Below are positions 1 through 64,000 of a DNA stretch of 64,000 nt, in pieces; the stretch's first letter is position 1; each line of letters opens with the position of its first letter. Both the position numbers and the translations under genes were made by a program. The stretch covers positions 64,001-128,000 of the forward strand of contig JANOQI010000024.1 of the NCBI GenBank assembly GCA_031414775.1. The letters run 5' to 3'. The notes under the pieces were generated by a model, which saw only the letters and a list, made by a program, of their open reading frames with translations, searched no databases and had not been told where the DNA came from. This DNA comes from Synechococcales cyanobacterium VAR_4_metabat_354. GTDB taxonomy: Bacteria > Cyanobacteriota > Cyanobacteriia > Cyanobacteriales > Chamaesiphonaceae.

Positions 1-1
1 A

Positions 2-571
2 AAGGGCTATAAGTTTTCGACTTATGCTACTTGGTGGATTCGGCAGGCCATTACCAGAGCGATCGCCGATCAGTCACGCACTATTCGGTTACCGGTTCAC
101 TTGTACGAAACTATTTCGCGGATTAAGAAAACCACGAAATTGCTATCACAGGGCATGGGTCGGAAGCCGACTGAAGAAGAAATCGCCACCAAGATGGAAA
201 TGACCATCGAGAAGCTGCGCTTTATTGCCAAGTCGGCGCAGTTGCCAATTTCCCTAGAAACTCCAATCGGTAAAGAAGAAGATTCTCGTCTGGGTGACTT
301 CATTGAAGCTGATGGCGAAATGCCGGAAGATCAAGTTTCTAAGAACTTGCTGCGTGAAGATCTAGAAAGCGTTTTAGACACCCTTAGCCCTCGGGAAAGA
401 GATGTTTTAAGATTGCGCTACGGTCTAGACGATGGCCGGATGAAAACTTTAGAAGAGATCGGTCAGATCTTCAATGTTACGCGGGAACGCATTCGACAAA
501 TTGAAGCTAAGGCACTGCGCAAACTGCGCCATCCAAACCGCAATAGTATTCTCAAAGAATATATTCGGTAG
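2..571 (+). CDS. sigA: RNA polymerase principal sigma factor SigA/RpoD, C-terminal part (5' end outside window)
   Basis: Frame from nt 2 reads [33 protein letters not shown] (region 2.3-2.4); region 4 [30 protein letters not shown]; cyanobacterial SigA C-terminus [11 protein letters not shown]. Confidence 0.95.
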
Positions 572-588
572 TTTGAAAAGTTGATTGT

Positions 589-619
589 AAAAAGTGGGCT
601 GCTGGACAGCCCGCTTTTT
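589..619. terminator. Bidirectional rho-independent terminator
   Basis: AAAAAGTGGGCTG-ctgga-CAGCCCGCTTTTT hairpin flanked by A and T tracts, between convergent genes. Confidence 0.8.
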
Positions 620-623
620 GTAG

Positions 624-1628
624 TTACTGAAAAATTTCGCTAGATTCCAAAACTGTTTCGTAAAAGAAATAGACCGAACCTTTAAAACCAGCTGATTGAA
701 CGGCGGCAATTTGTTGTTTTACTAGCTCGGGTGGCTGTTTTTTACCCTTTAAGCCAGTCAGAATCCCGATCGCCAGCTGCTGTTTCAGGGGCTGTAATTC
801 TGGTTTCTTTAATTCGGCTTGGAAGGCTGGCAAATTGTAGCGATATACCTGTAGCACCAACTCATCGATTAGACCCAACTCATGCCAGCGCTGCCAATTC
901 ATTCGGTAGTTGTCGATCGAGAACTTTAACGGATTGGGACTCACTGATACTAGACAATCAGGTTTGGTCGCTTTAATCTGGCCGACGATTTGTTGAAAAG
1001 AATTTGTTAACTTGTCACCTGCCCAATCTGCCCAAGATTGTTGCTGACCAAATGGCCAAATTCCTGTTGCTGATTGCCGATAGGCTGCTTGAGTGCTTGG
1101 CTCAAAGCCCAACTCGATTGGCCAACCCCAGTGATCATCGAACTGAATACCATCGATCGGATAGCGCGAGACCAAATCGATGATTAATTCTCCCATCATG
1201 TCAACTACTTGCGGGTCACTAGGATTGAGCCACACCGATTGGTCGAGCTGGCCTGATGCTGTTTTACGGCGCAACCGATCGCCAGTATTAGTCAGAGTCA
1301 AGCAACTAGGATAGCGCTGGACTAATTCACAGTTGGGGGGCAACATGAGACCGTATTCCCACCAAACAATGACCCGCAAACCCAGTTCATGAGAGATTTC
1401 TAGCAGTTCAGCGAGGTAATCCCGACTGCTATATTCTGGCTGGGGGATAGTGAGGTGACCAGTATATTTTTCAGCGATCGAACTGGGGTAAAGGGTGTAA
1501 CCTCGTTGCCAGACCACCGGATAGATGGTGTCAAAGCCTAGTTGTTGGAGCTGGCGCAGGCCAGCTTCTAGATTTTGACGAGAATGGAGTAGTTTACTAC
1601 CGGTGTTAGTTAGCCAAACGCCTTGCAT
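624..1628 (-). CDS. Glycoside hydrolase-like 10 (GHL10, YddW/DigH family)
   Basis: GVWLTN, G(F)DTIYPVVWQRGYTLYPS, WWEYGLM, Y-IDGIQFDDH, VLQVYR motifs. Confidence 0.85.
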   Translation of the reverse strand: MQGVWLTNTGSKLLHSRQNLEAGLRQLQQLGFDTIYPVVWQRGYTLYPSSIAEKYTGHLTIPQPEYSSRDYLAELLEISHELGLRVIVWWEYGLMLPPNCELVQRYPSCLTLTNTGDRLRRKTASGQLDQSVWLNPSDPQVVDMMGELIIDLVSRYPIDGIQFDDHWGWPIELGFEPSTQAAYRQSATGIWPFGQQQSWADWAGDKLTNSFQQIVGQIKATKPDCLVSVSPNPLKFSIDNYRMNWQRWHELGLIDELVLQVYRYNLPAFQAELKKPELQPLKQQLAIGILTGLKGKKQPPELVKQQIAAVQSAGFKGSVYFFYETVLESSEIFQ

Positions 1629-1642
1629 TATTTTTTGGGTGG

Positions 1643-2602
1643 TTAGTTGGTTTTTTGGTAAGCATTCATCGGCTCGCGAATAAACCGAATGTACAAATGC
1701 CGGAACGTAGACTTAATCACGCGGGGCAGGGCGAAGTCGATCGGCATCAATGCTGCTGGTAGTTTCCAATCGCTCATCTGTAGATCCACTGGTCGGCACA
1801 ACAAGAATTCGATTTCGGTGGGTGCATAACCCAATCGTTGCGCAGCGGCGGCTGTTGGGACTAACTGCCAATCCACATTTAGCACTTCTAACATGGCTAT
1901 GTCTAAGGCAAATACGTTGGCTGATGCTCCCAGTACACCCAGGTTTCGGGGTTCGCCACTGCTAGGACCGTTGCCTTCATGGCCAATAATGCCATCAATG
2001 ATTGTCAGGTCGGGATCGATCGCCCGAGCAGTTTCTACCAACATTTCACCAAAAGTGTCAGCATCTTTGCCAGCGCTCATATGCCACCAGGCTTTCATTT
2101 TTCCTGGTACACAACCAAACAAGTTCTTGACCCCTAAGGTCATGGTTAACTGCATGTGCGACTTGACCTTGGGTAGGTTAATTACAACATCAGCGTTCAT
2201 GGCCTCTTTGCTCAGCAGTAAATTATCAAAACTGTCGCTAGTCGTGCTGTAACGCTGACCGTGAAACTCCACCACTGGTAGACCAATTTCTGCCATCATG
2301 GGCAGATAACCATTGTTTTTGGCCACGCCCAGAGCACTTCCAAAAGCTGGACTATCGCCAAAGAAAGGTTGGCCACCAGCTTCTTGTACCAGTTGAGCTA
2401 CGCATTTGACCAATTCTGGTCTGGTGACGCATTCTTTAGTTGGTCTTGCTCCGGTTAACAGATTTGGCTTCAGCAAAACCCGTTGCCCTGGTTTAACAAA
2501 AGCTGCCATCCCGCCCAACGGCGCTAAGACATCAATGATCGACTGCCGGAGGGCTTGCTCGGCGTAGGTCTCGGCACGGATTAAACTAACTGTTGCTGAC
2601 AT
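1643..2602 (-). CDS. DUF362 domain protein
   Basis: VKPGQRVLLKPNLLT, TRPELV, GDSPAFG, INLPKVKSH, LGVKNLFGCVPG, HEGNGPSSG. Confidence 0.85.
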   Translation of the reverse strand: MSATVSLIRAETYAEQALRQSIIDVLAPLGGMAAFVKPGQRVLLKPNLLTGARPTKECVTRPELVKCVAQLVQEAGGQPFFGDSPAFGSALGVAKNNGYLPMMAEIGLPVVEFHGQRYSTTSDSFDNLLLSKEAMNADVVINLPKVKSHMQLTMTLGVKNLFGCVPGKMKAWWHMSAGKDADTFGEMLVETARAIDPDLTIIDGIIGHEGNGPSSGEPRNLGVLGASANVFALDIAMLEVLNVDWQLVPTAAAAQRLGYAPTEIEFLLCRPVDLQMSDWKLPAALMPIDFALPRVIKSTFRHLYIRFIREPMNAYQKTN

Positions 2603-2631
2603 GGACTGACAAAACTACTTCACTCCACATT

Positions 2632-3318
2632 CTAGTGGCTCGGTGGGTCGATCGCCAATTGGGGAATATTCAGCTGATAACCAAATTGCCGGATCGTAAC
2701 GATCGAATCCGGCTGGGGCAATTTTTTACGCAAAGATAAAATGTGGGTATCGACAGTACGGCTACTGCCCATGTTTTCATCCCAAGCTCGGTGTAGCAAT
2801 TCCATCCGACTGACTGGTTGACCATGCGATTGCAGTAGCACGTATAACAAACTAAATTCTTGGGGGGTGAGATCGATCGCTTTCTGCTGGCAGTAAAACC
2901 GTCGCCGTACCAAATCTACATGCAGATCGCCATGTACAATCTCAGAAGGCAATACATTGGTACGAGAGCGCCGCAGCAATGTCGCTACCCGGGCTAAAAA
3001 TTCTTTCATCCCAAAAGGTTTTTTCAGGTAATCATCGGCAAACTCTAAGCTGGTAACAATTTCAGTCTCAGTCAGCCGAGTCGATAACATCAAAATCAGG
3101 GTGTTACTGTGAATGCGTAACCACTGGCAGAGTTCTGTCCCACTGCCATCGGCTAAATCGTAATCGACAATCACCATATCCGGAAGCAGGCGGGTGATCT
3201 CCTGCTGAGCCATCACCATGCTGGCTGTCTGCCGCACTTGATGCCCTTGTTGTTGAAGTTGGGTAGTTAAGATCGATCGAAGGTTGGGATTGCCAATTAC
3301 CACTGCAATTACGGACAT
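2632..3318 (-). CDS. OmpR/PhoB-family response regulator (atypical receiver)
   Basis: Receiver (VIVDYDL, ADDYLKKPF) plus winged helix (LTPQEFSLL, SRTVDTHILSLRKK, TIRQFGY). Confidence 0.9.
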   Translation of the reverse strand: MSVIAVVIGNPNLRSILTTQLQQQGHQVRQTASMVMAQQEITRLLPDMVIVDYDLADGSGTELCQWLRIHSNTLILMLSTRLTETEIVTSLEFADDYLKKPFGMKEFLARVATLLRRSRTNVLPSEIVHGDLHVDLVRRRFYCQQKAIDLTPQEFSLLYVLLQSHGQPVSRMELLHRAWDENMGSSRTVDTHILSLRKKLPQPDSIVTIRQFGYQLNIPQLAIDPPSH

Positions 3319-3613
3319 GGATATATCACTGAATGATAGATAGCAGTGAAAGACAGGTTATCTATCATTCTATTTCTATCCTTACTACCGGCAGGGGATT
3401 GATACCGAGTCTATTGCAAAAATGATCGCCAGAATGGAGGTGAACTAGCAATCTCAAGTGTTATAGTGCCAGTATAACGTTAGCTACATTGCTAGTTTAG
3501 ATCTAAATTAATATAACTTTTTGCAAATAAATTCGCCAAAACATGCGGATATCCGTCAAGACAGTTTGTTAAATCTGATATATTCTGGTAATGATTTGGA
3601 GGAATTTGAGGAT

Positions 3614-3862
3614 ATGCTGCAACAAACCGAAACAATTCGTCATTATCAAAAAATTACTGACGCGGTAGTCGAAATGTGGAATCGGGGTTACCGTTTTGAT
3701 GATTTGCGGATGTACCTAGATGGCTATCTGGCCGGACTACGGGCAACCAATACCATGGAAGCTTACCAAGTGAATCGTCTGGAGGAGGACGCCACTCGTT
3801 ATATCTACGATCCTTCCAACTTCGAGACCCCTCTACTACAGCCAGAAGTCGGTTATTACTAA
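3614..3862 (+). CDS. Small conserved cyanobacterial protein (DUF6761-like)
   Basis: ATG at 3614 preceded by GAGGA; MLQQTETIRHYQKITDAVVEMWNRGYR...YLDGYLA pattern. Confidence 0.7.
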   Translation: MLQQTETIRHYQKITDAVVEMWNRGYRFDDLRMYLDGYLAGLRATNTMEAYQVNRLEEDATRYIYDPSNFETPLLQPEVGYY

Positions 3863-3877
3863 GTTTTCAGAGTTTTT

Positions 3878-4237
3878 TTGATTTCTTTACAAATTTACGG
3901 TATTCCTAACTGCGGCACTTGCAAGAAGGCTTTGCAGTGGTTGGACTTTAGCGACATCGCATATGAATTCGTGAATACTAAAGACCGGCAACCCAGTCGA
4001 TCGCAAATTGCTGATTGGGTAGCGTCTTTGGGTAACAAACCTTTACGCAATACTTCCGGCCAGTCCTATCGATCGATCGGCGAAGAGAAGCAAGATTGGA
4101 GTGATGAGCAGTGGATAGACGCTTTTGCCCAAGATGCCATGTTACTAAAGCGACCACTGTTTGTGAAAGATGGCACTGCTGTACTGGCTGGTTTTCGAGA
4201 AAAGGGCGAAGTGATTAGAGAAAAATTGGGGATTTAG
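3878..4237 (+). CDS. ArsC/Spx/MgsR family protein
   Basis: IYGIPNCGTCKKA, NTSGQSYR, MLLKRPLF; no ATG, probable TTG start. Confidence 0.85.
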   Translation: MISLQIYGIPNCGTCKKALQWLDFSDIAYEFVNTKDRQPSRSQIADWVASLGNKPLRNTSGQSYRSIGEEKQDWSDEQWIDAFAQDAMLLKRPLFVKDGTAVLAGFREKGEVIREKLGI

Positions 4238-4274
4238 GATTATCCCCAATCATCAGAACAGGCTCAAAACCAGA

Positions 4275-4598
4275 TTAAGAGGCTAAGGCTACTTCTACAA
4301 TTTGCTGAATCTCACCTTTTTGGTATAGTTCCGCCATCACATCGGAGCCACCAATAAACTCACCATTGATATAGACCTGGGGGATGGTTGGCCAGCTGGA
4401 ATATTCCTTGATACCCTGACGAACTTCATCATTAGAGAGAATATCAAAGGTTTCATAGGGTACGCCTAAAATATTCAAAATTTGAACGACATTGTTAGAA
4501 AATCCGCATTGGGGTTGTAACCGATCACCTTTCATGAAGACCATGATCTTGTTTTGCTTGATCATGTCGCCGATTTGTTGTTGAGTTGCTGTATTCAT
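4275..4598 (-). CDS. grxD: Monothiol glutaredoxin (Grx4 family)
   Basis: FMKG...PQCGFS, WPTIPQVYINGEFIGGSD. Confidence 0.95.
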   Translation of the reverse strand: MNTATQQQIGDMIKQNKIMVFMKGDRLQPQCGFSNNVVQILNILGVPYETFDILSNDEVRQGIKEYSSWPTIPQVYINGEFIGGSDVMAELYQKGEIQQIVEVALAS

Positions 4599-4649
4599 AA
4601 TATTTAGCTTTATTTAACTTTAAGGTGTGGGCTGCAATAAATTAGAAAG

Positions 4650-4904
4650 TCAGGGCTGCTCGGCTTGCCAGGCAGCTGGCGTAAAAGTTTTCAGTGCTAG
4701 AGCATGAATGTCTTCACTGGCCATCGCGGCGTTCACCGATCGATATACCATCTGATGCTGTTGTACCAGAGTTTTACCGGCAAACTGCTCCGAAACTACT
4801 ACGGCTTGATAGTGATCGCCACCACCGGTCAGGTCGGTGACTTTAACTTCGGCATCCGCAATGCCATTCTTGATCATTGCTTCAACTTCGACTGGAGTAA
4901 TCAT
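4650..4904 (-). CDS. bolA: BolA family protein
   Basis: [27 protein letters not shown]; adjacent to grxD as is typical. Confidence 0.92.
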
Positions 4905-5072
4905 GAAAAAGGGAGTGATAAATAATCGTCTAGGTCGATCTTAACATCTTGGCCGAAGGCACCATACTATTAATCTGGCATGATTTCTAAACCATGCTAT
5001 CCCTCAACCCATCAAATGTTGGCCTCAAACCACTGCAACATTTGGGTCGAGATTGTTTTATGATTTGCAATA

Positions 5073-5086
5073 AGTACATTAGTATT
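5073..5086 (+). promoter_or_regulatory. Putative cyanobacterial LexA (SOS) box
   Basis: AGTAC-att-AGTATT, one mismatch to RGTAC-N3-DGTWCB, just downstream of a TATGAT -10-like hexamer (5059-5064) and 8 nt before the sbcC ATG. Confidence 0.55.
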
Positions 5087-5094
5087 TTTGTTTC

Positions 5095-8000
5095 ATGATT
5101 CCATTGCAGCTTTCCCTCAAAAACTTTCTCAGCTATCGGGAAGCCAGCTTAGACTTCTCTGGACTACACACCGCCTGTATTTGTGGTGCTAATGGAGCCG
5201 GGAAATCCTCTTTACTAGAAGCCATTACTTGGTCAATTTGGGGGCAGAGTCGGGCGGCTAGCGAAGATGATGCGATCGCCAACGGGGCAGCAGATATGCG
5301 GGTGGACTTTACGTTCCAGCTGCATGGGGTGATTTATCGGATTATTCGCAGTCGCCAACGAGGGGGCAGTGGCTCTTTGGAGCTGCAAGTAATGACCGAC
5401 CAAACCTTTAAGTCCCTCACTCAGAAAGGAGTCAAAGCTACCCAAGCCCTGATTGATGAATACCTAAAGATTGACTACGATACTTTTATCAACTCCGCCT
5501 ATCTGCGTCAGGGTAAAGCTGATGAATTTATGCTGAAAAAGGCGGGCGAGCGGAAGCAGATTCTGGCCGACTTGCTCAAGCTGGATCAGTATGAAGATCT
5601 CTCTGAACAGTCCAGAAAAATTGCCAGCCAACATAAAGCTCAAATTAGTGCGATCAAACAACAATGTGCCAAAGATTTAGAGCGGCTCGACCAAATTCCA
5701 TATGTCAGCACTCATTGTCAGGCCACGCAATTTGAAATTGATGGTCTGCAAGCTATTCAAGCTACCGAGCAAACTGTTTTAGATACCCTGAAAACCACGG
5801 CCAAGCAGCGCGAAACCTATCACCAGCAGTTGCAATGGTCACAGCAACGCCAACAGGAATTACAAAATGACCTGTTGCAAATTCAGCAAGATTTAGCGAA
5901 AACCCAGCTAGAAGGGCAAAATTTGGCTAGTTTATTGGCGCAGGGCGTATCGATCGAACTGGCTTACCAACAGTATCAAGCTTTAGAAATAGCGGTGACT
6001 GACTGGGAGCAAAAATACTATCGCTACCAGCAGCTCCAAACTCAATCCCAGCAGACTACTGCCCAAATCCAGCAGCGGAGCCAACAATTTCAGATTCAAC
6101 TCAGTCAAATGACTACTAATCAGTCTGCTCTCCAACAGCAAGTCCAAGAGCAAGCTGCAATTTTGGCGACGGCGACTGATACTGATCGAGCTTTTGGTCT
6201 ATTGCAGCAGCACCAACAACAGTTGCACCGATTGGACGAATTATATCAACAGGTTGCGCCGCTGTACCAGCGCCAGCGAGAGATCCAAAATCATGTAGAC
6301 CGGCTCACAGCGCAGCAGCAGGCTAAGTCTGAGCAGCAAACCCAACAGATTAATCAACTGCAAAAACAGCTGGCGCAACAGCCAGAACTAACCAAACAGC
6401 TCCAGTTGATCGAACAACAAATTACGGTCTTAGAGCAGCAGCGAGTTGATCTCGATCGGGTGCGGGAAGAGGGTCAAGACCGGCGCAGTACGATCGATCG
6501 CCTGCAAGCCGAGCGCCAGGGCTATGAGCGTCAGCTCCAGCAACTGCACCATAAGCTCATTACCCTCACAGATACCGAAGATGCTAGCTGCCCCCTCTGT
6601 AACCATCCCCTCAGTGGCGAACATTGGGAGCATTTTCTAGCTAGCAACCATGCTGATCGAGAGTCTATTACCCAACAACTGACGTTACTAACTGAAAATG
6701 AACTAGTTGCTACCCGTGAACGCGAAGGCTTCGTAAAAGAATACAAAGAAATTGCGGCACAGTTGGCTGGCGATCAGCAACTATTGGAAACTAAAGGCCA
6801 GGTGGTAGCTGCTTTAGCTACGTTGGCGACCCAAGCTGTAAGCTTAGAGCTGCTTCAGCAAGAGCAACAGGATCTATTGTTATCGATCGAACAGCGCCGC
6901 TATGCCCAAGATTTTTGGGCGGAACTGCAAGAATTAGCCGAGTACCTCCAAGAACTAGGCTACGACGAAAAGAACCATGCTGCGGCCAGAAGTGATGTCG
7001 ATCGATATCGGTGGGCAGAGTTCAAAATAGTTCAAATGGCCGAGGCGAGCTGTAAGCAACAGCAGCTCACCCAACAGCAAGAGCAACTCCAAACAAAAAT
7101 TGAGGAATGTCAGCAGCAGTGGCAAGCTCTCGATCGGGATTCTCCACTACAACAAGAACTCCAAGCTGTACAAACTGAAATGCTGGCATTGGGTTATGAT
7201 GCCCAGCAGCATCAGCAAGCCCAAATGCAATTGCGCCAGTCGCCAGGTATTCAGGCTCAATATCAAGCTTGGCAACAAGCTCAGATTTCTCAACCCCAGA
7301 TATTAGAGCGGATTAAGCAGTTGCAACAGCAGTACCAACAGAAATTGGCCAGTCAGCAACAGGCCGGAGCAGAATGCGCTAAGACAGCTCAACTACTAGC
7401 TAATTTGCCGGAGCAGAGCGACAAAGTTGCCGAGCTAGAGCAGCAAATGATCGATCGCCGTCAGCAGCTCGATCAACAGTTTGCGATTTTGGGTCAACTC
7501 ACCGAACAGCTCGCTCAGCTAGAAAAGCTGCGGCTATCTTTGCAAGAGCAAGAAGCAGAAATTCAAGCCTGTCGCCAGCAGCAGTTAATCTATGATGAAT
7601 TAACTAAAGCCTTTGGCAAGAATGGCATTCAGGCTCTAATTATCGAAAATATTTTGCCACAGCTAGAATCTGAAGCTAACCAAATTCTGCGTCGTCTCAG
7701 CAATAATCAGTTTCATATTCAGTTCATCACCCAAAAATCTACTAAAAAGGCTAGTCGATCAAAGAAAGCATCGGTAAAAAATGCTAAGTTAATCGACACG
7801 CTAGACATTGTGATTGGGGATGTGAATGGGACACGCCCTTATGAAAATTACTCAGGGGGAGAAGCTTTTCGGATTAATTTTTCGATTCGGTTGGCTTTAG
7901 CCAAGCTGCTTTCCCAGCGGGCAGGGACACCACTACAAATGCTGATTGTGGATGAGGGTTTTGGGACTCAGGATCAAGAAGGATGCGATCGATTGATTGC

Positions 8001-8136
8001 GGCGATTAATGCGATCGCTAATGATTTTAAATGTATTTTGGCGGTGACTCACATGCCGCAGTTTAAGGAGGCTTTTCATACGCGCATTGAGGTCATGAAA
8101 ACGGTGGAAGGCTCTAAAATTGAGGTGTTTACATGA
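5095..8136 (+). CDS. sbcC: SbcC / Rad50-like exonuclease ATPase subunit
   Basis: Walker A GANGAGKSS, long Gln-rich coiled coil with central zinc hook CPLC, signature YSGGE, Walker B LIVDEGFG, VTH. Confidence 0.95.
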   Translation: MIPLQLSLKNFLSYREASLDFSGLHTACICGANGAGKSSLLEAITWSIWGQSRAASEDDAIANGAADMRVDFTFQLHGVIYRIIRSRQRGGSGSLELQVMTDQTFKSLTQKGVKATQALIDEYLKIDYDTFINSAYLRQGKADEFMLKKAGERKQILADLLKLDQYEDLSEQSRKIASQHKAQISAIKQQCAKDLERLDQIPYVSTHCQATQFEIDGLQAIQATEQTVLDTLKTTAKQRETYHQQLQWSQQRQQELQNDLLQIQQDLAKTQLEGQNLASLLAQGVSIELAYQQYQALEIAVTDWEQKYYRYQQLQTQSQQTTAQIQQRSQQFQIQLSQMTTNQSALQQQVQEQAAILATATDTDRAFGLLQQHQQQLHRLDELYQQVAPLYQRQREIQNHVDRLTAQQQAKSEQQTQQINQLQKQLAQQPELTKQLQLIEQQITVLEQQRVDLDRVREEGQDRRSTIDRLQAERQGYERQLQQLHHKLITLTDTEDASCPLCNHPLSGEHWEHFLASNHADRESITQQLTLLTENELVATREREGFVKEYKEIAAQLAGDQQLLETKGQVVAALATLATQAVSLELLQQEQQDLLLSIEQRRYAQDFWAELQELAEYLQELGYDEKNHAAARSDVDRYRWAEFKIVQMAEASCKQQQLTQQQEQLQTKIEECQQQWQALDRDSPLQQELQAVQTEMLALGYDAQQHQQAQMQLRQSPGIQAQYQAWQQAQISQPQILERIKQLQQQYQQKLASQQQAGAECAKTAQLLANLPEQSDKVAELEQQMIDRRQQLDQQFAILGQLTEQLAQLEKLRLSLQEQEAEIQACRQQQLIYDELTKAFGKNGIQALIIENILPQLESEANQILRRLSNNQFHIQFITQKSTKKASRSKKASVKNAKLIDTLDIVIGDVNGTRPYENYSGGEAFRINFSIRLALAKLLSQRAGTPLQMLIVDEGFGTQDQEGCDRLIAAINAIANDFKCILAVTHMPQFKEAFHTRIEVMKTVEGSKIEVFT

Positions 8137-8198
8137 TTGACGCGCAGCTTGGGAGATATTGTAGTCGGAAAGTTTCCAAGCCTGATGTCTGGGCAGTC

Positions 8199-9230
8199 TT
8201 AAATCTGACTTTTAGAAAATTCTCCACCCACATCTGGTAACTGGTTAATTCGATCAATCACCTGCTCTACTGCTGCTACCATTACCTCCGGCTGATCGAC
8301 CCAAACAAAATGACTACTCTCCACCGCTGAAAACCGCTGTGAATCATCTGCCACTTTCGCCAAGGCGATATGAATGCCATCCCTAATTCGATCGGCCTCA
8401 CCAATCAACCAATTCCATAGTCTGGGCGATCCAGGTAACTTCAGAAACGTCCCGGCCTTAATATTGACCACTGGCAAATCGCCCAACTCATTAGCCACCC
8501 GCAACTGTCTGCCACTAGCATCCAACCCGATCATTTCTCTAGCCATAGTCAACCAGTGACTAGCTCGATAAAAAGATCTTTTTACCTGCCTGAGCCTCAC
8601 CGGATCACAACGCTTTAGCTCCGGCTTGATTAGTTCAAATAGCCCCAACGTGCCTGCGGCTCTCACAACACCCAACATCGCTCCCACCGCAACAAAACCA
8701 AAAGAAATCGAGAAGAACAATTTCAGTAGCACTAATCGTAGCGGCAAAGATAGCATTTGTTCTTCATGCAAACCGTCAGTCATTACCAACCCAGCTACCT
8801 GCTCCGAATAACTATGGGTGAACAATCGCATGTTGTAGCTACCAAAAGAGTCACCCACCAAAATATAGGGTGGCTGAATCTGTGCTGTTTGTAATAAGGA
8901 TTGCAGCTCTGTACTAATTTGTTTGCTGGTGCGCGATCGCCAATTACTCGGACTCCAGCCATAGCCCGGTCGATCGAACACCACGACTCGCCCTAATTTA
9001 GTCAGCTTATCGATCAATAAATAACCTTCCACGCCACCTAAACTACTGTCCAAGACAATTGTGATAGCGCCGCTTCCTTGCTGATACCAATGCAATTTTT
9101 GGCTGCCAGTGGTGGTGATAGTACCAGGAGCCGGAAATTGACTGATTTCTAAGTAGCTAGCGATCGAATGGTAGCAGGTCGTAACTGCCAAAATACTCAG
9201 CTCAATTGCTTGAAATGTTGATAAATTCAT
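8199..9230 (-). CDS. Alpha/beta fold hydrolase
   Basis: FDRPGYGWS, nucleophile elbow LVGDSFG, SSHFVWVDQP. Confidence 0.8.
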   Translation of the reverse strand: MNLSTFQAIELSILAVTTCYHSIASYLEISQFPAPGTITTTGSQKLHWYQQGSGAITIVLDSSLGGVEGYLLIDKLTKLGRVVVFDRPGYGWSPSNWRSRTSKQISTELQSLLQTAQIQPPYILVGDSFGSYNMRLFTHSYSEQVAGLVMTDGLHEEQMLSLPLRLVLLKLFFSISFGFVAVGAMLGVVRAAGTLGLFELIKPELKRCDPVRLRQVKRSFYRASHWLTMAREMIGLDASGRQLRVANELGDLPVVNIKAGTFLKLPGSPRLWNWLIGEADRIRDGIHIALAKVADDSQRFSAVESSHFVWVDQPEVMVAAVEQVIDRINQLPDVGGEFSKSQI

Positions 9231-9381
9231 TACTGGTGGGGCTGACCCAGGAATATTAGCTAATTATTCCCATTCTGGCAGACTTTGATAACTTTACCGG
9301 TTCAACTCTTTGATGGCGTTGGGAGCAATGATTGAAAATGTTCTACAATCTCGGATAGTTTTGATCATTCCCGGTAAAGCT

Positions 9382-9762
9382 ATGCGATTACTACACACCA
9401 TGCTGCGCGTCGGCAACCTAGAGCGATCGATCGATTTTTACTGCCAGGTACTGGGGATGCAGTTATTGCGACGGGAAGATTTCCCTAGCGGTAAATTCAC
9501 CTTAGCTTTTGTTGGCTATGGTACCGAATCTGACCATACAGTCATTGAGCTGACCCATAACTGGAGTCAAGATACCTACGAATTAGGTAACGCCTATGGA
9601 CATATTGCGATCGGCGTAGATGACATCTATCAAACCTGCGCCGAGATGAAAGCACGCGGTGGCAAAGTGATCCGAGAACCAGGAGCTATGCAGCATGGCA
9701 GTACCATTATTGCTTTTATTGAAGACCCTGATGGCTACAAAGTGGAGTTGATTCAGTCTTAG
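9382..9762 (+). CDS. gloA: Lactoylglutathione lyase (glyoxalase I)
   Basis: [41 protein letters not shown]. Confidence 0.95.
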
Positions 9763-10096
9763 CACTCAGTTGAACATGCATTGTGCGATCGATCGCACTG
9801 GGATAATTGTTTTTTTGGGTTGGGGCATTATAAAAAGCATAGGTGTCGAACAGGGTACCTACTAATGCACAAACCATCGCAATGATCAACATCCCGGCGA
9901 GCGGTGAGCCACTACCAAAAACTGTCAAGAAACCAGTGATATGATGATTCCCGGCTAAGCCCAGACCACCCACCCCTGGCAAGTAAGCCCATAGTTGCAT
10001 ACCTAGCCAGACAGTCCCAAACAGTACGATCGGTGCTAAGAAACTAGCAAGAGCTGCCAATAGTAGGGAGCGCGTAAAGGCGGAAAAAATCTTCAT
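9716..10096 (-). CDS. Hypothetical membrane protein (conserved cyanobacterial type)
   Basis: ATG at 10096; two to three hydrophobic helices, FGSGSP...LFDTYAFY; 3' end overlaps gloA by 47 bp. Confidence 0.6.
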
Positions 10097-10551
10097 GGGG
10101 TGACACCTGAATTGACTGTGGTGGTTCTGGTCAGTGTGTGCTTGGAGTTCGAAGCAGAACGAATATTTATGTTGAACACATTTCAAGATAAGGGTTTTTG
10201 GAACGGACTAACCAATTCTGTGAGAAATCTTAAAACTTCCTTAAGCTTTTACAAAAGTTTGTATTGTTTTCCAAAGTTACCGCCCCTCAAAAGATATTCA
10301 ATGATCTCTGTCTATACATCTAAGAGCCATGGTTTCAATGAAATACTACTCGAAAGAGTTAAAAATACTACAGGTGCTAAATAAAGCCAATCTTCACAAA
10401 TGTCGATCTATCTGGATTGGTTGTCATACTTAATCTTAATCCAATCCTTTAGTGATATTTAGTAAGTGATTTGGGGTTAGAGATTGGGGGATGGTTGCGC
10501 TAAGCTAGAGGAAGTCTAGTTCATATTTCTTCATCACTAGGCTTTACTAAC

Positions 10552-11244
10552 ATGACGGGGCAACCAAACCAGAGTGTCAACTCCCTCTGTCCAACTCCAG
10601 ACTTAGAAGCTTTACGCAATGTTTTTCAACAGGTGGATGGTCAGAGCTGTCCCCACCACTATAACTTTCATATGCACACTATTTGTTCTGATGGCCGTTT
10701 GGAGCCAGCAGAATTGATTAAACAAGCGGTGGACATTGGTCTTACCGATATGGCGATCACCGATCATCACAGTGTGCAGGGCTATTTGTTAGCCGTTCCT
10801 TTGCTAGCACAATATGATGCCGCTATACGGCCACGACTGTGGATTGGTACCGAGATTACGTCTTACATTGGCAATGTTGATGTTCATATTTTGGGCTATG
10901 GTTTTGATCCTGAACATCCCCAGTTGGCTCCCTATCTACGAGGTCGTGAAGCCGAGCGAGACTTGACCATGGCCGAGAAGGTAATTACGGCGATCCAGGC
11001 GGCTGGTGGTCTGGCAGTGCTGGCACACCCTTCGCGCTATCGTCGATCGGCTGAAGAGCTAGTCAAGGTGGTGGCTGACCTGGGTATTGACGGGCTAGAA
11101 ACTTTTTATGCTTACAAAAATACCGATCCCTGGGCACCGACTCCCGGTGAAACGGAACGAGTGCAAGAGTTAGCTCGGCGCTACGGCTTGTTTAGTACCT
11201 GTGGTACCGATACTCACGGTACTAATTTACGGATTCGTCGCTAG
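10552..11244 (+). CDS. PHP domain metal-dependent phosphoesterase
   Basis: NFHMHTICSDG, AITDHHS, VHILGY, LAHPSRY, CGTDTHG. Confidence 0.9.
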   Translation: MTGQPNQSVNSLCPTPDLEALRNVFQQVDGQSCPHHYNFHMHTICSDGRLEPAELIKQAVDIGLTDMAITDHHSVQGYLLAVPLLAQYDAAIRPRLWIGTEITSYIGNVDVHILGYGFDPEHPQLAPYLRGREAERDLTMAEKVITAIQAAGGLAVLAHPSRYRRSAEELVKVVADLGIDGLETFYAYKNTDPWAPTPGETERVQELARRYGLFSTCGTDTHGTNLRIRR

Positions 11245-11253
11245 TTCCAAAAC

Positions 11254-12087
11254 ATGACCGAGCCAATCGATCGATACATTAACGTGGCCGGAGTCCGCAC
11301 CCGCTATTGGCAAATGGGTGAGCAAGGTAGCCCGATCATTTTGTTGCATGGTGGCAATGGTTCGATCGAGTTTTGGCTATATAACTTAGCACCATTAGCC
11401 CAGTATCATCGGGTGTATGCCTTTGATATGTTTGGCTGTGGTCGCTCCAGCATTCCTGACCATCTGGATTATTCGCTAGCCGCTCAAGCGCAGTTTATTC
11501 AGGATTTCATGGCAATTTGCCAGCTAGAACGAGTCAGCCTCGTGGGCAACTCGATGGGCGGTGGGGCGGCGTTGTGTTTTGCTCATTTGTTTCCAGCTCA
11601 GATCGACAGGTTGGTACTCTCGGCACCGCTGGGATGGGGGCGGGAGATTAATCTTGGTTTGCGTCTTTTAACCGTACCCGGTTTACTTAATTGGCTGCGG
11701 CCCAGTCGAGCAATGATCCCGGCCATGCTGAAATGGAATTTTGCCCATCCTGAGAACTTGCCGCCGGACTGGATCGAACGGCGGTATGCAGTTTTTGCGC
11801 TACCCCACCGCCAACGCGCTATGGCAGCACTGGCACGGGCTAATCTCAATCTCTGGGGCGTACAGCCGCCCGTTTACGCAGCCGCCATTGCCCAGTTGCC
11901 CAGTTTACAACCGCCGACTTTGGTCATTTGGGGCGCACTCGATCGCGTGTTGCCAGTTGCTCACGCCCAACGTGCCCAGCAAATTCCGAACCATCAACTA
12001 GCTATTTGGCCAGATTGCGGCCATCATCCTTTTTTAGAATTTCCCCACCGGTTTAATCAGCTAGTGTTAGACTTTTTGGCGAACTGA
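11254..12087 (+). CDS. Alpha/beta fold hydrolase
   Basis: LLHGG, GNSMGG, WGALD, CGHHP triad motifs. Confidence 0.88.
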   Translation: MTEPIDRYINVAGVRTRYWQMGEQGSPIILLHGGNGSIEFWLYNLAPLAQYHRVYAFDMFGCGRSSIPDHLDYSLAAQAQFIQDFMAICQLERVSLVGNSMGGGAALCFAHLFPAQIDRLVLSAPLGWGREINLGLRLLTVPGLLNWLRPSRAMIPAMLKWNFAHPENLPPDWIERRYAVFALPHRQRAMAALARANLNLWGVQPPVYAAAIAQLPSLQPPTLVIWGALDRVLPVAHAQRAQQIPNHQLAIWPDCGHHPFLEFPHRFNQLVLDFLAN

Positions 12088-12126
12088 AAATATCAGCATA
12101 GTCCGCCCAAATTAATTATTAACTTT

Positions 12127-12330
12127 ATGTCTCCATTAGTAAGTACGCTCTTGCGAGTAATCATTTTATCGACAGTTATCTCGATCACTATTAAGTTCGG
12201 TGCCCCCCAGCTGAATATTCCGGCCAATACCACAACTGCTACAATTGGGGTCTTTCTACCAGTCTTGTTGATTGCGCTCTTTCTGGGGTGGCGACAGGTG
12301 CAAGCTGGTGTATCAAGGAGTCAGCCGTGA
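12127..12330 (+). CDS. Small two-helix membrane protein
   Basis: 67 aa with two hydrophobic segments; GTGA overlap with the next gene. Confidence 0.6.
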   Translation: MSPLVSTLLRVIILSTVISITIKFGAPQLNIPANTTTATIGVFLPVLLIALFLGWRQVQAGVSRSQP

Positions 12331-13466
12331 AGTTTGGTCAATGGTTGGGTTTAATCGTTTTAGCGATTAGTTTGTATGTGGTTTGGCAAATTCGCCAACT
12401 GTTGCTGATGGCCTTTGCCGCTATTTTGTTGGCAACATCGCTCAATCAACTGGCGCGAATGCTCCGCCATCGTCTTAATCTCAAAAAAGGGCTATCTACT
12501 CTTATTGCTTTAATAATCTTTTTGCTAGCAGTGATCGCTTTTTCTTGGCTAATTGTGCCGCCTTTAGCCACCCAATTTAAAGAAATTGCTGCCGATAAAT
12601 TGCCTCGTTTATTTGCATTGTCAGCAGACTGGCGTAACCAGTTGGGTCGCTATTTACCAGAACAGATGATGGCCGCAATTCCTGATGCCGCCGCCATTCA
12701 AGAACAAGCCCAACCGATCGGCAAGTTTCTGCTGGGCGGATCTTTTGCTGTTTTTTCTAGTTCGCTAACTGTGATTTTGAATCTGTTGCTGCTGCTGGTA
12801 TTGACTATTATGCTACTGGTACAGCCTGAGTCTTATCGCAAAGTGTTTGTATTGCTTTTCCCCCAATTCTATCGCCGCCGCGTCGAAGGAATTTTGAATG
12901 AATGTGAAATTTCACTAGGTAAATGGGTAGTCGGCGCTGCCATCAGTATGTTGGCGGTGGCGCTGATGAGCACGGTGGGTCTCTGGGCATTAAATATCCC
13001 CTACCCACTAGCTCAAGGAGTGCTAGCTGGCCTGCTCAACTTTATTCCCAATTTGGGTCCGACGCTTAGTGTGATCTTACCGATGGGTTTGGCTTTGTTG
13101 GATGACCCCTGGAAGCCTTTACTCGTGCTAGTACTGTACTTTTTTATTCAGCAAATCGAGAGTAGTTTGCTCACCCCTTATATCATGGCGCAGCAGGTAT
13201 CACTACTGCCGGCACTCACTTTGTTAGCTCAGGTATTTTTTGCCAGTTCTTTTGGCTTTTTGGGATTACTATTGGCCTTGCCGTTAAGTGTGGTCTTCAA
13301 AGTTTGGTTTAATGCGGTGGTTATTGAAGATGTCCTCAACCACTGGCAACACCGCCCTCGTAATCAGGACTTAACAGAAAAGTTGGCGGCTCTAGATCCC
13401 TGGGAGCTGGAGACTGAATCTGAATTAGTCATGATTAAAATGGACTCTACTGATGGAGATAACTGA
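12327..13466 (+). CDS. AI-2E (PerM/UPF0118) family transporter
   Basis: GTG start at 12327; multi-TM; LNFIPNLGP and IQQIESSLLTP motifs. Confidence 0.88.
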   Translation: MKFGQWLGLIVLAISLYVVWQIRQLLLMAFAAILLATSLNQLARMLRHRLNLKKGLSTLIALIIFLLAVIAFSWLIVPPLATQFKEIAADKLPRLFALSADWRNQLGRYLPEQMMAAIPDAAAIQEQAQPIGKFLLGGSFAVFSSSLTVILNLLLLLVLTIMLLVQPESYRKVFVLLFPQFYRRRVEGILNECEISLGKWVVGAAISMLAVALMSTVGLWALNIPYPLAQGVLAGLLNFIPNLGPTLSVILPMGLALLDDPWKPLLVLVLYFFIQQIESSLLTPYIMAQQVSLLPALTLLAQVFFASSFGFLGLLLALPLSVVFKVWFNAVVIEDVLNHWQHRPRNQDLTEKLAALDPWELETESELVMIKMDSTDGDN

Positions 13467-14644
13467 TGCGGACTATTGCTGAAATTAATGATCGAATCCT
13501 TTCTAAAAAAGCCGTAGTTTGTTCAGTAACAGAATTTAAGGCTAAAGTGGCCGAAATTGGCTTAAACGCGGCAGCTCAGCAAGTTGATGTGGTGACTACT
13601 GGCAGCTTTGAGCCAATGGAATCCTCGGGAGCGATCATTAATCTTGGCCACACTGATCCACCAATTAAGATTCGCAGCTGCTGGCTGAATGGGGTACCGA
13701 CCTATGCGGGTTTTGGGGCGGTAGATTTATATTTGGGTGCTACTCAGCTGGCTGATGACAACAATGAATCCGACGAAAAGGGTGGGGCTCATGTTATTGA
13801 AGATTTAATTGCTGGGAAATCGGTAACGCTGAAGGCGATCGGCCAGGGCACAGATTGCTATCCCCGCACTAACTTCAACACCACGATCACTAAAGATACC
13901 ATCAATCAGTTTTATCTTTATAATCCGCGCAACCTCTACCAAAACTTTATTGTGGGCGTGAATGGTGGCGATCGCCCTCTTTATACTTATCTGGGTCCTT
14001 TACAACCCCGGTTGGGCAACGCTGTTTTTTCTAATGCTGGCGCAATTTCACCGCTTTTTAATGATCCGGAGCTGTTATCGATCGGCATCGGCAGTCGCAT
14101 TTTTCTGGGTGGTGGAATTGGCTATGTCGCTTGGGAAGGTACTCAGCATTTCCCTCTCCAAAAGAGGCTAGAAAATCAAACTCCGGTCGGACCGGCAGCG
14201 ACCCTGGCCTTAATTGGCGATGCCAAACAAATGACTGCCGAATGGGTGCGCGGCTGCTACTTTAAAAATTATGGGCCATCACTGATGTTGGGAGTCGGTG
14301 TGGCCATCCCTATTTTGAATGAGCAAGTGGCCGCTGGCTGCGCTGTCAATGATCAGGACATTGTGGCTCCGATCGTCGATTTTTCCATTCCTCGGCGGGT
14401 GCGACCCACTTTTGGCTTGGTGAATTACGCTCAACTCAAAACTGGCAAAATCAAGATTGATGGCCGGACAGTACGGGTTGCGCCGCTAGTCAGCCTCCAT
14501 CGATCGCTAGCAATCGCTGAGTTATTAAAGCAGTGGATTCTGGCTGGCGATTTTACTTTGACTGAACCAGTAGCACCTTTACCGATTGATCGTACTTTTA
14601 TTCCTCAAGATCGGCGCAGTAGTGAGTTGCTAAATGATGAATAA
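13466..14644 (+). CDS. COG1900/DUF39 'homocysteine biosynthesis protein' family (aspartate-semialdehyde sulfurtransferase-like)
   Basis: MRTIAEIN, VDVVTTGSF, GHTDPPIK, GGAHVIEDL, GTDCYPR, NPRNLYQN, YTYLGPL; TGATG overlap with upstream gene. Confidence 0.85.
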   Translation: MRTIAEINDRILSKKAVVCSVTEFKAKVAEIGLNAAAQQVDVVTTGSFEPMESSGAIINLGHTDPPIKIRSCWLNGVPTYAGFGAVDLYLGATQLADDNNESDEKGGAHVIEDLIAGKSVTLKAIGQGTDCYPRTNFNTTITKDTINQFYLYNPRNLYQNFIVGVNGGDRPLYTYLGPLQPRLGNAVFSNAGAISPLFNDPELLSIGIGSRIFLGGGIGYVAWEGTQHFPLQKRLENQTPVGPAATLALIGDAKQMTAEWVRGCYFKNYGPSLMLGVGVAIPILNEQVAAGCAVNDQDIVAPIVDFSIPRRVRPTFGLVNYAQLKTGKIKIDGRTVRVAPLVSLHRSLAIAELLKQWILAGDFTLTEPVAPLPIDRTFIPQDRRSSELLNDE

Positions 14645-14687
14645 TTCTTTTGATAATTTACCAGCTATGCCTGCTGCTGTGATGGTT

Positions 14688-15239
14688 TTAAACTAGCTTA
14701 GGAATTGAGATGGGGTTCATCAAAAATTCGGTAGCTTGGGTCGCGGCTGCCGTTGATACCTGAATCGCTCTCATCTTCACCAAACCATCCCCTAGAAAAA
14801 AGTCCCGCACCGTCGCTCGATCGCCACTGTTAAACTCCGTCTCGTAAAAAATCTCCTTAATTCCCGCCGAAATAATCAGCTTCAGACAGGCCAAACAAGG
14901 CTCCAACGTGACATAGATTGTCGCCCCATCTGTTCTGATGCCATGTTTAGCCGCTTGAGCGATCGCATTAGCCTCGGCATGAATCGACCTGGACGGCAAA
15001 TTATTATCAGTGCATTTTTGCAAACCTTCATAGCAAAAGCCTTGAGCCGTACAATGTGGCGAACCGGGCGGCGAGCCATTGTAACCAGTAGCCAAAATCT
15101 GTCGATCTTTGACGATCACCGCGCCCACTGGAAATGCCAAGCAAGTCGATCGGACTGCTGACAACTTGGCAATCATCATAAAATATTCATCCCATGAAGG
15201 GCGGACATGGATTTCGTTCACGATTTTAGAAGCTGGCAA
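14688..15239 (-). CDS. dCMP deaminase (deoxycytidylate deaminase family)
   Basis: RPSWDEYFM, RSTC, VGAVIV, TGYNG, HAEANAI, EPCLAC zinc motifs. Confidence 0.9.
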   Translation of the reverse strand: MPASKIVNEIHVRPSWDEYFMMIAKLSAVRSTCLAFPVGAVIVKDRQILATGYNGSPPGSPHCTAQGFCYEGLQKCTDNNLPSRSIHAEANAIAQAAKHGIRTDGATIYVTLEPCLACLKLIISAGIKEIFYETEFNSGDRATVRDFFLGDGLVKMRAIQVSTAAATQATEFLMNPISIPKLV

Positions 15240-15317
15240 GGACTTACGACTTTATCTATCTTCTCACAGAGACCGAACACTGGTATCGTGTAATCTTTGA
15301 ATACCTAGACCAAGAAA

Positions 15318-15776
15318 ATGACTTCTTCCAGTCACTTACCCGTTAAAATCAAGCGTCTGGTACCCGCAGCGCAGCTGCCCAGATACGAACATCCTGGTGA
15401 CTCTGGAGCCGATCTCACCGCTGTAATCACCTGCACCATTGAACCTCAGCAATGGCTGGCCGTGCCCACTGGCTTATCCGCCGAGATTCCGATCGGCTTT
15501 GAGCTGCAAGTGAGACCGCGCAGTGGCCTGGCCTTTAAAAAAGGCATTACTGTTCTTAATGCTCCCGGTACGATCGATGCTGGCTATCGGGGCGAAATTA
15601 AAGTGATTTTAATTAACCACGGCTCTGCCCCTTTTGAGATTCAGCCTGGTGATAAAATTGCTCAAATGGTGGTGGCCAGTGTTGTTTTTGGTCAATTTAC
15701 TGAGGTCACTGAATTAGACGAGTCCGCCCGAGGTAGTGGCGGTTTTGGCTCCACGGGAACAGTCTATGCTGAATAA
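15318..15776 (+). CDS. dut: Trimeric dUTP diphosphatase
   Basis: SGADL, RPRSGLA, GTIDAGYRGEI, KIAQMV, RGSGGFGSTG. Confidence 0.96.
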   Translation: MTSSSHLPVKIKRLVPAAQLPRYEHPGDSGADLTAVITCTIEPQQWLAVPTGLSAEIPIGFELQVRPRSGLAFKKGITVLNAPGTIDAGYRGEIKVILINHGSAPFEIQPGDKIAQMVVASVVFGQFTEVTELDESARGSGGFGSTGTVYAE

Positions 15777-17391
15777 TTTTTCGGAAGAATCACTTACTGA
15801 CTCCGAACAATCTTTGCTGCAACCCTTTGTCACCAATCTGGACAAGTCAGTTTTTGGCCTGCGAAATTTACCAGAAGTAGTCAAAGGTGCTTTATTCTCG
15901 CGCTACAGCCGCAGCGAAAAGAGCCTGCGCCAAATTTTGTTATCGGAGTTTATTACGGCTCCAGAATCGGGATTCGATAGTCTCGTTGGGATTAATGCAG
16001 CCAATAATTCTGACCAGTCAGTAGCTACGGGGAAAGCTGAAGCTTTCTACGATCGGGTGCTAATTGGTTACGGCGATGACTCAGTGGCCGAACTTGGTGG
16101 CGCTCACTTGGCTTGTGAAAATATCAGCAACATTGCCGCCAAAGCCCTTGAAGATAGCAGGTTGGGTCTATCCCCCCTTGAAAAATCCACCAGATATTTG
16201 CCCTTCAATAAAAAAAACAATGGGCGCTACCGCTATTTCCGCGAGCCAGAAATCATGGCTTCGCCCCATGCCGCTCTCTACGAAGCCACTCTCGACCATC
16301 TTTTTGATACTTACAGCAATCTAGTAGACCCGTTACTGAGCTGGCTGCAAACTATCACCCCGCGTGACGAGAACACCTCCGAACGCGCTTACCACAGCGC
16401 CACCCGCGCCAAAACTTTTGATTTATTACGGGGCTTACTCCCGATGGCCACTTTGACCAATGTTGGTTTATTTGGTAATGGTCGCGCCTTTGAATATTTG
16501 CTAGTGAAGCTATCAGCCTCCGACCATGCCGAAGTACAGGAGTTGGGCGTGGCGATGAATCAAGAACTCCAGCAAACGATTCCCTCTTTCGTCAAACGTG
16601 CCCATAGCGATCGCGGTCAACAATACGCCGGGTATCTGTCTCAAAACCTACACCAGACTCAGCAAATCACCCAGAAGTTGATGGGACAGGTTGAGCCGGA
16701 GCTTACTGAGACTGTTCAGCTCATCGAATACGACCCAGAAGCCGAAAGTAAAGTAATTGCAGCCATTCTCTATCCCCATAGTGATCTGAACTATGCCCAA
16801 GTCCAGGAACAAGTTAAGAATTTATCATCGGCTAAAAAACTAGAAATCATTAGTACTTATATCGGTAACAGGCAGTCGCGCTTTCACCGGCCAGGTCGCG
16901 CCTTGGAAGAAACCTACTATACTTTTGATATCCTGGCCGACCTAGGAGCCTACCGCGACCTGCATCGCCATCGGATCATGACCCAAGAACGGCAGCGTTA
17001 TACTGTGCGTCACGGCTATATTGTGCCATCAGAACTAACCGAATCTGGTCTGGCAACAACTTACTGTCAGGCCTTAGAACAAACTGCTCAGGCCACTGAA
17101 ATAATTGCCCAGGATTTACCCGTAGCATCTCAATACCTTGTCCCCTTCGCCTACCGCACCCGCTGGCGGATCAAGCTCAATTTGCGCGAAGCCTATCACC
17201 TGATTGAATTACGCAGTGCACGGCAGGGCCATCCCACTTATAGATCGATCGCCCAATCTATGTATCAGCAAATTTTGGCTGTACACCCCACCTTGGTTGC
17301 TAAAATGAGCTTCGTAGACTTAGATGATTATGTACTAGAACGGCTTAGTGCTGAGCAACGCCTCGACCAAAAACTCCAGCAACAAAACTAG
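15766..17391 (+). CDS. thyX: FAD-dependent thymidylate synthase, tandem (two-domain) type
   Basis: ALFSRYSRS, GYGDDSVAELG, LEKSTRY (N-domain); RDLHRHR...QRY, NLREAYHLIELRS, QGHPTYR (C-domain); ATG 15766 overlaps the dut end. Confidence 0.88.
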   Translation: MLNNFSEESLTDSEQSLLQPFVTNLDKSVFGLRNLPEVVKGALFSRYSRSEKSLRQILLSEFITAPESGFDSLVGINAANNSDQSVATGKAEAFYDRVLIGYGDDSVAELGGAHLACENISNIAAKALEDSRLGLSPLEKSTRYLPFNKKNNGRYRYFREPEIMASPHAALYEATLDHLFDTYSNLVDPLLSWLQTITPRDENTSERAYHSATRAKTFDLLRGLLPMATLTNVGLFGNGRAFEYLLVKLSASDHAEVQELGVAMNQELQQTIPSFVKRAHSDRGQQYAGYLSQNLHQTQQITQKLMGQVEPELTETVQLIEYDPEAESKVIAAILYPHSDLNYAQVQEQVKNLSSAKKLEIISTYIGNRQSRFHRPGRALEETYYTFDILADLGAYRDLHRHRIMTQERQRYTVRHGYIVPSELTESGLATTYCQALEQTAQATEIIAQDLPVASQYLVPFAYRTRWRIKLNLREAYHLIELRSARQGHPTYRSIAQSMYQQILAVHPTLVAKMSFVDLDDYVLERLSAEQRLDQKLQQQN

Positions 17392-17447
17392 GTATCTATT
17401 TTTTTACTGGTGTCTAACCCATCGCGATATTTAGGCCAGGATTAACA

Positions 17448-18515
17448 ATGAACAAAGACTGTATTTTGGTGACAGGTGGTGCTGGTTTTATCGGCTCCAA
17501 CTTTATTTCACTGATTATTGACTCCACCACTTTGATATTAATCAATTTAGATAAATTAACTTATGCTGGCAATTTAGCTACGGTGGAACAGTTTGCGAGT
17601 AGTGAACAACACATCTTTGTCCAAGGCGATATTGGCGATCGACAACTCGTTCAGGACTTATTAGAGAAATATCAACCGCAGGCCATTGTTAACTTTGCTG
17701 CCGAAACGCATGTTGATCGATCGATCGACAGTCCCGCTGCTTTTATTGATACCAACATTAATGGCACCTTTAATTTATTAGAAGCTGCTCGTCAATATTG
17801 GCGAAATCTAACTGGTGAGACTCGCGATAAATTTCGCTTTTTGCACATCTCTACCGATGAAGTATTTGGCTCTCTCGCACCAGATGAACCAGCCTTTACC
17901 GAAACTACTCCCTATAGCCCGAATAGTCCCTATTCTGCTTCTAAGGCTAGCTCCGACCACTTAGTGCGCGCCTATTTTCATACCTACGGTTTACCAACTT
18001 TAATTACCAATTGTTCTAATAACTATGGACCTTACCAGTTCCCCGAAAAACTGATTCCATTAATGATTCTCAATGCTTTAGCGGGCAAGCCTCTGCCAGT
18101 CTATGGCGACGGTCAAAATGTGCGGGACTGGCTCTATGTCGAAGACCATTGTCAGGCGATTGCCCTTGTTCTAGAACAAGGAATACCCGGTGAAACGTAC
18201 AATATTGGCGGTAATGCCGAACACGACAATCTGTGGTTAGTGAGGCAACTCTGTACCATTTTAGATGAACTACTACCCACATCCCCCCACCATCCACATC
18301 AACAGCTGATTCAATTTGTGCAAGATCGACCAGGACACGATCTGCGGTATGCGATCGACTTCACTAAAATTCAGCAAGAACTAGGCTGGAAGCCCCGCGA
18401 AGATATCGCTTCTGGTTTGCGCCAAACGGTTCAATGGTACCTAGCACACCAAGATTGGTGTCAAACTGTCACCGCCAATCAGTATCAGCAACAGCGGCTG
18501 GGAGTCAGCACATGA
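17448..18515 (+). CDS. rfbB: dTDP-glucose 4,6-dehydratase
   Basis: [46 protein letters not shown]. Confidence 0.96.
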
Positions 18516-19384
18516 AAGGAATTATTTTAGCTGGCGGCTCTGGTACTCGTTTGTATCCTCTCACTCGGGTGATTTCCAAACAGCTGATGCCGATCTATGA
18601 CAAGCCGATGATTTACTATCCCTTGTCCACATTGATGCTAGCGGGTATTCAGGAAATCTTGCTGATTTCCACCCCCCATGATTTACCAATGTTTCAAGAG
18701 TTGTTGGGGGATGGCAGCCAAATCGGTTTATCGATTAGTTATGCGTTCCAGCCCAAGCCAGAAGGTCTAGCACAGGCTTTTATTATTGGGAAAAACTTCG
18801 TTGGTAACGATACAGTTGCTCTCATTTTGGGTGACAACATTTTTTATGGTGATAGCCTAAGTTTTAGTCTCCAAAAAGCAGCGCAGCTCAGCCAAGGAGC
18901 GATGGTGTTTGGTTACTATGTTGGTGATGCCTCTCGCTATGGAGTAATCGAGTTTGATACTGAGGGTGTAGCCGTTTCGATTGAAGAAAAGCCACTACAC
19001 CCAAAGTCTAACTATGCAGTGACTGGGTTATATTTTTATGATAATCAAGTAATTGATATTGCTCATGATATTGATTTCTCAGACCGAGGAGAATTAGAAA
19101 TTACGACTGTTAATCAGCGATATCTGGAGATGGGACAATTACAAGTTGATATTTTGGGGCGCGGCACCGCTTGGCTTGATACTGGTACTCACAGCAGCTT
19201 GCTCCAAGCTTCTACTTTTGTTGAGACTATTGAACAGCGACAAGGATTAAAAATCGCTTGTATTGAAGAAGTCGCATTTCGGATGGGATATATTGATGCC
19301 CAACAGTTGATATCGATCGCAAATACTATGGCTAAAAATGACTATGGCAAATATCTGCTCAGATTAGCGATCGAAGGCTTCTAA
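18512..19384 (+). CDS. rfbA: Glucose-1-phosphate thymidylyltransferase
   Basis: [48 protein letters not shown] overlap with rfbB. Confidence 0.96.
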
Positions 19385-19434
19385 CTAAATAGTAGCAGCC
19401 TCAAAATACACCGACATTGATGGAAAAGTAGGTA

Positions 19435-20364
19435 ATGAGAACAGTATTAGTCACGGGAGCAAATGGTTTTATTGGATCGGCAACTTGTCATGCTTTGCGA
19501 AATGCTGGGTGGAATGTCTTCGGAACAGTTCGTAGCGCAGTTGCTGAAGACAAGATGTCGGCGGTAGGTGATATTGGAGCAATGACAGCAACAGATTGGC
19601 TACCAATTTTGGTGGGTATTGAGACCATCATTCACTTGGCTGGACGGGCACATGTACTAAAAGAGACGGTCGCCGATCCGCTGGCGGAGTTTCGACGGGT
19701 CAACACAGAAGGAACTAGGCAATTAATGTCTGCAGCCGCAGAGGCTGGAGTTAAACGATTTGTTTTTGTAAGTAGTATTGGTGTAAATGGAGATGTATCC
19801 AATGAAGCTGGATTCACAGAAGAAAGCTCGGTAAATCCCCATAAGCCTTATGCCGTAAGTAAATATGAGGCCGAGTTATTATTGCGATCGATGGTAGCTA
19901 AATCTGAAATGGAGTTAGTGATAGTGAGACCACCACTAGTCTATGGAGCCGGAGTAAAAGGTAATTTCGCTAAGTTAAAGAAGTTAGTAGCCCAGGGAAT
20001 ACCTTTGCCGGTTGGTTTAGCCAATAATCAACGGACATTAGTGAGTGTTGATAATTTGGCAAGTTTTTTAGTACGTTGTGTAGAACATCCTCAAGCGGCA
20101 GGAGAATTGTTTCTAGTAGGAGATGAACATTCAATTTCGACCAAAGAGTTAGTAAGATTACTAGGACACAGTATCGGAAAAAAGAACATATTATTGCCTA
20201 TTCCAGCAATTCTCGCTCGCTTTGGGGCAAGATTGATAGGTAAACAAGACCTGTATAATCAACTTTTCGGTTCACTAGTATTAGATATTAGCAAAGCTAA
20301 AAATCTTCTACAATGGCACCCCCCCGCTAACATTAGAGATTCAATATCACAAGAGGTTGTGTAA
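19435..20364 (+). CDS. NAD-dependent epimerase/dehydratase (WbpV-like extended SDR)
   Basis: TGANGFIG, IHLAGRAH, YAVSK, RPPLVYG. Confidence 0.85.
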   Translation: MRTVLVTGANGFIGSATCHALRNAGWNVFGTVRSAVAEDKMSAVGDIGAMTATDWLPILVGIETIIHLAGRAHVLKETVADPLAEFRRVNTEGTRQLMSAAAEAGVKRFVFVSSIGVNGDVSNEAGFTEESSVNPHKPYAVSKYEAELLLRSMVAKSEMELVIVRPPLVYGAGVKGNFAKLKKLVAQGIPLPVGLANNQRTLVSVDNLASFLVRCVEHPQAAGELFLVGDEHSISTKELVRLLGHSIGKKNILLPIPAILARFGARLIGKQDLYNQLFGSLVLDISKAKNLLQWHPPANIRDSISQEVV

Positions 20365-20405
20365 AGATAGATTAAAGTGATGTTAACTGATTCAAAATAG
20401 CAGCA

Positions 20406-21746
20406 ATGCAACCACTCAAAGCACTAACACTTCGTCAGAATTTTTCATGGACTTTTGCTGGCAATATGGTTTACGCCGCCGCCCAGTGGGGAATGCTAGT
20501 AGTGCTGGCCAAACTGGGTAGCCCCGAAATGGTAGGGCAATTTACCCTGGGACTAGCCGTAACAGCGCCAATAATACTATTTGGCAACCTTCAGTTACGA
20601 CAGATTCAAGTGACAGATGTTAACCAAAAGTATTCATTTGGGGATTATCTAGGTCTGAGATTGATCTGCATCGCTCTGTCATTGTTAGCGATCGCTGTCA
20701 TTACTTTTACTGCTCATTACTCTCAGCAAACGTCGCTAATTATCTTAGTTATTGGTTTATCAAAAGCGGTGGAATCGATTAGTGATATATTTCACGGGCT
20801 ATTTCAATATAATGAGCGCATGGATCGCATCGCTTTTTCTTTGATCATTAAAGGATTGCTGTCACTACTAGCCCTGGCAGTAGGTGTATATGTGAGTGGA
20901 ACTGCTTTAGGAGGGGCGATTGGACTAGTAACTGTTTGGCTGCTAGTTTTGATATTTTATGATATTCCCAGCAGTTTTTTGATATTGAGAGCTGTACCTC
21001 TGGCCGAAAATATCCCGGCACAAGAAGTATCTAACCAAAGTTCTACATCCAGAATTTTACAGTTGCAGCCCAGGTTTAACCTTACAGATCTGCGTAGCTT
21101 AGTTACATTATCTTTGCCTTTGGGTTTTGTGATGATGCTAATTTCTCTCAATGCAAATATTCCTCGATATTTTATCGAACATCATCTCGGTGTGCGCGAA
21201 CTGGGGATTTTTTCTGCTTTATCGTATCTAATAGTTGCAGGTGGGATTGTGGTAAGTGCGCTGGGACAATCGGCTAGTCCAAGGTTAGCTAAATATTATG
21301 CCGCAGGCAACCGAAAAGACTTTCAAAGTCTTTTACTAAAGCTATTTTTAATTGGTACATTTTTAGGTGGAGTTGCCGTCTTGATGGCGGCGATTGCTGG
21401 TAAAGAAATTCTCACTATTTTGTATCGTCCCGAATACGCTCAACAAGTATATTTATTCATTTTGTTAATGGTAGCAGCAGGGATTGGATATGTTGCCTCA
21501 TTCTTAGGCTATGCCATGACAGCTGCACAATATTTTCAGGTTCAAATGCCGCTATTTACAGTAGTTACTGGCATTTCAGCATTAGTCTGCCTCTGGCTAA
21601 TTCCCAGCAAAGGACTTATTGGAGCTGCAATTGCATTAATCATTGGTGCCGTTGTCCAAGCCATATTTAGTTTAGGAGTTATTTTTTATGCCTTACAAAA
21701 ACTTGACAAATCTACCAGCCTCAGCAGACCCGACCCCTTTAAGTAA
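20406..21746 (+). CDS. wzx: Wzx-type oligosaccharide flippase
   Basis: About 12 TM helices, MOP-family N-terminus NFSWTFAGNMVYAAAQW, located in a polysaccharide cluster. Confidence 0.85.
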   Translation: MQPLKALTLRQNFSWTFAGNMVYAAAQWGMLVVLAKLGSPEMVGQFTLGLAVTAPIILFGNLQLRQIQVTDVNQKYSFGDYLGLRLICIALSLLAIAVITFTAHYSQQTSLIILVIGLSKAVESISDIFHGLFQYNERMDRIAFSLIIKGLLSLLALAVGVYVSGTALGGAIGLVTVWLLVLIFYDIPSSFLILRAVPLAENIPAQEVSNQSSTSRILQLQPRFNLTDLRSLVTLSLPLGFVMMLISLNANIPRYFIEHHLGVRELGIFSALSYLIVAGGIVVSALGQSASPRLAKYYAAGNRKDFQSLLLKLFLIGTFLGGVAVLMAAIAGKEILTILYRPEYAQQVYLFILLMVAAGIGYVASFLGYAMTAAQYFQVQMPLFTVVTGISALVCLWLIPSKGLIGAAIALIIGAVVQAIFSLGVIFYALQKLDKSTSLSRPDPFK

Positions 21747-22899
21747 ACCAATCCGTATTTTGCATGTCGTAGGCGGGATGGATCGAGGTGGAGCTGAAAC
21801 TTGGCTGATGCACATTCTTCGGCATATCGATCGACAACAGTTTCAGATGGATTTTTTGGTGCATTCAGATCAAAACTATGCTTATAAAGATGAACTTAAA
21901 GCTCTTGGTAGCCAAATTTTTACATGCTTAGAACCATCTCGACCTTGGCTTTATGCCTCTAATTTTAAAAAAATATTAATAGAGCATGGCCCCTACGATA
22001 TGGTGCATACTCATCTTCATCACTATAGTGCTTATGTTCTTTATTTAGCAAAACAAGCAGGTATCAAATCGCGAATTATTCATAGCCATATTGATACTTC
22101 TTCGATCGAATCGAAGGCCAACTGGCAGAGACAAATCTACACGGCTCTGACCAAATGGTCGATCAATAAAAACGCAACAGTTGGTATTGCAGCTAGCCAA
22201 ATGGCGGCCACAGATTTGCTCGGTTCACTATGGGAAGATGACTCTCGTTGGCAAATGCTCTACTACGGAATTGATTTAGCACCTTTTGACCATACTGACG
22301 AAGACACTGATATTCGAGCTGAATTTGGTATTCCTATAGATGCTTTTGTCGTTGGTCATGTTGGCAGATTCGAGACCCAAAAAAACCATCATTTTTTGAT
22401 AGAAATTGCTGCTGAGATTGCTAAGCGAGAACCAAAGATGCGTCTACTATTACTGGGGGTCGGCTCTCTCCGGGCAGAGATAGAAGAAAAAGCTACCCAG
22501 ATGGGTTTGGCCGACCAAGTTATTTTTGCAGGCTCCCGTCCTGATGTCCCGCGTCTAATGAAGGGAATTATGGATGTATTTTTATTCCCATCTTGCTATG
22601 AAGGGCTAGGCATAGTACTGGTGGAAGCACAGGCAGCTGGTCTAACTTGTGTTTTTTCAGATGTTGTCCCTATAGAAGCCGATTTAGTGAAACCTTTGGT
22701 GCAAAGAATACCTCTAACAAAATCAGCCTCTTACTGGTCTGAAGCTGTCTTGGCTACCCGAAATGAGCAGCCACCAGTTCCAAAATCTGATGCTTTAGAC
22801 AAAGTGTCACAAAGTGCCTTCAACATTAAGGTAAGTGTAGAAGAGCTGACAAAATTCTATTATAAAGCTATCAATGCCTTACAAAATAGCGATAACTGA
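21688..22899 (+). CDS. Glycosyltransferase GT4 (EpsF/CapH-like)
   Basis: RILHVVGGMDRGGAE, HVGRF..QKNH, FPSCYEGLGIVLVEAQ. Confidence 0.88.
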   Translation: MPYKNLTNLPASADPTPLSKPIRILHVVGGMDRGGAETWLMHILRHIDRQQFQMDFLVHSDQNYAYKDELKALGSQIFTCLEPSRPWLYASNFKKILIEHGPYDMVHTHLHHYSAYVLYLAKQAGIKSRIIHSHIDTSSIESKANWQRQIYTALTKWSINKNATVGIAASQMAATDLLGSLWEDDSRWQMLYYGIDLAPFDHTDEDTDIRAEFGIPIDAFVVGHVGRFETQKNHHFLIEIAAEIAKREPKMRLLLLGVGSLRAEIEEKATQMGLADQVIFAGSRPDVPRLMKGIMDVFLFPSCYEGLGIVLVEAQAAGLTCVFSDVVPIEADLVKPLVQRIPLTKSASYWSEAVLATRNEQPPVPKSDALDKVSQSAFNIKVSVEELTKFYYKAINALQNSDN

Positions 22900-22924
22900 A
22901 ATTCATTTAAGTATAGACGTTATT

Positions 22925-24070
22925 TTAGCGATTAAGAGCTTCTGTATATAGCTTTGTATGCAAGTCTAGAATATTATTAATGTCGTAGTCAGACATACGC
23001 TTTCGACCCCGTTCACCCATTATCTTTGCTTCTGAAGTATGCTCTATAATCCAAACCATTGCATCAGATAGAGCCTGAATATCACCGACCTTCACCAACA
23101 GACCGCATTCATCTGCTAATAAATCACTAATTCCTCGAATTGCTGTCCCAATGACTGGTGTTTCTAAGCACAATGCTTCCATAATACTTCTGGGCAAACC
23201 CTCACGTTTGGAAGTCAGTAGAACTGCTGTTGATGAACAAATCAAGGTGGGAATGTCGCTACGATATCCCAAGAAGTGCACTTGACTTTTCACACCCAAC
23301 TCATCAATTAATTGCTTGATTTCATCTACAAATGCTGGTAGACCCTCTCCTGCAAAAGCCAGATGTACGTCAGTTCGCTTCAACTGAGCCAGTGCCTGAA
23401 CCATATCTTTATGGCGTTTATTGGGAGTGAATTCCGCTACAGCTAACAATAGTGGATCGGCTAGTGATATTCCAATTTCTTGGCGTACTCGATCGATATC
23501 TGTCTTGCTAACTTGCTGTCGATTGTAATTGTTAATATCAACTCCAATCCCTGGCATATAACGAATTCGTTCCGGTGGCAGAAAACGGTATTGATTAGCA
23601 GCTTTCTCATCTTCATGGTTAATAACTATCAGATAATCTGTCCAAGCACCGGCCAGTTTTTCCATTGTCCTAAAAACATTATTTGTTAAAGGATTTCCAC
23701 CTACATGGAAATGGAAACCATGGGCAGTATATATTACTTTTACTTTGCTACTTTTTCTCAAATTATTCAAAGAATATCGAGTAACCAAAGCTGCCACTGG
23801 TGTGTGGACATGGACTATGTCATATTGTCCTTGTTCTACAATGCGACGGATTGTATTAGGTGCCCACAGAAAATTCCTAGGATCAAGAGGGTTTCGAGAT
23901 AGATCAACATCCCAAACATTATCAAATATCTTCAAACATTGAGAATCTTCTGAAATACCACAAGCCATGCCATCAACTAACCAGCCTTGTGAACGGAAGT
24001 GTTTAATAAAAGGAAACAAAAAGCTTCTTAAAGTAACCGGAACCGTTGTAACCATCAAAATTTTTTTCAT
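22925..24070 (-). CDS. Glycosyltransferase GT4 (EpsD/CapM-like)
   Basis: VHVHTP, YTAHGFHF, SKREGLPRSIMEA. Confidence 0.88.
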   Translation of the reverse strand: MKKILMVTTVPVTLRSFLFPFIKHFRSQGWLVDGMACGISEDSQCLKIFDNVWDVDLSRNPLDPRNFLWAPNTIRRIVEQGQYDIVHVHTPVAALVTRYSLNNLRKSSKVKVIYTAHGFHFHVGGNPLTNNVFRTMEKLAGAWTDYLIVINHEDEKAANQYRFLPPERIRYMPGIGVDINNYNRQQVSKTDIDRVRQEIGISLADPLLLAVAEFTPNKRHKDMVQALAQLKRTDVHLAFAGEGLPAFVDEIKQLIDELGVKSQVHFLGYRSDIPTLICSSTAVLLTSKREGLPRSIMEALCLETPVIGTAIRGISDLLADECGLLVKVGDIQALSDAMVWIIEHTSEAKIMGERGRKRMSDYDINNILDLHTKLYTEALNR

Positions 24071-24079
24071 TTATTTACT

Positions 24080-25030
24080 TCACGCCAGTGGATATGCGGT
24101 TTGTAATAACTCGGCCAGACCGTCTCGCATACTGACAGTGGGTGACCAGCCTAAAGATTGTATAGCTGAGATATCAGCTAAACTATGACGAATGTCTCCG
24201 GAACGAAAGGGTTGATGAGTCGATTTTAAATTAGTGCCGGTTAAATCATTCAATAGATCAACAATTTCTAGCAAAGAGGTAGCACTTCCTCGACCAACAT
24301 TAAATGTTCGACCCGAAGCTTCAGGATGTTCCATCGCTAACAGATTAGCCTGAACTACATCCGAAACATGTATGAAGTCACGGGTTTGAGAGCCATCACC
24401 ATAAATAGTGGGGGCAATTTTTTGATGAAGTCGATCGCCAAAAATTGAAATCACGCCAGAGTATGGATTAGAAGGGTCTTGGCGGGAACCAAAAACATTG
24501 AAATATCGCAAACAAACAAATTCCACTCCAAAAGTGTTTGCATAGCAGTGTCCCATCAGTTCAGAAGCTAACTTATCTATCCCATAGGGAGTAATTGGCC
24601 TAGTCGGCATAGCCTCTTGTTTCGGCAAAGTTGGTTCATCACCATAAACAGCCGCACTGCCCGCAAACAATACCCGTTGTACTCCTGTTTGGCGAGCAGC
24701 TTCTAAGATGTTTAGGGTGCCGCCATAGTTTACTTTTCCGGTACCGATCGGATCAGCCACAGATTTTGGCACACTAGCAATAGCAGCTTCATGAAAGACA
24801 TTACTACAGCCTTGCGTTGCTTCTAGCACAGTCGGCCAGTCTGCAATATCACCGACTAATACTTCTACAAATTGGGGATCAAAAGCAGCAATATTTTCTA
24901 ATTTACCAGTCGAAAGATTATCTAAAATACGAACTTGCTCACCTCTTTTTACCAAGGATTCCACAATATGTGAACCAATAAATCCACATCCCCCAGTTAC
25001 CAGCACCTTCCTTTGATTTGGAATTGTCAT
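24080..25030 (-). CDS. NDP-sugar 4-epimerase (WbpP/WbgU-like extended SDR)
   Basis: TGGCGFIG, FHEAAIASVP, YGIDK, LRYFNVFG, YSGVISIF, GDIRHS. Confidence 0.88.
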   Translation of the reverse strand: MTIPNQRKVLVTGGCGFIGSHIVESLVKRGEQVRILDNLSTGKLENIAAFDPQFVEVLVGDIADWPTVLEATQGCSNVFHEAAIASVPKSVADPIGTGKVNYGGTLNILEAARQTGVQRVLFAGSAAVYGDEPTLPKQEAMPTRPITPYGIDKLASELMGHCYANTFGVEFVCLRYFNVFGSRQDPSNPYSGVISIFGDRLHQKIAPTIYGDGSQTRDFIHVSDVVQANLLAMEHPEASGRTFNVGRGSATSLLEIVDLLNDLTGTNLKSTHQPFRSGDIRHSLADISAIQSLGWSPTVSMRDGLAELLQTAYPLA

Positions 25031-25167
25031 TGTTTATCCATCCTAAAAAATTGACTTCTCTCATAATAAATACCAATAGGAACCAGTTCATAATTCACCA
25101 AAGTGTTTTCAACCCAATGAGTTATGACCTGGTTTCAACTATTCAATATATGAATTTTGGTAGTCAA

Positions 25168-26724
25168 TTAATTATTGGCTTCCACCATGACGCTTCTTAA
25201 CAAAGAGTTATAGCCAGAAGAAGCTTCCCACGTGTCTTTATTCGCCAGCTGAATAGAATATTCAGGACGATTTTTTAACTTGGGAGCCGGATCAGGCAAA
25301 TTTACCAGCACATCATACTCACCAGTAGCTAAATTGGCGGGTAGCCGTTGCTGAACTTTGATAGTTTGTGTTTCTTTAGCCTGCCAAAAACGGGGATCAT
25401 TCGATAGCCCTAAGCGAGTAATTGCACCGCTTTTGCGATTACGTAGAATTATTTCTAGCTTCCGAGGATTATAAGGGGAAGCCCAACCATCATTAGTAAT
25501 CTTGAAGCTCATTAGTAACTGGCCACCAGCTTTTACCTTACGGGGGAGGGCAGATTCTAGTAACCGGAAACGGTATCCAAAAGTTTTGGCAATTGTTTCA
25601 TAGCAGCCATCCTTACGCCAGCGTTTATAAGAAGAAGTGGGAGATGCTACGTTAAAACCACCGTTGATGGTACTCCAGCGCATCTGGCTAAAGATTTTCA
25701 GTGCGCGTGGACAGCTCTCATAGTTATTGATATAGCCATCACCGTCTTCATCTACTGTAACGGGCTTGGTCGGAATATCCCCTGGCTCACCACTCTGGAC
25801 TACATAACGATTTTCCTGGTTGAGAAAGTTTTTGATCTCTTTTTCGTTTTTGCGGGGACTCCAGAAGGTACTGGCGTTCCACTCGCCGCAGATCGAGCAA
25901 TCATCATTGTGAGCCCAGCGGGCTTTTTTACTGCCGCTAAAAGCTTCGGATGCTTTAATCGGAGCAATTGGTTTCCAGTCTTTGGAGCCAAAATAATCAA
26001 ACTTATACCGGGGATAGCGCACCGTTACCATTCTCTCTTTTGGCAAAACTTCAAATATTTTGTTCATAATCAGCCGTGAATTATTATTCATCACCGCTTG
26101 GCCTTCTTTATCTGTTCCTATCAAATTATTGCTAGAGGTGTGCATTTCTCCCCAGCAACCAATAAATCCAGCATCCATAAAGGCAATGACATCTACATTT
26201 TTGCGGAACACTGGTTTTAACTGATCAAGATGCATCAGTACTTTATCGATCGGAGCGTCTGGTCCCCCCATGGGCCAGTTGTAGGAAAAGCGAATCACGG
26301 ATTTGAGACCAGCTTTCCGGACAGTTTCAAAATCAGTATCTAGATGTTTTAAAAACTTAGGAGAGAGCGGTCGATTGCGAAAATCTGCAATGTGATAGCG
26401 CACCATCGCTAAAGATTCACCTTTCGTACGCTGTGCTTTCAGCAATTCTATATCAAGAGGTTTGTTCCAAGCGTTGTAATTATATTTCTTGGCACTTTCT
26501 GGCGAAGGATTGCAAAAACCCCAGGCAATTTTGAGATCGGCTGGCCAGGGAGCTTCATAATTAGTAGCAAAGCCCCGTTCTGGATTGGGAAAATTTTTGT
26601 CAGTAGGCTGATAGGTTGTAAGAACAGTTGAGGAATTTTTTGCACCAACTAATTGACTTTTATAACCTGTAACTAAGATAAAGGTAGATCCCACCGCCAA
26701 AAACAATCTAGGTAAATACTTCAT
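25168..26724 (-). CDS. Secreted DUF4874/DUF4832 domain protein (putative glycoside hydrolase)
   Basis: N-terminal signal-like peptide; NPERGF, GLKSVIRFSY, AGFIGCWGEMH, HNDDC, GYRFRL, N-GWASPYNPR, YSIQLAN. Confidence 0.7.
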   Translation of the reverse strand: MKYLPRLFLAVGSTFILVTGYKSQLVGAKNSSTVLTTYQPTDKNFPNPERGFATNYEAPWPADLKIAWGFCNPSPESAKKYNYNAWNKPLDIELLKAQRTKGESLAMVRYHIADFRNRPLSPKFLKHLDTDFETVRKAGLKSVIRFSYNWPMGGPDAPIDKVLMHLDQLKPVFRKNVDVIAFMDAGFIGCWGEMHTSSNNLIGTDKEGQAVMNNNSRLIMNKIFEVLPKERMVTVRYPRYKFDYFGSKDWKPIAPIKASEAFSGSKKARWAHNDDCSICGEWNASTFWSPRKNEKEIKNFLNQENRYVVQSGEPGDIPTKPVTVDEDGDGYINNYESCPRALKIFSQMRWSTINGGFNVASPTSSYKRWRKDGCYETIAKTFGYRFRLLESALPRKVKAGGQLLMSFKITNDGWASPYNPRKLEIILRNRKSGAITRLGLSNDPRFWQAKETQTIKVQQRLPANLATGEYDVLVNLPDPAPKLKNRPEYSIQLANKDTWEASSGYNSLLRSVMVEANN

Positions 26725-26800
26725 GGGTACTCAAGTGCTCTCTATTTTCGTACTGTCATTAATTATCACCGATTACTGTACTAAAGTTACTTCATTTACA

Positions 26801-27673
26801 CTACACATATGGGTCTTTGCCATTACATCTAGCCCAAATTTGATTCCATTGAAGTAGTTCTGATTCCTTCATATCAAAACCAACTCGATGCCGCAGCACT
26901 TTAAAACCCATACCTGAAGTAATAGCAATAGTTTCTACTAATGATTTTGCTAATTGCTCTAATGCCCCATAAGCAAACAAATAGTTCTTATCCATAAGTG
27001 CTTTTTTACCTAGAGTTATGCAGAGATGGTATCTGGCATTTAGAATTTTGTTTAATGACAAACATGCCACACGATATCCAAGTAGAATATCAGGAAGGCA
27101 GGCAAAGCTACTAGTCTGATAAGTGCGCAATAAGAAGTCGTAATCTTCCATTCGGATAGCATCTGGTCGATATTGATGTTTGTCAAACCAGTCTAATCTT
27201 CCCATCCATGTTGGATGGGCAATATTAAATACTGACCAAGGACTACGACATATTTCAGCATGAGTTTCTGATCTGGCAGAAACTCCGGTAGCCTGACCAT
27301 CTGCATCAATGCGAATAGTTGCAGTTCCAAGCAAGTCAATTTCAGGATGTTCTTCTAGATATGCTACTTGAAGTTGCAAACGCTCTGGATAGGAAATATC
27401 ATCACCATCCATGCGGGCAAAATATTTACCGCTGCTGAGAGCGATCGCTTGATTTAAACGACTCGGAAGTTGCTGGTTTAGACCGTCCGAAATAATCTTA
27501 ATACGATCATCTTGAAAACTCTTTGCTATCTCTAATGTGTCATCTTTAGAACCATCATCGATTAAAATAAGCTCCCAATTATGATAAGTTTGGTTTAGAA
27601 TAGATTGAACTGATGACTTCAGGGTTTTTTCACAATTAAATACGGGCATTCCAATACTAACAAGCGGCTGCAT
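26801..27673 (-). CDS. Glycosyltransferase GT2
   Basis: VSIGMPVFN, LIDDGSKD, ARMDGDD, EDYD. Confidence 0.9.
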   Translation of the reverse strand: MQPLVSIGMPVFNCEKTLKSSVQSILNQTYHNWELILIDDGSKDDTLEIAKSFQDDRIKIISDGLNQQLPSRLNQAIALSSGKYFARMDGDDISYPERLQLQVAYLEEHPEIDLLGTATIRIDADGQATGVSARSETHAEICRSPWSVFNIAHPTWMGRLDWFDKHQYRPDAIRMEDYDFLLRTYQTSSFACLPDILLGYRVACLSLNKILNARYHLCITLGKKALMDKNYLFAYGALEQLAKSLVETIAITSGMGFKVLRHRVGFDMKESELLQWNQIWARCNGKDPYV

Positions 27674-27739
27674 AATATCTCCATATATATTTATCTTTGA
27701 CAAGTTGAGAAAATTCAAATAATACTTTTTAATTGATGT

Positions 27740-29014
27740 TTATGACCATTGTTTTATAGGTTCTTTGACAAAAAGTTTATGTAGTATGAATCCGACTAGT
27801 GCCATCGTACCGAACATCAGTAGAAGTGTAGAGGACTCATAACCGCAAATCCAAATACAAGCAAGCCTCGTAGGAATTAAGATTGATGGTACCCGCGCTG
27901 AAACTTTATCCAATAACCCCATGCCTACCCCATATATAACTAATAGCGGTACGGAAAATACAAAACCAACGTTTAGCAGCGATTCCTCTAGCACTCCTAC
28001 CCCAAATGCCCATAAAGTGTCTTCAACAGGAGTTTTTGCTATATCAGCAGTCAAAGTTTGTGACGTACTAGATCCTTTAAAAGGAACTACATTACGTGGA
28101 ATATAATAAAGTAAAGTATATATATAACCGGCCATTGGGTATGGCATAATTTTAGTCCCTAGAATTTCGGTTTTTTCCATTATCGATGCTAGAACATCAC
28201 CTCTATAAAAGTCGGTTTCAACGGTCTCAGCGACTAAGATTCCAATGGAAGCAGGGGATAGCTCTTGGCTATCAGCTTTTTGCCACTTGAAAAAAGGTAG
28301 CAAAGCGGAAGCTGTTATCAAAGCTACGGCCAAAAAGATAGCTATCTTTTTGGCGGATATTTTTTTCCTAAATAAAACCATGATCAGTATTGGCAGCAAC
28401 ATATTTGTTCGTTGACCAATACCTAATGTTGATAAGATAGTCGCTAATACTAACCCCCAAGATACTAATAGCCCCATCTTGGTATTGGAGTCAGATTGTC
28501 TACTATAAAAAGCTAAAAAATGTAAGGGTAGGTACAAAAGCAAAATTAGTGGTCCCCACTTTTGGCCAAGTCTTTCTCTTACTACCCAAATTGGATCATT
28601 TTGCATCATTTCACCTAAACCAGTAACAGCAAAATAAGCAGCAATAGATATTATTAAGAAATAGAATAATGGTTTAGCCGATTTTTTAAGCTGGGCATAG
28701 TTATTATTGGTATTGTAAGCATCTTCTTTGCTAGTAAAACTAGAACCCAAATGAAATAGCCACGGACCGATTGTGATAATAATGATCTCTAGAAACATTA
28801 CCCAGTAGTTTGTATTGAAAAATGGCATAAAAAATTCATTGCCGATGTATAAACCAGTGATTTCTAGTATTAAGCCTATGTCGTAGTAAAGAATAAAGGA
28901 AATAGCTGCAAAGTGGGCAGTTTTAGGCATTATTCCTTTTTGCAAATTCGATACAAAAGGTCTGGCAGCCATAAAGTGCGAGAACAATATACCTGTAACA
29001 ATTAGTACATTCAT
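27740..29014 (-). CDS. wzy: Wzy-like O-antigen/EPS polymerase
   Basis: About 10-11 TM helices with a large late loop, AT-rich, in a cluster with Wzx and glycosyltransferases. Confidence 0.65.
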   Translation of the reverse strand: MNVLIVTGILFSHFMAARPFVSNLQKGIMPKTAHFAAISFILYYDIGLILEITGLYIGNEFFMPFFNTNYWVMFLEIIIITIGPWLFHLGSSFTSKEDAYNTNNNYAQLKKSAKPLFYFLIISIAAYFAVTGLGEMMQNDPIWVVRERLGQKWGPLILLLYLPLHFLAFYSRQSDSNTKMGLLVSWGLVLATILSTLGIGQRTNMLLPILIMVLFRKKISAKKIAIFLAVALITASALLPFFKWQKADSQELSPASIGILVAETVETDFYRGDVLASIMEKTEILGTKIMPYPMAGYIYTLLYYIPRNVVPFKGSSTSQTLTADIAKTPVEDTLWAFGVGVLEESLLNVGFVFSVPLLVIYGVGMGLLDKVSARVPSILIPTRLACIWICGYESSTLLLMFGTMALVGFILHKLFVKEPIKQWS

Positions 29015-29145
29015 GAATGTTTCACCATATTTATTAAGGCTGCTGTGTGCACAAAACCACTAAGACTTGTAGTTCTCATCTAAGCAATGTACCCACCAGT
29101 CAATTAAAGATTTACTCAAATTATTAAAAATTGTGAATATCTGCA

Positions 29146-29757
29146 TCAGGAAATGATGTTATTACCAGCCTTGATATATGGCAACCTAGCGGCAGTGGCC
29201 TTAATTTGCTCTTGATTACTAACTAGCAAACCACAGACATCCCAGTCACCAGTTAAAAAGCTTTGGCGCAGTTGAGATGGCAGATCAACAGCAGCCGTGA
29301 TTTGACCGCATTGTACTTTTTGATTTTCTAGATCGATCGATACCACCACTGTTGGATCATTAGTAATAGCAGATTGCAGCTGGGCAATAATTTCGGGAGC
29401 CGCCGTGACACAGGGTAAGCCGATCGCCTGACAATTGGCAAAAAAGATGGCTGAAAAACTTTCACCAATAATCGCCTGTATCCCCCAGCGCAGGATACCT
29501 TGGGGGGCGTGTTCCCGACTGGAACCGCAGCCAAAATTCTTGTTAACTATTAGCACTTTGGCTGATTGATAGACAGGCAACTCAAAAGGATGTTGACCAA
29601 CCAGTGCTTGTCGATCGTCCGTAAAAACGTGATCGCCCAGACCATCAAAAGTTACTGACTTCAAGAACCGGGCGGGCATAATGCGATCGGTATCAATATC
29701 ATTACCTACTAACGGCAAACCGCTGCCCACAATAGATTTAATCTGTTCGTTAGCCAT
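29146..29757 (-). CDS. leuD: 3-isopropylmalate dehydratase small subunit
   Basis: DIDTDRIMPARFLK, NFGCGSSREHAP. Confidence 0.95.
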   Translation of the reverse strand: MANEQIKSIVGSGLPLVGNDIDTDRIMPARFLKSVTFDGLGDHVFTDDRQALVGQHPFELPVYQSAKVLIVNKNFGCGSSREHAPQGILRWGIQAIIGESFSAIFFANCQAIGLPCVTAAPEIIAQLQSAITNDPTVVVSIDLENQKVQCGQITAAVDLPSQLRQSFLTGDWDVCGLLVSNQEQIKATAARLPYIKAGNNIIS

Positions 29758-29798
29758 TCTTGAAAACCAAAATAAAGGTGAAAGTAGCAAGACCCAAT

Positions 29799-31211
29799 TT
29801 AAACTTTTTCAATTAAATCGCGGACATCTGTAACCTGACCAGTGATCGCCGCCGCCACCACCATCGCCGGCGACATCAATAATGTCCGGCCAGACTTAGA
29901 ACCCTGACGGCCTTTAAAGTTGCGATTGGATGAAGAAGCGCTGACCTGACTGCCAACCAGCTGATCAGGATTCATTGCCAGACACATGGAGCAGCCCGCT
30001 TCGCGCCATTCAAAGCCAGCTGCGGTAAATATTTTGTCTAAGCCCTCCGCTTCAGCTTGCTTCTTGACCTGTTCTGATCCGGGCACGATCAGAGCAATAA
30101 CGCCGGGAGCTACCTGGTGGCCTTGCGCTACTTTGGCTGCTTCTCGTAAATCACTAATCCGGCCATTGGTGCAACTGCCGACAAAACAGACATCTACCTT
30201 GGTACCAGTGAGTAGTTGTCCTGGTCGCAAGTCCATGTACTGATAAGCTTCTTGGGCGCTGCCTCGCTCGGACTCAGGCAACTGTTCGAGCGTCGGAATA
30301 GTTTCATTGATGCCAATGCCCTGCCCCGGAGTAATGCCCCAGGTAACGGTGGGGGCAATGGTCGTGGCATCGATCGATACCACATCGTCATAAACCGCGT
30401 TGGCATCACTGCGTAAACTCTGCCACCAAGCTACTGATTTTTCCCAATCAGCGCTAGTGGGTGCAAATTCGCGGCCTTGCAAATAATCGTAAGTTATTTG
30501 GTCGGGGTTGAAATAGCCGCAGCGGGCACCGCCTTCGATCGCCATGTTGCAGACTGTCATCCGCTCTTCCATGTTCATCTGGTTGCAGGTGGTGCCAGCA
30601 AACTCGTAAGCGTAGCCATTCCCCCCGGAGACTCCCAGTTGGCGAATGATCTGGAGGACAACATCCTTGGCGTAGACTCCGGGCGGCAGCTGGCCATTGA
30701 CTTCGATCTTGCGCACCTTGAGCTTTTCCATGGCTAAGGATTGCGCCGCTAAGACATCTCGCACTTGACTGGTGCCAATACCAAAGGCGATCGCCCCAAA
30801 GGCTCCGTGGGTAGAGGTGTGACTGTCACCGCAGGCAATAGTCATCCCGGGTTGGGTTAAGCCCAACTCCGGGGCAATCACATGGACAATGCCTTGCTTT
30901 CCAGAACCCACATTATAGAAAAGAATACCTTGCTCAGCGGTGTTCTGCTCCAGGCGCTGCATCATTTCCTCCGCCAGGCGATCGGCAAAAGGTCGAGCCT
31001 GATTATCGGTAGGTACAATGTGATCGACGGTGGCCACGGTGCGATCGGGATACAAAACTTTCAAGCCCAATTCTTTCAACATGCCAAAAGCCTGCGGGCT
31101 AGTGACTTCATGGATGAGGTGCAAGCCGATGAATAGTTGGGTTTGACCAGAGCGCAAGGTACCCACACTATGCAAATCCCAGACCTTATCAAACAATGTC
31201 CCTTGGCTCAT
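29799..31211 (-). CDS. leuC: 3-isopropylmalate dehydratase large subunit
   Basis: [48 protein letters not shown]. Confidence 0.97.
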
Positions 31212-31350
31212 GGTCTCTCTCTAACAGGTTGACTTAAATTGAATTAATCAGTATTGCCCATTCTAGCTATTTCTGGCACAAATCAATAGTCCCAGCAACA
31301 CACCGGAATATTGAGATAAAATCTAAATCCGAGACTGCACGAGAACTTCT

Positions 31351-31725
31351 ATGAAACCACCCCATTTACCCACAGCGATCATTTTGACTGATGCCAATAC
31401 TACTGTGAGTAAAACAATCCTCGACTGGACTCCGCAACCGGGTGATTATTTAGAACATGAGAACAGTACCTATGCGGTATTGGAACGGCGGCATCGCTAT
31501 CAATATAAATCTGGTCGGTATCGCCTCCAGGAAATTGCTTTATATGTGCAGCTGGCCACCCGTCCCACTGAACGGACGATGATTGCTGGTCAGTGGGTGA
31601 TTGGTGATGCAACTTGTATTTACAATGCTCAGTCGGAGTTGTTGCGCTGTGCTGTTTTACCGGCTGGTCCTTGTGCAGACTGTGGGTTCTATGTGTCTCA
31701 ACCTAACGTCCCGGACTCTAATTGA
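31351..31725 (+). CDS. Conserved cyanobacterial protein (DUF6464-like, C-terminal Cys motif)
   Basis: PQPGDYL, VLERRHRY, IGDATC..NA.SELLRCAV.P.GPC..C. Confidence 0.7.
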   Translation: MKPPHLPTAIILTDANTTVSKTILDWTPQPGDYLEHENSTYAVLERRHRYQYKSGRYRLQEIALYVQLATRPTERTMIAGQWVIGDATCIYNAQSELLRCAVLPAGPCADCGFYVSQPNVPDSN

Positions 31726-31982
31726 TCTAAATAGATAAATTCTGGAGATTTTACCCCTGCTTCCGCCCTGATTTTGACCAATGCCGGAGATTCAAAAAAT
31801 TGCTGGGCGTGATCGATCGATATCCAAGTTGAAAAATGCACTATTTTGTTGGGGTTATCTGTATATTTTAAAACCTGATAGGCGCTCTCCCCGGCTGCTT
31901 GGCGAATACCTGCCGCATCGTCAAAAATCTTCTTCCATGACTGGTAGTCGGCAACTTCATGAATAATCAATACATATTGCAT
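31698..31982 (-). CDS. Antibiotic biosynthesis monooxygenase-like (dimeric alpha-beta barrel) protein
   Basis: HEVADYQSWKKIFD...AGVKSP pattern, 94 aa. Confidence 0.65.
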   Translation of the reverse strand: MQYVLIIHEVADYQSWKKIFDDAAGIRQAAGESAYQVLKYTDNPNKIVHFSTWISIDHAQQFFESPALVKIRAEAGVKSPEFIYLDQLESGTLG

Positions 31983-32027
31983 AATTTTAGCTATTTTGTA
32001 CTACCGCAAACTTAATTTTAGTCTGGA

Positions 32028-32672
32028 ATGACCAACTTGATTTCCAATATCTTGCAAGGTATCACTGCTTTTGTCGCCACCAATTTAGATGATGTAGTGG
32101 TGTTAATCGTCTTCTTCACCCAGATAGATAAAACTGAGCGTCCCTGGCATATTGTCACTGGTCAATATTTGGGATTTTGTCTATTACTGTTACTCAGTTT
32201 GCCTGGCTATCTTGGTGGAACTCTGTTGCCACCGCACTGGATCGGTCTGTTAGGCTTGCTGCCTTTAGCGATCGGACTCCAGCTGTTGTTTACTGACAAC
32301 CAAGATGACGAATCGGCACAAATGGTCAGTAATCCTCTGCTGCCAAGACTTTCAGCTTTTTGCCCACCGCGCATTTTACAAGTAGCCGCCGTCACCGTAG
32401 CCAATGGTGGAGACAATATCGGCATCTATGTACCACTGTTTGCCAGCAAGAATTTGATTGGTCTGCTAGAAATCATTGGTACTTTTTTAGTGATGGTCGG
32501 CATCTGGTGCTGGCTGGCTTGGCACTTAGTCAAACAGCCGGCAATTGGCCAACTATTTAGCAAATATGGCGATCGATTAGTCCCTTGGGTATTTATTGCT
32601 TTGGGCTGCTATATTCTGTATGAGAGTGGCACCATCACTTATTTTTTTAACGCCCCTCCGATCGCTAAGTAA
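32028..32672 (+). CDS. Cadmium resistance transporter (CadD family)
   Basis: [31 protein letters not shown]. Confidence 0.9.
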
Positions 32673-32683
32673 AAGAATTTATC

Positions 32684-33592
32684 ATGACTAAATCAAAAGA
32701 TTTTATTAGTCGATTTATCGTGCCCCCCCTGCAAGGTCGTAATACAACAGGCGATCGACATATTTCATTGCAACAAGATTATAACCCAGCGGATAAAGCT
32801 GATGTTTTAGATAAAACTGAGGGGCAAAAAAGATTACAGACTGGAATTGCAGCACTCGCTCAATATCAAAATGTGCTTTATGCTCAAAACACCTACGCAC
32901 TGTTGATTATTTTCCAGGCGATGGATGCCGCTGGGAAAGACAGCACCATTAAACATGTCATGTCAGGGATTAATCCCCAAGGTTGCCAGGTGTTTAGCTT
33001 TAAGGTACCTTCAGCAGAAGAGTTAGATCATGACTATCTCTGGCGATATTTTAAAGCGCTACCAGAAAGGGGGCGCATTGGTATTTTCAATCGCTCTTAC
33101 TACGAAGAAACTTTGGTCGTGCGAGTACATCCAGAAATTTTAGAGCAGCAGCAATTGCCGCCGCACTCCAAGGATCAGCATATCTGGAAACACCGTTTTC
33201 AGGAGATCAACAATTTTGAGGAATATTTGGTCAGGAACGGAGTTGTGATTCTCAAGTTCTTTTTGAATGTTTCTAAAGAAAAGCAAAAAAGTCGTTTTCT
33301 AGAAAGAATCGATATGCCAGAAAAGAATTGGAAATTTTCAGAAAGTGATGCCCAAGAGCGAGAACGCTGGGATGATTATATGAAAGCTTATGGGGATGTT
33401 TTTAACCATACTAGTACTACCTGGGCACCATGGTATATCATTCCAGCCGACCATAAATGGTTCACTCATTTAGCTGTGGCTGAGATCATTTGCCAAAAAC
33501 TAAAGGAACTTGATCTAAAGTATCCAGAAATTAGCAAAGAAAAAAAGCAGGAATTATTAATGGCAAGGCAGATTTTGGAAAGTCAAACATAA
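32684..33592 (+). CDS. ppk2: Polyphosphate kinase 2 family protein (class III-like)
   Basis: [53 protein letters not shown]. Confidence 0.92.
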
Positions 33593-33643
33593 AATGACTG
33601 TTTTCCATTCTCCAGAACGAGCCATTTTGAATGGCTAAGAGTT

Positions 33644-34705
33644 CTAAAGCACGACCAGCGGTAGAATAATTCCGCCGCCTAGGACTACTTCACCGTCGTA
33701 CCACACAGCAGCTTGACCTGGTGTAATACCGAATTGTGGCTCGTCGAAAACGATCTTTGCTCGACCATCTGGTAAAGGAATAAACGTGGCCGGGGCGGTA
33801 GTCGATCGATATCTAATTTGCACGGCTGCCTTGATGGGCGTGGCGGGTGGGGCGATCGATACCCAATTGATCCGATCGACCACCAATTCTGAGCTGTGGG
33901 TTTCAGCTCGCGAACCTACCACTACCTGATTTTTACCCACATCCAAAGACACCACATACAATGGTTCGGCTGCCGCCACCCCAATGCCGCGCCGTTGACC
34001 GATCGTGTAGTGGTGAATGCCAGTATGCTGACCCAGGACTTGACCTTGGCAACTCACAATATCTCCCGGCTTTTCCGCCAGATATTGATCCAAAAAGGAC
34101 TGCATTGAACCGTGTTTTTCTACCAAGCACAGATCCATACTCTCTGGTTTTTCAGCGGTGGAAAGACCAAGCTGGTTGGCAACTTGGCGGGTTTCAGTTT
34201 TATGCATTTCACCCAACGGAAATAAAGTCGCGGCCAACATCTCTTGGGTTAAATCATAGAGAAAATAAGACTGGTCCTTCGTTTTGTCTACTGCCCGTTG
34301 CAATTGATAGCGACCCGTATCCTCATTAAAAGTGATCCGGGCATAGTGACCAGTGGCGATTCGATCGATCCCCCATTGCTCCTGAGCATATTTCACCATC
34401 GGACCAAATTTCACTGCACTATTACATTGCGAACAGGGCAAGGGCGTAATGCCAGATTCATAGCCGGTGACCAAATAGTTCACAATGTATTTTTCAAACT
34501 TCTCGCGGCTATCAACGATATGATGTTCGATGTTCAACTGTTCGCAAATCCGTGCCGCATCGGTCATGCCTTCAGAGCAACACTGCCCCTTTCCCTTCAT
34601 TAACCACAGAGTTAAACCCACCACTTCGTAACCCTGGCGACAAAGCAAGGCCGCAGCCACGGAGCTATCTACACCCCCAGAGAGGCCCACGACAACTTTT
34701 TTCAT
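33644..34705 (-). CDS. mnmA: tRNA 2-thiouridine(34) synthase
   Basis: [46 protein letters not shown]. Confidence 0.97.
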
Positions 34706-34745
34706 GATCTTCTTAAATCAACTTGACTAGTTCTTACATTTTATT

Positions 34746-35645
34746 ATGGCTTACTTTTCTGACCCCGCCGACATCCGTGATTTGATTGCCGACTATGCCC
34801 AAAGGGAATGTCTGTGGTTGGATACCGAAGTAGCCGATTGTTTTACAAAAAAACCTCGCCTGTCATTGATTCAGATCTCCCATGTGAGTAATGATTTGGT
34901 GGGCGATCGATCGTCGGTGCTAGATGTTTTGGATCGATCAGATTTAGTAGCCGAATTTGTGGCTGCGATCATGAGTAATCCCCGCATTGAAAAAGTATTT
35001 CACAATGCCTCTTTCGATCTGCGCTACCTGGGCGGCACCCAGGCTACCAATGTGACCTGCACCCTCAAGATGGCCAGAAAAATGCCGGTGAAATTATTGC
35101 CTGTCCAGAACCACAAGCTCAAAACCCTCGCTGAATACTTTATCCCCAACGTCACAGTCGATAAAAGCGAGCAAGTTAGCGACTGGGGGCAACGACCGCT
35201 GACTGCCAACCAGCTTTTTTATGCCCAAATGGATGTGGTGTATTTGGCGCAGATTCATCAAAATTTATTGCAGCTTCAGGATCAAACGATCAAAATTGAC
35301 CCGATCACCGATAATGTGACCGAGCTATCGCGTTATTACCAAGAATTAGAAAATATGCTGAAGCCTTTGCTGATGGAACGCGACCAACTTAAAGAGCGTT
35401 TGCAAACGGCGATGACTGCCCAGAAATTAACCGAAACAGCGGATTATAAACTGCAAACTCAGAACCGGACAACTAAAAAAATATCTCTAGCTGAGCTAAG
35501 AGCTTTGCCCCTGGATTATCTGCCTCCAGATATTCAAATACCCTTGTCCAAAGAACTTCAGGAACAGCTGGGGGATTTAGTCGGAAAATTATCGATCGCC
35601 GTAGAACAGACTCAGTTCATTTCTCTAAAAACTAAAAAAAGCTGA
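34746..35645 (+). CDS. DEDDy 3'-5' exonuclease (RNase D-like) with C-terminal coiled-coil extension
   Basis: LWLDTE, KVFHNASFDL, SDWGQRPLT..QL.YAQMD. Confidence 0.85.
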   Translation: MAYFSDPADIRDLIADYAQRECLWLDTEVADCFTKKPRLSLIQISHVSNDLVGDRSSVLDVLDRSDLVAEFVAAIMSNPRIEKVFHNASFDLRYLGGTQATNVTCTLKMARKMPVKLLPVQNHKLKTLAEYFIPNVTVDKSEQVSDWGQRPLTANQLFYAQMDVVYLAQIHQNLLQLQDQTIKIDPITDNVTELSRYYQELENMLKPLLMERDQLKERLQTAMTAQKLTETADYKLQTQNRTTKKISLAELRALPLDYLPPDIQIPLSKELQEQLGDLVGKLSIAVEQTQFISLKTKKS

Positions 35646-35737
35646 AATGATCCCCAGCCCCCTTCCCATCACTAGGAATTAGTTGTAGCATTGATCCCAT
35701 ATATAAAAAAACCTTATAAATATTGATGGGGATCGCC

Positions 35738-36082
35738 ATGCAAGCTATTGACGACAGAAGCTGGAGTACCGAAGTTTTGAGTCTATCTCGCCTTACGCCC
35801 ATCTTGGTTAACTTTGGTGCTCCCTGGTGTGGACTGTGCCGGGTTTTACAACCATTGCTCAATCAATTTGAACCCCATCAATCCGGTCAAGTCAAACTGG
35901 TGAATATCAACACCGACGAAAATCTGAAATTGGCCAACGTCTACCGCATCACCACCTTGCCGACACTGTTATTAGTGGTAGATGGTGAAATTGTCCAAAG
36001 ACTAGAACGCTTTCGAGATCGAGAAGATTTGCGCCGGAGCCTAGAGCAGATTGTGATTCCAGCCGAGGCGGTTTCGGTTTAA
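35738..36082 (+). CDS. trxC: Atypical thioredoxin TrxC
   Basis: FGAPWCGLC active site; directly upstream of ndhF1; start could be 35726. Confidence 0.8.
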   Translation: MQAIDDRSWSTEVLSLSRLTPILVNFGAPWCGLCRVLQPLLNQFEPHQSGQVKLVNINTDENLKLANVYRITTLPTLLLVVDGEIVQRLERFRDREDLRRSLEQIVIPAEAVSV

Positions 36083-36216
36083 ATATTTTGATTTGCAGAA
36101 ATGTTAATGATTCACAGCCAGTAAGACTAGGCGCGATTATGATGATGTAAGGTGTTTTACACTCTTTCTCTACAGCAAGAGTGCTAGCATCTACTGGACT
36201 ATTATTAATCGAGCTA

Positions 36217-38250
36217 ATGGAATCACTTTATACATATGCGTGGCTGATTCCGGTTCTGCCGTTGTTGGGAGCCATGCTAGTTGGTTTAGGGTTAATCTCT
36301 TTCAACAAGTTTACGAATAGCTTGCGGCAGGTGAATGCCGTCGTAATTATCTCTTTACTCGGCGCGGCACTGGCAATGTCTGGGGGCTTGCTCTGGAGCC
36401 AAATTCAAGGCCATGCAACCTATTTGTACTCCTTTGACTGGGCAGCAGCCGGAGATTTTCACCTGACGATGGGCTACACGGTCGATCACCTGACAGCGCT
36501 GATGTTAGTGATTGTCACGACAGTGGCCTTGCTAGTCATGATTTACACTAACGGATACATGGCTCATGACCCCAGCTATGTCAGATTCTATGCCTATTTG
36601 AGCCTTTTTAGCTCCTCAATGCTAGGTTTAGTACTTAGTCCCAATTTAGTGCAGGTCTACATTTTTTGGGAATTGGTGGGGATGTGTTCCTACCTATTGA
36701 TTGGTTTTTGGTTCGATCGCAAAGCCGCCGCCGATGCCTGTCAAAAAGCCTTTGTGGTTAACCGGGTCGGAGACTTTGGTTTATTGCTAGGGATGCTCGG
36801 TTTGTACTGGGCAACTGGCAGTTTTGATTTTGTGATCATGGGCGATCGGCTGCAAGCGCTAGTTAGCTCTGGAGCGATTAGCAGTGGCTTGGCCATTATG
36901 TTTGCAGTACTGGTCTTTATGGGACCAGTGGCCAAATCAGCGCAAGCACCTCTCCATGTCTGGCTCCCAGATGCGATGGAAGGTCCTACGCCCATTTCAG
37001 CCTTGATTCATGCAGCCACAATGGTGGCTGCTGGTGTTTTCTTGATTGCCCGGATGTACCCAGTGTTCGAGCACATCCCGGCAGTAATGAATGTGATTGC
37101 CTGGACTGGGGCGACTACCGCCTTTATTGGTGCCACCACGGCCATTACCCAAAATGACATCAAGAAAGGCTTAGCCTATTCCACCATGTCGCAGTTGGGC
37201 TACATGGTAATGGCGATGGGAGTTGGCGCTTACTCCGCTGGCCTATTTCACCTGATGACCCATGCTTACTTCAAAGCCATGCTCTTTTTGGGTTCCGGCT
37301 CCGTCATTCATGGCATGGAAGAAGTCGTAGGCCACAATCCGGCCTTGGCACAAGATATGCGGTTAATGGGCGGTTTGCGTAAACATATGCCAATTACCGC
37401 GCTAACTTTCCTGTTAGGAACTTTGGCTATTTCGGGGATTCCGCCCTTTGCTGGCTTTTGGTCGAAGGACGAAATTCTGGGCGAAGCTTTTAAAGCCAAT
37501 CCTGCTTTGTGGGTAGTCGGCTGGCTCACTGCTGGGATGACTGCTTTTTATATGTTTAGAATGTATTTCAGCACCTTTGAAGGAGGCTTTCGTGGCCAAG
37601 ATGAAAGCATTAAGTCTGAGTTGCTGGGCTTACCCAACTTTGGCCCCGGTGCTATGAATGTACAGGAGTTGGCACAGCCAGATGCCCAAAGCGCTGATCA
37701 CCATCATGCCGATACCCCCCATGAATCTCCTTGGAGCATGACGTTACCGCTGGTGATGTTGGCAGTGCCCTCTGCTTTGATTGGCTTGGTAGGAACGCCT
37801 TTTCATAATTACTTTGCCGAGTTTATCCATGCACCGGGTGCGATCGAAGCTACCCATGAGTTCGACATGATGGAATTTATCATCATGGGTGGCAACTCGG
37901 TGGGAATTGCCCTGATTGGTATTACTTTAGCTTCGTTGATGTATCTGCAAAAGAAAATTAATCCGCGCGAGATTGCGGCTAAGATTCCAACTGTCTATCA
38001 ATTATCACTAAATAAGTGGTACTTCGATAATATTTACAACCAAGTATTTGTGGTGGGCTTACGACGGTTAGCTAGACAGGTAATGGAGGTGGATTATCGG
38101 GTGGTAGATGGAGCTGTGAATATTACTGGCTTGGCTACATTGCTGGGTGGCGAGGGACTGAAGTACTTTGAAAATGGCCGTGCTCAGTTCTATGCTCTAA
38201 TTTTCTTTGGTGCCATTTTGGTCATGGTGGTGGTATTTGGGGTGACTTAA
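36217..38250 (+). CDS. ndhF1: NAD(P)H-quinone oxidoreductase subunit 5 (NdhF1)
   Basis: YAWLIPVLPL, KAFVVNRVGD, KSAQ.PLHVWLPDAMEGPTPISALIHAATMV, GFWSKDEI, HESP. Confidence 0.95.
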   Translation: MESLYTYAWLIPVLPLLGAMLVGLGLISFNKFTNSLRQVNAVVIISLLGAALAMSGGLLWSQIQGHATYLYSFDWAAAGDFHLTMGYTVDHLTALMLVIVTTVALLVMIYTNGYMAHDPSYVRFYAYLSLFSSSMLGLVLSPNLVQVYIFWELVGMCSYLLIGFWFDRKAAADACQKAFVVNRVGDFGLLLGMLGLYWATGSFDFVIMGDRLQALVSSGAISSGLAIMFAVLVFMGPVAKSAQAPLHVWLPDAMEGPTPISALIHAATMVAAGVFLIARMYPVFEHIPAVMNVIAWTGATTAFIGATTAITQNDIKKGLAYSTMSQLGYMVMAMGVGAYSAGLFHLMTHAYFKAMLFLGSGSVIHGMEEVVGHNPALAQDMRLMGGLRKHMPITALTFLLGTLAISGIPPFAGFWSKDEILGEAFKANPALWVVGWLTAGMTAFYMFRMYFSTFEGGFRGQDESIKSELLGLPNFGPGAMNVQELAQPDAQSADHHHADTPHESPWSMTLPLVMLAVPSALIGLVGTPFHNYFAEFIHAPGAIEATHEFDMMEFIIMGGNSVGIALIGITLASLMYLQKKINPREIAAKIPTVYQLSLNKWYFDNIYNQVFVVGLRRLARQVMEVDYRVVDGAVNITGLATLLGGEGLKYFENGRAQFYALIFFGAILVMVVVFGVT

Positions 38251-38277
38251 ATCATCGCTAAGTATTGCCACAAATAA

Positions 38278-38318
38278 AAATGACCAGCTAGATACTAAAC
38301 CTAGTTGGTCATTTATTT
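38278..38318. terminator. Rho-independent terminator between convergent genes
   Basis: AAATGACCAGCTAG-9 nt-CTAGTTGGTCATTT followed by ATTT. Confidence 0.75.
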
Positions 38319-38355
38319 CTGATTGTTAATTATTGCCGGATACTTTTATTACAGC

Positions 38356-39054
38356 TCAACTCAAATATTGACTCCATTCTGCCAGCGCTGCGGGTGAACC
38401 ATACCAAGGATCTTTTGATCGGGGAGAGTGTTTGATATTTTCAATCACTAAATTCTTAGCACCTGCTAAATGTGCTGCTTCGATCGGAGTAATGCCATCG
38501 CCCCAGGTATGGCCAGTGCCGCAGGTTAATTTATAGCTTTGGTAAGCTAACAAACTACCCCATTTACGCTCGCCGTAAATAGACTTACCAGCCACACAGA
38601 CATAATTTACATCTGGGTAAAAAGCCCCTGGATAATTATCATTGACAAAGTTTAAATTCTTTCTTGTCCATTTCTCGCCGCTGAACTGCGGAGTTCCCAG
38701 GCAAATCAAAGTGGCCACTTGCCCATGAGCATTCCACAGACCCGCTTCAGCAGTAACATCATTGTGGATGGTGTAAGGCAGCTCTCCTAAGTACATTCGA
38801 GCAATCCAGCCCCCGGCGGAATGACCGATCAAATTAATTTTATCTACTCCCGGCTCGGCTAATACCGCTGTGACAGTTTCGTGTAAGAGGCGTAAAATTG
38901 GTACCATCGATCGACCGCCAATCGTCGGCACCCAATCACTGAAACGTATGGGCACCAAGGTGGTGGGCGAACCTTGTTGAGCTAAAGCTTCAGCTAAGGG
39001 AAGGTAAGCGGTAGAACTTTCTAGATATCCAGGTAAAATAACAGTCGGGAGCAT
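38356..39054 (-). CDS. Lipase/esterase (alpha/beta hydrolase, PGAP1-like)
   Basis: ILPGY, LIGHSAGGW, LGTP, WGDGITP, H in IKHSP. Confidence 0.8.
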   Translation of the reverse strand: MLPTVILPGYLESSTAYLPLAEALAQQGSPTTLVPIRFSDWVPTIGGRSMVPILRLLHETVTAVLAEPGVDKINLIGHSAGGWIARMYLGELPYTIHNDVTAEAGLWNAHGQVATLICLGTPQFSGEKWTRKNLNFVNDNYPGAFYPDVNYVCVAGKSIYGERKWGSLLAYQSYKLTCGTGHTWGDGITPIEAAHLAGAKNLVIENIKHSPRSKDPWYGSPAALAEWSQYLS

Positions 39055-39190
39055 GGCGGAGAATTGATAATTGTTTTCTATTTTCGGCGATATCGAGAGA
39101 ATTTTGGGGCAGCCGGATATTGCCACCTCAAAAACCATGCTCAACTAATCCACCACTCTGGCCTATCAATCTGGTAGTATCGATTTTGAC

Positions 39191-40270
39191 ATGCTAGATA
39201 CTTCTTTCTCCCGTCCTCAATCGTCAAAGTCCGCTATCTTATCTCAGGTGGTGGCGGTTGTTATTTCTACCGGGATAAATTATCTCCTGGCTAGCAATTT
39301 AGGATTATTTGCGCGGTTCAATACCCTCCCCAGTCGTCCGCTGATTGGTGGGGTGAAGGTCGTAGAACTTACCCCTGCCGAGAAAACGCGCGTTCCCGCT
39401 GCGGCAAAAGCAGATCCTTTGACCCTGACACCTAGTCCGCTAAACCCATCGTCAACTGCTCTGCCACCCTTTGGCCAAAGTAATCCGATGCCTAGCAATC
39501 AGGCTCCAGGGGTGTTGCCGTTCCCGACTGTTAACTCCAATCAATCTCGTCCCAAAAAGCCCAATGCTTTTAGTCCTAAGACTAAATCCAAGAATCCATT
39601 TTCTAAGGGAGTGCCGGTGGCAACACCAAAGCTATCGAAACCTAGTAAGCGATCGATCCCCATTAAAACCGGTACTGCATCACCCACAAGCTTAGACACT
39701 GAGCCGCTTCAGACCCCAGGTATTAAGCTCACTCCCCAGCCGACATCCGATAACCTCGACGGCTTCCCAACGCCGCCAGCCAGATTTCCCAAGAGTATTC
39801 CACAGACACCTGGACCCAACACATCAGATAATAACCAAACACCTTCCGAAGACTTAAAAACGGCGTTGAAAAACAGTGATGAAATTGTGAAGGGTTTACC
39901 ACCTGGACAGGTTCTACTCGGTGGCAAACTAGATTCTCAATCTTATCCTCCTAATAAATTTAGGATTGCGCGGGCGGCCAGTAATAATGGGTATATGGTC
40001 ATTCTTGTTAGTGTCGAACCGGATTTAAAGTCCAATCAATTGATTACAGATATTAAAAGAATTGCTCCATCCAATAACCTCAAAAAACTTGATGAAAGTC
40101 TTAAGCCCCAAAAGCTAATTGATACAATTATTACCGATCCTCCATTTGCAAAATTGCTCGACCAGGCTCAAAGCAAAGCCCGCGATGGTTATAAAAATCT
40201 TAAGACTAAGCCCGCAGTGGTGTATTATCGCTTTCCCATTCCATTTTTAGTTACCCCTTCTTCACCATAA
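39191..40270 (+). CDS. Pro/Ser/Lys-rich single-pass membrane protein (TonB-like architecture)
   Basis: N-terminal TM helix, VVELTPAEK.RVP, long proline-rich linker, compact C-terminal domain. Confidence 0.5.
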   Translation: MLDTSFSRPQSSKSAILSQVVAVVISTGINYLLASNLGLFARFNTLPSRPLIGGVKVVELTPAEKTRVPAAAKADPLTLTPSPLNPSSTALPPFGQSNPMPSNQAPGVLPFPTVNSNQSRPKKPNAFSPKTKSKNPFSKGVPVATPKLSKPSKRSIPIKTGTASPTSLDTEPLQTPGIKLTPQPTSDNLDGFPTPPARFPKSIPQTPGPNTSDNNQTPSEDLKTALKNSDEIVKGLPPGQVLLGGKLDSQSYPPNKFRIARAASNNGYMVILVSVEPDLKSNQLITDIKRIAPSNNLKKLDESLKPQKLIDTIITDPPFAKLLDQAQSKARDGYKNLKTKPAVVYYRFPIPFLVTPSSP

Positions 40271-40279
40271 TTTTTTTCC

Positions 40280-41314
40280 ATGGATGCATTTTTTCGCCAG
40301 CAATTATTGACCGCTGTGCCGCGCCTGCATGAACTAATCGACAAGTTTTCCCGCGCCAAGATATTAGTAATTGGCGACCTGACCCTCGATGAATTTATGG
40401 TGGGACAGACTGAGCGGATTTCGCGCGAAGCACCCGTTTTGATTTTGCGCCACGAATATACCCGCCAAGTCCCCGGTGGGGGTGCTAATGCTGTTTATAA
40501 CCTAGCTAAACTCGGTGCTCAAGTTAAAGCAGTGGGATTGGTGGGTAACGATATCCAGGGCGAGGCACTGCGCCAAATTTTCCAAGAGGTGGGCATTAAC
40601 ACCCAAGGCATATTAGTTGATGCTGATAGACCTACTGTAACTAAAACTCGTATTTCTGGACACGCCCGGCAGTCCGTGACTCAGCAAGTGGTCAGGATCG
40701 ATCGGAAGTCTGATCAATTGCCTGCGCTCGAACTGCAAAAAGCTTTAGCAGAATATATTCGCCAAGAATCGGTGGGAATGGATGCTGTTGTTTGTTCTGA
40801 CTACGGGGACGGGGTATTTGTGGGTCATACCGGCGTATCGCCAGTCATTGGCGCGGCCTTGCCCCATCAGCGATGTATCGTAGATGCCCAAGCCGATCTT
40901 GGTCGCTATCAAGGGGCGACAATTTTCACACCGAACTTACCCGAAGCTGAGCTAGCAGCTGGTTATGCGATCGATAGCCCGGCGGTGCTCACCCAAGCTG
41001 GGCATGAGTTGATTAAGTTAACCAATGCTAAACAGATGTTGATCACCAGAGGTGATGAAGGCATGAGTTTGTTTGAAGCTCATGGTCAACAGCAGCACAT
41101 TCCAGCCTTTAATCGCACCGACGTATTTGATGTGACGGGTGCCGGTGATACCGTGGTTGCCGCTTTGACCTTGGCGCTTTGTGCCGGAGCAAATTTTTGG
41201 GAAGCCGCTGTGCTGGGCAACTTAGCGGCCAGTATTGTGATTCGGCAGGTGGGAACAGCCACCACTAATCCAACCGAGCTAAAAGCAGTGCTGGCGGAAA
41301 TTTTGGAAGATTAA
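40280..41314 (+). CDS. D-glycero-beta-D-manno-heptose-7-phosphate kinase (RfaE domain I/HldA, PfkB family)
   Basis: LVIGDL.LDEF, RISREAPV, PGGGAN, RPTVTKTR, SDYGDG, TPNLPE, DVTGAGDT. Confidence 0.88.
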   Translation: MDAFFRQQLLTAVPRLHELIDKFSRAKILVIGDLTLDEFMVGQTERISREAPVLILRHEYTRQVPGGGANAVYNLAKLGAQVKAVGLVGNDIQGEALRQIFQEVGINTQGILVDADRPTVTKTRISGHARQSVTQQVVRIDRKSDQLPALELQKALAEYIRQESVGMDAVVCSDYGDGVFVGHTGVSPVIGAALPHQRCIVDAQADLGRYQGATIFTPNLPEAELAAGYAIDSPAVLTQAGHELIKLTNAKQMLITRGDEGMSLFEAHGQQQHIPAFNRTDVFDVTGAGDTVVAALTLALCAGANFWEAAVLGNLAASIVIRQVGTATTNPTELKAVLAEILED

Positions 41315-41317
41315 CCA

Positions 41318-42616
41318 TTACTCAGTTAACTGATGGAAAGCGAGGTTATTGCGTAAATTCATGAAGTTGGGATCGGTACGGGCGGCATTGCGGACGCTCG
41401 GATTCAATTGAATTGCTTGCTTCAAACTAATTAAAGCCGATTCGTAATCACGCAACTGCGCTTCATAGCAAGCTCTTTGGTACCAAGCATCTACTGACCG
41501 GGAGTCAACTTCTACTGCTCGATCGATCGTTGCCAGCGCTTTGGGAAATCTCCCCAATTCAGCCCAGAGATTAGCTTTGCTCACCCACAGCTGCACGTCA
41601 TCTGGGTTTATTTCTAAAGCGCGGTTGTACATATCGATCGCCTGCTCCGGTTGATCCATGGCCGATAATAATAGCCCCGAATTTTGCCACAAACTCGCCA
41701 CACTAGGATTAATTCTCAAAGCTGCTTGATAACAATCTAGAGCTTCATCATAATAGTTAAGATGGCAAAGAGCCGTGCCCTTTAACCACCAAGCGTCAAA
41801 GTGTTGCGGATTTTTATCTAGATCCCGGTTCAGAAGTGCAACCGCTTCCACATAACGCTTTTGCTTAATTAACTCTTCACTTTTCTCGATGACAGTTGCG
41901 GCAGGAGGATGAGTAAATTTACGGCTGACCGCAAAAATCAGAATTATTCCCAGTAATAATGGTAGTGACCACTGCTTAAAAAGATCTTGGCCAATCCTGG
42001 TTGTTGATATTGGTATACCTAAAGCTCCTTGAGTAATCGTGGTTGCGGCTGCTTGTAAGAAATTACCAAAAGGTGGGACTAGCCATAGCAGCAATAACAA
42101 TCCAAAAAAGCCGTATTGGTAGAGCGGCTGAAGAAGCGCTCGAATCCGCCGAGAGAGAAAAGGTTCAATGATGCCGAACCCATCGATCGAGGGAATGGGC
42201 AGTAAATTAATTAAAATTCCCCAAACCTGTATCCAAATCAAGAAAGCCAGCGCGGGCTGTACCCAAGAAACTGGACTGGGAAACACTCGAAATATTCCTG
42301 CTAATCCCATCACAGTCAAAATGCTGGCAATGGGGCCAGCGGCAGCCACGGCACTTTGCCACCAGCGACTACGCAGATTCTGATGATTGATGTAGACTGC
42401 CGCACCGGGTAAGCCAATGCCACCCATCATCAAAAAAAGTAGGGGCAAGATTAACGAATAGCCCGGTTCAATATATTTGAAGGGATTGAGAGTAAGATAG
42501 CCTTTCTCTTTGACAGAAGTATCACCGCCCCAATAGGCCAAAATGGCATGGCTAAATTCGTGTAGACAGATGGAAAATATCCAGCCAATGGAGACAAAAA
42601 GGGTTACTTCTAGCAT
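41318..42616 (-). CDS. M50 (site-2) metalloprotease with C-terminal TPR repeats
   Basis: HEFSH, AAAGP, NLLPIPSIDG; about 5 TPR motifs after the last TM helix. Confidence 0.88.
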   Translation of the reverse strand: MLEVTLFVSIGWIFSICLHEFSHAILAYWGGDTSVKEKGYLTLNPFKYIEPGYSLILPLLFLMMGGIGLPGAAVYINHQNLRSRWWQSAVAAAGPIASILTVMGLAGIFRVFPSPVSWVQPALAFLIWIQVWGILINLLPIPSIDGFGIIEPFLSRRIRALLQPLYQYGFFGLLLLLWLVPPFGNFLQAAATTITQGALGIPISTTRIGQDLFKQWSLPLLLGIILIFAVSRKFTHPPAATVIEKSEELIKQKRYVEAVALLNRDLDKNPQHFDAWWLKGTALCHLNYYDEALDCYQAALRINPSVASLWQNSGLLLSAMDQPEQAIDMYNRALEINPDDVQLWVSKANLWAELGRFPKALATIDRAVEVDSRSVDAWYQRACYEAQLRDYESALISLKQAIQLNPSVRNAARTDPNFMNLRNNLAFHQLTE

Positions 42617-42797
42617 TTCGATTAATCTTCAGTTCCCTTAATTTATCGCTAAAAGTGCAATTTATCCATTCCTGTATTGCCATATTTTAATCGATCGATC
42701 TCGGGAAGCCCTAGCCACAAGTTTAATCGGTATAGTCGCCAGATGTTCAGGAAAAGTAAGGTTGATTTTCCTAGATGGTGGGCAAACTAAATTATTA

Positions 42798-43922
42798 TTA
42801 GGTGCTGGAATGCTGATAAATTACTTTCTGGTAATAATCTTGGAGTTGCTTAGTCGCAGCGCTCCAACTCCAGCGTTCCGCTTCTAACCTGGCCTGTCGG
42901 CGCAGCTTTTCCCGCCGGTACGGATCGGCTAAGAGCTTTTGAGTGGCCACGATTAATCCCTGTTCATCCAACGGGTCAAAAAGATAGCCATTTTCACCAT
43001 TAGTCACAATATCGGGAATCCCTCCAGACCTGGCCGCAACCACCGGGCAACCTGCCGCCATTGCTTCCAGCAAAACTAAGCCCAGGGTTTCGGTACGGGA
43101 GGGAAAAACAAAAACATCAGCCGAAGCATAGGCACTAGCCAATTCTCGGCCTTGTAGATAACCCACAAAATAAGTATTAGTCCCCGCAAAATAATTCTGT
43201 AATTGCTCTCGATGGGGTCCATCACCGACGATTGCGAGTCTGGCCTTGGGTATTGCTGTCAAGATTGGTTTTAGTCGATCGATCTCTTTTTCGGCTCCCA
43301 ATCTGCCCACATACAGCAGCAATGGCAACGTCGGATGACCTTGAGTCAATTGATCGCGCATCTGATCATTAGCTAGGCTCGGATCATACGATTCAGTATC
43401 TACACCTCTTTGCCACAAGTCAGTACCCATGATTCCGTGCTCAGCCAACTCCTTTACCATCACCGTCGAAGTGCATAAATTTATCGCAGCTTGGTTATGA
43501 GCTAGCTTTAGCAGTTCCCATAACAGCCCTTCGCACCAACCAAAACCATAATATTTTATGTATTTAGGCAGATGAGTATGATAGGAGGCAATCAACGGTA
43601 GCTGCAACTGCTTGGCATAAAAAATCCCGGCCAAACCTAAAACTGCCGGGTTTACTACATGAATAATATCTGGTCGAAAATGTTCGATCGATCGGCCAAT
43701 AGCTGGCCTTGGTAAAGCCATTTTGAGTTCAGGGTAAAACGGCGAAGGAAAAGCTGGTACACCAGTAATTATAGCTCCCTGATATTCGCGCAGTCCGCCC
43801 TCTGGGCAAAAAACCATCACCTGATGGCCATTGCGTTGGAGGTGTTCGATCGTATGGCGCAGACGGGTAACAATGCCATCTACTTTGGGCAGAAAAGTTT
43901 CAGTAAATAGAGCAACGCGCAT
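42798..43922 (-). CDS. sqdX: Sulfoquinovosyldiacylglycerol synthase (GT4)
   Basis: MRVALFTETFLPKVDGIVTRL, HVVNPAVLG, SYHTHLP, LWQRGVD, PSRTETLGLVLLEAMA. Confidence 0.9.
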   Translation of the reverse strand: MRVALFTETFLPKVDGIVTRLRHTIEHLQRNGHQVMVFCPEGGLREYQGAIITGVPAFPSPFYPELKMALPRPAIGRSIEHFRPDIIHVVNPAVLGLAGIFYAKQLQLPLIASYHTHLPKYIKYYGFGWCEGLLWELLKLAHNQAAINLCTSTVMVKELAEHGIMGTDLWQRGVDTESYDPSLANDQMRDQLTQGHPTLPLLLYVGRLGAEKEIDRLKPILTAIPKARLAIVGDGPHREQLQNYFAGTNTYFVGYLQGRELASAYASADVFVFPSRTETLGLVLLEAMAAGCPVVAARSGGIPDIVTNGENGYLFDPLDEQGLIVATQKLLADPYRREKLRRQARLEAERWSWSAATKQLQDYYQKVIYQHSST

Positions 43923-44037
43923 AGAGTCTTATAGGCACTTTGTTTACAAGGTATCAGATGTTAGGGTAATATCCCCATTGCTTTTTGGGCTGGTTGTTAA
44001 GCACAATAGGTATTGTTTACATTTTTACCTCATTATT

Positions 44038-44751
44038 ATGGCCGCAGGTGCTCATCTTTATCTTTACCGCAGTTTTAACGGTATGCCTTACATTCATCAT
44101 GGTATTGACTGCGGCGATGGTACAGTTATTCACTACCAAGGCAAGCTAAAAAATAGCGCCGTGACCCGAGTCAGCCTTGATCATTTTATTGGGGAAACCT
44201 TGCATGTGAAGGAATACGGCAAGTCTGATGCGTCTGAGGTGGTAATTCAAAGAGCCGAAAGTAGATTGGGTGAGAGTGGCTACAACGTCTTTGGCAATAA
44301 CTGTGAGCATTTTGCCTACTGGTGTAAAACTGGTCTTTCTTACAGTGAGCAAATTAGGAATATGCAAGTAGCCGCCACCGGTTTAGCCAGTGTAGGGATG
44401 GGGGCGATCGCTGCCCGAGTTGCCGCTGAAGGCATGAGACTCGGCTCCGGCATGTTGGGGTTGGGTGGCTTAGTGAGTGGTTTTACCACCGATATTGTGA
44501 TGGGCGAAATTCTGTCAGACAGTGAATTTTTGACCGATGAAGAACGGGCAATTAGGCAAAATGCCCGCAGTGCTGGCCAAATAGCAACTACTGTTGGTAG
44601 TATTGCTGGCGGCATGACCGCCGGGCTGATTGGTGGCGGCTTGGGGTTGGCCGCCGCTGTAGCAACACCAGCACTGTTAGGAGTGGGTATTGCCACTGGC
44701 ACCTATTACCTGCTGCAAACTCAGAGCGATCAGAATGAAGAATTAGCCTAA
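44038..44751 (+). CDS. LRAT/HRASLS-type (permuted NlpC/P60) acyltransferase/phospholipase with C-terminal glycine-rich hydrophobic helices
   Basis: YIHHGI..GDGTVIHY, RAESRLGE..YN...NNCEHFAYWC. Confidence 0.85.
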   Translation: MAAGAHLYLYRSFNGMPYIHHGIDCGDGTVIHYQGKLKNSAVTRVSLDHFIGETLHVKEYGKSDASEVVIQRAESRLGESGYNVFGNNCEHFAYWCKTGLSYSEQIRNMQVAATGLASVGMGAIAARVAAEGMRLGSGMLGLGGLVSGFTTDIVMGEILSDSEFLTDEERAIRQNARSAGQIATTVGSIAGGMTAGLIGGGLGLAAAVATPALLGVGIATGTYYLLQTQSDQNEELA

Positions 44752-44787
44752 GTAGTAGAATTACTTGGTTTCTTGATTTTACTACTT
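44750..44787. terminator. Hairpin between convergent genes
   Basis: AAGTAGTAGAATTA-10 nt-TGATTTTACTACTT (stem includes G-U pairs). Confidence 0.5.
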
Positions 44788-44825
44788 AAAATAATAGCTG
44801 AAACTTCAGATTTCAGGGAAAATAT

Positions 44826-45923
44826 TTAGGGTTTCAGTGAATCGACCATTTCCCCAAAACATCTGGGTTGAGGGACTGTAAATTCGGTTTTTTCAAACAT
44901 CTTTTTGGTGAATTCTATATTATGAGGATTCACATCAAACCAATCTCGATGAATATCATCACCATTTTTTAAGCAGTATCCGATGGATAATGCTTCTGCA
45001 AAACAGCCAAAAACCACACCATCGGTTAGTCTCAGCATTTGATAAGACATACTATCCAAAACATACTTAAGATTTTTAGAATAAGCATTACCAGCATCTT
45101 GTCTAATTGCCAGTTTCTGGCAAGATCGATATTCTTCAACAACAAAATTAGATGGTTCAGCAACGTCAATCACAATCAATTTTTTATCGGGGCGCTTAAT
45201 TTTTTCTACAGTTTGACTGGTCAGCAATGTCTTTTTGCTATGGGTACAAGCAACAACCATGTCTATATTTTTTAAATCATGTAAATTAGTCGTTGTTTCT
45301 ATTCCCTGACTCACTGCCAATTCTCCAAGTTTAGCAATATTAGAACCGACTCCAAAAACTTTATATTCATCTTTAACCATGGCATTTACAACGCAATTTC
45401 CCAAAATGCCATAAGGCCCTAAAATTGCAATTCTTGCTGTATTTTTATCGAGATTAGCTAATCGTAATGCACTCAAAACTTCTTCGATTAGTAGATAGGC
45501 GGTGCCATTATCACCAATCGTAAAAACAATATCTGGAAACATTTTTATAATTTCATCACCATCTTGACCAAATAATCTTTTGGTAGCTGCCGCGAGCAGA
45601 ATTACTTTTGCCCCCCGATCGGCTGCCCATTTTGCAGCTGCGATGAACTGTTTCTTAGCTTTTTTGCGGCCTGATGGAGACAATATCTCGCTGGAATCTA
45701 CATCTATCCAGCGCAGCCTACCAATGACACCTTTAATGTTTATTCTCGCTCCATTCACATGACCAAGGTGGGGCTTGTTATTGCCCATGTATCTTTGCCG
45801 ATCGACATCATCCCGTAAATTACTAATAAAAACTACATCTATTTGAGCTTGCCGGTATAAAATCCTTTTCCATGTTCTCCAATCACATACAGAAACGGTT
45901 GCGTCCCAAATACTTGCTTGCAT
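44826..45923 (-). CDS. Acyl-ACP/acyl-CoA reductase-like NAD(P)-binding protein (COG5322-like)
   Basis: FTIGDNGTAY, IAILGPYGILG, VIDVAEPSN, FGCFAEAL, paralleling AAR motifs FTTGNTHTAY, VAVVGATGDIG, LIDGGYPKN, FACFAEAM. Confidence 0.65.
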   Translation of the reverse strand: MQASIWDATVSVCDWRTWKRILYRQAQIDVVFISNLRDDVDRQRYMGNNKPHLGHVNGARINIKGVIGRLRWIDVDSSEILSPSGRKKAKKQFIAAAKWAADRGAKVILLAAATKRLFGQDGDEIIKMFPDIVFTIGDNGTAYLLIEEVLSALRLANLDKNTARIAILGPYGILGNCVVNAMVKDEYKVFGVGSNIAKLGELAVSQGIETTTNLHDLKNIDMVVACTHSKKTLLTSQTVEKIKRPDKKLIVIDVAEPSNFVVEEYRSCQKLAIRQDAGNAYSKNLKYVLDSMSYQMLRLTDGVVFGCFAEALSIGYCLKNGDDIHRDWFDVNPHNIEFTKKMFEKTEFTVPQPRCFGEMVDSLKP

Positions 45924-46090
45924 GTTGCTACTTGATATTACAGATAAATCAATGATTTTTCAGATACTGAAAATCTCAGTATAGTGTTGATAGTTATCAT
46001 CGTGCCCTTCTGAATCAATAATTTTCTGGATTTAGACTACAGTATGCATCTAAGTGTCAAAATGTCTGCAAGCAAACTTACCAAAATTTT

Positions 46091-47140
46091 ATGACTGCCC
46101 TTTCTGACTTTCATGCTAACAGTGGTGCCATATTTCATGATGTTCTAGCAACTGTGCCTTGGAGCTTTGGGAATGAGGCCGCTGCTCTAGCCGCCGCTTC
46201 GTCTGGAGTTGCCGTGATCGATCGAACTCACTGGGGTAGAATATCAGTTAGCGGTGCGGATCGGCTGCGTTTTTTGCACAATCAAAGTACGGCCGATTTC
46301 ATAAATCTTACTACTGGGATGGGTTGCGACACCGTATTCATCAATTCTACTGGTCGGACGATCGATCTAGCTTTGGCCTTAGTATTAGACGACGAAGTAC
46401 TGTTGTTGGTATCACCCTCGCAGCGAGCAGCTATCTACCAACTTTTGGATCGATATATCTTCTTTGCGGATAAGGTATATCTTCAGGATATTTCACCAAA
46501 AACTGCAACTTTTGGTTTGATTGGGGCAGCTAGTGAGTCTGTCGTCAAGGCTTTGGGGGGGCAGACTGATGTCCCAGCTTATCGTCATCAAGTTATCCAG
46601 GTGGATGATATGGCTATTCGAATCGTTGCGGATAGTGGACTGGCATTGCCTGGCCATACACTGGTTGTGGCTATGGATCAATCCGTGAATCTCTGGCAAA
46701 AGCTAGTAGCAATGGGCGCAGTGCCAATGGGCGAAAGAGGTTGGGAGGAATTACGCATTTGTCAGGGGCGACCAGCTACTGAGGCCGAACTGACCGCCGA
46801 TTATAATCCTTTAGAAGTGGGACTATGGCAAAGCATTTCTTTTACCAAGGGTTGTTACATTGGCCAGGAAACGATTGCTAGATTGAATACCTATAAAGGA
46901 GTAAAACAGTATCTGTGGGGGGTCAAGCTACAAGGGGAAGTCGCGATCGGGAGTCCTTTGCTGCTAAATAAAGAAAAAGTAGGGGTTTTAACTAGTTATA
47001 TTGCTACTGCTAATGGCCATCGGGGTTTGGCTTATGTAAAATCCAAGGCTGGTGGGGTAGGTTTACAAGTGCAAGTGGGTGATACTACCGGTGAGATAGT
47101 GGATTTGCCTTTTGTTCGCCACGACTATTACACACCCTAA
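46091..47140 (+). CDS. ygfZ: Folate-binding Fe-S cluster assembly/repair protein YgfZ
   Basis: GADRLRFLHNQST, signature KGCYIGQE.IAR. Confidence 0.92.
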   Translation: MTALSDFHANSGAIFHDVLATVPWSFGNEAAALAAASSGVAVIDRTHWGRISVSGADRLRFLHNQSTADFINLTTGMGCDTVFINSTGRTIDLALALVLDDEVLLLVSPSQRAAIYQLLDRYIFFADKVYLQDISPKTATFGLIGAASESVVKALGGQTDVPAYRHQVIQVDDMAIRIVADSGLALPGHTLVVAMDQSVNLWQKLVAMGAVPMGERGWEELRICQGRPATEAELTADYNPLEVGLWQSISFTKGCYIGQETIARLNTYKGVKQYLWGVKLQGEVAIGSPLLLNKEKVGVLTSYIATANGHRGLAYVKSKAGGVGLQVQVGDTTGEIVDLPFVRHDYYTP

Positions 47141-47793
47141 TGTTGTTAGAGAATGTCGTAGAAGTATGGATGGAGCGGCTAGATCCACCGGAAATACGGG
47201 AGCTAGAATTGATTCTGACGGCAACAGAGTTAGCTTTAGCTGATCGCTGTCGATTGCCACTAGTCCGACAGCGCAAAATAGTAGCAAGAGCGCGGCTGCG
47301 CCAAATTCTGAGCAGCTATCTGGGTATTGCCCCTCGATCGATCGAAATTTCGCTGGGAATTCATGGTAAACCACAGGTACTCGGATTGGAATTTAATGTT
47401 TCTCACAGTGAGAATTTGGCAGTCTATGCCATCGGCCAGCAGCCAGTGGGGATTGATGTGGAGTACTTGAGATCGCTGGAAATGACTAGCTTGGTGCAGC
47501 GTTTTTTTGCGCCAGCGGAGTTGGCTAGTTGGCAAGAACTGCCAGCAGAGCAACAAAAATTGTCTTTCTTCCGGGCTTGGACAATGAAGGAAGCATACTT
47601 GAAAGCGATCGGTACGGGACTACATACATCTCTGGCGGCAGTAGTGGTAGAAATGGATATTACTAAGCCTGGTAGTTTATTAGCTGTCTCGAATACTGAG
47701 AACTGGCAGCTGGAAACACTGGCATTATCTGATGGTTATATCGGAACAGTCGTGATGATGGGGCACCATCATCAAATAGTTATGAGAGGCTGA
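47140..47793 (+). CDS. Sfp-type 4'-phosphopantetheinyl transferase
   Basis: HGKP, FNVSHS, VGIDVE, FFRAWTMKEAYLKAIGTG; TAATG overlap with ygfZ. Confidence 0.92.
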   Translation: MLLENVVEVWMERLDPPEIRELELILTATELALADRCRLPLVRQRKIVARARLRQILSSYLGIAPRSIEISLGIHGKPQVLGLEFNVSHSENLAVYAIGQQPVGIDVEYLRSLEMTSLVQRFFAPAELASWQELPAEQQKLSFFRAWTMKEAYLKAIGTGLHTSLAAVVVEMDITKPGSLLAVSNTENWQLETLALSDGYIGTVVMMGHHHQIVMRG

Positions 47794-47832
47794 CATAAAT
47801 CATGCCGGCTTTTAATATAATATAGTTAAAAA

Positions 47833-48435
47833 CTAGTTCTTTGATCGCATTTTTTGGAACAACCAATAGCCAATCCAACCTGCTAATCCAAATAGAACCA
47901 GCTTGGAAATAGGAGCTAAATACTTTTCAATCAGGGAATAGTTTTCACCCAGTAGAAAGCCAGCACTAGTTAAAGCTAATGTCCAGAGCAGGGTGCCTGC
48001 TGTCGAGTAAATAGTAAAGGTCACAAATGGCATATGATTGATTCCCGCTGGCAAGGAAATCAGGGTGCGGATACCTGGAATCATCCGTCCGAAAAATACG
48101 GCTTTTCGCCCATGTTTATTAAACCAATTGTTCACCCGATCGATATCTTGAGAATTGATCCCTAGCCATTTACCATAGTGATTAGTCCAAATCTCTAACC
48201 GCTGATAATTTACTAAACGTCCCAAATAGTACCAAGTATAAGTTCCGATCATTGTACCGATAGTCCCGGCAGTGACAGCAAGGCCAAAATTCATCTGGCC
48301 TTGAGCAACTGTAAATCCAGCTAAAGGCATAATTAGCTCGGAAGGAATCGGTGGAAAAAGATTTTCCAAAAACATCAACAGACCGATTCCCCAGTAGCCC
48401 AAGCTGCTCATTAGGTTATTAATCCATTCCACCAT
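47833..48435 (-). CDS. DedA family membrane protein
   Basis: LENLFPPIPSELIMPLAG, FGRMIPGIRTLISLPAG. Confidence 0.92.
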   Translation of the reverse strand: MVEWINNLMSSLGYWGIGLLMFLENLFPPIPSELIMPLAGFTVAQGQMNFGLAVTAGTIGTMIGTYTWYYLGRLVNYQRLEIWTNHYGKWLGINSQDIDRVNNWFNKHGRKAVFFGRMIPGIRTLISLPAGINHMPFVTFTIYSTAGTLLWTLALTSAGFLLGENYSLIEKYLAPISKLVLFGLAGWIGYWLFQKMRSKN

Positions 48436-48506
48436 GTTTCCAATTACTCCACCTGTTTATATAGATGTTTGAGATTTCGTCTTTAATTGAGCCGAAATTT
48501 TTGGGG

Positions 48507-48650
48507 TCAAATTGGTAATCGATCGATATCTTAGGTATTACCAATAACCACTAACATCTCACCTTGAGGCAGGCGATGATCAGGCTTGGGATTAATATCA
48601 AAATCTTCGGATTGACCGATCGCTAAGAAGTTTAATCCAGAATCACTACG
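48507..48650 (-). pseudogene. 3' remnant of a KtrA/TrkA potassium-uptake NAD-binding subunit (RCK-C end)
   Basis: Translates RSDSGLNFLAIGQSEDFDINPKPDHRLPQGEMLVVIGNT*DIDRLPI* with an internal TAA at 48531-48533 and no start; resembles the cyanobacterial KtrA C-terminus (GLNLLA...INP...MVVIG...DI.RLPI). Confidence 0.7.
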
Positions 48651-48765
48651 ATGACTGCAATAAAACCCAGACAAATACTCCGAGAAACAGTCATTTTGAT
48701 TTTGGATTTTGGGTTCTTGATGTCAACCTAATGGTATTTCTGGGCATCTTGATCGCATGTTAGGA

Positions 48766-49167
48766 CTACCCCATCAATATTACTCGATCGATCACATGAA
48801 TTATTCCATTATCGGCCTCAATGTCCGCTAAAATCACGGTAGCGTTTTTCACCTCAAAAGCATTACTGCAATCAATCGCGATCAATGAACCTTCCAACGA
48901 CTCTACTGCCTTAACTTTAGCCAAATCAGCTTGGGTTAATTTCCCCGCAACCACATGATATTTCAGAATGCGGGCTAACTGTGGTGGGTTTTGAACTAGA
49001 GTCTGGACGGTGCCGGGTGGTAAGTTAGCAAAGGCTGTATCGGTGGGGGCGAAAACCGTAAAAGGACCAGGAGATTTTAAAGCTTCTACTAACCTAGCTG
49101 CTTGGACAGCAGCAACCAAGGTTTGAAAGTTATCGTTACTAACGGCGATGTCTACAATATCTGGCAT
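48766..49167 (-). CDS. cupS: CupS fasciclin (FAS1) domain subunit of NDH-1(3)
   Basis: [49 protein letters not shown]; directly after cupA. Confidence 0.9.
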
Positions 49168-49221
49168 ATTTTTTCCTGGATTATAATAGTGGATGGAGTG
49201 CAACCGCAACCTACCTGAAAA

Positions 49222-50511
49222 TCAGCGATATTCTTGATATTGGATGTCCTGCAACCTGGCTTCTGGACGTTTAAACCGGTCGAGCTGTGTCTCAAAAAAT
49301 CGTCGATTTGCTTGAAGATGCCTAGGGTTAGGATCATCGAGGGGATAGAGTAAAGCACCCCGGAGAGCTTGAATAACAGCCGAAGTTACACAGTACATCG
49401 ATCGTTGAAAGCCAACTCCCAACTGAATTAATATATCGTCCTGACCGCGACAGTGTTGTTGGTAGTAATCGATCAAATATTGAGGGAGAAAATGATACAT
49501 ATCATCCATCAGTAGGGTGGGCGGAATCCCCGCACTGCCTACTGGATTTACATCAGCGTACAAAATTCCGTAGTGGAAATCTTTTTGTTCAGCGGGTACT
49601 TGCCCTGCTTGAGCATTGTAAGATTTCGTACCCCGGAAGGGAGCAGTGCGATAAAATACAGCTTCCACATAAGGTAAAGCTGCTTCATAGAGCCAGGTGA
49701 AACCGCAGGACTTGGGAATGATTTCAAATAACTCACCCCGAATATAAACATGATGATAAATTGGTCTGCCTGCGACCGCAAAAATGCCATTGACCAAAAA
49801 ATTCATCGCATCCGGTACCGATTTAATTTCACCGGCATCATAAAGGTCGCTCATTTCCAAGAAGACCGGAGCCATCACCTCCCAAAAAAGTCCTAAGTTT
49901 GAGTAATAGGAAAGTTGACGTACCTGTTCTAGAAACATTTCGGGGAATAGTTTATGCAAACTCAGCATGGCAGGATTGCCCCGAAAGTAAGCTTTAATTG
50001 CTCGATCGGCATTGGCTTTGTATTCTTCGGTATCTAGGTAAGGATCAAATTTACCTCCCATGCCCCGATGCCAATACATGGCTTGCATACAGGCTTCGGC
50101 AAACTCCATATTGATCCGATCGTGCAATAGGTGATGAGAAAGTTTAGACATTTTGGTGCTACGCCCTTTTTCTATAAACTCTAGGAGTTCGGGGTGAGCG
50201 GTAGCTGCACCTTTTTGCCAGATGCGTAAATCGGCGCTGTCACTGGCATAGTGGTTGGGTAAGTCCAGATATTCCTGGGGGAGAAAGTATTTGAAAGCGG
50301 GGAAGGGATTGATAAAGACTTGTTCGGCGATATAAAGTAAGTCCCGCCAGTAAAAGTCCATTGGCACCGCATAGGCTTTATATAAGCCGATGATTTGCAT
50401 CAGGTTTTCTGGTGTATCGGGCAGCATCGCCCCCCCAGCTTCTAGGCGATGGATGACTTCAGCAAATTGGTGGGTGGATGGGGGAAGTTGAGTGTTAGGA
50501 ATGGTAGTCAT
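49222..50511 (-). CDS. cupA: CO2 hydration protein CupA (ChpY)
   Basis: HRLEAGGAMLPDTPENLMQIIGLYKAYAVPMDFYWRDLLY, HDRINMEFAE, PFRGTKSYNAQA, AGIPPTLLM; about 430 aa, CupA-sized. Confidence 0.93.
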   Translation of the reverse strand: MTTIPNTQLPPSTHQFAEVIHRLEAGGAMLPDTPENLMQIIGLYKAYAVPMDFYWRDLLYIAEQVFINPFPAFKYFLPQEYLDLPNHYASDSADLRIWQKGAATAHPELLEFIEKGRSTKMSKLSHHLLHDRINMEFAEACMQAMYWHRGMGGKFDPYLDTEEYKANADRAIKAYFRGNPAMLSLHKLFPEMFLEQVRQLSYYSNLGLFWEVMAPVFLEMSDLYDAGEIKSVPDAMNFLVNGIFAVAGRPIYHHVYIRGELFEIIPKSCGFTWLYEAALPYVEAVFYRTAPFRGTKSYNAQAGQVPAEQKDFHYGILYADVNPVGSAGIPPTLLMDDMYHFLPQYLIDYYQQHCRGQDDILIQLGVGFQRSMYCVTSAVIQALRGALLYPLDDPNPRHLQANRRFFETQLDRFKRPEARLQDIQYQEYR

Positions 50512-50531
50512 GATTCTGGTGATTGATAGTT

Positions 50532-52022
50532 TCAAGGGGTTATGGATGAAACGTTACTAGCTATCGAAGTTGTGGGACGGGAAATATTCGCGATAATGGC
50601 ATCTGTGGTGACTTGGGTGTGGGCAATCATGATATTGGGCTGAATGCCCAGCAGAATGATGAGAGTGGCGAGGACAATTGCTGGAATGCGTTCATAATTA
50701 TCAACCTTAGGCAAGTAAGTCAGGCTATTTTCTAATTTTCCAAAAAGGGCACGATTGATAAGAATGATAAAGTAAACCGAGGTTAATCCAGTACTAGCCA
50801 GACAAATGAGGGTAGCGATCGGGAAAACAGTATAGCTACCTTGAAAGGAAAGAAATTCACCAATAAAGCCGACCATTCCTGGAATTCCAGCGCTGGCCAT
50901 CGTTGTTAAAATGAGCACTGCTCCGGTAAAAGGTAAGCCGCGTTGAGGATTCAGTAAGCCATGCAGTTTGCTTAAGTCGCGCGTCCCAGTTTTGGCTTCA
51001 ATAATGCCTACCAAATTAAATAGTAGAGCCAGGATTAAGCCGTGAGCAACCATTTGACAGACAGCACCTAAGATACTGAGGGAATTACCAGCGGCGGTGG
51101 CCAGCAATACATAACTTAGATGGGCAACCGAGCTATAGGCAATCATTTTCTTGATGTCGGTTTGGGCGATCGCGATCAAACTACCATAGATAGCGGTAAC
51201 TACAGCGATGATCGTTAGCCAGGGTGCAACAATGATCCAAGCATCGGGAAATAAACCGAGACCAAAACGGATTAAGCCGTAAGCTCCCAATTTAGAGACA
51301 ATCCCACCTAACAACATGGAAACAGGTGTAGAAGCTTCCACATAGGCATCGGGCAGCCAAGTATGGAAGGGCACCAACGGCATCTTAATCCCAAATCCTA
51401 GCAGAATAACGCTGAGAAATAGTAGTTGTAAATTAGCTGGTAAATGAGTGGCAGCTAGAGATTCATAATTGAAATCACCAGTTTTGGTAAACCATGCCCA
51501 ACTTAAGAAACCAGCGAGTAAAATCATTCCCGACAGAGCTTGATAAATGAGGAATTTGGTGGCGGCATAACCACGTTTCTCACCGCCCCAAATTACGATT
51601 AACAAATAGAGTGGAATTAATTCCAACTCGTAGAACAAGAAAAATAATAGTAGGTTTTGAGCCAGAAAAGCGCCCATTACTGCTGCGCCAACTAACAAAA
51701 GTAAAGCGTAGAATAATCTCTCTCTTTCGACTTGTTTACTTGTTGCTTGTACTGACAGTAATATCAGCAGAGCATTCAAGATTACTAAAGGTAAAGATAG
51801 TCCATCAATTCCCAGATGATAATCTAAACCTAAGGGGTCAACCCAATTCAAATGCTCAACAAATTGTAATCCAGACTTTTGGTAATCAAAAGTACCAGCG
51901 ATTGCTAGAGTACCTACTAAACTCCCACCAGCAGCGGCCAAGGCAATTGTTCGACTAAAGTTGGGTATAATCGCGATTAAAATTGCTCCTAAAACTAGCA
52001 GCCAAATCACCAGACTCAACAT
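50532..52022 (-). CDS. ndhD3: NDH-1(3) subunit NdhD3
   Basis: NuoM family (LFYELELIPLY, KMPLVPFHTWLPDAY, AYSSVAH, GLLNPQRGLP, GIPGMVGF); AGGAGG RBS; upstream of cupA. Confidence 0.9.
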   Translation of the reverse strand: MLSLVIWLLVLGAILIAIIPNFSRTIALAAAGGSLVGTLAIAGTFDYQKSGLQFVEHLNWVDPLGLDYHLGIDGLSLPLVILNALLILLSVQATSKQVERERLFYALLLLVGAAVMGAFLAQNLLLFFLFYELELIPLYLLIVIWGGEKRGYAATKFLIYQALSGMILLAGFLSWAWFTKTGDFNYESLAATHLPANLQLLFLSVILLGFGIKMPLVPFHTWLPDAYVEASTPVSMLLGGIVSKLGAYGLIRFGLGLFPDAWIIVAPWLTIIAVVTAIYGSLIAIAQTDIKKMIAYSSVAHLSYVLLATAAGNSLSILGAVCQMVAHGLILALLFNLVGIIEAKTGTRDLSKLHGLLNPQRGLPFTGAVLILTTMASAGIPGMVGFIGEFLSFQGSYTVFPIATLICLASTGLTSVYFIILINRALFGKLENSLTYLPKVDNYERIPAIVLATLIILLGIQPNIMIAHTQVTTDAIIANISRPTTSIASNVSSITP

Positions 52023-52067
52023 TAAAAACCTCCTAGATCAAGATCAAAACTGATTAATCAACATATC

Positions 52068-52099
52068 TTTAGTGCCAAAATATCTATCTTGGCACTAAA
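52068..52099 (-). other. Intra-operon stem-loop after the carbonic anhydrase gene
   Basis: TTTAGTGCCAA...TTGGCACTAAA perfect 11-bp arms, extendable by a G-U pair on the mRNA strand; no U-tract follows on the minus strand. Confidence 0.65.
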
Positions 52100-52111
52100 A
52101 CACTATCTGCT

Positions 52112-52807
52112 TTAGGTCACTCTGGTCACAATTCCAGTATCTAGATCGTAAAAACCACCGACAATTTTCAGCTGACCTTTCTTGATTAGATCAGTCACTA
52201 CTGGGGAACTTTTGAGAATAGCGATCTGATTTTTGATGTTAGCGATAGTTGCATTTTTCAGCTGATCTCCAGGTTGGCCTTGGCTGGCAACTACTGCCGG
52301 TTTAATTTGTCCTAAGATAGTACCAATTTTGCCGGGAACTGGTTTGTTATCGATCGCCGCTTTTACCGCACCGCAGCTTTTATGCCCTAAAACTAGAATC
52401 ACTTTGGCTCCTAGTACTAAAGTCCCGTATTCTAGACTGCCAATTTCTTCTGGAGTAGCCACATTCCCAGCAACTCTGACCACGAATAAATCCCCTAATC
52501 CTTGGTCGAAAATTATCTCGGCGGGAACGCGAGAATCAGCACAACCTAAAATCGCGGCAAAGGGTTTTTGGCCTTTGGCCACTTCCCGTAAGCGAAATAC
52601 ACCCCGATTAGGTTGCTTAGTTCTTTGGTCGGCAAATCGTCTATTTCCCTGCAATAATTCGTCAAGTGCACGGTCAGATGTGATATTTTGCTTGGCGATC
52701 GCCGCCGGAGAGTCTAATAAATCTATGCCCAAACGACTAGTTATTAATCCTGTCCCTACTGTTACAGCACCAAATTTAAACAAATTACGCCGAGAAATGT
52801 AACTCAT
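52112..52807 (-). CDS. Beta-carbonic anhydrase with twin-arginine signal peptide (EcaB-like)
   Basis: Zn ligands in GCADSRVP and LGHKSCGAV; GDLFVVRVAGN; N-terminus SRRNLFKFG + hydrophobic stretch + AIA. Confidence 0.92.
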   Translation of the reverse strand: MSYISRRNLFKFGAVTVGTGLITSRLGIDLLDSPAAIAKQNITSDRALDELLQGNRRFADQRTKQPNRGVFRLREVAKGQKPFAAILGCADSRVPAEIIFDQGLGDLFVVRVAGNVATPEEIGSLEYGTLVLGAKVILVLGHKSCGAVKAAIDNKPVPGKIGTILGQIKPAVVASQGQPGDQLKNATIANIKNQIAILKSSPVVTDLIKKGQLKIVGGFYDLDTGIVTRVT

Positions 52808-52882
52808 AACTTTTCCTTTCATGGTTTTAATGATGCGCTGATTACGCTGAGATGAATGTTTTAAAAATGATAATCCTGGGGA

Positions 52883-54715
52883 TTAAATTAGTAAGGCCAT
52901 CATGAGACTAATAATTATGACTCCCGAGAAAATTGACAGTATATAAAACTGAGATTGACCAGAATTATTGTATTTAAGAGTTTGTCCACTTACTAAAGTC
53001 CCAATCCCAACCAAATTAACCAATCCATCGACAATATACTTGTCGAACCAATTAATTACTCGGGCACTAGTAGCTACCAACCAGACAATAGTTAACTGAT
53101 AAAGACGCTGCACGTAAAAATCATTGGCGAAGAACGCTTGCACAGCTGGCACTGGTAGTTTAATCGGTTTCGGGATAGCATCAACTCCGTAGATTAGACC
53201 GCTAGTAGTAACACCAATGATGCTTGACCAAACTAATAAAGGAGCTAAATACATATTTGATTCTTCCCCACTGGGTAATGCTCCCAAGTTTCGTAAAATA
53301 ATTGGCATATGGCAGACAAAAATAGCAGTAGAAATTACTGGTAGACTGATTAACCAAAATGGTTCTGTCGATCGCTGGGTCATCGGCTGTGCTTGACCCA
53401 AAAATATCAGACAAAATAATCGAGTTAAACTAAATGCTGTTAGGGCATTCACTATTGAAATTACACCCACCAACCAAGGTTGCTCTACCCATAGGCTCTC
53501 AATGAGAGGGAGAAAAAACCAGAATCCACCTAAAGGAGGCATTGCGATAAAGGAGCCGATTGCCACTAACATTGATAAGGCGGTGAGTGGGCGACGCGAC
53601 CATAAGCCACCTAATTGAGTCAAATCTTGGGTAACATTGGTAAAAATAATTGAACCCACACTCATATATAGCAATGCCATGCCGAAGGATTCATTGAAAA
53701 GAATAAATCGAGCAGCATCCAAATTCTGGGTGCCGACAGCGATAAAGACTAAGCCAATGGAAGCGCTGAGAGCATAGGATACAACCCGTTTCATATCCAC
53801 TTGGGCGATCGCTATTAATGAACAACAAATCGCTGTACTAGCTCCTAGAATTACTAGCGTATTTAATAATACTGGCGACAAAGAAATTACTGGTGCTAAT
53901 TTAATTAATACAAAAGCCCCTGCTCCCACCACTACTGCATTCCGTAATACAGTTGCTGGGATGGGTGCTTCCATCGCTTCGTCTAACCATAATTGGAAGG
54001 GAATTTGGGCACATTTACCCAATGGTCCAGCAATCAGAGATAAACCTAACAATGTTGCTACTGTCGGGTCTAATCTCGCTGTTTCTGCCCAAGTAGATAA
54101 CTCGGTGAAATTCCAGGTGCCGGTGATTGGATAGATCGCAATCACGCCCATGAGCAAAATGATGTCGCCAACTCGCTTTGTCCAAAAGGCATCGCGCGCT
54201 CCAGTAATAACTAAAGGTTGGACAAACCAAAAGCCGACTAGCAGATAGGTGGCAAGGGTAAGCAGTTCTAGAAAGACGTAACTGAAAAAGAGGGAATTGG
54301 AGAGCATTAAACCGCAAATCCCGGCACCGAAACAATTCATTAAGGAGAAGAACCTCGCCCAGCCCCAATCCGTTTCTAGGTAACCTACTGCATAAATCTG
54401 GGCGATAAAATTGATGCCCGTAACTACGGCGGTGGCTGTTAACGTGACCGTCGAGATCTCGATCGGGAAGTCAATATCTAGAGTACTAGTATGCAGCCAA
54501 CCATAGCTAATTTCTTGGGCGGGTAAATTCCAACCAGTCACTAAGGCAACAAGGCCATGCAGGAAAGCAATCCCGGCCATCAAGATATTGATATAACCGG
54601 CTGGCCTTGGCCCTAGTTGCCCTGACCAACCGAGAGACCAAGGGCTGGCCAAGATCACTCCGATGATGGGGTAGCAGGGAATTAACCACACATTTTGGAA
54701 AATGGTTTGATACAT
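52883..54715 (-). CDS. ndhF3: NDH-1(3) subunit NdhF3
   Basis: GPRPAGYINILM, GWARFF, QPLVITGARDAFWTKRVGD, KCAQIPFQLWLDEAME, TQDLTQLGGLWSRRP; heads the cupA operon. Confidence 0.92.
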   Translation of the reverse strand: MYQTIFQNVWLIPCYPIIGVILASPWSLGWSGQLGPRPAGYINILMAGIAFLHGLVALVTGWNLPAQEISYGWLHTSTLDIDFPIEISTVTLTATAVVTGINFIAQIYAVGYLETDWGWARFFSLMNCFGAGICGLMLSNSLFFSYVFLELLTLATYLLVGFWFVQPLVITGARDAFWTKRVGDIILLMGVIAIYPITGTWNFTELSTWAETARLDPTVATLLGLSLIAGPLGKCAQIPFQLWLDEAMEAPIPATVLRNAVVVGAGAFVLIKLAPVISLSPVLLNTLVILGASTAICCSLIAIAQVDMKRVVSYALSASIGLVFIAVGTQNLDAARFILFNESFGMALLYMSVGSIIFTNVTQDLTQLGGLWSRRPLTALSMLVAIGSFIAMPPLGGFWFFLPLIESLWVEQPWLVGVISIVNALTAFSLTRLFCLIFLGQAQPMTQRSTEPFWLISLPVISTAIFVCHMPIILRNLGALPSGEESNMYLAPLLVWSSIIGVTTSGLIYGVDAIPKPIKLPVPAVQAFFANDFYVQRLYQLTIVWLVATSARVINWFDKYIVDGLVNLVGIGTLVSGQTLKYNNSGQSQFYILSIFSGVIIISLMMALLI

Positions 54716-54892
54716 AGGCTAAAATCTATGAATTAATAATTTAAGTTAGCTTTAACTCTATAAAAAAGAATAATCGAAAACCTCTGAAAAAGATAGATCG
54801 AACATAGAGTTTTACATGATGTTTTCTCTAAATTTTTCTTATGAATACTATGAATAATAAATAACCTATTTTGAACTTAGATTTTAATCTAT
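54714..54892. promoter_or_regulatory. Cluster of NdhR/CcmR (LysR)-type boxes
   Basis: ATAG-N8-CTAT at 54714-54729 (perfect); TTAG-N8-CTAT at 54746-54761 and 54877-54892; ATAA-N8-CTAT at 54854-54869. Confidence 0.7.
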
Positions 54893-54923
54893 GTATTAGT
54901 ACAAACAAAGTGATCGCTAGAAT

Positions 54924-54961
54924 ATCAGTCCAAACAAAAACTAATTTTTGTTTGGACTGAT
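54924..54961 (-). terminator. Long perfect hairpin downstream of moaA
   Basis: ATCAGTCCAAACAAAAA-ctaa-TTTTTGTTTGGACTGAT, 17-bp perfect stem. Confidence 0.75.
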
Positions 54962-54984
54962 TAAGATTTTATTGAGCACAATTA

Positions 54985-55974
54985 TTACCCGCCGATTTGA
55001 GACATGGTGCGACTATATTGACCAGTTGAATTTCCCGATTCTCGCTCCTTAAAATTAATTTCTTCCTTCAATACTAATAATTCCAGCACGCGTGATCGCA
55101 ATTCCTGCACACTCACCCCTGCCCGCAATGCTGCTTTCAGATCGATTTGACCAGCTTCATTCAGTAAACAAGGCCGCAGCCAACCATCCGCCGACAACCG
55201 TACCCGATTACATCGATCACAAAAACACTCCGACATCTGACTGATAAAACCCAAGGTGCCCTTAGCTCCCGGAATTTGGAAAACATCGGCTGGACCATTG
55301 CCCCGCACCTGTGATTCTATCAGTCCCCATTTATCTCGAATTTGCTGCCGAATTGATTCTGAATCAATCCAACCTCGATCGAGAAACAGCGCATCATTAC
55401 CGATCGGCATAAATTCAATAAACCGAATGTGCCAATTCCGATCGATCGACAGCTCCGCCAATTCCAGCACCTCGCCATCATTAACTCCTGGAATAACCAC
55501 CACATTTAGCTTCAGCGGATCGAAACCCACTTGATGGGCAGCTTGGATTCCTTGCCAAACTCGTTGCCAGGTTTCAGTACTAGACCTGCCCACAATTTTG
55601 GCAAAAGTGGCCGGATTGAGTGAATCGAGGCTGATATTAATGCGGCGCAATCCAGCCTGATATAAATCTGCGGCTAAATCAGCCAGTAGCCAAGCATTAG
55701 TAGTCATTGCCAAATCCTCAGTTTGCGGCAAACTACTAATAGCTTCAATCAGATTTACTATTCCGGGACGGATCAGCGGCTCGCCACCAGTCAGTCGAAA
55801 CCGAGTAAATCCGACAGGAATAAAGACATCTCTTACCAATGTCACAATCTCATCATTGGTTAACAACTCTGGCTGGGGCTGATAATGGATATCACTGCCC
55901 ACTGGCATACAATACTGACAGCGAAAATTACAGCGATCGGTCAGACTGATACGAAGGTAATCTACCTGATTCAT
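54985..55974 (-). CDS. moaA: GTP 3',8-cyclase
   Basis: [45 protein letters not shown]-terminal MSQIGG. Confidence 0.96.
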
Positions 55975-56157
55975 GAGTAAGCAGCGGGCAAAGTTGGTGC
56001 TTTTAATTCTAACTGTTTCATCTTCGGCTACCCCAGAATTCTGTAGCAATTTAATTGCCCGTTGATATTGAGATCCATGGCCTGACTCCGCATCGTCGCT
56101 AATGGCTTTATGGCGTATCTGTTAGAATCAGATGCGCTTTTACTACCATCATTTTCC

Positions 56158-56772
56158 ATGACTTCATCATTTTTACCTAGCAATACTATGTCGGTATCTA
56201 GCTTGGACTTACCAGCAGTCCAAGAATATTTGTTGACCTTGCTGTGCCAGCTATCCTACAAAGAAGGCGATTTTTTACTGTCTTCTGGCCAAAAGAGTAG
56301 TTATTACATCAACTGTAAACCGGTGACTCTTCATCCCTACGGTGCATTGGCCACAGGGCGTTTATTATTACCACTGTTAGCAAAAGGTACTCAAGCAGTC
56401 GCTGGTCTGACTCTAGGAGCTGATCCGATCGTCACCGCCGTGGGAGTAGTTTCGGCCTACGAACAACAGCCCGTTGCCGCTTTGATTATCCGCAAAGAAG
56501 CCAAAGGACATGGTACTCAGGCTTACATTGAAGGACCAGTCTTACTGCCAGGGACAGTGATTGCCGTTTTAGAAGATGTGGTGACCACTGGCAAATCAGC
56601 CTTACAGGCTGTTCACAGACTGCGCGATGCTGGTTATGTGGTCAATCAAGTAATTTCTTTAGTCGATCGACAACAGGGTGGAGCGGAGTTATATGCCAAT
56701 GCTGGTCTAGAATTTATCTCAGTATTCGCGATTCCGGATCTGCAAACCAAATATCAGCAACTCTTACCCTAA
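56158..56772 (+). CDS. pyrE: Orotate phosphoribosyltransferase
   Basis: LSSGQKSSYY, GLTLGADP, IRKEAKGHG, LEDVVTTG; start uncertain (56158 or 56188). Confidence 0.93.
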   Translation: MTSSFLPSNTMSVSSLDLPAVQEYLLTLLCQLSYKEGDFLLSSGQKSSYYINCKPVTLHPYGALATGRLLLPLLAKGTQAVAGLTLGADPIVTAVGVVSAYEQQPVAALIIRKEAKGHGTQAYIEGPVLLPGTVIAVLEDVVTTGKSALQAVHRLRDAGYVVNQVISLVDRQQGGAELYANAGLEFISVFAIPDLQTKYQQLLP

Positions 56773-56837
56773 GAGCTACTCAGAGTTTATGAATTTTTGT
56801 TACAACATAGGTAAGTAACACTATTACTACTCAACCT

Positions 56838-58238
56838 ATGACTATTGCTAACCCCATTCTCCAGTCCGCTGCTCCAGCAGCTGGGGGTCTCGACCCCGCT
56901 AAGTTTGATGTGGCTGAAGCCTGGTATCCAGTTCACTATGTCGCTGATCTCGATCAGCAGCGCCCTACGGCTTTCACCTTGTTGGGTCAAGACTTGGTGA
57001 TCTGGTGGGAGCCAAAGACTGGTTCTTGGCGAGCGATGGTTGATCAATGTCCGCACCGGCTGGCTCGGTTATCGGAAGGACGGATTAATGAGGATGGGCA
57101 ATTGGAATGTCCTTATCACGGCTGGTCTTTTACTGGAGAGGGACAGTGCGATCGCATCCCCCAACAGCCGACGGGTGGCCAAGCGGAACAGTCTCAGCGG
57201 GCTTGTGTGCAATCTTTTCCGACAGCGGTGGCTCAAGACCTACTATTTATCTATCCAGGGCAAGCTCCAGCTAATGAGCGGCCACCATTTCCCCTCATTA
57301 CCCCGGTAGCAGATGAACCTGATGGCTGGGTCACTATTAATACCTTTCGAGATTTGCCCTATGACGCTTTCACACTGCTCGAAAACGTTTTGGATGCTAG
57401 TCATTTACCCTATACTCATCACAGCACAGTGGGTAATCGTACCAATGCTGCACCAGTAGAACTGGAAATATTAACCTCTGGCAAAAATGGCTTTACTGGT
57501 ATTTGGCCGGAGGGACCACGCAAAGGTAAGTTGGGCACTCAGCACACCACCTTTATTGCCCCTAATCTAATGTGGCACGACCTCACCTCCAAGCAATTTG
57601 GTCGGACAATCACAGTGGTCTATGCCACCCCCACCAAACCAGGATTTTGTCGGCTGTTTGCCCGGTTCCCTTTTAAGTTTCCCAAAGGCAACATTTTTCC
57701 CTCAGTGATCTTTAAGTTCAATCCCCAGTGGTATTCTCATATTGGTCAACACACCATCTTGGAAGATGACCAAATCTTTCTTCATCACCAAGAGCGCTAC
57801 TTAGAGCAGCAAGGTGGTGCCGCTAATTTTACGAAGGCTTTTTATCTACCGACGAAAGCTGACTTGTTTGTGTTTGAATTTCGTCAGTGGATCAACCATT
57901 ATCAGGTAGAGACATTTGCTAGTGAAGAATTGCCACCGGCTCAATCCAAACAACAGTTGCTCGATCGATATCATTCTCACACCATTCACTGTCGCAGTTG
58001 CAGTGCCGCTTTGCAAAACTTGCAAAAGCTGCAAGTGGGTCTAGGCATCACCGCCTTTGGGGGCTGGGCTGGGGGATCTTTACTGGCCATGAGCAGTGGC
58101 TTAACTTGGCCACTGTATCTAGCGATCGCCATTACTGGGTTCAGTCTGTGGGGTAGATGGCAAGCCGGAGAATTGATTAAGAAGTTACACTACGGCCAAG
58201 AAATACCACCTCGCAATCGATTAGGAAAACGCCGCTAA
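56838..58238 (+). CDS. Rieske/mononuclear iron oxygenase, pheophorbide a oxygenase (PaO/Tic55) family
   Basis: CPHR...CPYHGW Rieske motif, ENVLDASHLPYTH, EDDQ.FLH, HSHT.HCRSC, C-terminal TM helices. Confidence 0.9.
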   Translation: MTIANPILQSAAPAAGGLDPAKFDVAEAWYPVHYVADLDQQRPTAFTLLGQDLVIWWEPKTGSWRAMVDQCPHRLARLSEGRINEDGQLECPYHGWSFTGEGQCDRIPQQPTGGQAEQSQRACVQSFPTAVAQDLLFIYPGQAPANERPPFPLITPVADEPDGWVTINTFRDLPYDAFTLLENVLDASHLPYTHHSTVGNRTNAAPVELEILTSGKNGFTGIWPEGPRKGKLGTQHTTFIAPNLMWHDLTSKQFGRTITVVYATPTKPGFCRLFARFPFKFPKGNIFPSVIFKFNPQWYSHIGQHTILEDDQIFLHHQERYLEQQGGAANFTKAFYLPTKADLFVFEFRQWINHYQVETFASEELPPAQSKQQLLDRYHSHTIHCRSCSAALQNLQKLQVGLGITAFGGWAGGSLLAMSSGLTWPLYLAIAITGFSLWGRWQAGELIKKLHYGQEIPPRNRLGKRR

Positions 58239-59098
58239 TCTTCTACTACCACCTCGTAACTGTTGCGGTCGTAGCTATGAATTAGTAGCTCGTCTGATTC
58301 TGAGTCCAAGAATTGCAAATCGGTAATGGCTGATATTTCTGGCATTCGATCATCTTCGATCGCCAGTTTTGCTACTTGGATTTGTTCCTTGGGTCGGATG
58401 CCAATCTGGAAATCTGTGGCAAAGGGATCGGATACCTCAAAAATCTGATCAACAGGTAATACAGACAAGTCTAAAACATCTTCTTCGGGGAATTCGATAA
58501 ATTCTGGATAGATTGATGATGTTGATGCTGTGATGCTGAGGTCATAAGACATCACCACCGGTGGTGCCGCTACTGGCGCTATCTCGTTGAGTAGGCTATC
58601 CAAATCGGCCATGGAGGAAGCAATTAATTTTTCTGGATGAATATCACTTACTACCATTGGGTAATGATCATGGATGACGGTGACAGTTGCCTTCGATCGA
58701 TCATCTAACCCATCTATGTTTTTTTCAAGTGGTGGCGGTGGGGTCTCCTGTTCACCAGTTACTGGTTGGGAAATGACTTGAAGGCAGAGTTGTTCTTCGA
58801 CACCACTTTCTTTGGTAATGGTTACATTGCAGTTCAGATGCCAAGTTCCCAGTTGGATATGGGTAAAAGGCATGACCACCAACAGTCCTTCGTTGCTAAT
58901 TTGTTGGGAGTGATCCTGGGCGAGTTGGAGCGGCTGTTCATGATTCTGATAGAAAATTTGAGTGTGCACCGCAGAATTGCTCATGCTGGTGTTGGCAATG
59001 ATGCGATAGTTGCCTTCAAAGATTTCTAATTTGCGGCTGGTCAGTGGTCGCCAAGCTCGATCGTTTTCGCGCTGAATCAAAAATTCCCAGTATGGCAT
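58235..59098 (-). CDS. Hypothetical protein with cyanobacterial-type N-terminal domain and acidic C-terminal region
   Basis: MPYWEFLIQRENDRAWRPL...EGNYRI...EGLLVVMPFT; C-terminus YEVVVED. Confidence 0.55.
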   Translation of the reverse strand: MPYWEFLIQRENDRAWRPLTSRKLEIFEGNYRIIANTSMSNSAVHTQIFYQNHEQPLQLAQDHSQQISNEGLLVVMPFTHIQLGTWHLNCNVTITKESGVEEQLCLQVISQPVTGEQETPPPPLEKNIDGLDDRSKATVTVIHDHYPMVVSDIHPEKLIASSMADLDSLLNEIAPVAAPPVVMSYDLSITASTSSIYPEFIEFPEEDVLDLSVLPVDQIFEVSDPFATDFQIGIRPKEQIQVAKLAIEDDRMPEISAITDLQFLDSESDELLIHSYDRNSYEVVVED

Positions 59099-59153
59099 TG
59101 GTCAGGTTTGGGTAGCTACTGGACAGGATCTTAGCTCAAAACTGAGATATCCT

Positions 59154-60131
59154 TTAACTTCTTTCTAGATTAAGCTGGACTGCGAGTTCAAATAACCGAT
59201 CAATTCTGAAAACTGCTGAATTCAATCCAATTTCATCTAAATACTCATCGATAGGCACAGATTTTTTTGCATAGCGACCATCTTCAGTACATCGGGTAAT
59301 TTCTTGGAGCTCTAAAAAATTTGGATCTGTACCTATCAACATTCGACCAATACCAGAGGTTCTATTAGACTGGAGAAATATTTGGGGTAGTGGCAGCCAT
59401 AAGTAACAGCTGAGAAAGTTGTGATCAGTAATGCGATGAAATCTTAAATGGCAACAAGGCTTCGTTTTTCCCCGCCCATAAAAGATGCCGTTACTAACTT
59501 TGATTTCTTTGATGCGGTGACTAGAAGACAGCATCTTTTCCCTAAGACGCAGAGTTTCTCTCTTTTCAATTAGGGGTAATTTATTTAGAAAATTCACTAG
59601 TATTTTTGGTGGTGGAGCGACTTGAGTTTCTCTTTCACTATTGGTTACAATCGAGTCAGCTTCGATAAATGGAATTGGTTCTGTGGCATTTATTTCCTGG
59701 CGATCACTGAGATGAAATCTCAAATAAAATTTTTTTGATTTTTCAAAAACTGAAAATCGAATAAACTCAAATTCTAATTTGTTATAGTGTCGATCGACGA
59801 AATTGTGTCTATGAAAATCTGGAGCGATCACTATCAATTTAATTGGCAAGTTGTAATTGATCGAGTCTTTAAATGGCTGTTCTAAAGCAAGGCTATGATA
59901 ATAGCGAGTGAGCTGATGAATAACATAACGGTCTTCACAATTTTTTAGCTCTAATACAACTAATTGATTGTTTTTAGTTTTAGCCAAAATATCGCAATAA
60001 TCACCTTTGATTGCGAATTGACGATTGAGAGGAGTTAAATCTAAATTATTCTCTAAATTATCCCAGATAAAATCTTCTAGAAATCTTTCTTCTGCAAACA
60101 TCCAGCCTTTATCAGATTTTCTCAGCACCAT
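59154..60131 (-). CDS. NucS-like PD-(D/E)xK endonuclease domain protein
   Basis: E..LEDFIW, YCDILA, VVLELKN, QLTRYY, LIVIAPDF; AT-rich. Confidence 0.75.
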   Translation of the reverse strand: MVLRKSDKGWMFAEERFLEDFIWDNLENNLDLTPLNRQFAIKGDYCDILAKTKNNQLVVLELKNCEDRYVIHQLTRYYHSLALEQPFKDSINYNLPIKLIVIAPDFHRHNFVDRHYNKLEFEFIRFSVFEKSKKFYLRFHLSDRQEINATEPIPFIEADSIVTNSERETQVAPPPKILVNFLNKLPLIEKRETLRLREKMLSSSHRIKEIKVSNGIFYGRGKTKPCCHLRFHRITDHNFLSCYLWLPLPQIFLQSNRTSGIGRMLIGTDPNFLELQEITRCTEDGRYAKKSVPIDEYLDEIGLNSAVFRIDRLFELAVQLNLERS

Positions 60132-60133
60132 CT

Positions 60134-60877
60134 CTAATCATCTGTTGATATATTATTTTCTATAAGTTCCATCTTTCTAATGATGGGATCAAAATCATCA
60201 CTAAATTTTGTTTGATGATTATAATAAGAATATTCAAGGCTTACTGTAGTAGGAGTCGGGAATTCTATATTCTGTAAATTAGCATCAGAAAAGTCAGCAC
60301 CTTCTGCATGAAAATGTGCAAAAGATGATTTTTGAAAATCAGCTCCGCGAAAATCAACATAAGAAAATTGACCAGATATATAAATTGATCTCAGATCGGC
60401 TCCAGTAAAGTTTGATGCTGTAAAGTCAGCTCCAGAAAAATTACTAAATTTTGCTTTTTCAGTAAGATCACTAAATTTTACACATATAAAATCAGAACCT
60501 CGACAAGAAGACTCTGACAATTTTATTCTTCTTAAGTCTGAATTCTTGAAATTACATTGATCGAGCCTACAACGAGATAAATTAGCTCCTTGTAAATTGC
60601 ATTCACTAAAATCAGTACCAGCTAAATCTACTTTAATTGACCGACTTGACCGACCAAAACTAACTGCTTTGAGGTTGGAACCCCGCAAAATAATGTTTTT
60701 AAGGTCAAGAAACAGTATTTCAGAATCAATAATATCTACTGTTGCCCCGCGTAAGTCAGAGCCGGAAAAATTCCGATGTCCCTCAGAATAGAGTTTAAGG
60801 AGAGCTTCAAGTGTTCTGACTGGCTTGGCTACTTGCTCGCCTGGATCAGAAATATTAGGCGGGTTTTCTGCGGTCAT
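60134..60877 (-). CDS. Pentapeptide repeat protein
   Basis: LLKLYSEGHRNF followed by (S/A)xLxx / xFxx repeats such as SDLRG, SNLKA, CNLQG, ANLSR, ADFTA, ADFQK, ANLQN. Confidence 0.85.
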   Translation of the reverse strand: MTAENPPNISDPGEQVAKPVRTLEALLKLYSEGHRNFSGSDLRGATVDIIDSEILFLDLKNIILRGSNLKAVSFGRSSRSIKVDLAGTDFSECNLQGANLSRCRLDQCNFKNSDLRRIKLSESSCRGSDFICVKFSDLTEKAKFSNFSGADFTASNFTGADLRSIYISGQFSYVDFRGADFQKSSFAHFHAEGADFSDANLQNIEFPTPTTVSLEYSYYNHQTKFSDDFDPIIRKMELIENNISTDD

Positions 60878-60984
60878 TAGCTTTGATGTGAATCAAAAAT
60901 CATAGGTAATTCATCTATATTCTAGAGTACCCAGATACGATCGATTTACTACACTTTTTAAATGATCGACGTAATCAAATAAAA

Positions 60985-61125
60985 CTAATCCCAATCATCC
61001 ACCGGTTCTTTTTCCCAATCACTCTTCGGTAAATATTGAGGCAATTTCAACTTAGGAAAACGATAAAAAGTATCACCATCATCATCCACCTCTGGCACCG
61101 CATCCAACACCCGCACCTGTCGATC
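60985..61125 (-). repeat. Direct repeat copy A: orphan 3' end (46 codons + stop) of the 61790-62137 gene
   Basis: 128/141 nt identical to 61790-61930; encodes the identical peptide DRQVRVLDAV...KEPVDDWD*; no start codon. Confidence 0.95.
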
Positions 61126-61202
61126 GAAATCATCTAAAATTGATAGTGACCGCTAAAAAGCTGAGATAATCAGGAATAGTCCCTAATGTTTGCTCGAAAT
61201 CA

Positions 61203-61547
61203 ATGGCCAAATTATCTACCGAAACTCTAGTAATGATTTTCTCTTTACTGCGCCAATTGGCAGAAGAAATAGAAGAAGCTTGTGCCATAGAATGGATATT
61301 TTTTGAGAGGTATGGAGAAACATCCAGAACGATCAGCGAATTAGAAGAATTACAAAATGCTAGAGAAAGACTCAATCAATCCTATGTTCGACTCAATACC
61401 TTACTACTGAAAATCCTGGAAGCACAGCCAACTGCTGCGAATGTTATGCTAGATTTGCTGGCTAAGGCGATCAATAGTGGGCAAGCGAATTTAGAAGCTG
61501 CCAATGCCAGTATTCAAGAGATTAGAAGAGGTTGGAATTTGTCATGA
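61203..61547 (+). CDS. Hypothetical alpha-helical protein (cargo gene 1)
   Basis: 114-aa ORF with amphipathic helices and ATG start; ATGA-coupled to the next ORF. Confidence 0.7.
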   Translation: MAKLSTETLVMIFSLLRQLAEEIEEACAIEWIFFERYGETSRTISELEELQNARERLNQSYVRLNTLLLKILEAQPTAANVMLDLLAKAINSGQANLEAANASIQEIRRGWNLS

Positions 61548-61732
61548 TCGATCAACACCCCTATCCTGATGCCGAAACCAAAAAAAATTGTCTTGATCGC
61601 CTACGAGAAAGTAATCGCCAATTAGAGCTATATAACTTGTTCTTAGATGATGCGATTGCTCAAGTGGACGCCGAACTGCGTCAACACAGACGTTCAAGAT
61701 TATTGCAGAAGGTAAAACCTACTGAATTTTGA
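61544..61732 (+). CDS. Small hypothetical coiled-coil protein (cargo gene 2)
   Basis: ATG at 61544 overlaps the upstream TGA (ATGA); 62 aa. Confidence 0.6.
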   Translation: MIDQHPYPDAETKKNCLDRLRESNRQLELYNLFLDDAIAQVDAELRQHRRSRLLQKVKPTEF

Positions 61733-61789
61733 TAGCTCTACTTGCACCAGAGGCGATCGATAGGTAAATACAATAATTGATCGAGCTAA

Positions 61790-61930
61790 TTAATCCCAAT
61801 CATCAACTGGCTCCTTTTCCCAATCACTCTTAGGTAAATATTGGGGCAACTTTAATTTAGGAAAACGATAAAAAGTATCACCGTCATCATCCACTTCTGG
61901 CACCGCATCCAACACTCGCACCTGTCGATC
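61790..61930 (-). repeat. Direct repeat copy B (current 3' end of the intact gene)
   Basis: Matches 60985-61125; homology ends at TCGATC. Confidence 0.95.
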
Positions 61931-62137
61931 AAGATATTCCTTAGCAATCTCTGCATCAACCTGCGCCGATGCCCCCAACTCAATCAGCGAAATCGTACTA
62001 TCATGCGACTGTAAAATTCGATAAAAAGCCTGATCTAACTGCTTTTGCTGACTTTGTTCGCGCAGCATTCGCGAGACATACACCGTCGCCCCACCACCCA
62101 GACCTAAAACCAACAGCAGTTGTATCAAAAATGCCAT
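61790..62137 (-). CDS. Small membrane-anchored hypothetical protein with winged-helix-like domain
   Basis: N-terminal TM helix; F..ILQ....ISLIEL...AQV....AKEYLD; EVDDDGDTFYRF; AAGGAAG RBS. Confidence 0.7.
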   Translation of the reverse strand: MAFLIQLLLVLGLGGGATVYVSRMLREQSQQKQLDQAFYRILQSHDSTISLIELGASAQVDAEIAKEYLDRQVRVLDAVPEVDDDGDTFYRFPKLKLPQYLPKSDWEKEPVDDWD

Positions 62138-62211
62138 GACGAGAACTTCCTTGCTTGCATGAAATCTGTAATTTCCTCTCTTCGATACAGAAGAGAGGAA
62201 TCGGAATCGAT

Positions 62212-63309
62212 CTACCCCGGCTTAACCAAATTCTCCAAGCCCTGAGTTACCTTAGCCGAAATCACGCTGTCATCAGCCGTCATTTTGTCCAAGACATCCT
62301 GGCCTTCTACCACATAACCAAACACTGCATAGCGGCCATCTAGCAAATTGCGGCCAGCAGGTGTTAGTTCTGGCTCAAACAAGAAGAAAAAGAACTGGGA
62401 AGAAGCTCCATCTGGCTCGGTTTCTGGTCTGGCCATTGCCAAGGTACCAAAAGAAGCAAAAGGCAAGACCGGCTCATCATTGTAGCGACCGGCATCTTCG
62501 AGGGTAATGCCATAGGTCGGTTTGGGGTCGCCTTTTGCCAAAACTTCTAAGGGGATGGCTCGGTATTTCTTAGTTTTAGGATCAATAAAACCTACTTCTT
62601 TCCCTGGCGGATCACCAACCTGCAACACATAGGAATCTTCAGCACGGGTAAAAGGCAGTTTGGTATAAAAGCCCCGCTGCACCAAGTCCACGAAATTGCC
62701 CGCTGTAACTGGCGCACTGTAGCCGTCTACTACTATTTTGACATCACCTTTGCTGGTGGTCATGGCGATTGTTGCCCGTCCTTTCAGTTGGGGCAGATTT
62801 TTGTATTCAGCTGGTACTTCATAGGGGAAGCCCTCGATCATTAATTCTTCTAGGTTACCAATTTGATCTAATACTGCTGCTTTTTTAGCTTGAATCTGTG
62901 ACCTGTCTTGGGCATCAGCAGCGGCTGTCATATCTGTGATGCTAGCGGCAATCTCACTGAGCAGGGTGGTTGCTGCCGCCTGATTCTTTTCTGGAACTGT
63001 TTTTAAAATATTGGCACTGCGGCTTTGTAATACCGAGCTAGCTTGTTTTATGTTACTACTGATTTTTTGCCAGCGCTTGCTGCGCAGCTGATTCGAGATA
63101 TCTTCTAAGCTGGTCTGCACTTTGCGGATATCGGGGCTGTCGATCGGCAAGGCATAACGCAAAATTGCCCGACCATCGGTAATCGCATTGCCCGCAGGCA
63201 ATAAACTCGCGCTTAAACTAACAGATAAAAAAGCGCAAAGACTAAGCGTCAAGACTGTCCGCAAGCCGCGCTGGAGGTAGTTAGTAATAAAAGTTTTGAT
63301 AAAACTCAT
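62212..63309 (-). CDS. Thylakoid lumen cyclophilin-type PPIase (TLP40/CYP38-like)
   Basis: Signal peptide, LPAGNAITD..AILRYALPID, LPQLKGRATI, DGYSAPVTAGNFVDLV, SSQFFFFL, LDGRYAVFGYV. Confidence 0.9.
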   Translation of the reverse strand: MSFIKTFITNYLQRGLRTVLTLSLCAFLSVSLSASLLPAGNAITDGRAILRYALPIDSPDIRKVQTSLEDISNQLRSKRWQKISSNIKQASSVLQSRSANILKTVPEKNQAAATTLLSEIAASITDMTAAADAQDRSQIQAKKAAVLDQIGNLEELMIEGFPYEVPAEYKNLPQLKGRATIAMTTSKGDVKIVVDGYSAPVTAGNFVDLVQRGFYTKLPFTRAEDSYVLQVGDPPGKEVGFIDPKTKKYRAIPLEVLAKGDPKPTYGITLEDAGRYNDEPVLPFASFGTLAMARPETEPDGASSQFFFFLFEPELTPAGRNLLDGRYAVFGYVVEGQDVLDKMTADDSVISAKVTQGLENLVKPG

Positions 63310-63456
63310 AGGATAAATGTCGCTGAAGGCTAGGCAAGAGCGGCCACTGCCAAATCTCTGCCTTCTTAATCTTGCCATAGTCCGGCTGGTTAATTGACTG
63401 AGAACTTCCCACAGCCTGATAAAATTAAATGCTGACTATATTCCCACAACAAACTC

Positions 63457-64000
63457 ATGATTTCCAGTAATGATTTTCGGCCTGGCGTTTCGATCGAGTG
63501 GAATGGTGGCGTATGGCGGGTAGTGGAATTCTTGCACGTTAAACCTGGTAAGGGAGCTGCCTTCGTTCGCACCAAGCTCAAAAATGCTCAATCGGGCAAC
63601 ACCGTCGAACACACTTTTCGGGCTGGTGAAAGCATGCCCCAGGCCAATTTAGAAAAAAGTGCCATGCAGCACACCTACAAAGAAGCCGATCAATTTGTAT
63701 TCATGGATATGGAGTCCTTTGAGGAATCCACGCTTACTGAAAAACAGATCGGCGATCGAGTGAAATATCTCAAAGAAGGGATGGAAGTCAACGTTGTCCG
63801 GTGGGGCGAGCAAATCCTAGAAGTAGAACTGCCCAACGCTGTCGTTCTCGAAATCACTCAAACCGATCCTGGGATGAAAGGCGACACTGCTACTGGTGGT
63901 AGCAAACCAGCTATTCTAGAAACTGGTGCCCAAATTATGGTGCCGCTGTTTATCACGATTGGTGAGAAAATTAAGATCGACACTCGGACAGATACCTATC
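63457..64000 (+). CDS. efp: Elongation factor P (3' end outside window)
   Basis: [10 protein letters not shown]...[21 protein letters not shown]...[21 protein letters not shown]; open to the window edge, so absent from the ORF track. Confidence 0.96.

Follow-up and report, generated by a model that had tools for sequence, protein, structure and literature searches.

An 805-bp two-gene insertion bounded by silently differing copies of its target gene end, with a joint at a HIP-type palindrome in a cyanobacterial genome

Some integrative elements restore the 3' end of the gene into which they insert (for example, e14 in icd), leaving an intact gene, the element and an orphan gene end, with silent differences between the two ends. 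HIP1-type repeats present a separate problem, and we know of no explanation of their function in three decades. A third system, insertion with long target duplication, has been described for R-M genes by Furuta, Abe and Kobayashi in 2010 (PMC2853133), with most reports from competent species and with Microcystis represented as well. In homology-facilitated illegitimate recombination, foreign DNA is held by one homologous anchor and closed at one non-homologous joint. The laboratory products are usually insertion-deletions with 3-10 bp of microhomology (PMC3240628, PMC5361080), and among the displaced native pieces described are immunity genes left as orphans and the 3' ends of rhs genes (PMC5361080). 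In Escherichia coli conjugation with a one-arm donor, 56 of 60 clones were target duplications, of 109-950 bp in the 14 sequenced, a result attributed to recircularisation of the donor and a single crossover (PMC3240628).

HIP1 has been connected with the recombination of plasmids at specific sites, with excision and with more efficient transformation (PMC4390886, PMC5861425, bioRxiv 2024.09.10.611283, PMC13756078), and its derivative TCGATCGA is the dominant octamer in Chamaesiphon minutus (PMC4390886). As far as these sources go, the results are from the laboratory or from correlation, whereas the case described here is a natural chromosomal joint at an octamer other than GCGATCGC. In the open-access literature we found no paper linking HIP1 or CGATCG to natural duplication joints.

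The duplicated gene end and its relatives

All positions refer to the window, the whole stretch of 64,000 nucleotides analysed. The genome of the window, from a cyanobacterial family to which Chamaesiphon belongs, is called G000, the other genomes compared are called G001, G003, G007, G020 and so on, and L-numbers denote loci. The target gene (61790-62137, minus strand) is intact and encodes a hypothetical, membrane-anchor-like protein of 115 aa without a Pfam family. It is conserved in the family, with matches in 38 of 39 family genomes, and a metagenome scan with the protein gave 8 loci only, all distant. Its last 46 codons and stop (copy B, 61790-61930, minus strand) recur at an offset of 805 bp as an orphan gene end (copy A, 60985-61125, minus strand). 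Two overlapping cargo genes lie between the copies on the strand opposite to the target gene, the first coding for 114 aa (61203-61547, plus strand) and the second for 62 aa (61544-61732, plus strand), with its start overlapping the stop of the first. The region upstream of the cargo (61128-61202, plus strand) is common to G007 up to the joint, and Chamaesiphon copies match its last 45-50 nt only. Downstream of the orphan are a spacer (60931-60984, minus strand), a pentapeptide-repeat gene (60134-60877, minus strand) and a gene for a NucS-like endonuclease (59154-60131, minus strand; PF01939). On the other side of the target gene lies most of a CYP38-like cyclophilin gene, cyp38, with its spacer (62138-63200, minus strand).

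An initial annotation, made from the sequence alone, had reported that the gene end is present twice, 805 bp apart, with silent differences only, and this was confirmed. Of 141 positions, 13 differ between the copies, each of them a silent third codon position (the TAG/TAA stop among them), so that the two peptides are identical. Under unselected change such an outcome would have a probability of 7e-10 to 2e-7, the range being set by the transition bias. The same annotation saw homology stop exactly at TCGATC. The two copies do part there, but only through a silent change at 61931 that is private to copy B. In G001, G007 and G003 alike, the intact allele has CTCGATCGA at this point, so that the full palindrome TCGATCGA (61120-61127, without strand) is target-gene sequence, inside the duplicate. 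Palindrome included, the duplicate is 143-146 bp long, to which a patchy extension is added.

The patchy similarity that had been noticed beyond the stop looks real. Its global alignment score of 22, in a scoring scheme of our own choice, was equalled by none of 2248 genomic post-stop stretches and by none of 200 that hold CGATCG; the local score is weaker, being reached by 2% of all controls and by 9% of those holding CGATCG. Because the global score lies above every control, the duplicate probably extends about 45-55 nt beyond the stop, to a second CGATCG (60938-60943 behind the orphan and 61754-61759 in the extension on the cargo side, 61747-61789, minus strand). Homology with G001 restarts in the spacer behind the orphan, at ATCGATCG, which contains the first of these two sites.

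A search of related genomes for an empty site, suggested at the outset, found one in the closest relative, G001 (about 91% identity over 322 kb aligned), where a single target gene is followed by the pentapeptide gene and then by the NucS-like gene. G007 (about 80-84%) has the same cargo and its joint is in the same register, although retaining TCGA only. Among the 39 family genomes, a second 3' fragment of the target gene is present in G000 and G007 only. The orphan in G007 has G007-specific bases in common with its own intact copy and has acquired 4 silent and 11 non-silent changes with a premature stop, compared with 13 and 0 in G000 (Fisher p 7e-5). Since it has decayed, orphans are not kept under selection, and this contrast supports the earlier proposal that copies A and B both derive from functional alleles, as their codons suggest. 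The joint, common to both genomes and accompanied in G007 by a decayed orphan, is likely to be old and need not have arisen in the G000 lineage, whereas the G000 orphan has probably only recently ceased to be the end of a functional gene.

The region downstream also differs in G007. Two genes of 266 and 63 aa without a Pfam family (L002:377-1500; window 59154-59204) replace the pentapeptide and NucS-like genes, and are joined, at a point where G001 reads TCGATCGA, to what is left of the NucS-like gene, its last 16 codons.

Relation to described insertions

The locus works like a known long-target-duplication insertion, with a non-restriction cargo. As in the cases described in PMC2853133, a direct repeat of more than 30 bp lies across the stop codon and leaves the target gene whole, the insert is small (805 bp with two ORFs, the bound being 20 kb) and carries no mobility gene, and a relative has the empty site. 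The cargo differs in being a two-gene pair and not an R-M system (neither protein falls in a Pfam or NCBIfam family above cut-off), and the two copies appear to be alleles of two strains. A further difference is the position of the joint on a HIP palindrome; no such motif is mentioned in the parts of the main text of PMC2853133 that concern us, although its supplements might list Microcystis joints.

The likeness to homology-facilitated illegitimate recombination, as far as PMC3240628 and PMC5361080 describe it, would lie in the single homologous anchor, the single non-homologous joint and the native piece orphaned and displaced downstream, with copies from different strains. Here, the DNA replaced is homologous to that of the donor, and the net result is therefore a duplication, unlike the laboratory insertion-deletions. 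Any microhomology at the joint would be represented by TCGATCGA on the recipient side, no orphan-free donor being present among the 39 genomes. This octamer is the most frequent in G000 (1979 copies, compared with 655 of canonical HIP1, GCGATCGC). The junction had been described as a HIP1 core: it does contain the CGATCG core and the dominant palindrome of the genome, but not HIP1 in its canonical form.

The absence of a recombinase from the element, noted initially, extends to its surroundings: none is encoded in the insert, and the genome's 11 tyrosine- and 2 serine-recombinase matches all lie on other contigs. The competence gene families ComEC and DprA are found in G000.

Proposed acquisition from a related strain

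We consider that the locus is probably the scar of a recombinase-free gene acquisition, in which donor DNA was anchored in cyp38 and rejoined at TCGATCGA in the recipient's gene. The donor, a related strain, would have supplied a stretch from cyp38 through the 115-aa gene to the two cargo genes; homologous recombination in cyp38 and a rejoining at TCGATCGA within the recipient's own gene would have brought this stretch into the chromosome. The donor gene end (copy B, likely donor-derived) would then complete the gene, and the recipient's old end (copy A, likely its former functional end) would stay behind the cargo. The first joint may have been an illegitimate join at a CGATCG core in an ancestor. 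If the donor already carried an orphan, this could have provided homology on the second side, and crossing over close to the palindrome would have replaced a decayed orphan by a fresh one. The only other cargo-bearing allele, that of G007, already has an orphan, and for this reason the right-hand joint in G000 is appreciably more likely to have been inherited than made anew. The direction of transfer, natural transformation and the joining role of CGATCG are what we infer from this arrangement. The donor state (gene and cargo without an orphan) was not found among the 39 family genomes and the donor-side CGATCG is consequently unseen. Of the initial proposal of joining at a HIP1 microhomology, the part that gains support is a modest enrichment of CGATCG at duplication ends (see below), but not the donor half of the joint.

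The proposal of foreign DNA anchored by homology fits a divergent tract that adjoins the insert and runs from the target gene about 1.3 kb into cyp38, the likely homologous anchor. Fourfold differences between G000 and G001 amount to 79/214 (0.37) in the target gene and cyp38, compared with 454/2026 (0.22) in 16 flanking genes (p 6e-6), and the informative sites that group G000 with G001 fall from 129 of 184 in the flanks to 20 of 73 in the tract. Trees of cyp38 lean weakly towards G000 as the outsider (p-AU 0.06 for the whole cyp38 stretch; 0.013 in a sub-part picked after the data had been seen and 0.40 in the remainder). Such a tract is consistent with donor DNA, its direction and its link to the insert being part of the proposed reading; it could also represent a separate recombination, or the change could lie in G001. 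Further along, 200 bp of the interval between cyp38 and efp (window 63394-63593) show 0-1 differing sites among G000, G001 and G007, in surroundings that are far more variable; this is possibly a crossover zone or a conserved control region.

Copy A has 6 differences from the intact allele of G007 and 11 from that of the nearer relative G001, a likeness left unexplained by a purely native origin. These bases would suit a chimeric orphan, as expected if trimmed DNA had closed into a transient circle containing the gene end and cargo and had entered by one crossover in the gene end, the cyp38 tract being a separate event. The precedent is the recircularised donor (PMC3240628), which likewise gave target duplications of 109-950 bp around foreign DNA with no integrase, although it was shown in E. 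coli conjugation. We nevertheless hold this route unlikely. It predicts no donor DNA upstream of the joint and by itself leaves the adjacent divergent tract unexplained. The mini-circle with an attP-like gene end that had been envisaged initially also found no support, neither an excised-circle joint nor an empty-site joint being present in the read contigs of four runs (X1-X4), which drop rare forms and so show presence only.

This locus, taken with its counterparts in G007 and G001 and with the polA case described below, gives natural before-and-after examples that bear on the function of the HIP repeat. It also adds small cassettes of another kind to the R-M genes for which insertion with long target duplication was described.

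CGATCG at repeat ends, the cargo family and the remaining alternatives

Two-gene cassettes flanked by short direct repeats are numerous in G000, and several are of toxin-antitoxin type. A first genome-wide figure (11 of 31 pairs with CGATCG, against 1.8-2.5 simulated) was abandoned. It overstated the effect because the filter had been set after the 77-row list was seen and because this locus was in the sample, as was a cluster of three pairs. When those 3 rows were removed and local controls used, CGATCG was present at 9 of 56 ends and in 28 of 448 nearby windows (p 0.008), a result that is in-sample, the filter having been set after the pairs were seen. Of the other gene-end duplications in G000, for which a genome-wide scan had been suggested, only 2 of 10 by our reading have CGATCG at the inner end, one of them a later deletion.

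A pre-specified test was made with 145 toxin-antitoxin loci of other genomes, each genome and family being represented by its best match among many more. Flanking repeats occurred at 16 of these loci and at none of 28 core loci (p 0.051, not significant). CGATCG was found at 10/32 repeat ends (7/16 pairs) compared with 28/237 nearby windows (12%; p 0.003-0.006), a 2.6-fold excess, in a sample where neither the ends within one pair nor the related genomes are independent. A simulation of BLAST end bias led us to expect about 6%, and 7 of 20 ends had CGATCG once 6 dispersed or hairpin repeat pairs were dropped. The enrichment at duplication breakpoints by which the initial annotation proposed to judge its reading thus holds against nearby windows, but not clearly against repeat interiors (8/46; p 0.12, not significant), and some ends are later deletions, homology restarting past 5 of 20 CGATCG-bearing ends. 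At ordinary indel breaks between G000 and G001, compared over 406 kb of the roughly 3.3 Mb of G001, CGATCG was not in excess (1 of 40 ends), and full octamers were not enriched at repeat ends (TCGATCGA at 2/32). We regard the CGATCG signal at the ends of cassette-flanking duplications as modest and partly confounded. Being modest and due in part to later deletions, it is a clue to the function of the repeat rather than a mechanism.

These later deletions are in keeping with another explanation, which we judge distinctly improbable: that the duplication was at first longer and unrelated to CGATCG, and that the orphan was later shortened by deletion from one CGATCG site to another; the palindrome would then mark decay and not insertion. 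It is compatible with one of the copies being foreign. An orphan at another locus of G000 (C56, below) has indeed lost 102 bp between two GGTCGATCG sites, and HIP1 was reportedly found to promote excision by Robinson in 1997. However, homology does not restart past the present joint (score 18, threshold 23) or past the polA joint (17), CGATCG remains enriched at ends where homology does not resume (7/23, p 0.014), and the register of the joint is the same in G007.

Other cassettes in G000 show a variety of arrangements. In C56 (G000:C56:52366-53329; L279), a DUF433/DUF5615 pair lies between gene-end copies with 15 silent and 2 non-silent codon changes and with empty sites in G001 and G003. It was considered as a second clean HIP joint and rejected, since the 102-bp loss, which is in frame, is a deletion inside the orphan. 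An antitoxin/PIN pair follows a ClpB-like gene (name read from sequence) at G000:C45:46405-47452 (L281), where the duplicated gene end has been deleted at CGATCG; the pair is absent at that place in G001 and G007. At G000:C62:1486-3135, two nested repeat pairs meet at one CGATCGATC point, which suggests stacked cassettes. About ten more small two-gene cassettes (in G000:C9, C10, C16, C20, C25, C26, C33 and C64), many of them toxin-antitoxin-like, have imperfect direct repeats of 50-155 bp. A dispersed repeat family of 60-100 bp also occurs near toxin-antitoxin loci in several genomes (L241, L257, L258 and G000:C16:30903).

The 114-aa family, to which the first cargo gene of the present locus belongs, is found in 30 of the 39 family genomes, often in several copies and at many sites; 5 of 29 cargo loci, that of G007 included, passed the flanking-repeat filter. 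The 114-aa protein is predicted to form a three-helix bundle (pLDDT 95.8). Its model matched no solved structure at E <= 0.001, and the fold search was uninformative. Among 12 close-group loci, the 114-aa gene is broken or truncated in 5 and the gene for its 62-aa partner has an internal stop in none. Together with the overlapping stop and start, this more frequent breakage of the first gene hints at a toxin-antitoxin pair.

A second clear cargo duplication, an independent case, is present in G020 (C13; L059:1010-2181), where the pair, with its first gene broken, has an orphan polA start (242 bp, 92%) on one side and an intact polA on the other. Homology stops at the joint CCGATCGAG, again ending at CGATCG. 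In 5 other genomes the cargo adjoins polA without an orphan at that register, as directly shown in 4. The cargo family is also found in G048 (L319), beside a decayed polA orphan that ends elsewhere, and in G011 (L073:1317-2142), where it adjoins a duplicate of 56 bp close to the end of an NB-ARC-like gene.

A wider reading, which we put forward tentatively and think doubtful as a whole, is that joints form generally at CGATCG palindromes when cyanobacteria undergo natural transformation. A single homologous arm together with one HIP site would suffice to capture a cassette, whose orphan then offers a second arm; integrase-free cassettes, including toxin-antitoxin pairs, would in this way spread between species and stack, and the 114/62-aa pair would then count as a new module, toxin-antitoxin-like in kind, that travels by this route.

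The distribution of the cargo family over many sites, and a geometry that resembles integration into gene ends, would also be expected of a mini-element, autonomous or mobilised in trans, whose attP-like gene end is used by a site-specific recombinase or an integron integrase. The genome could supply the enzyme from its recombinase matches elsewhere. We consider such an element very improbable. The locus shares with e14-like elements the intact gene, the element and the orphan end with silent differences, but has no integrase and is only 805 bp long, and the two clear cargo duplications hit unrelated targets at opposite gene ends. Viral contigs contained no relative of the cargo, and the plasmid records with a relative number only 2, at 41% identity. 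The attC motif of integron cassettes is a hairpin, RYYYAAC...GTTRRRY; by a crude test no attC-like pattern is present, and the fold is weak (-4.2 kcal/mol). An autonomous mobile element, as a candidate, is thus unsupported, no circle having been seen and no integrase lying in the insert or on its contig. G000 does hold an integrase-bearing element of 16 kb at another place (G000:C59:28865-44993), with exact 49-bp repeats on either side, which G001 lacks.

A local duplication whose orphan is selected as a 43-aa peptide from its own GTG, in the open frame at 60985-61116, is scarcely credible given that the G007 orphan is interrupted by a premature stop and differs by 12 amino-acid changes, and that 13 silent changes in about 28 silent sites amount here to divergence on the between-species scale. 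Misassembly of two co-occurring strain alleles, against which the initial annotation had warned and which the apparently metagenome-derived nature of the genome might suggest, can be dismissed within the reach of short-read contigs: the same structure is present in G007, and in run X2 two unitigs without any differing letters (59500-61521 and 61495-63000) each bridge one copy with its own flanks at even depth (18.8 and 19.7). Runs X1 and X3 are consistent with this structure, the read runs being possibly those of the source sample. Two further pieces, on which no conclusion is based, give weak hints of strains with an empty site: a contig of X7, at depth 2.4, passes over 811 bases, its short side being just 29 letters long, in a run that leaves the cargo uncovered, and one piece of X8 joins the pentapeptide gene, an A-type spacer and the gene end.
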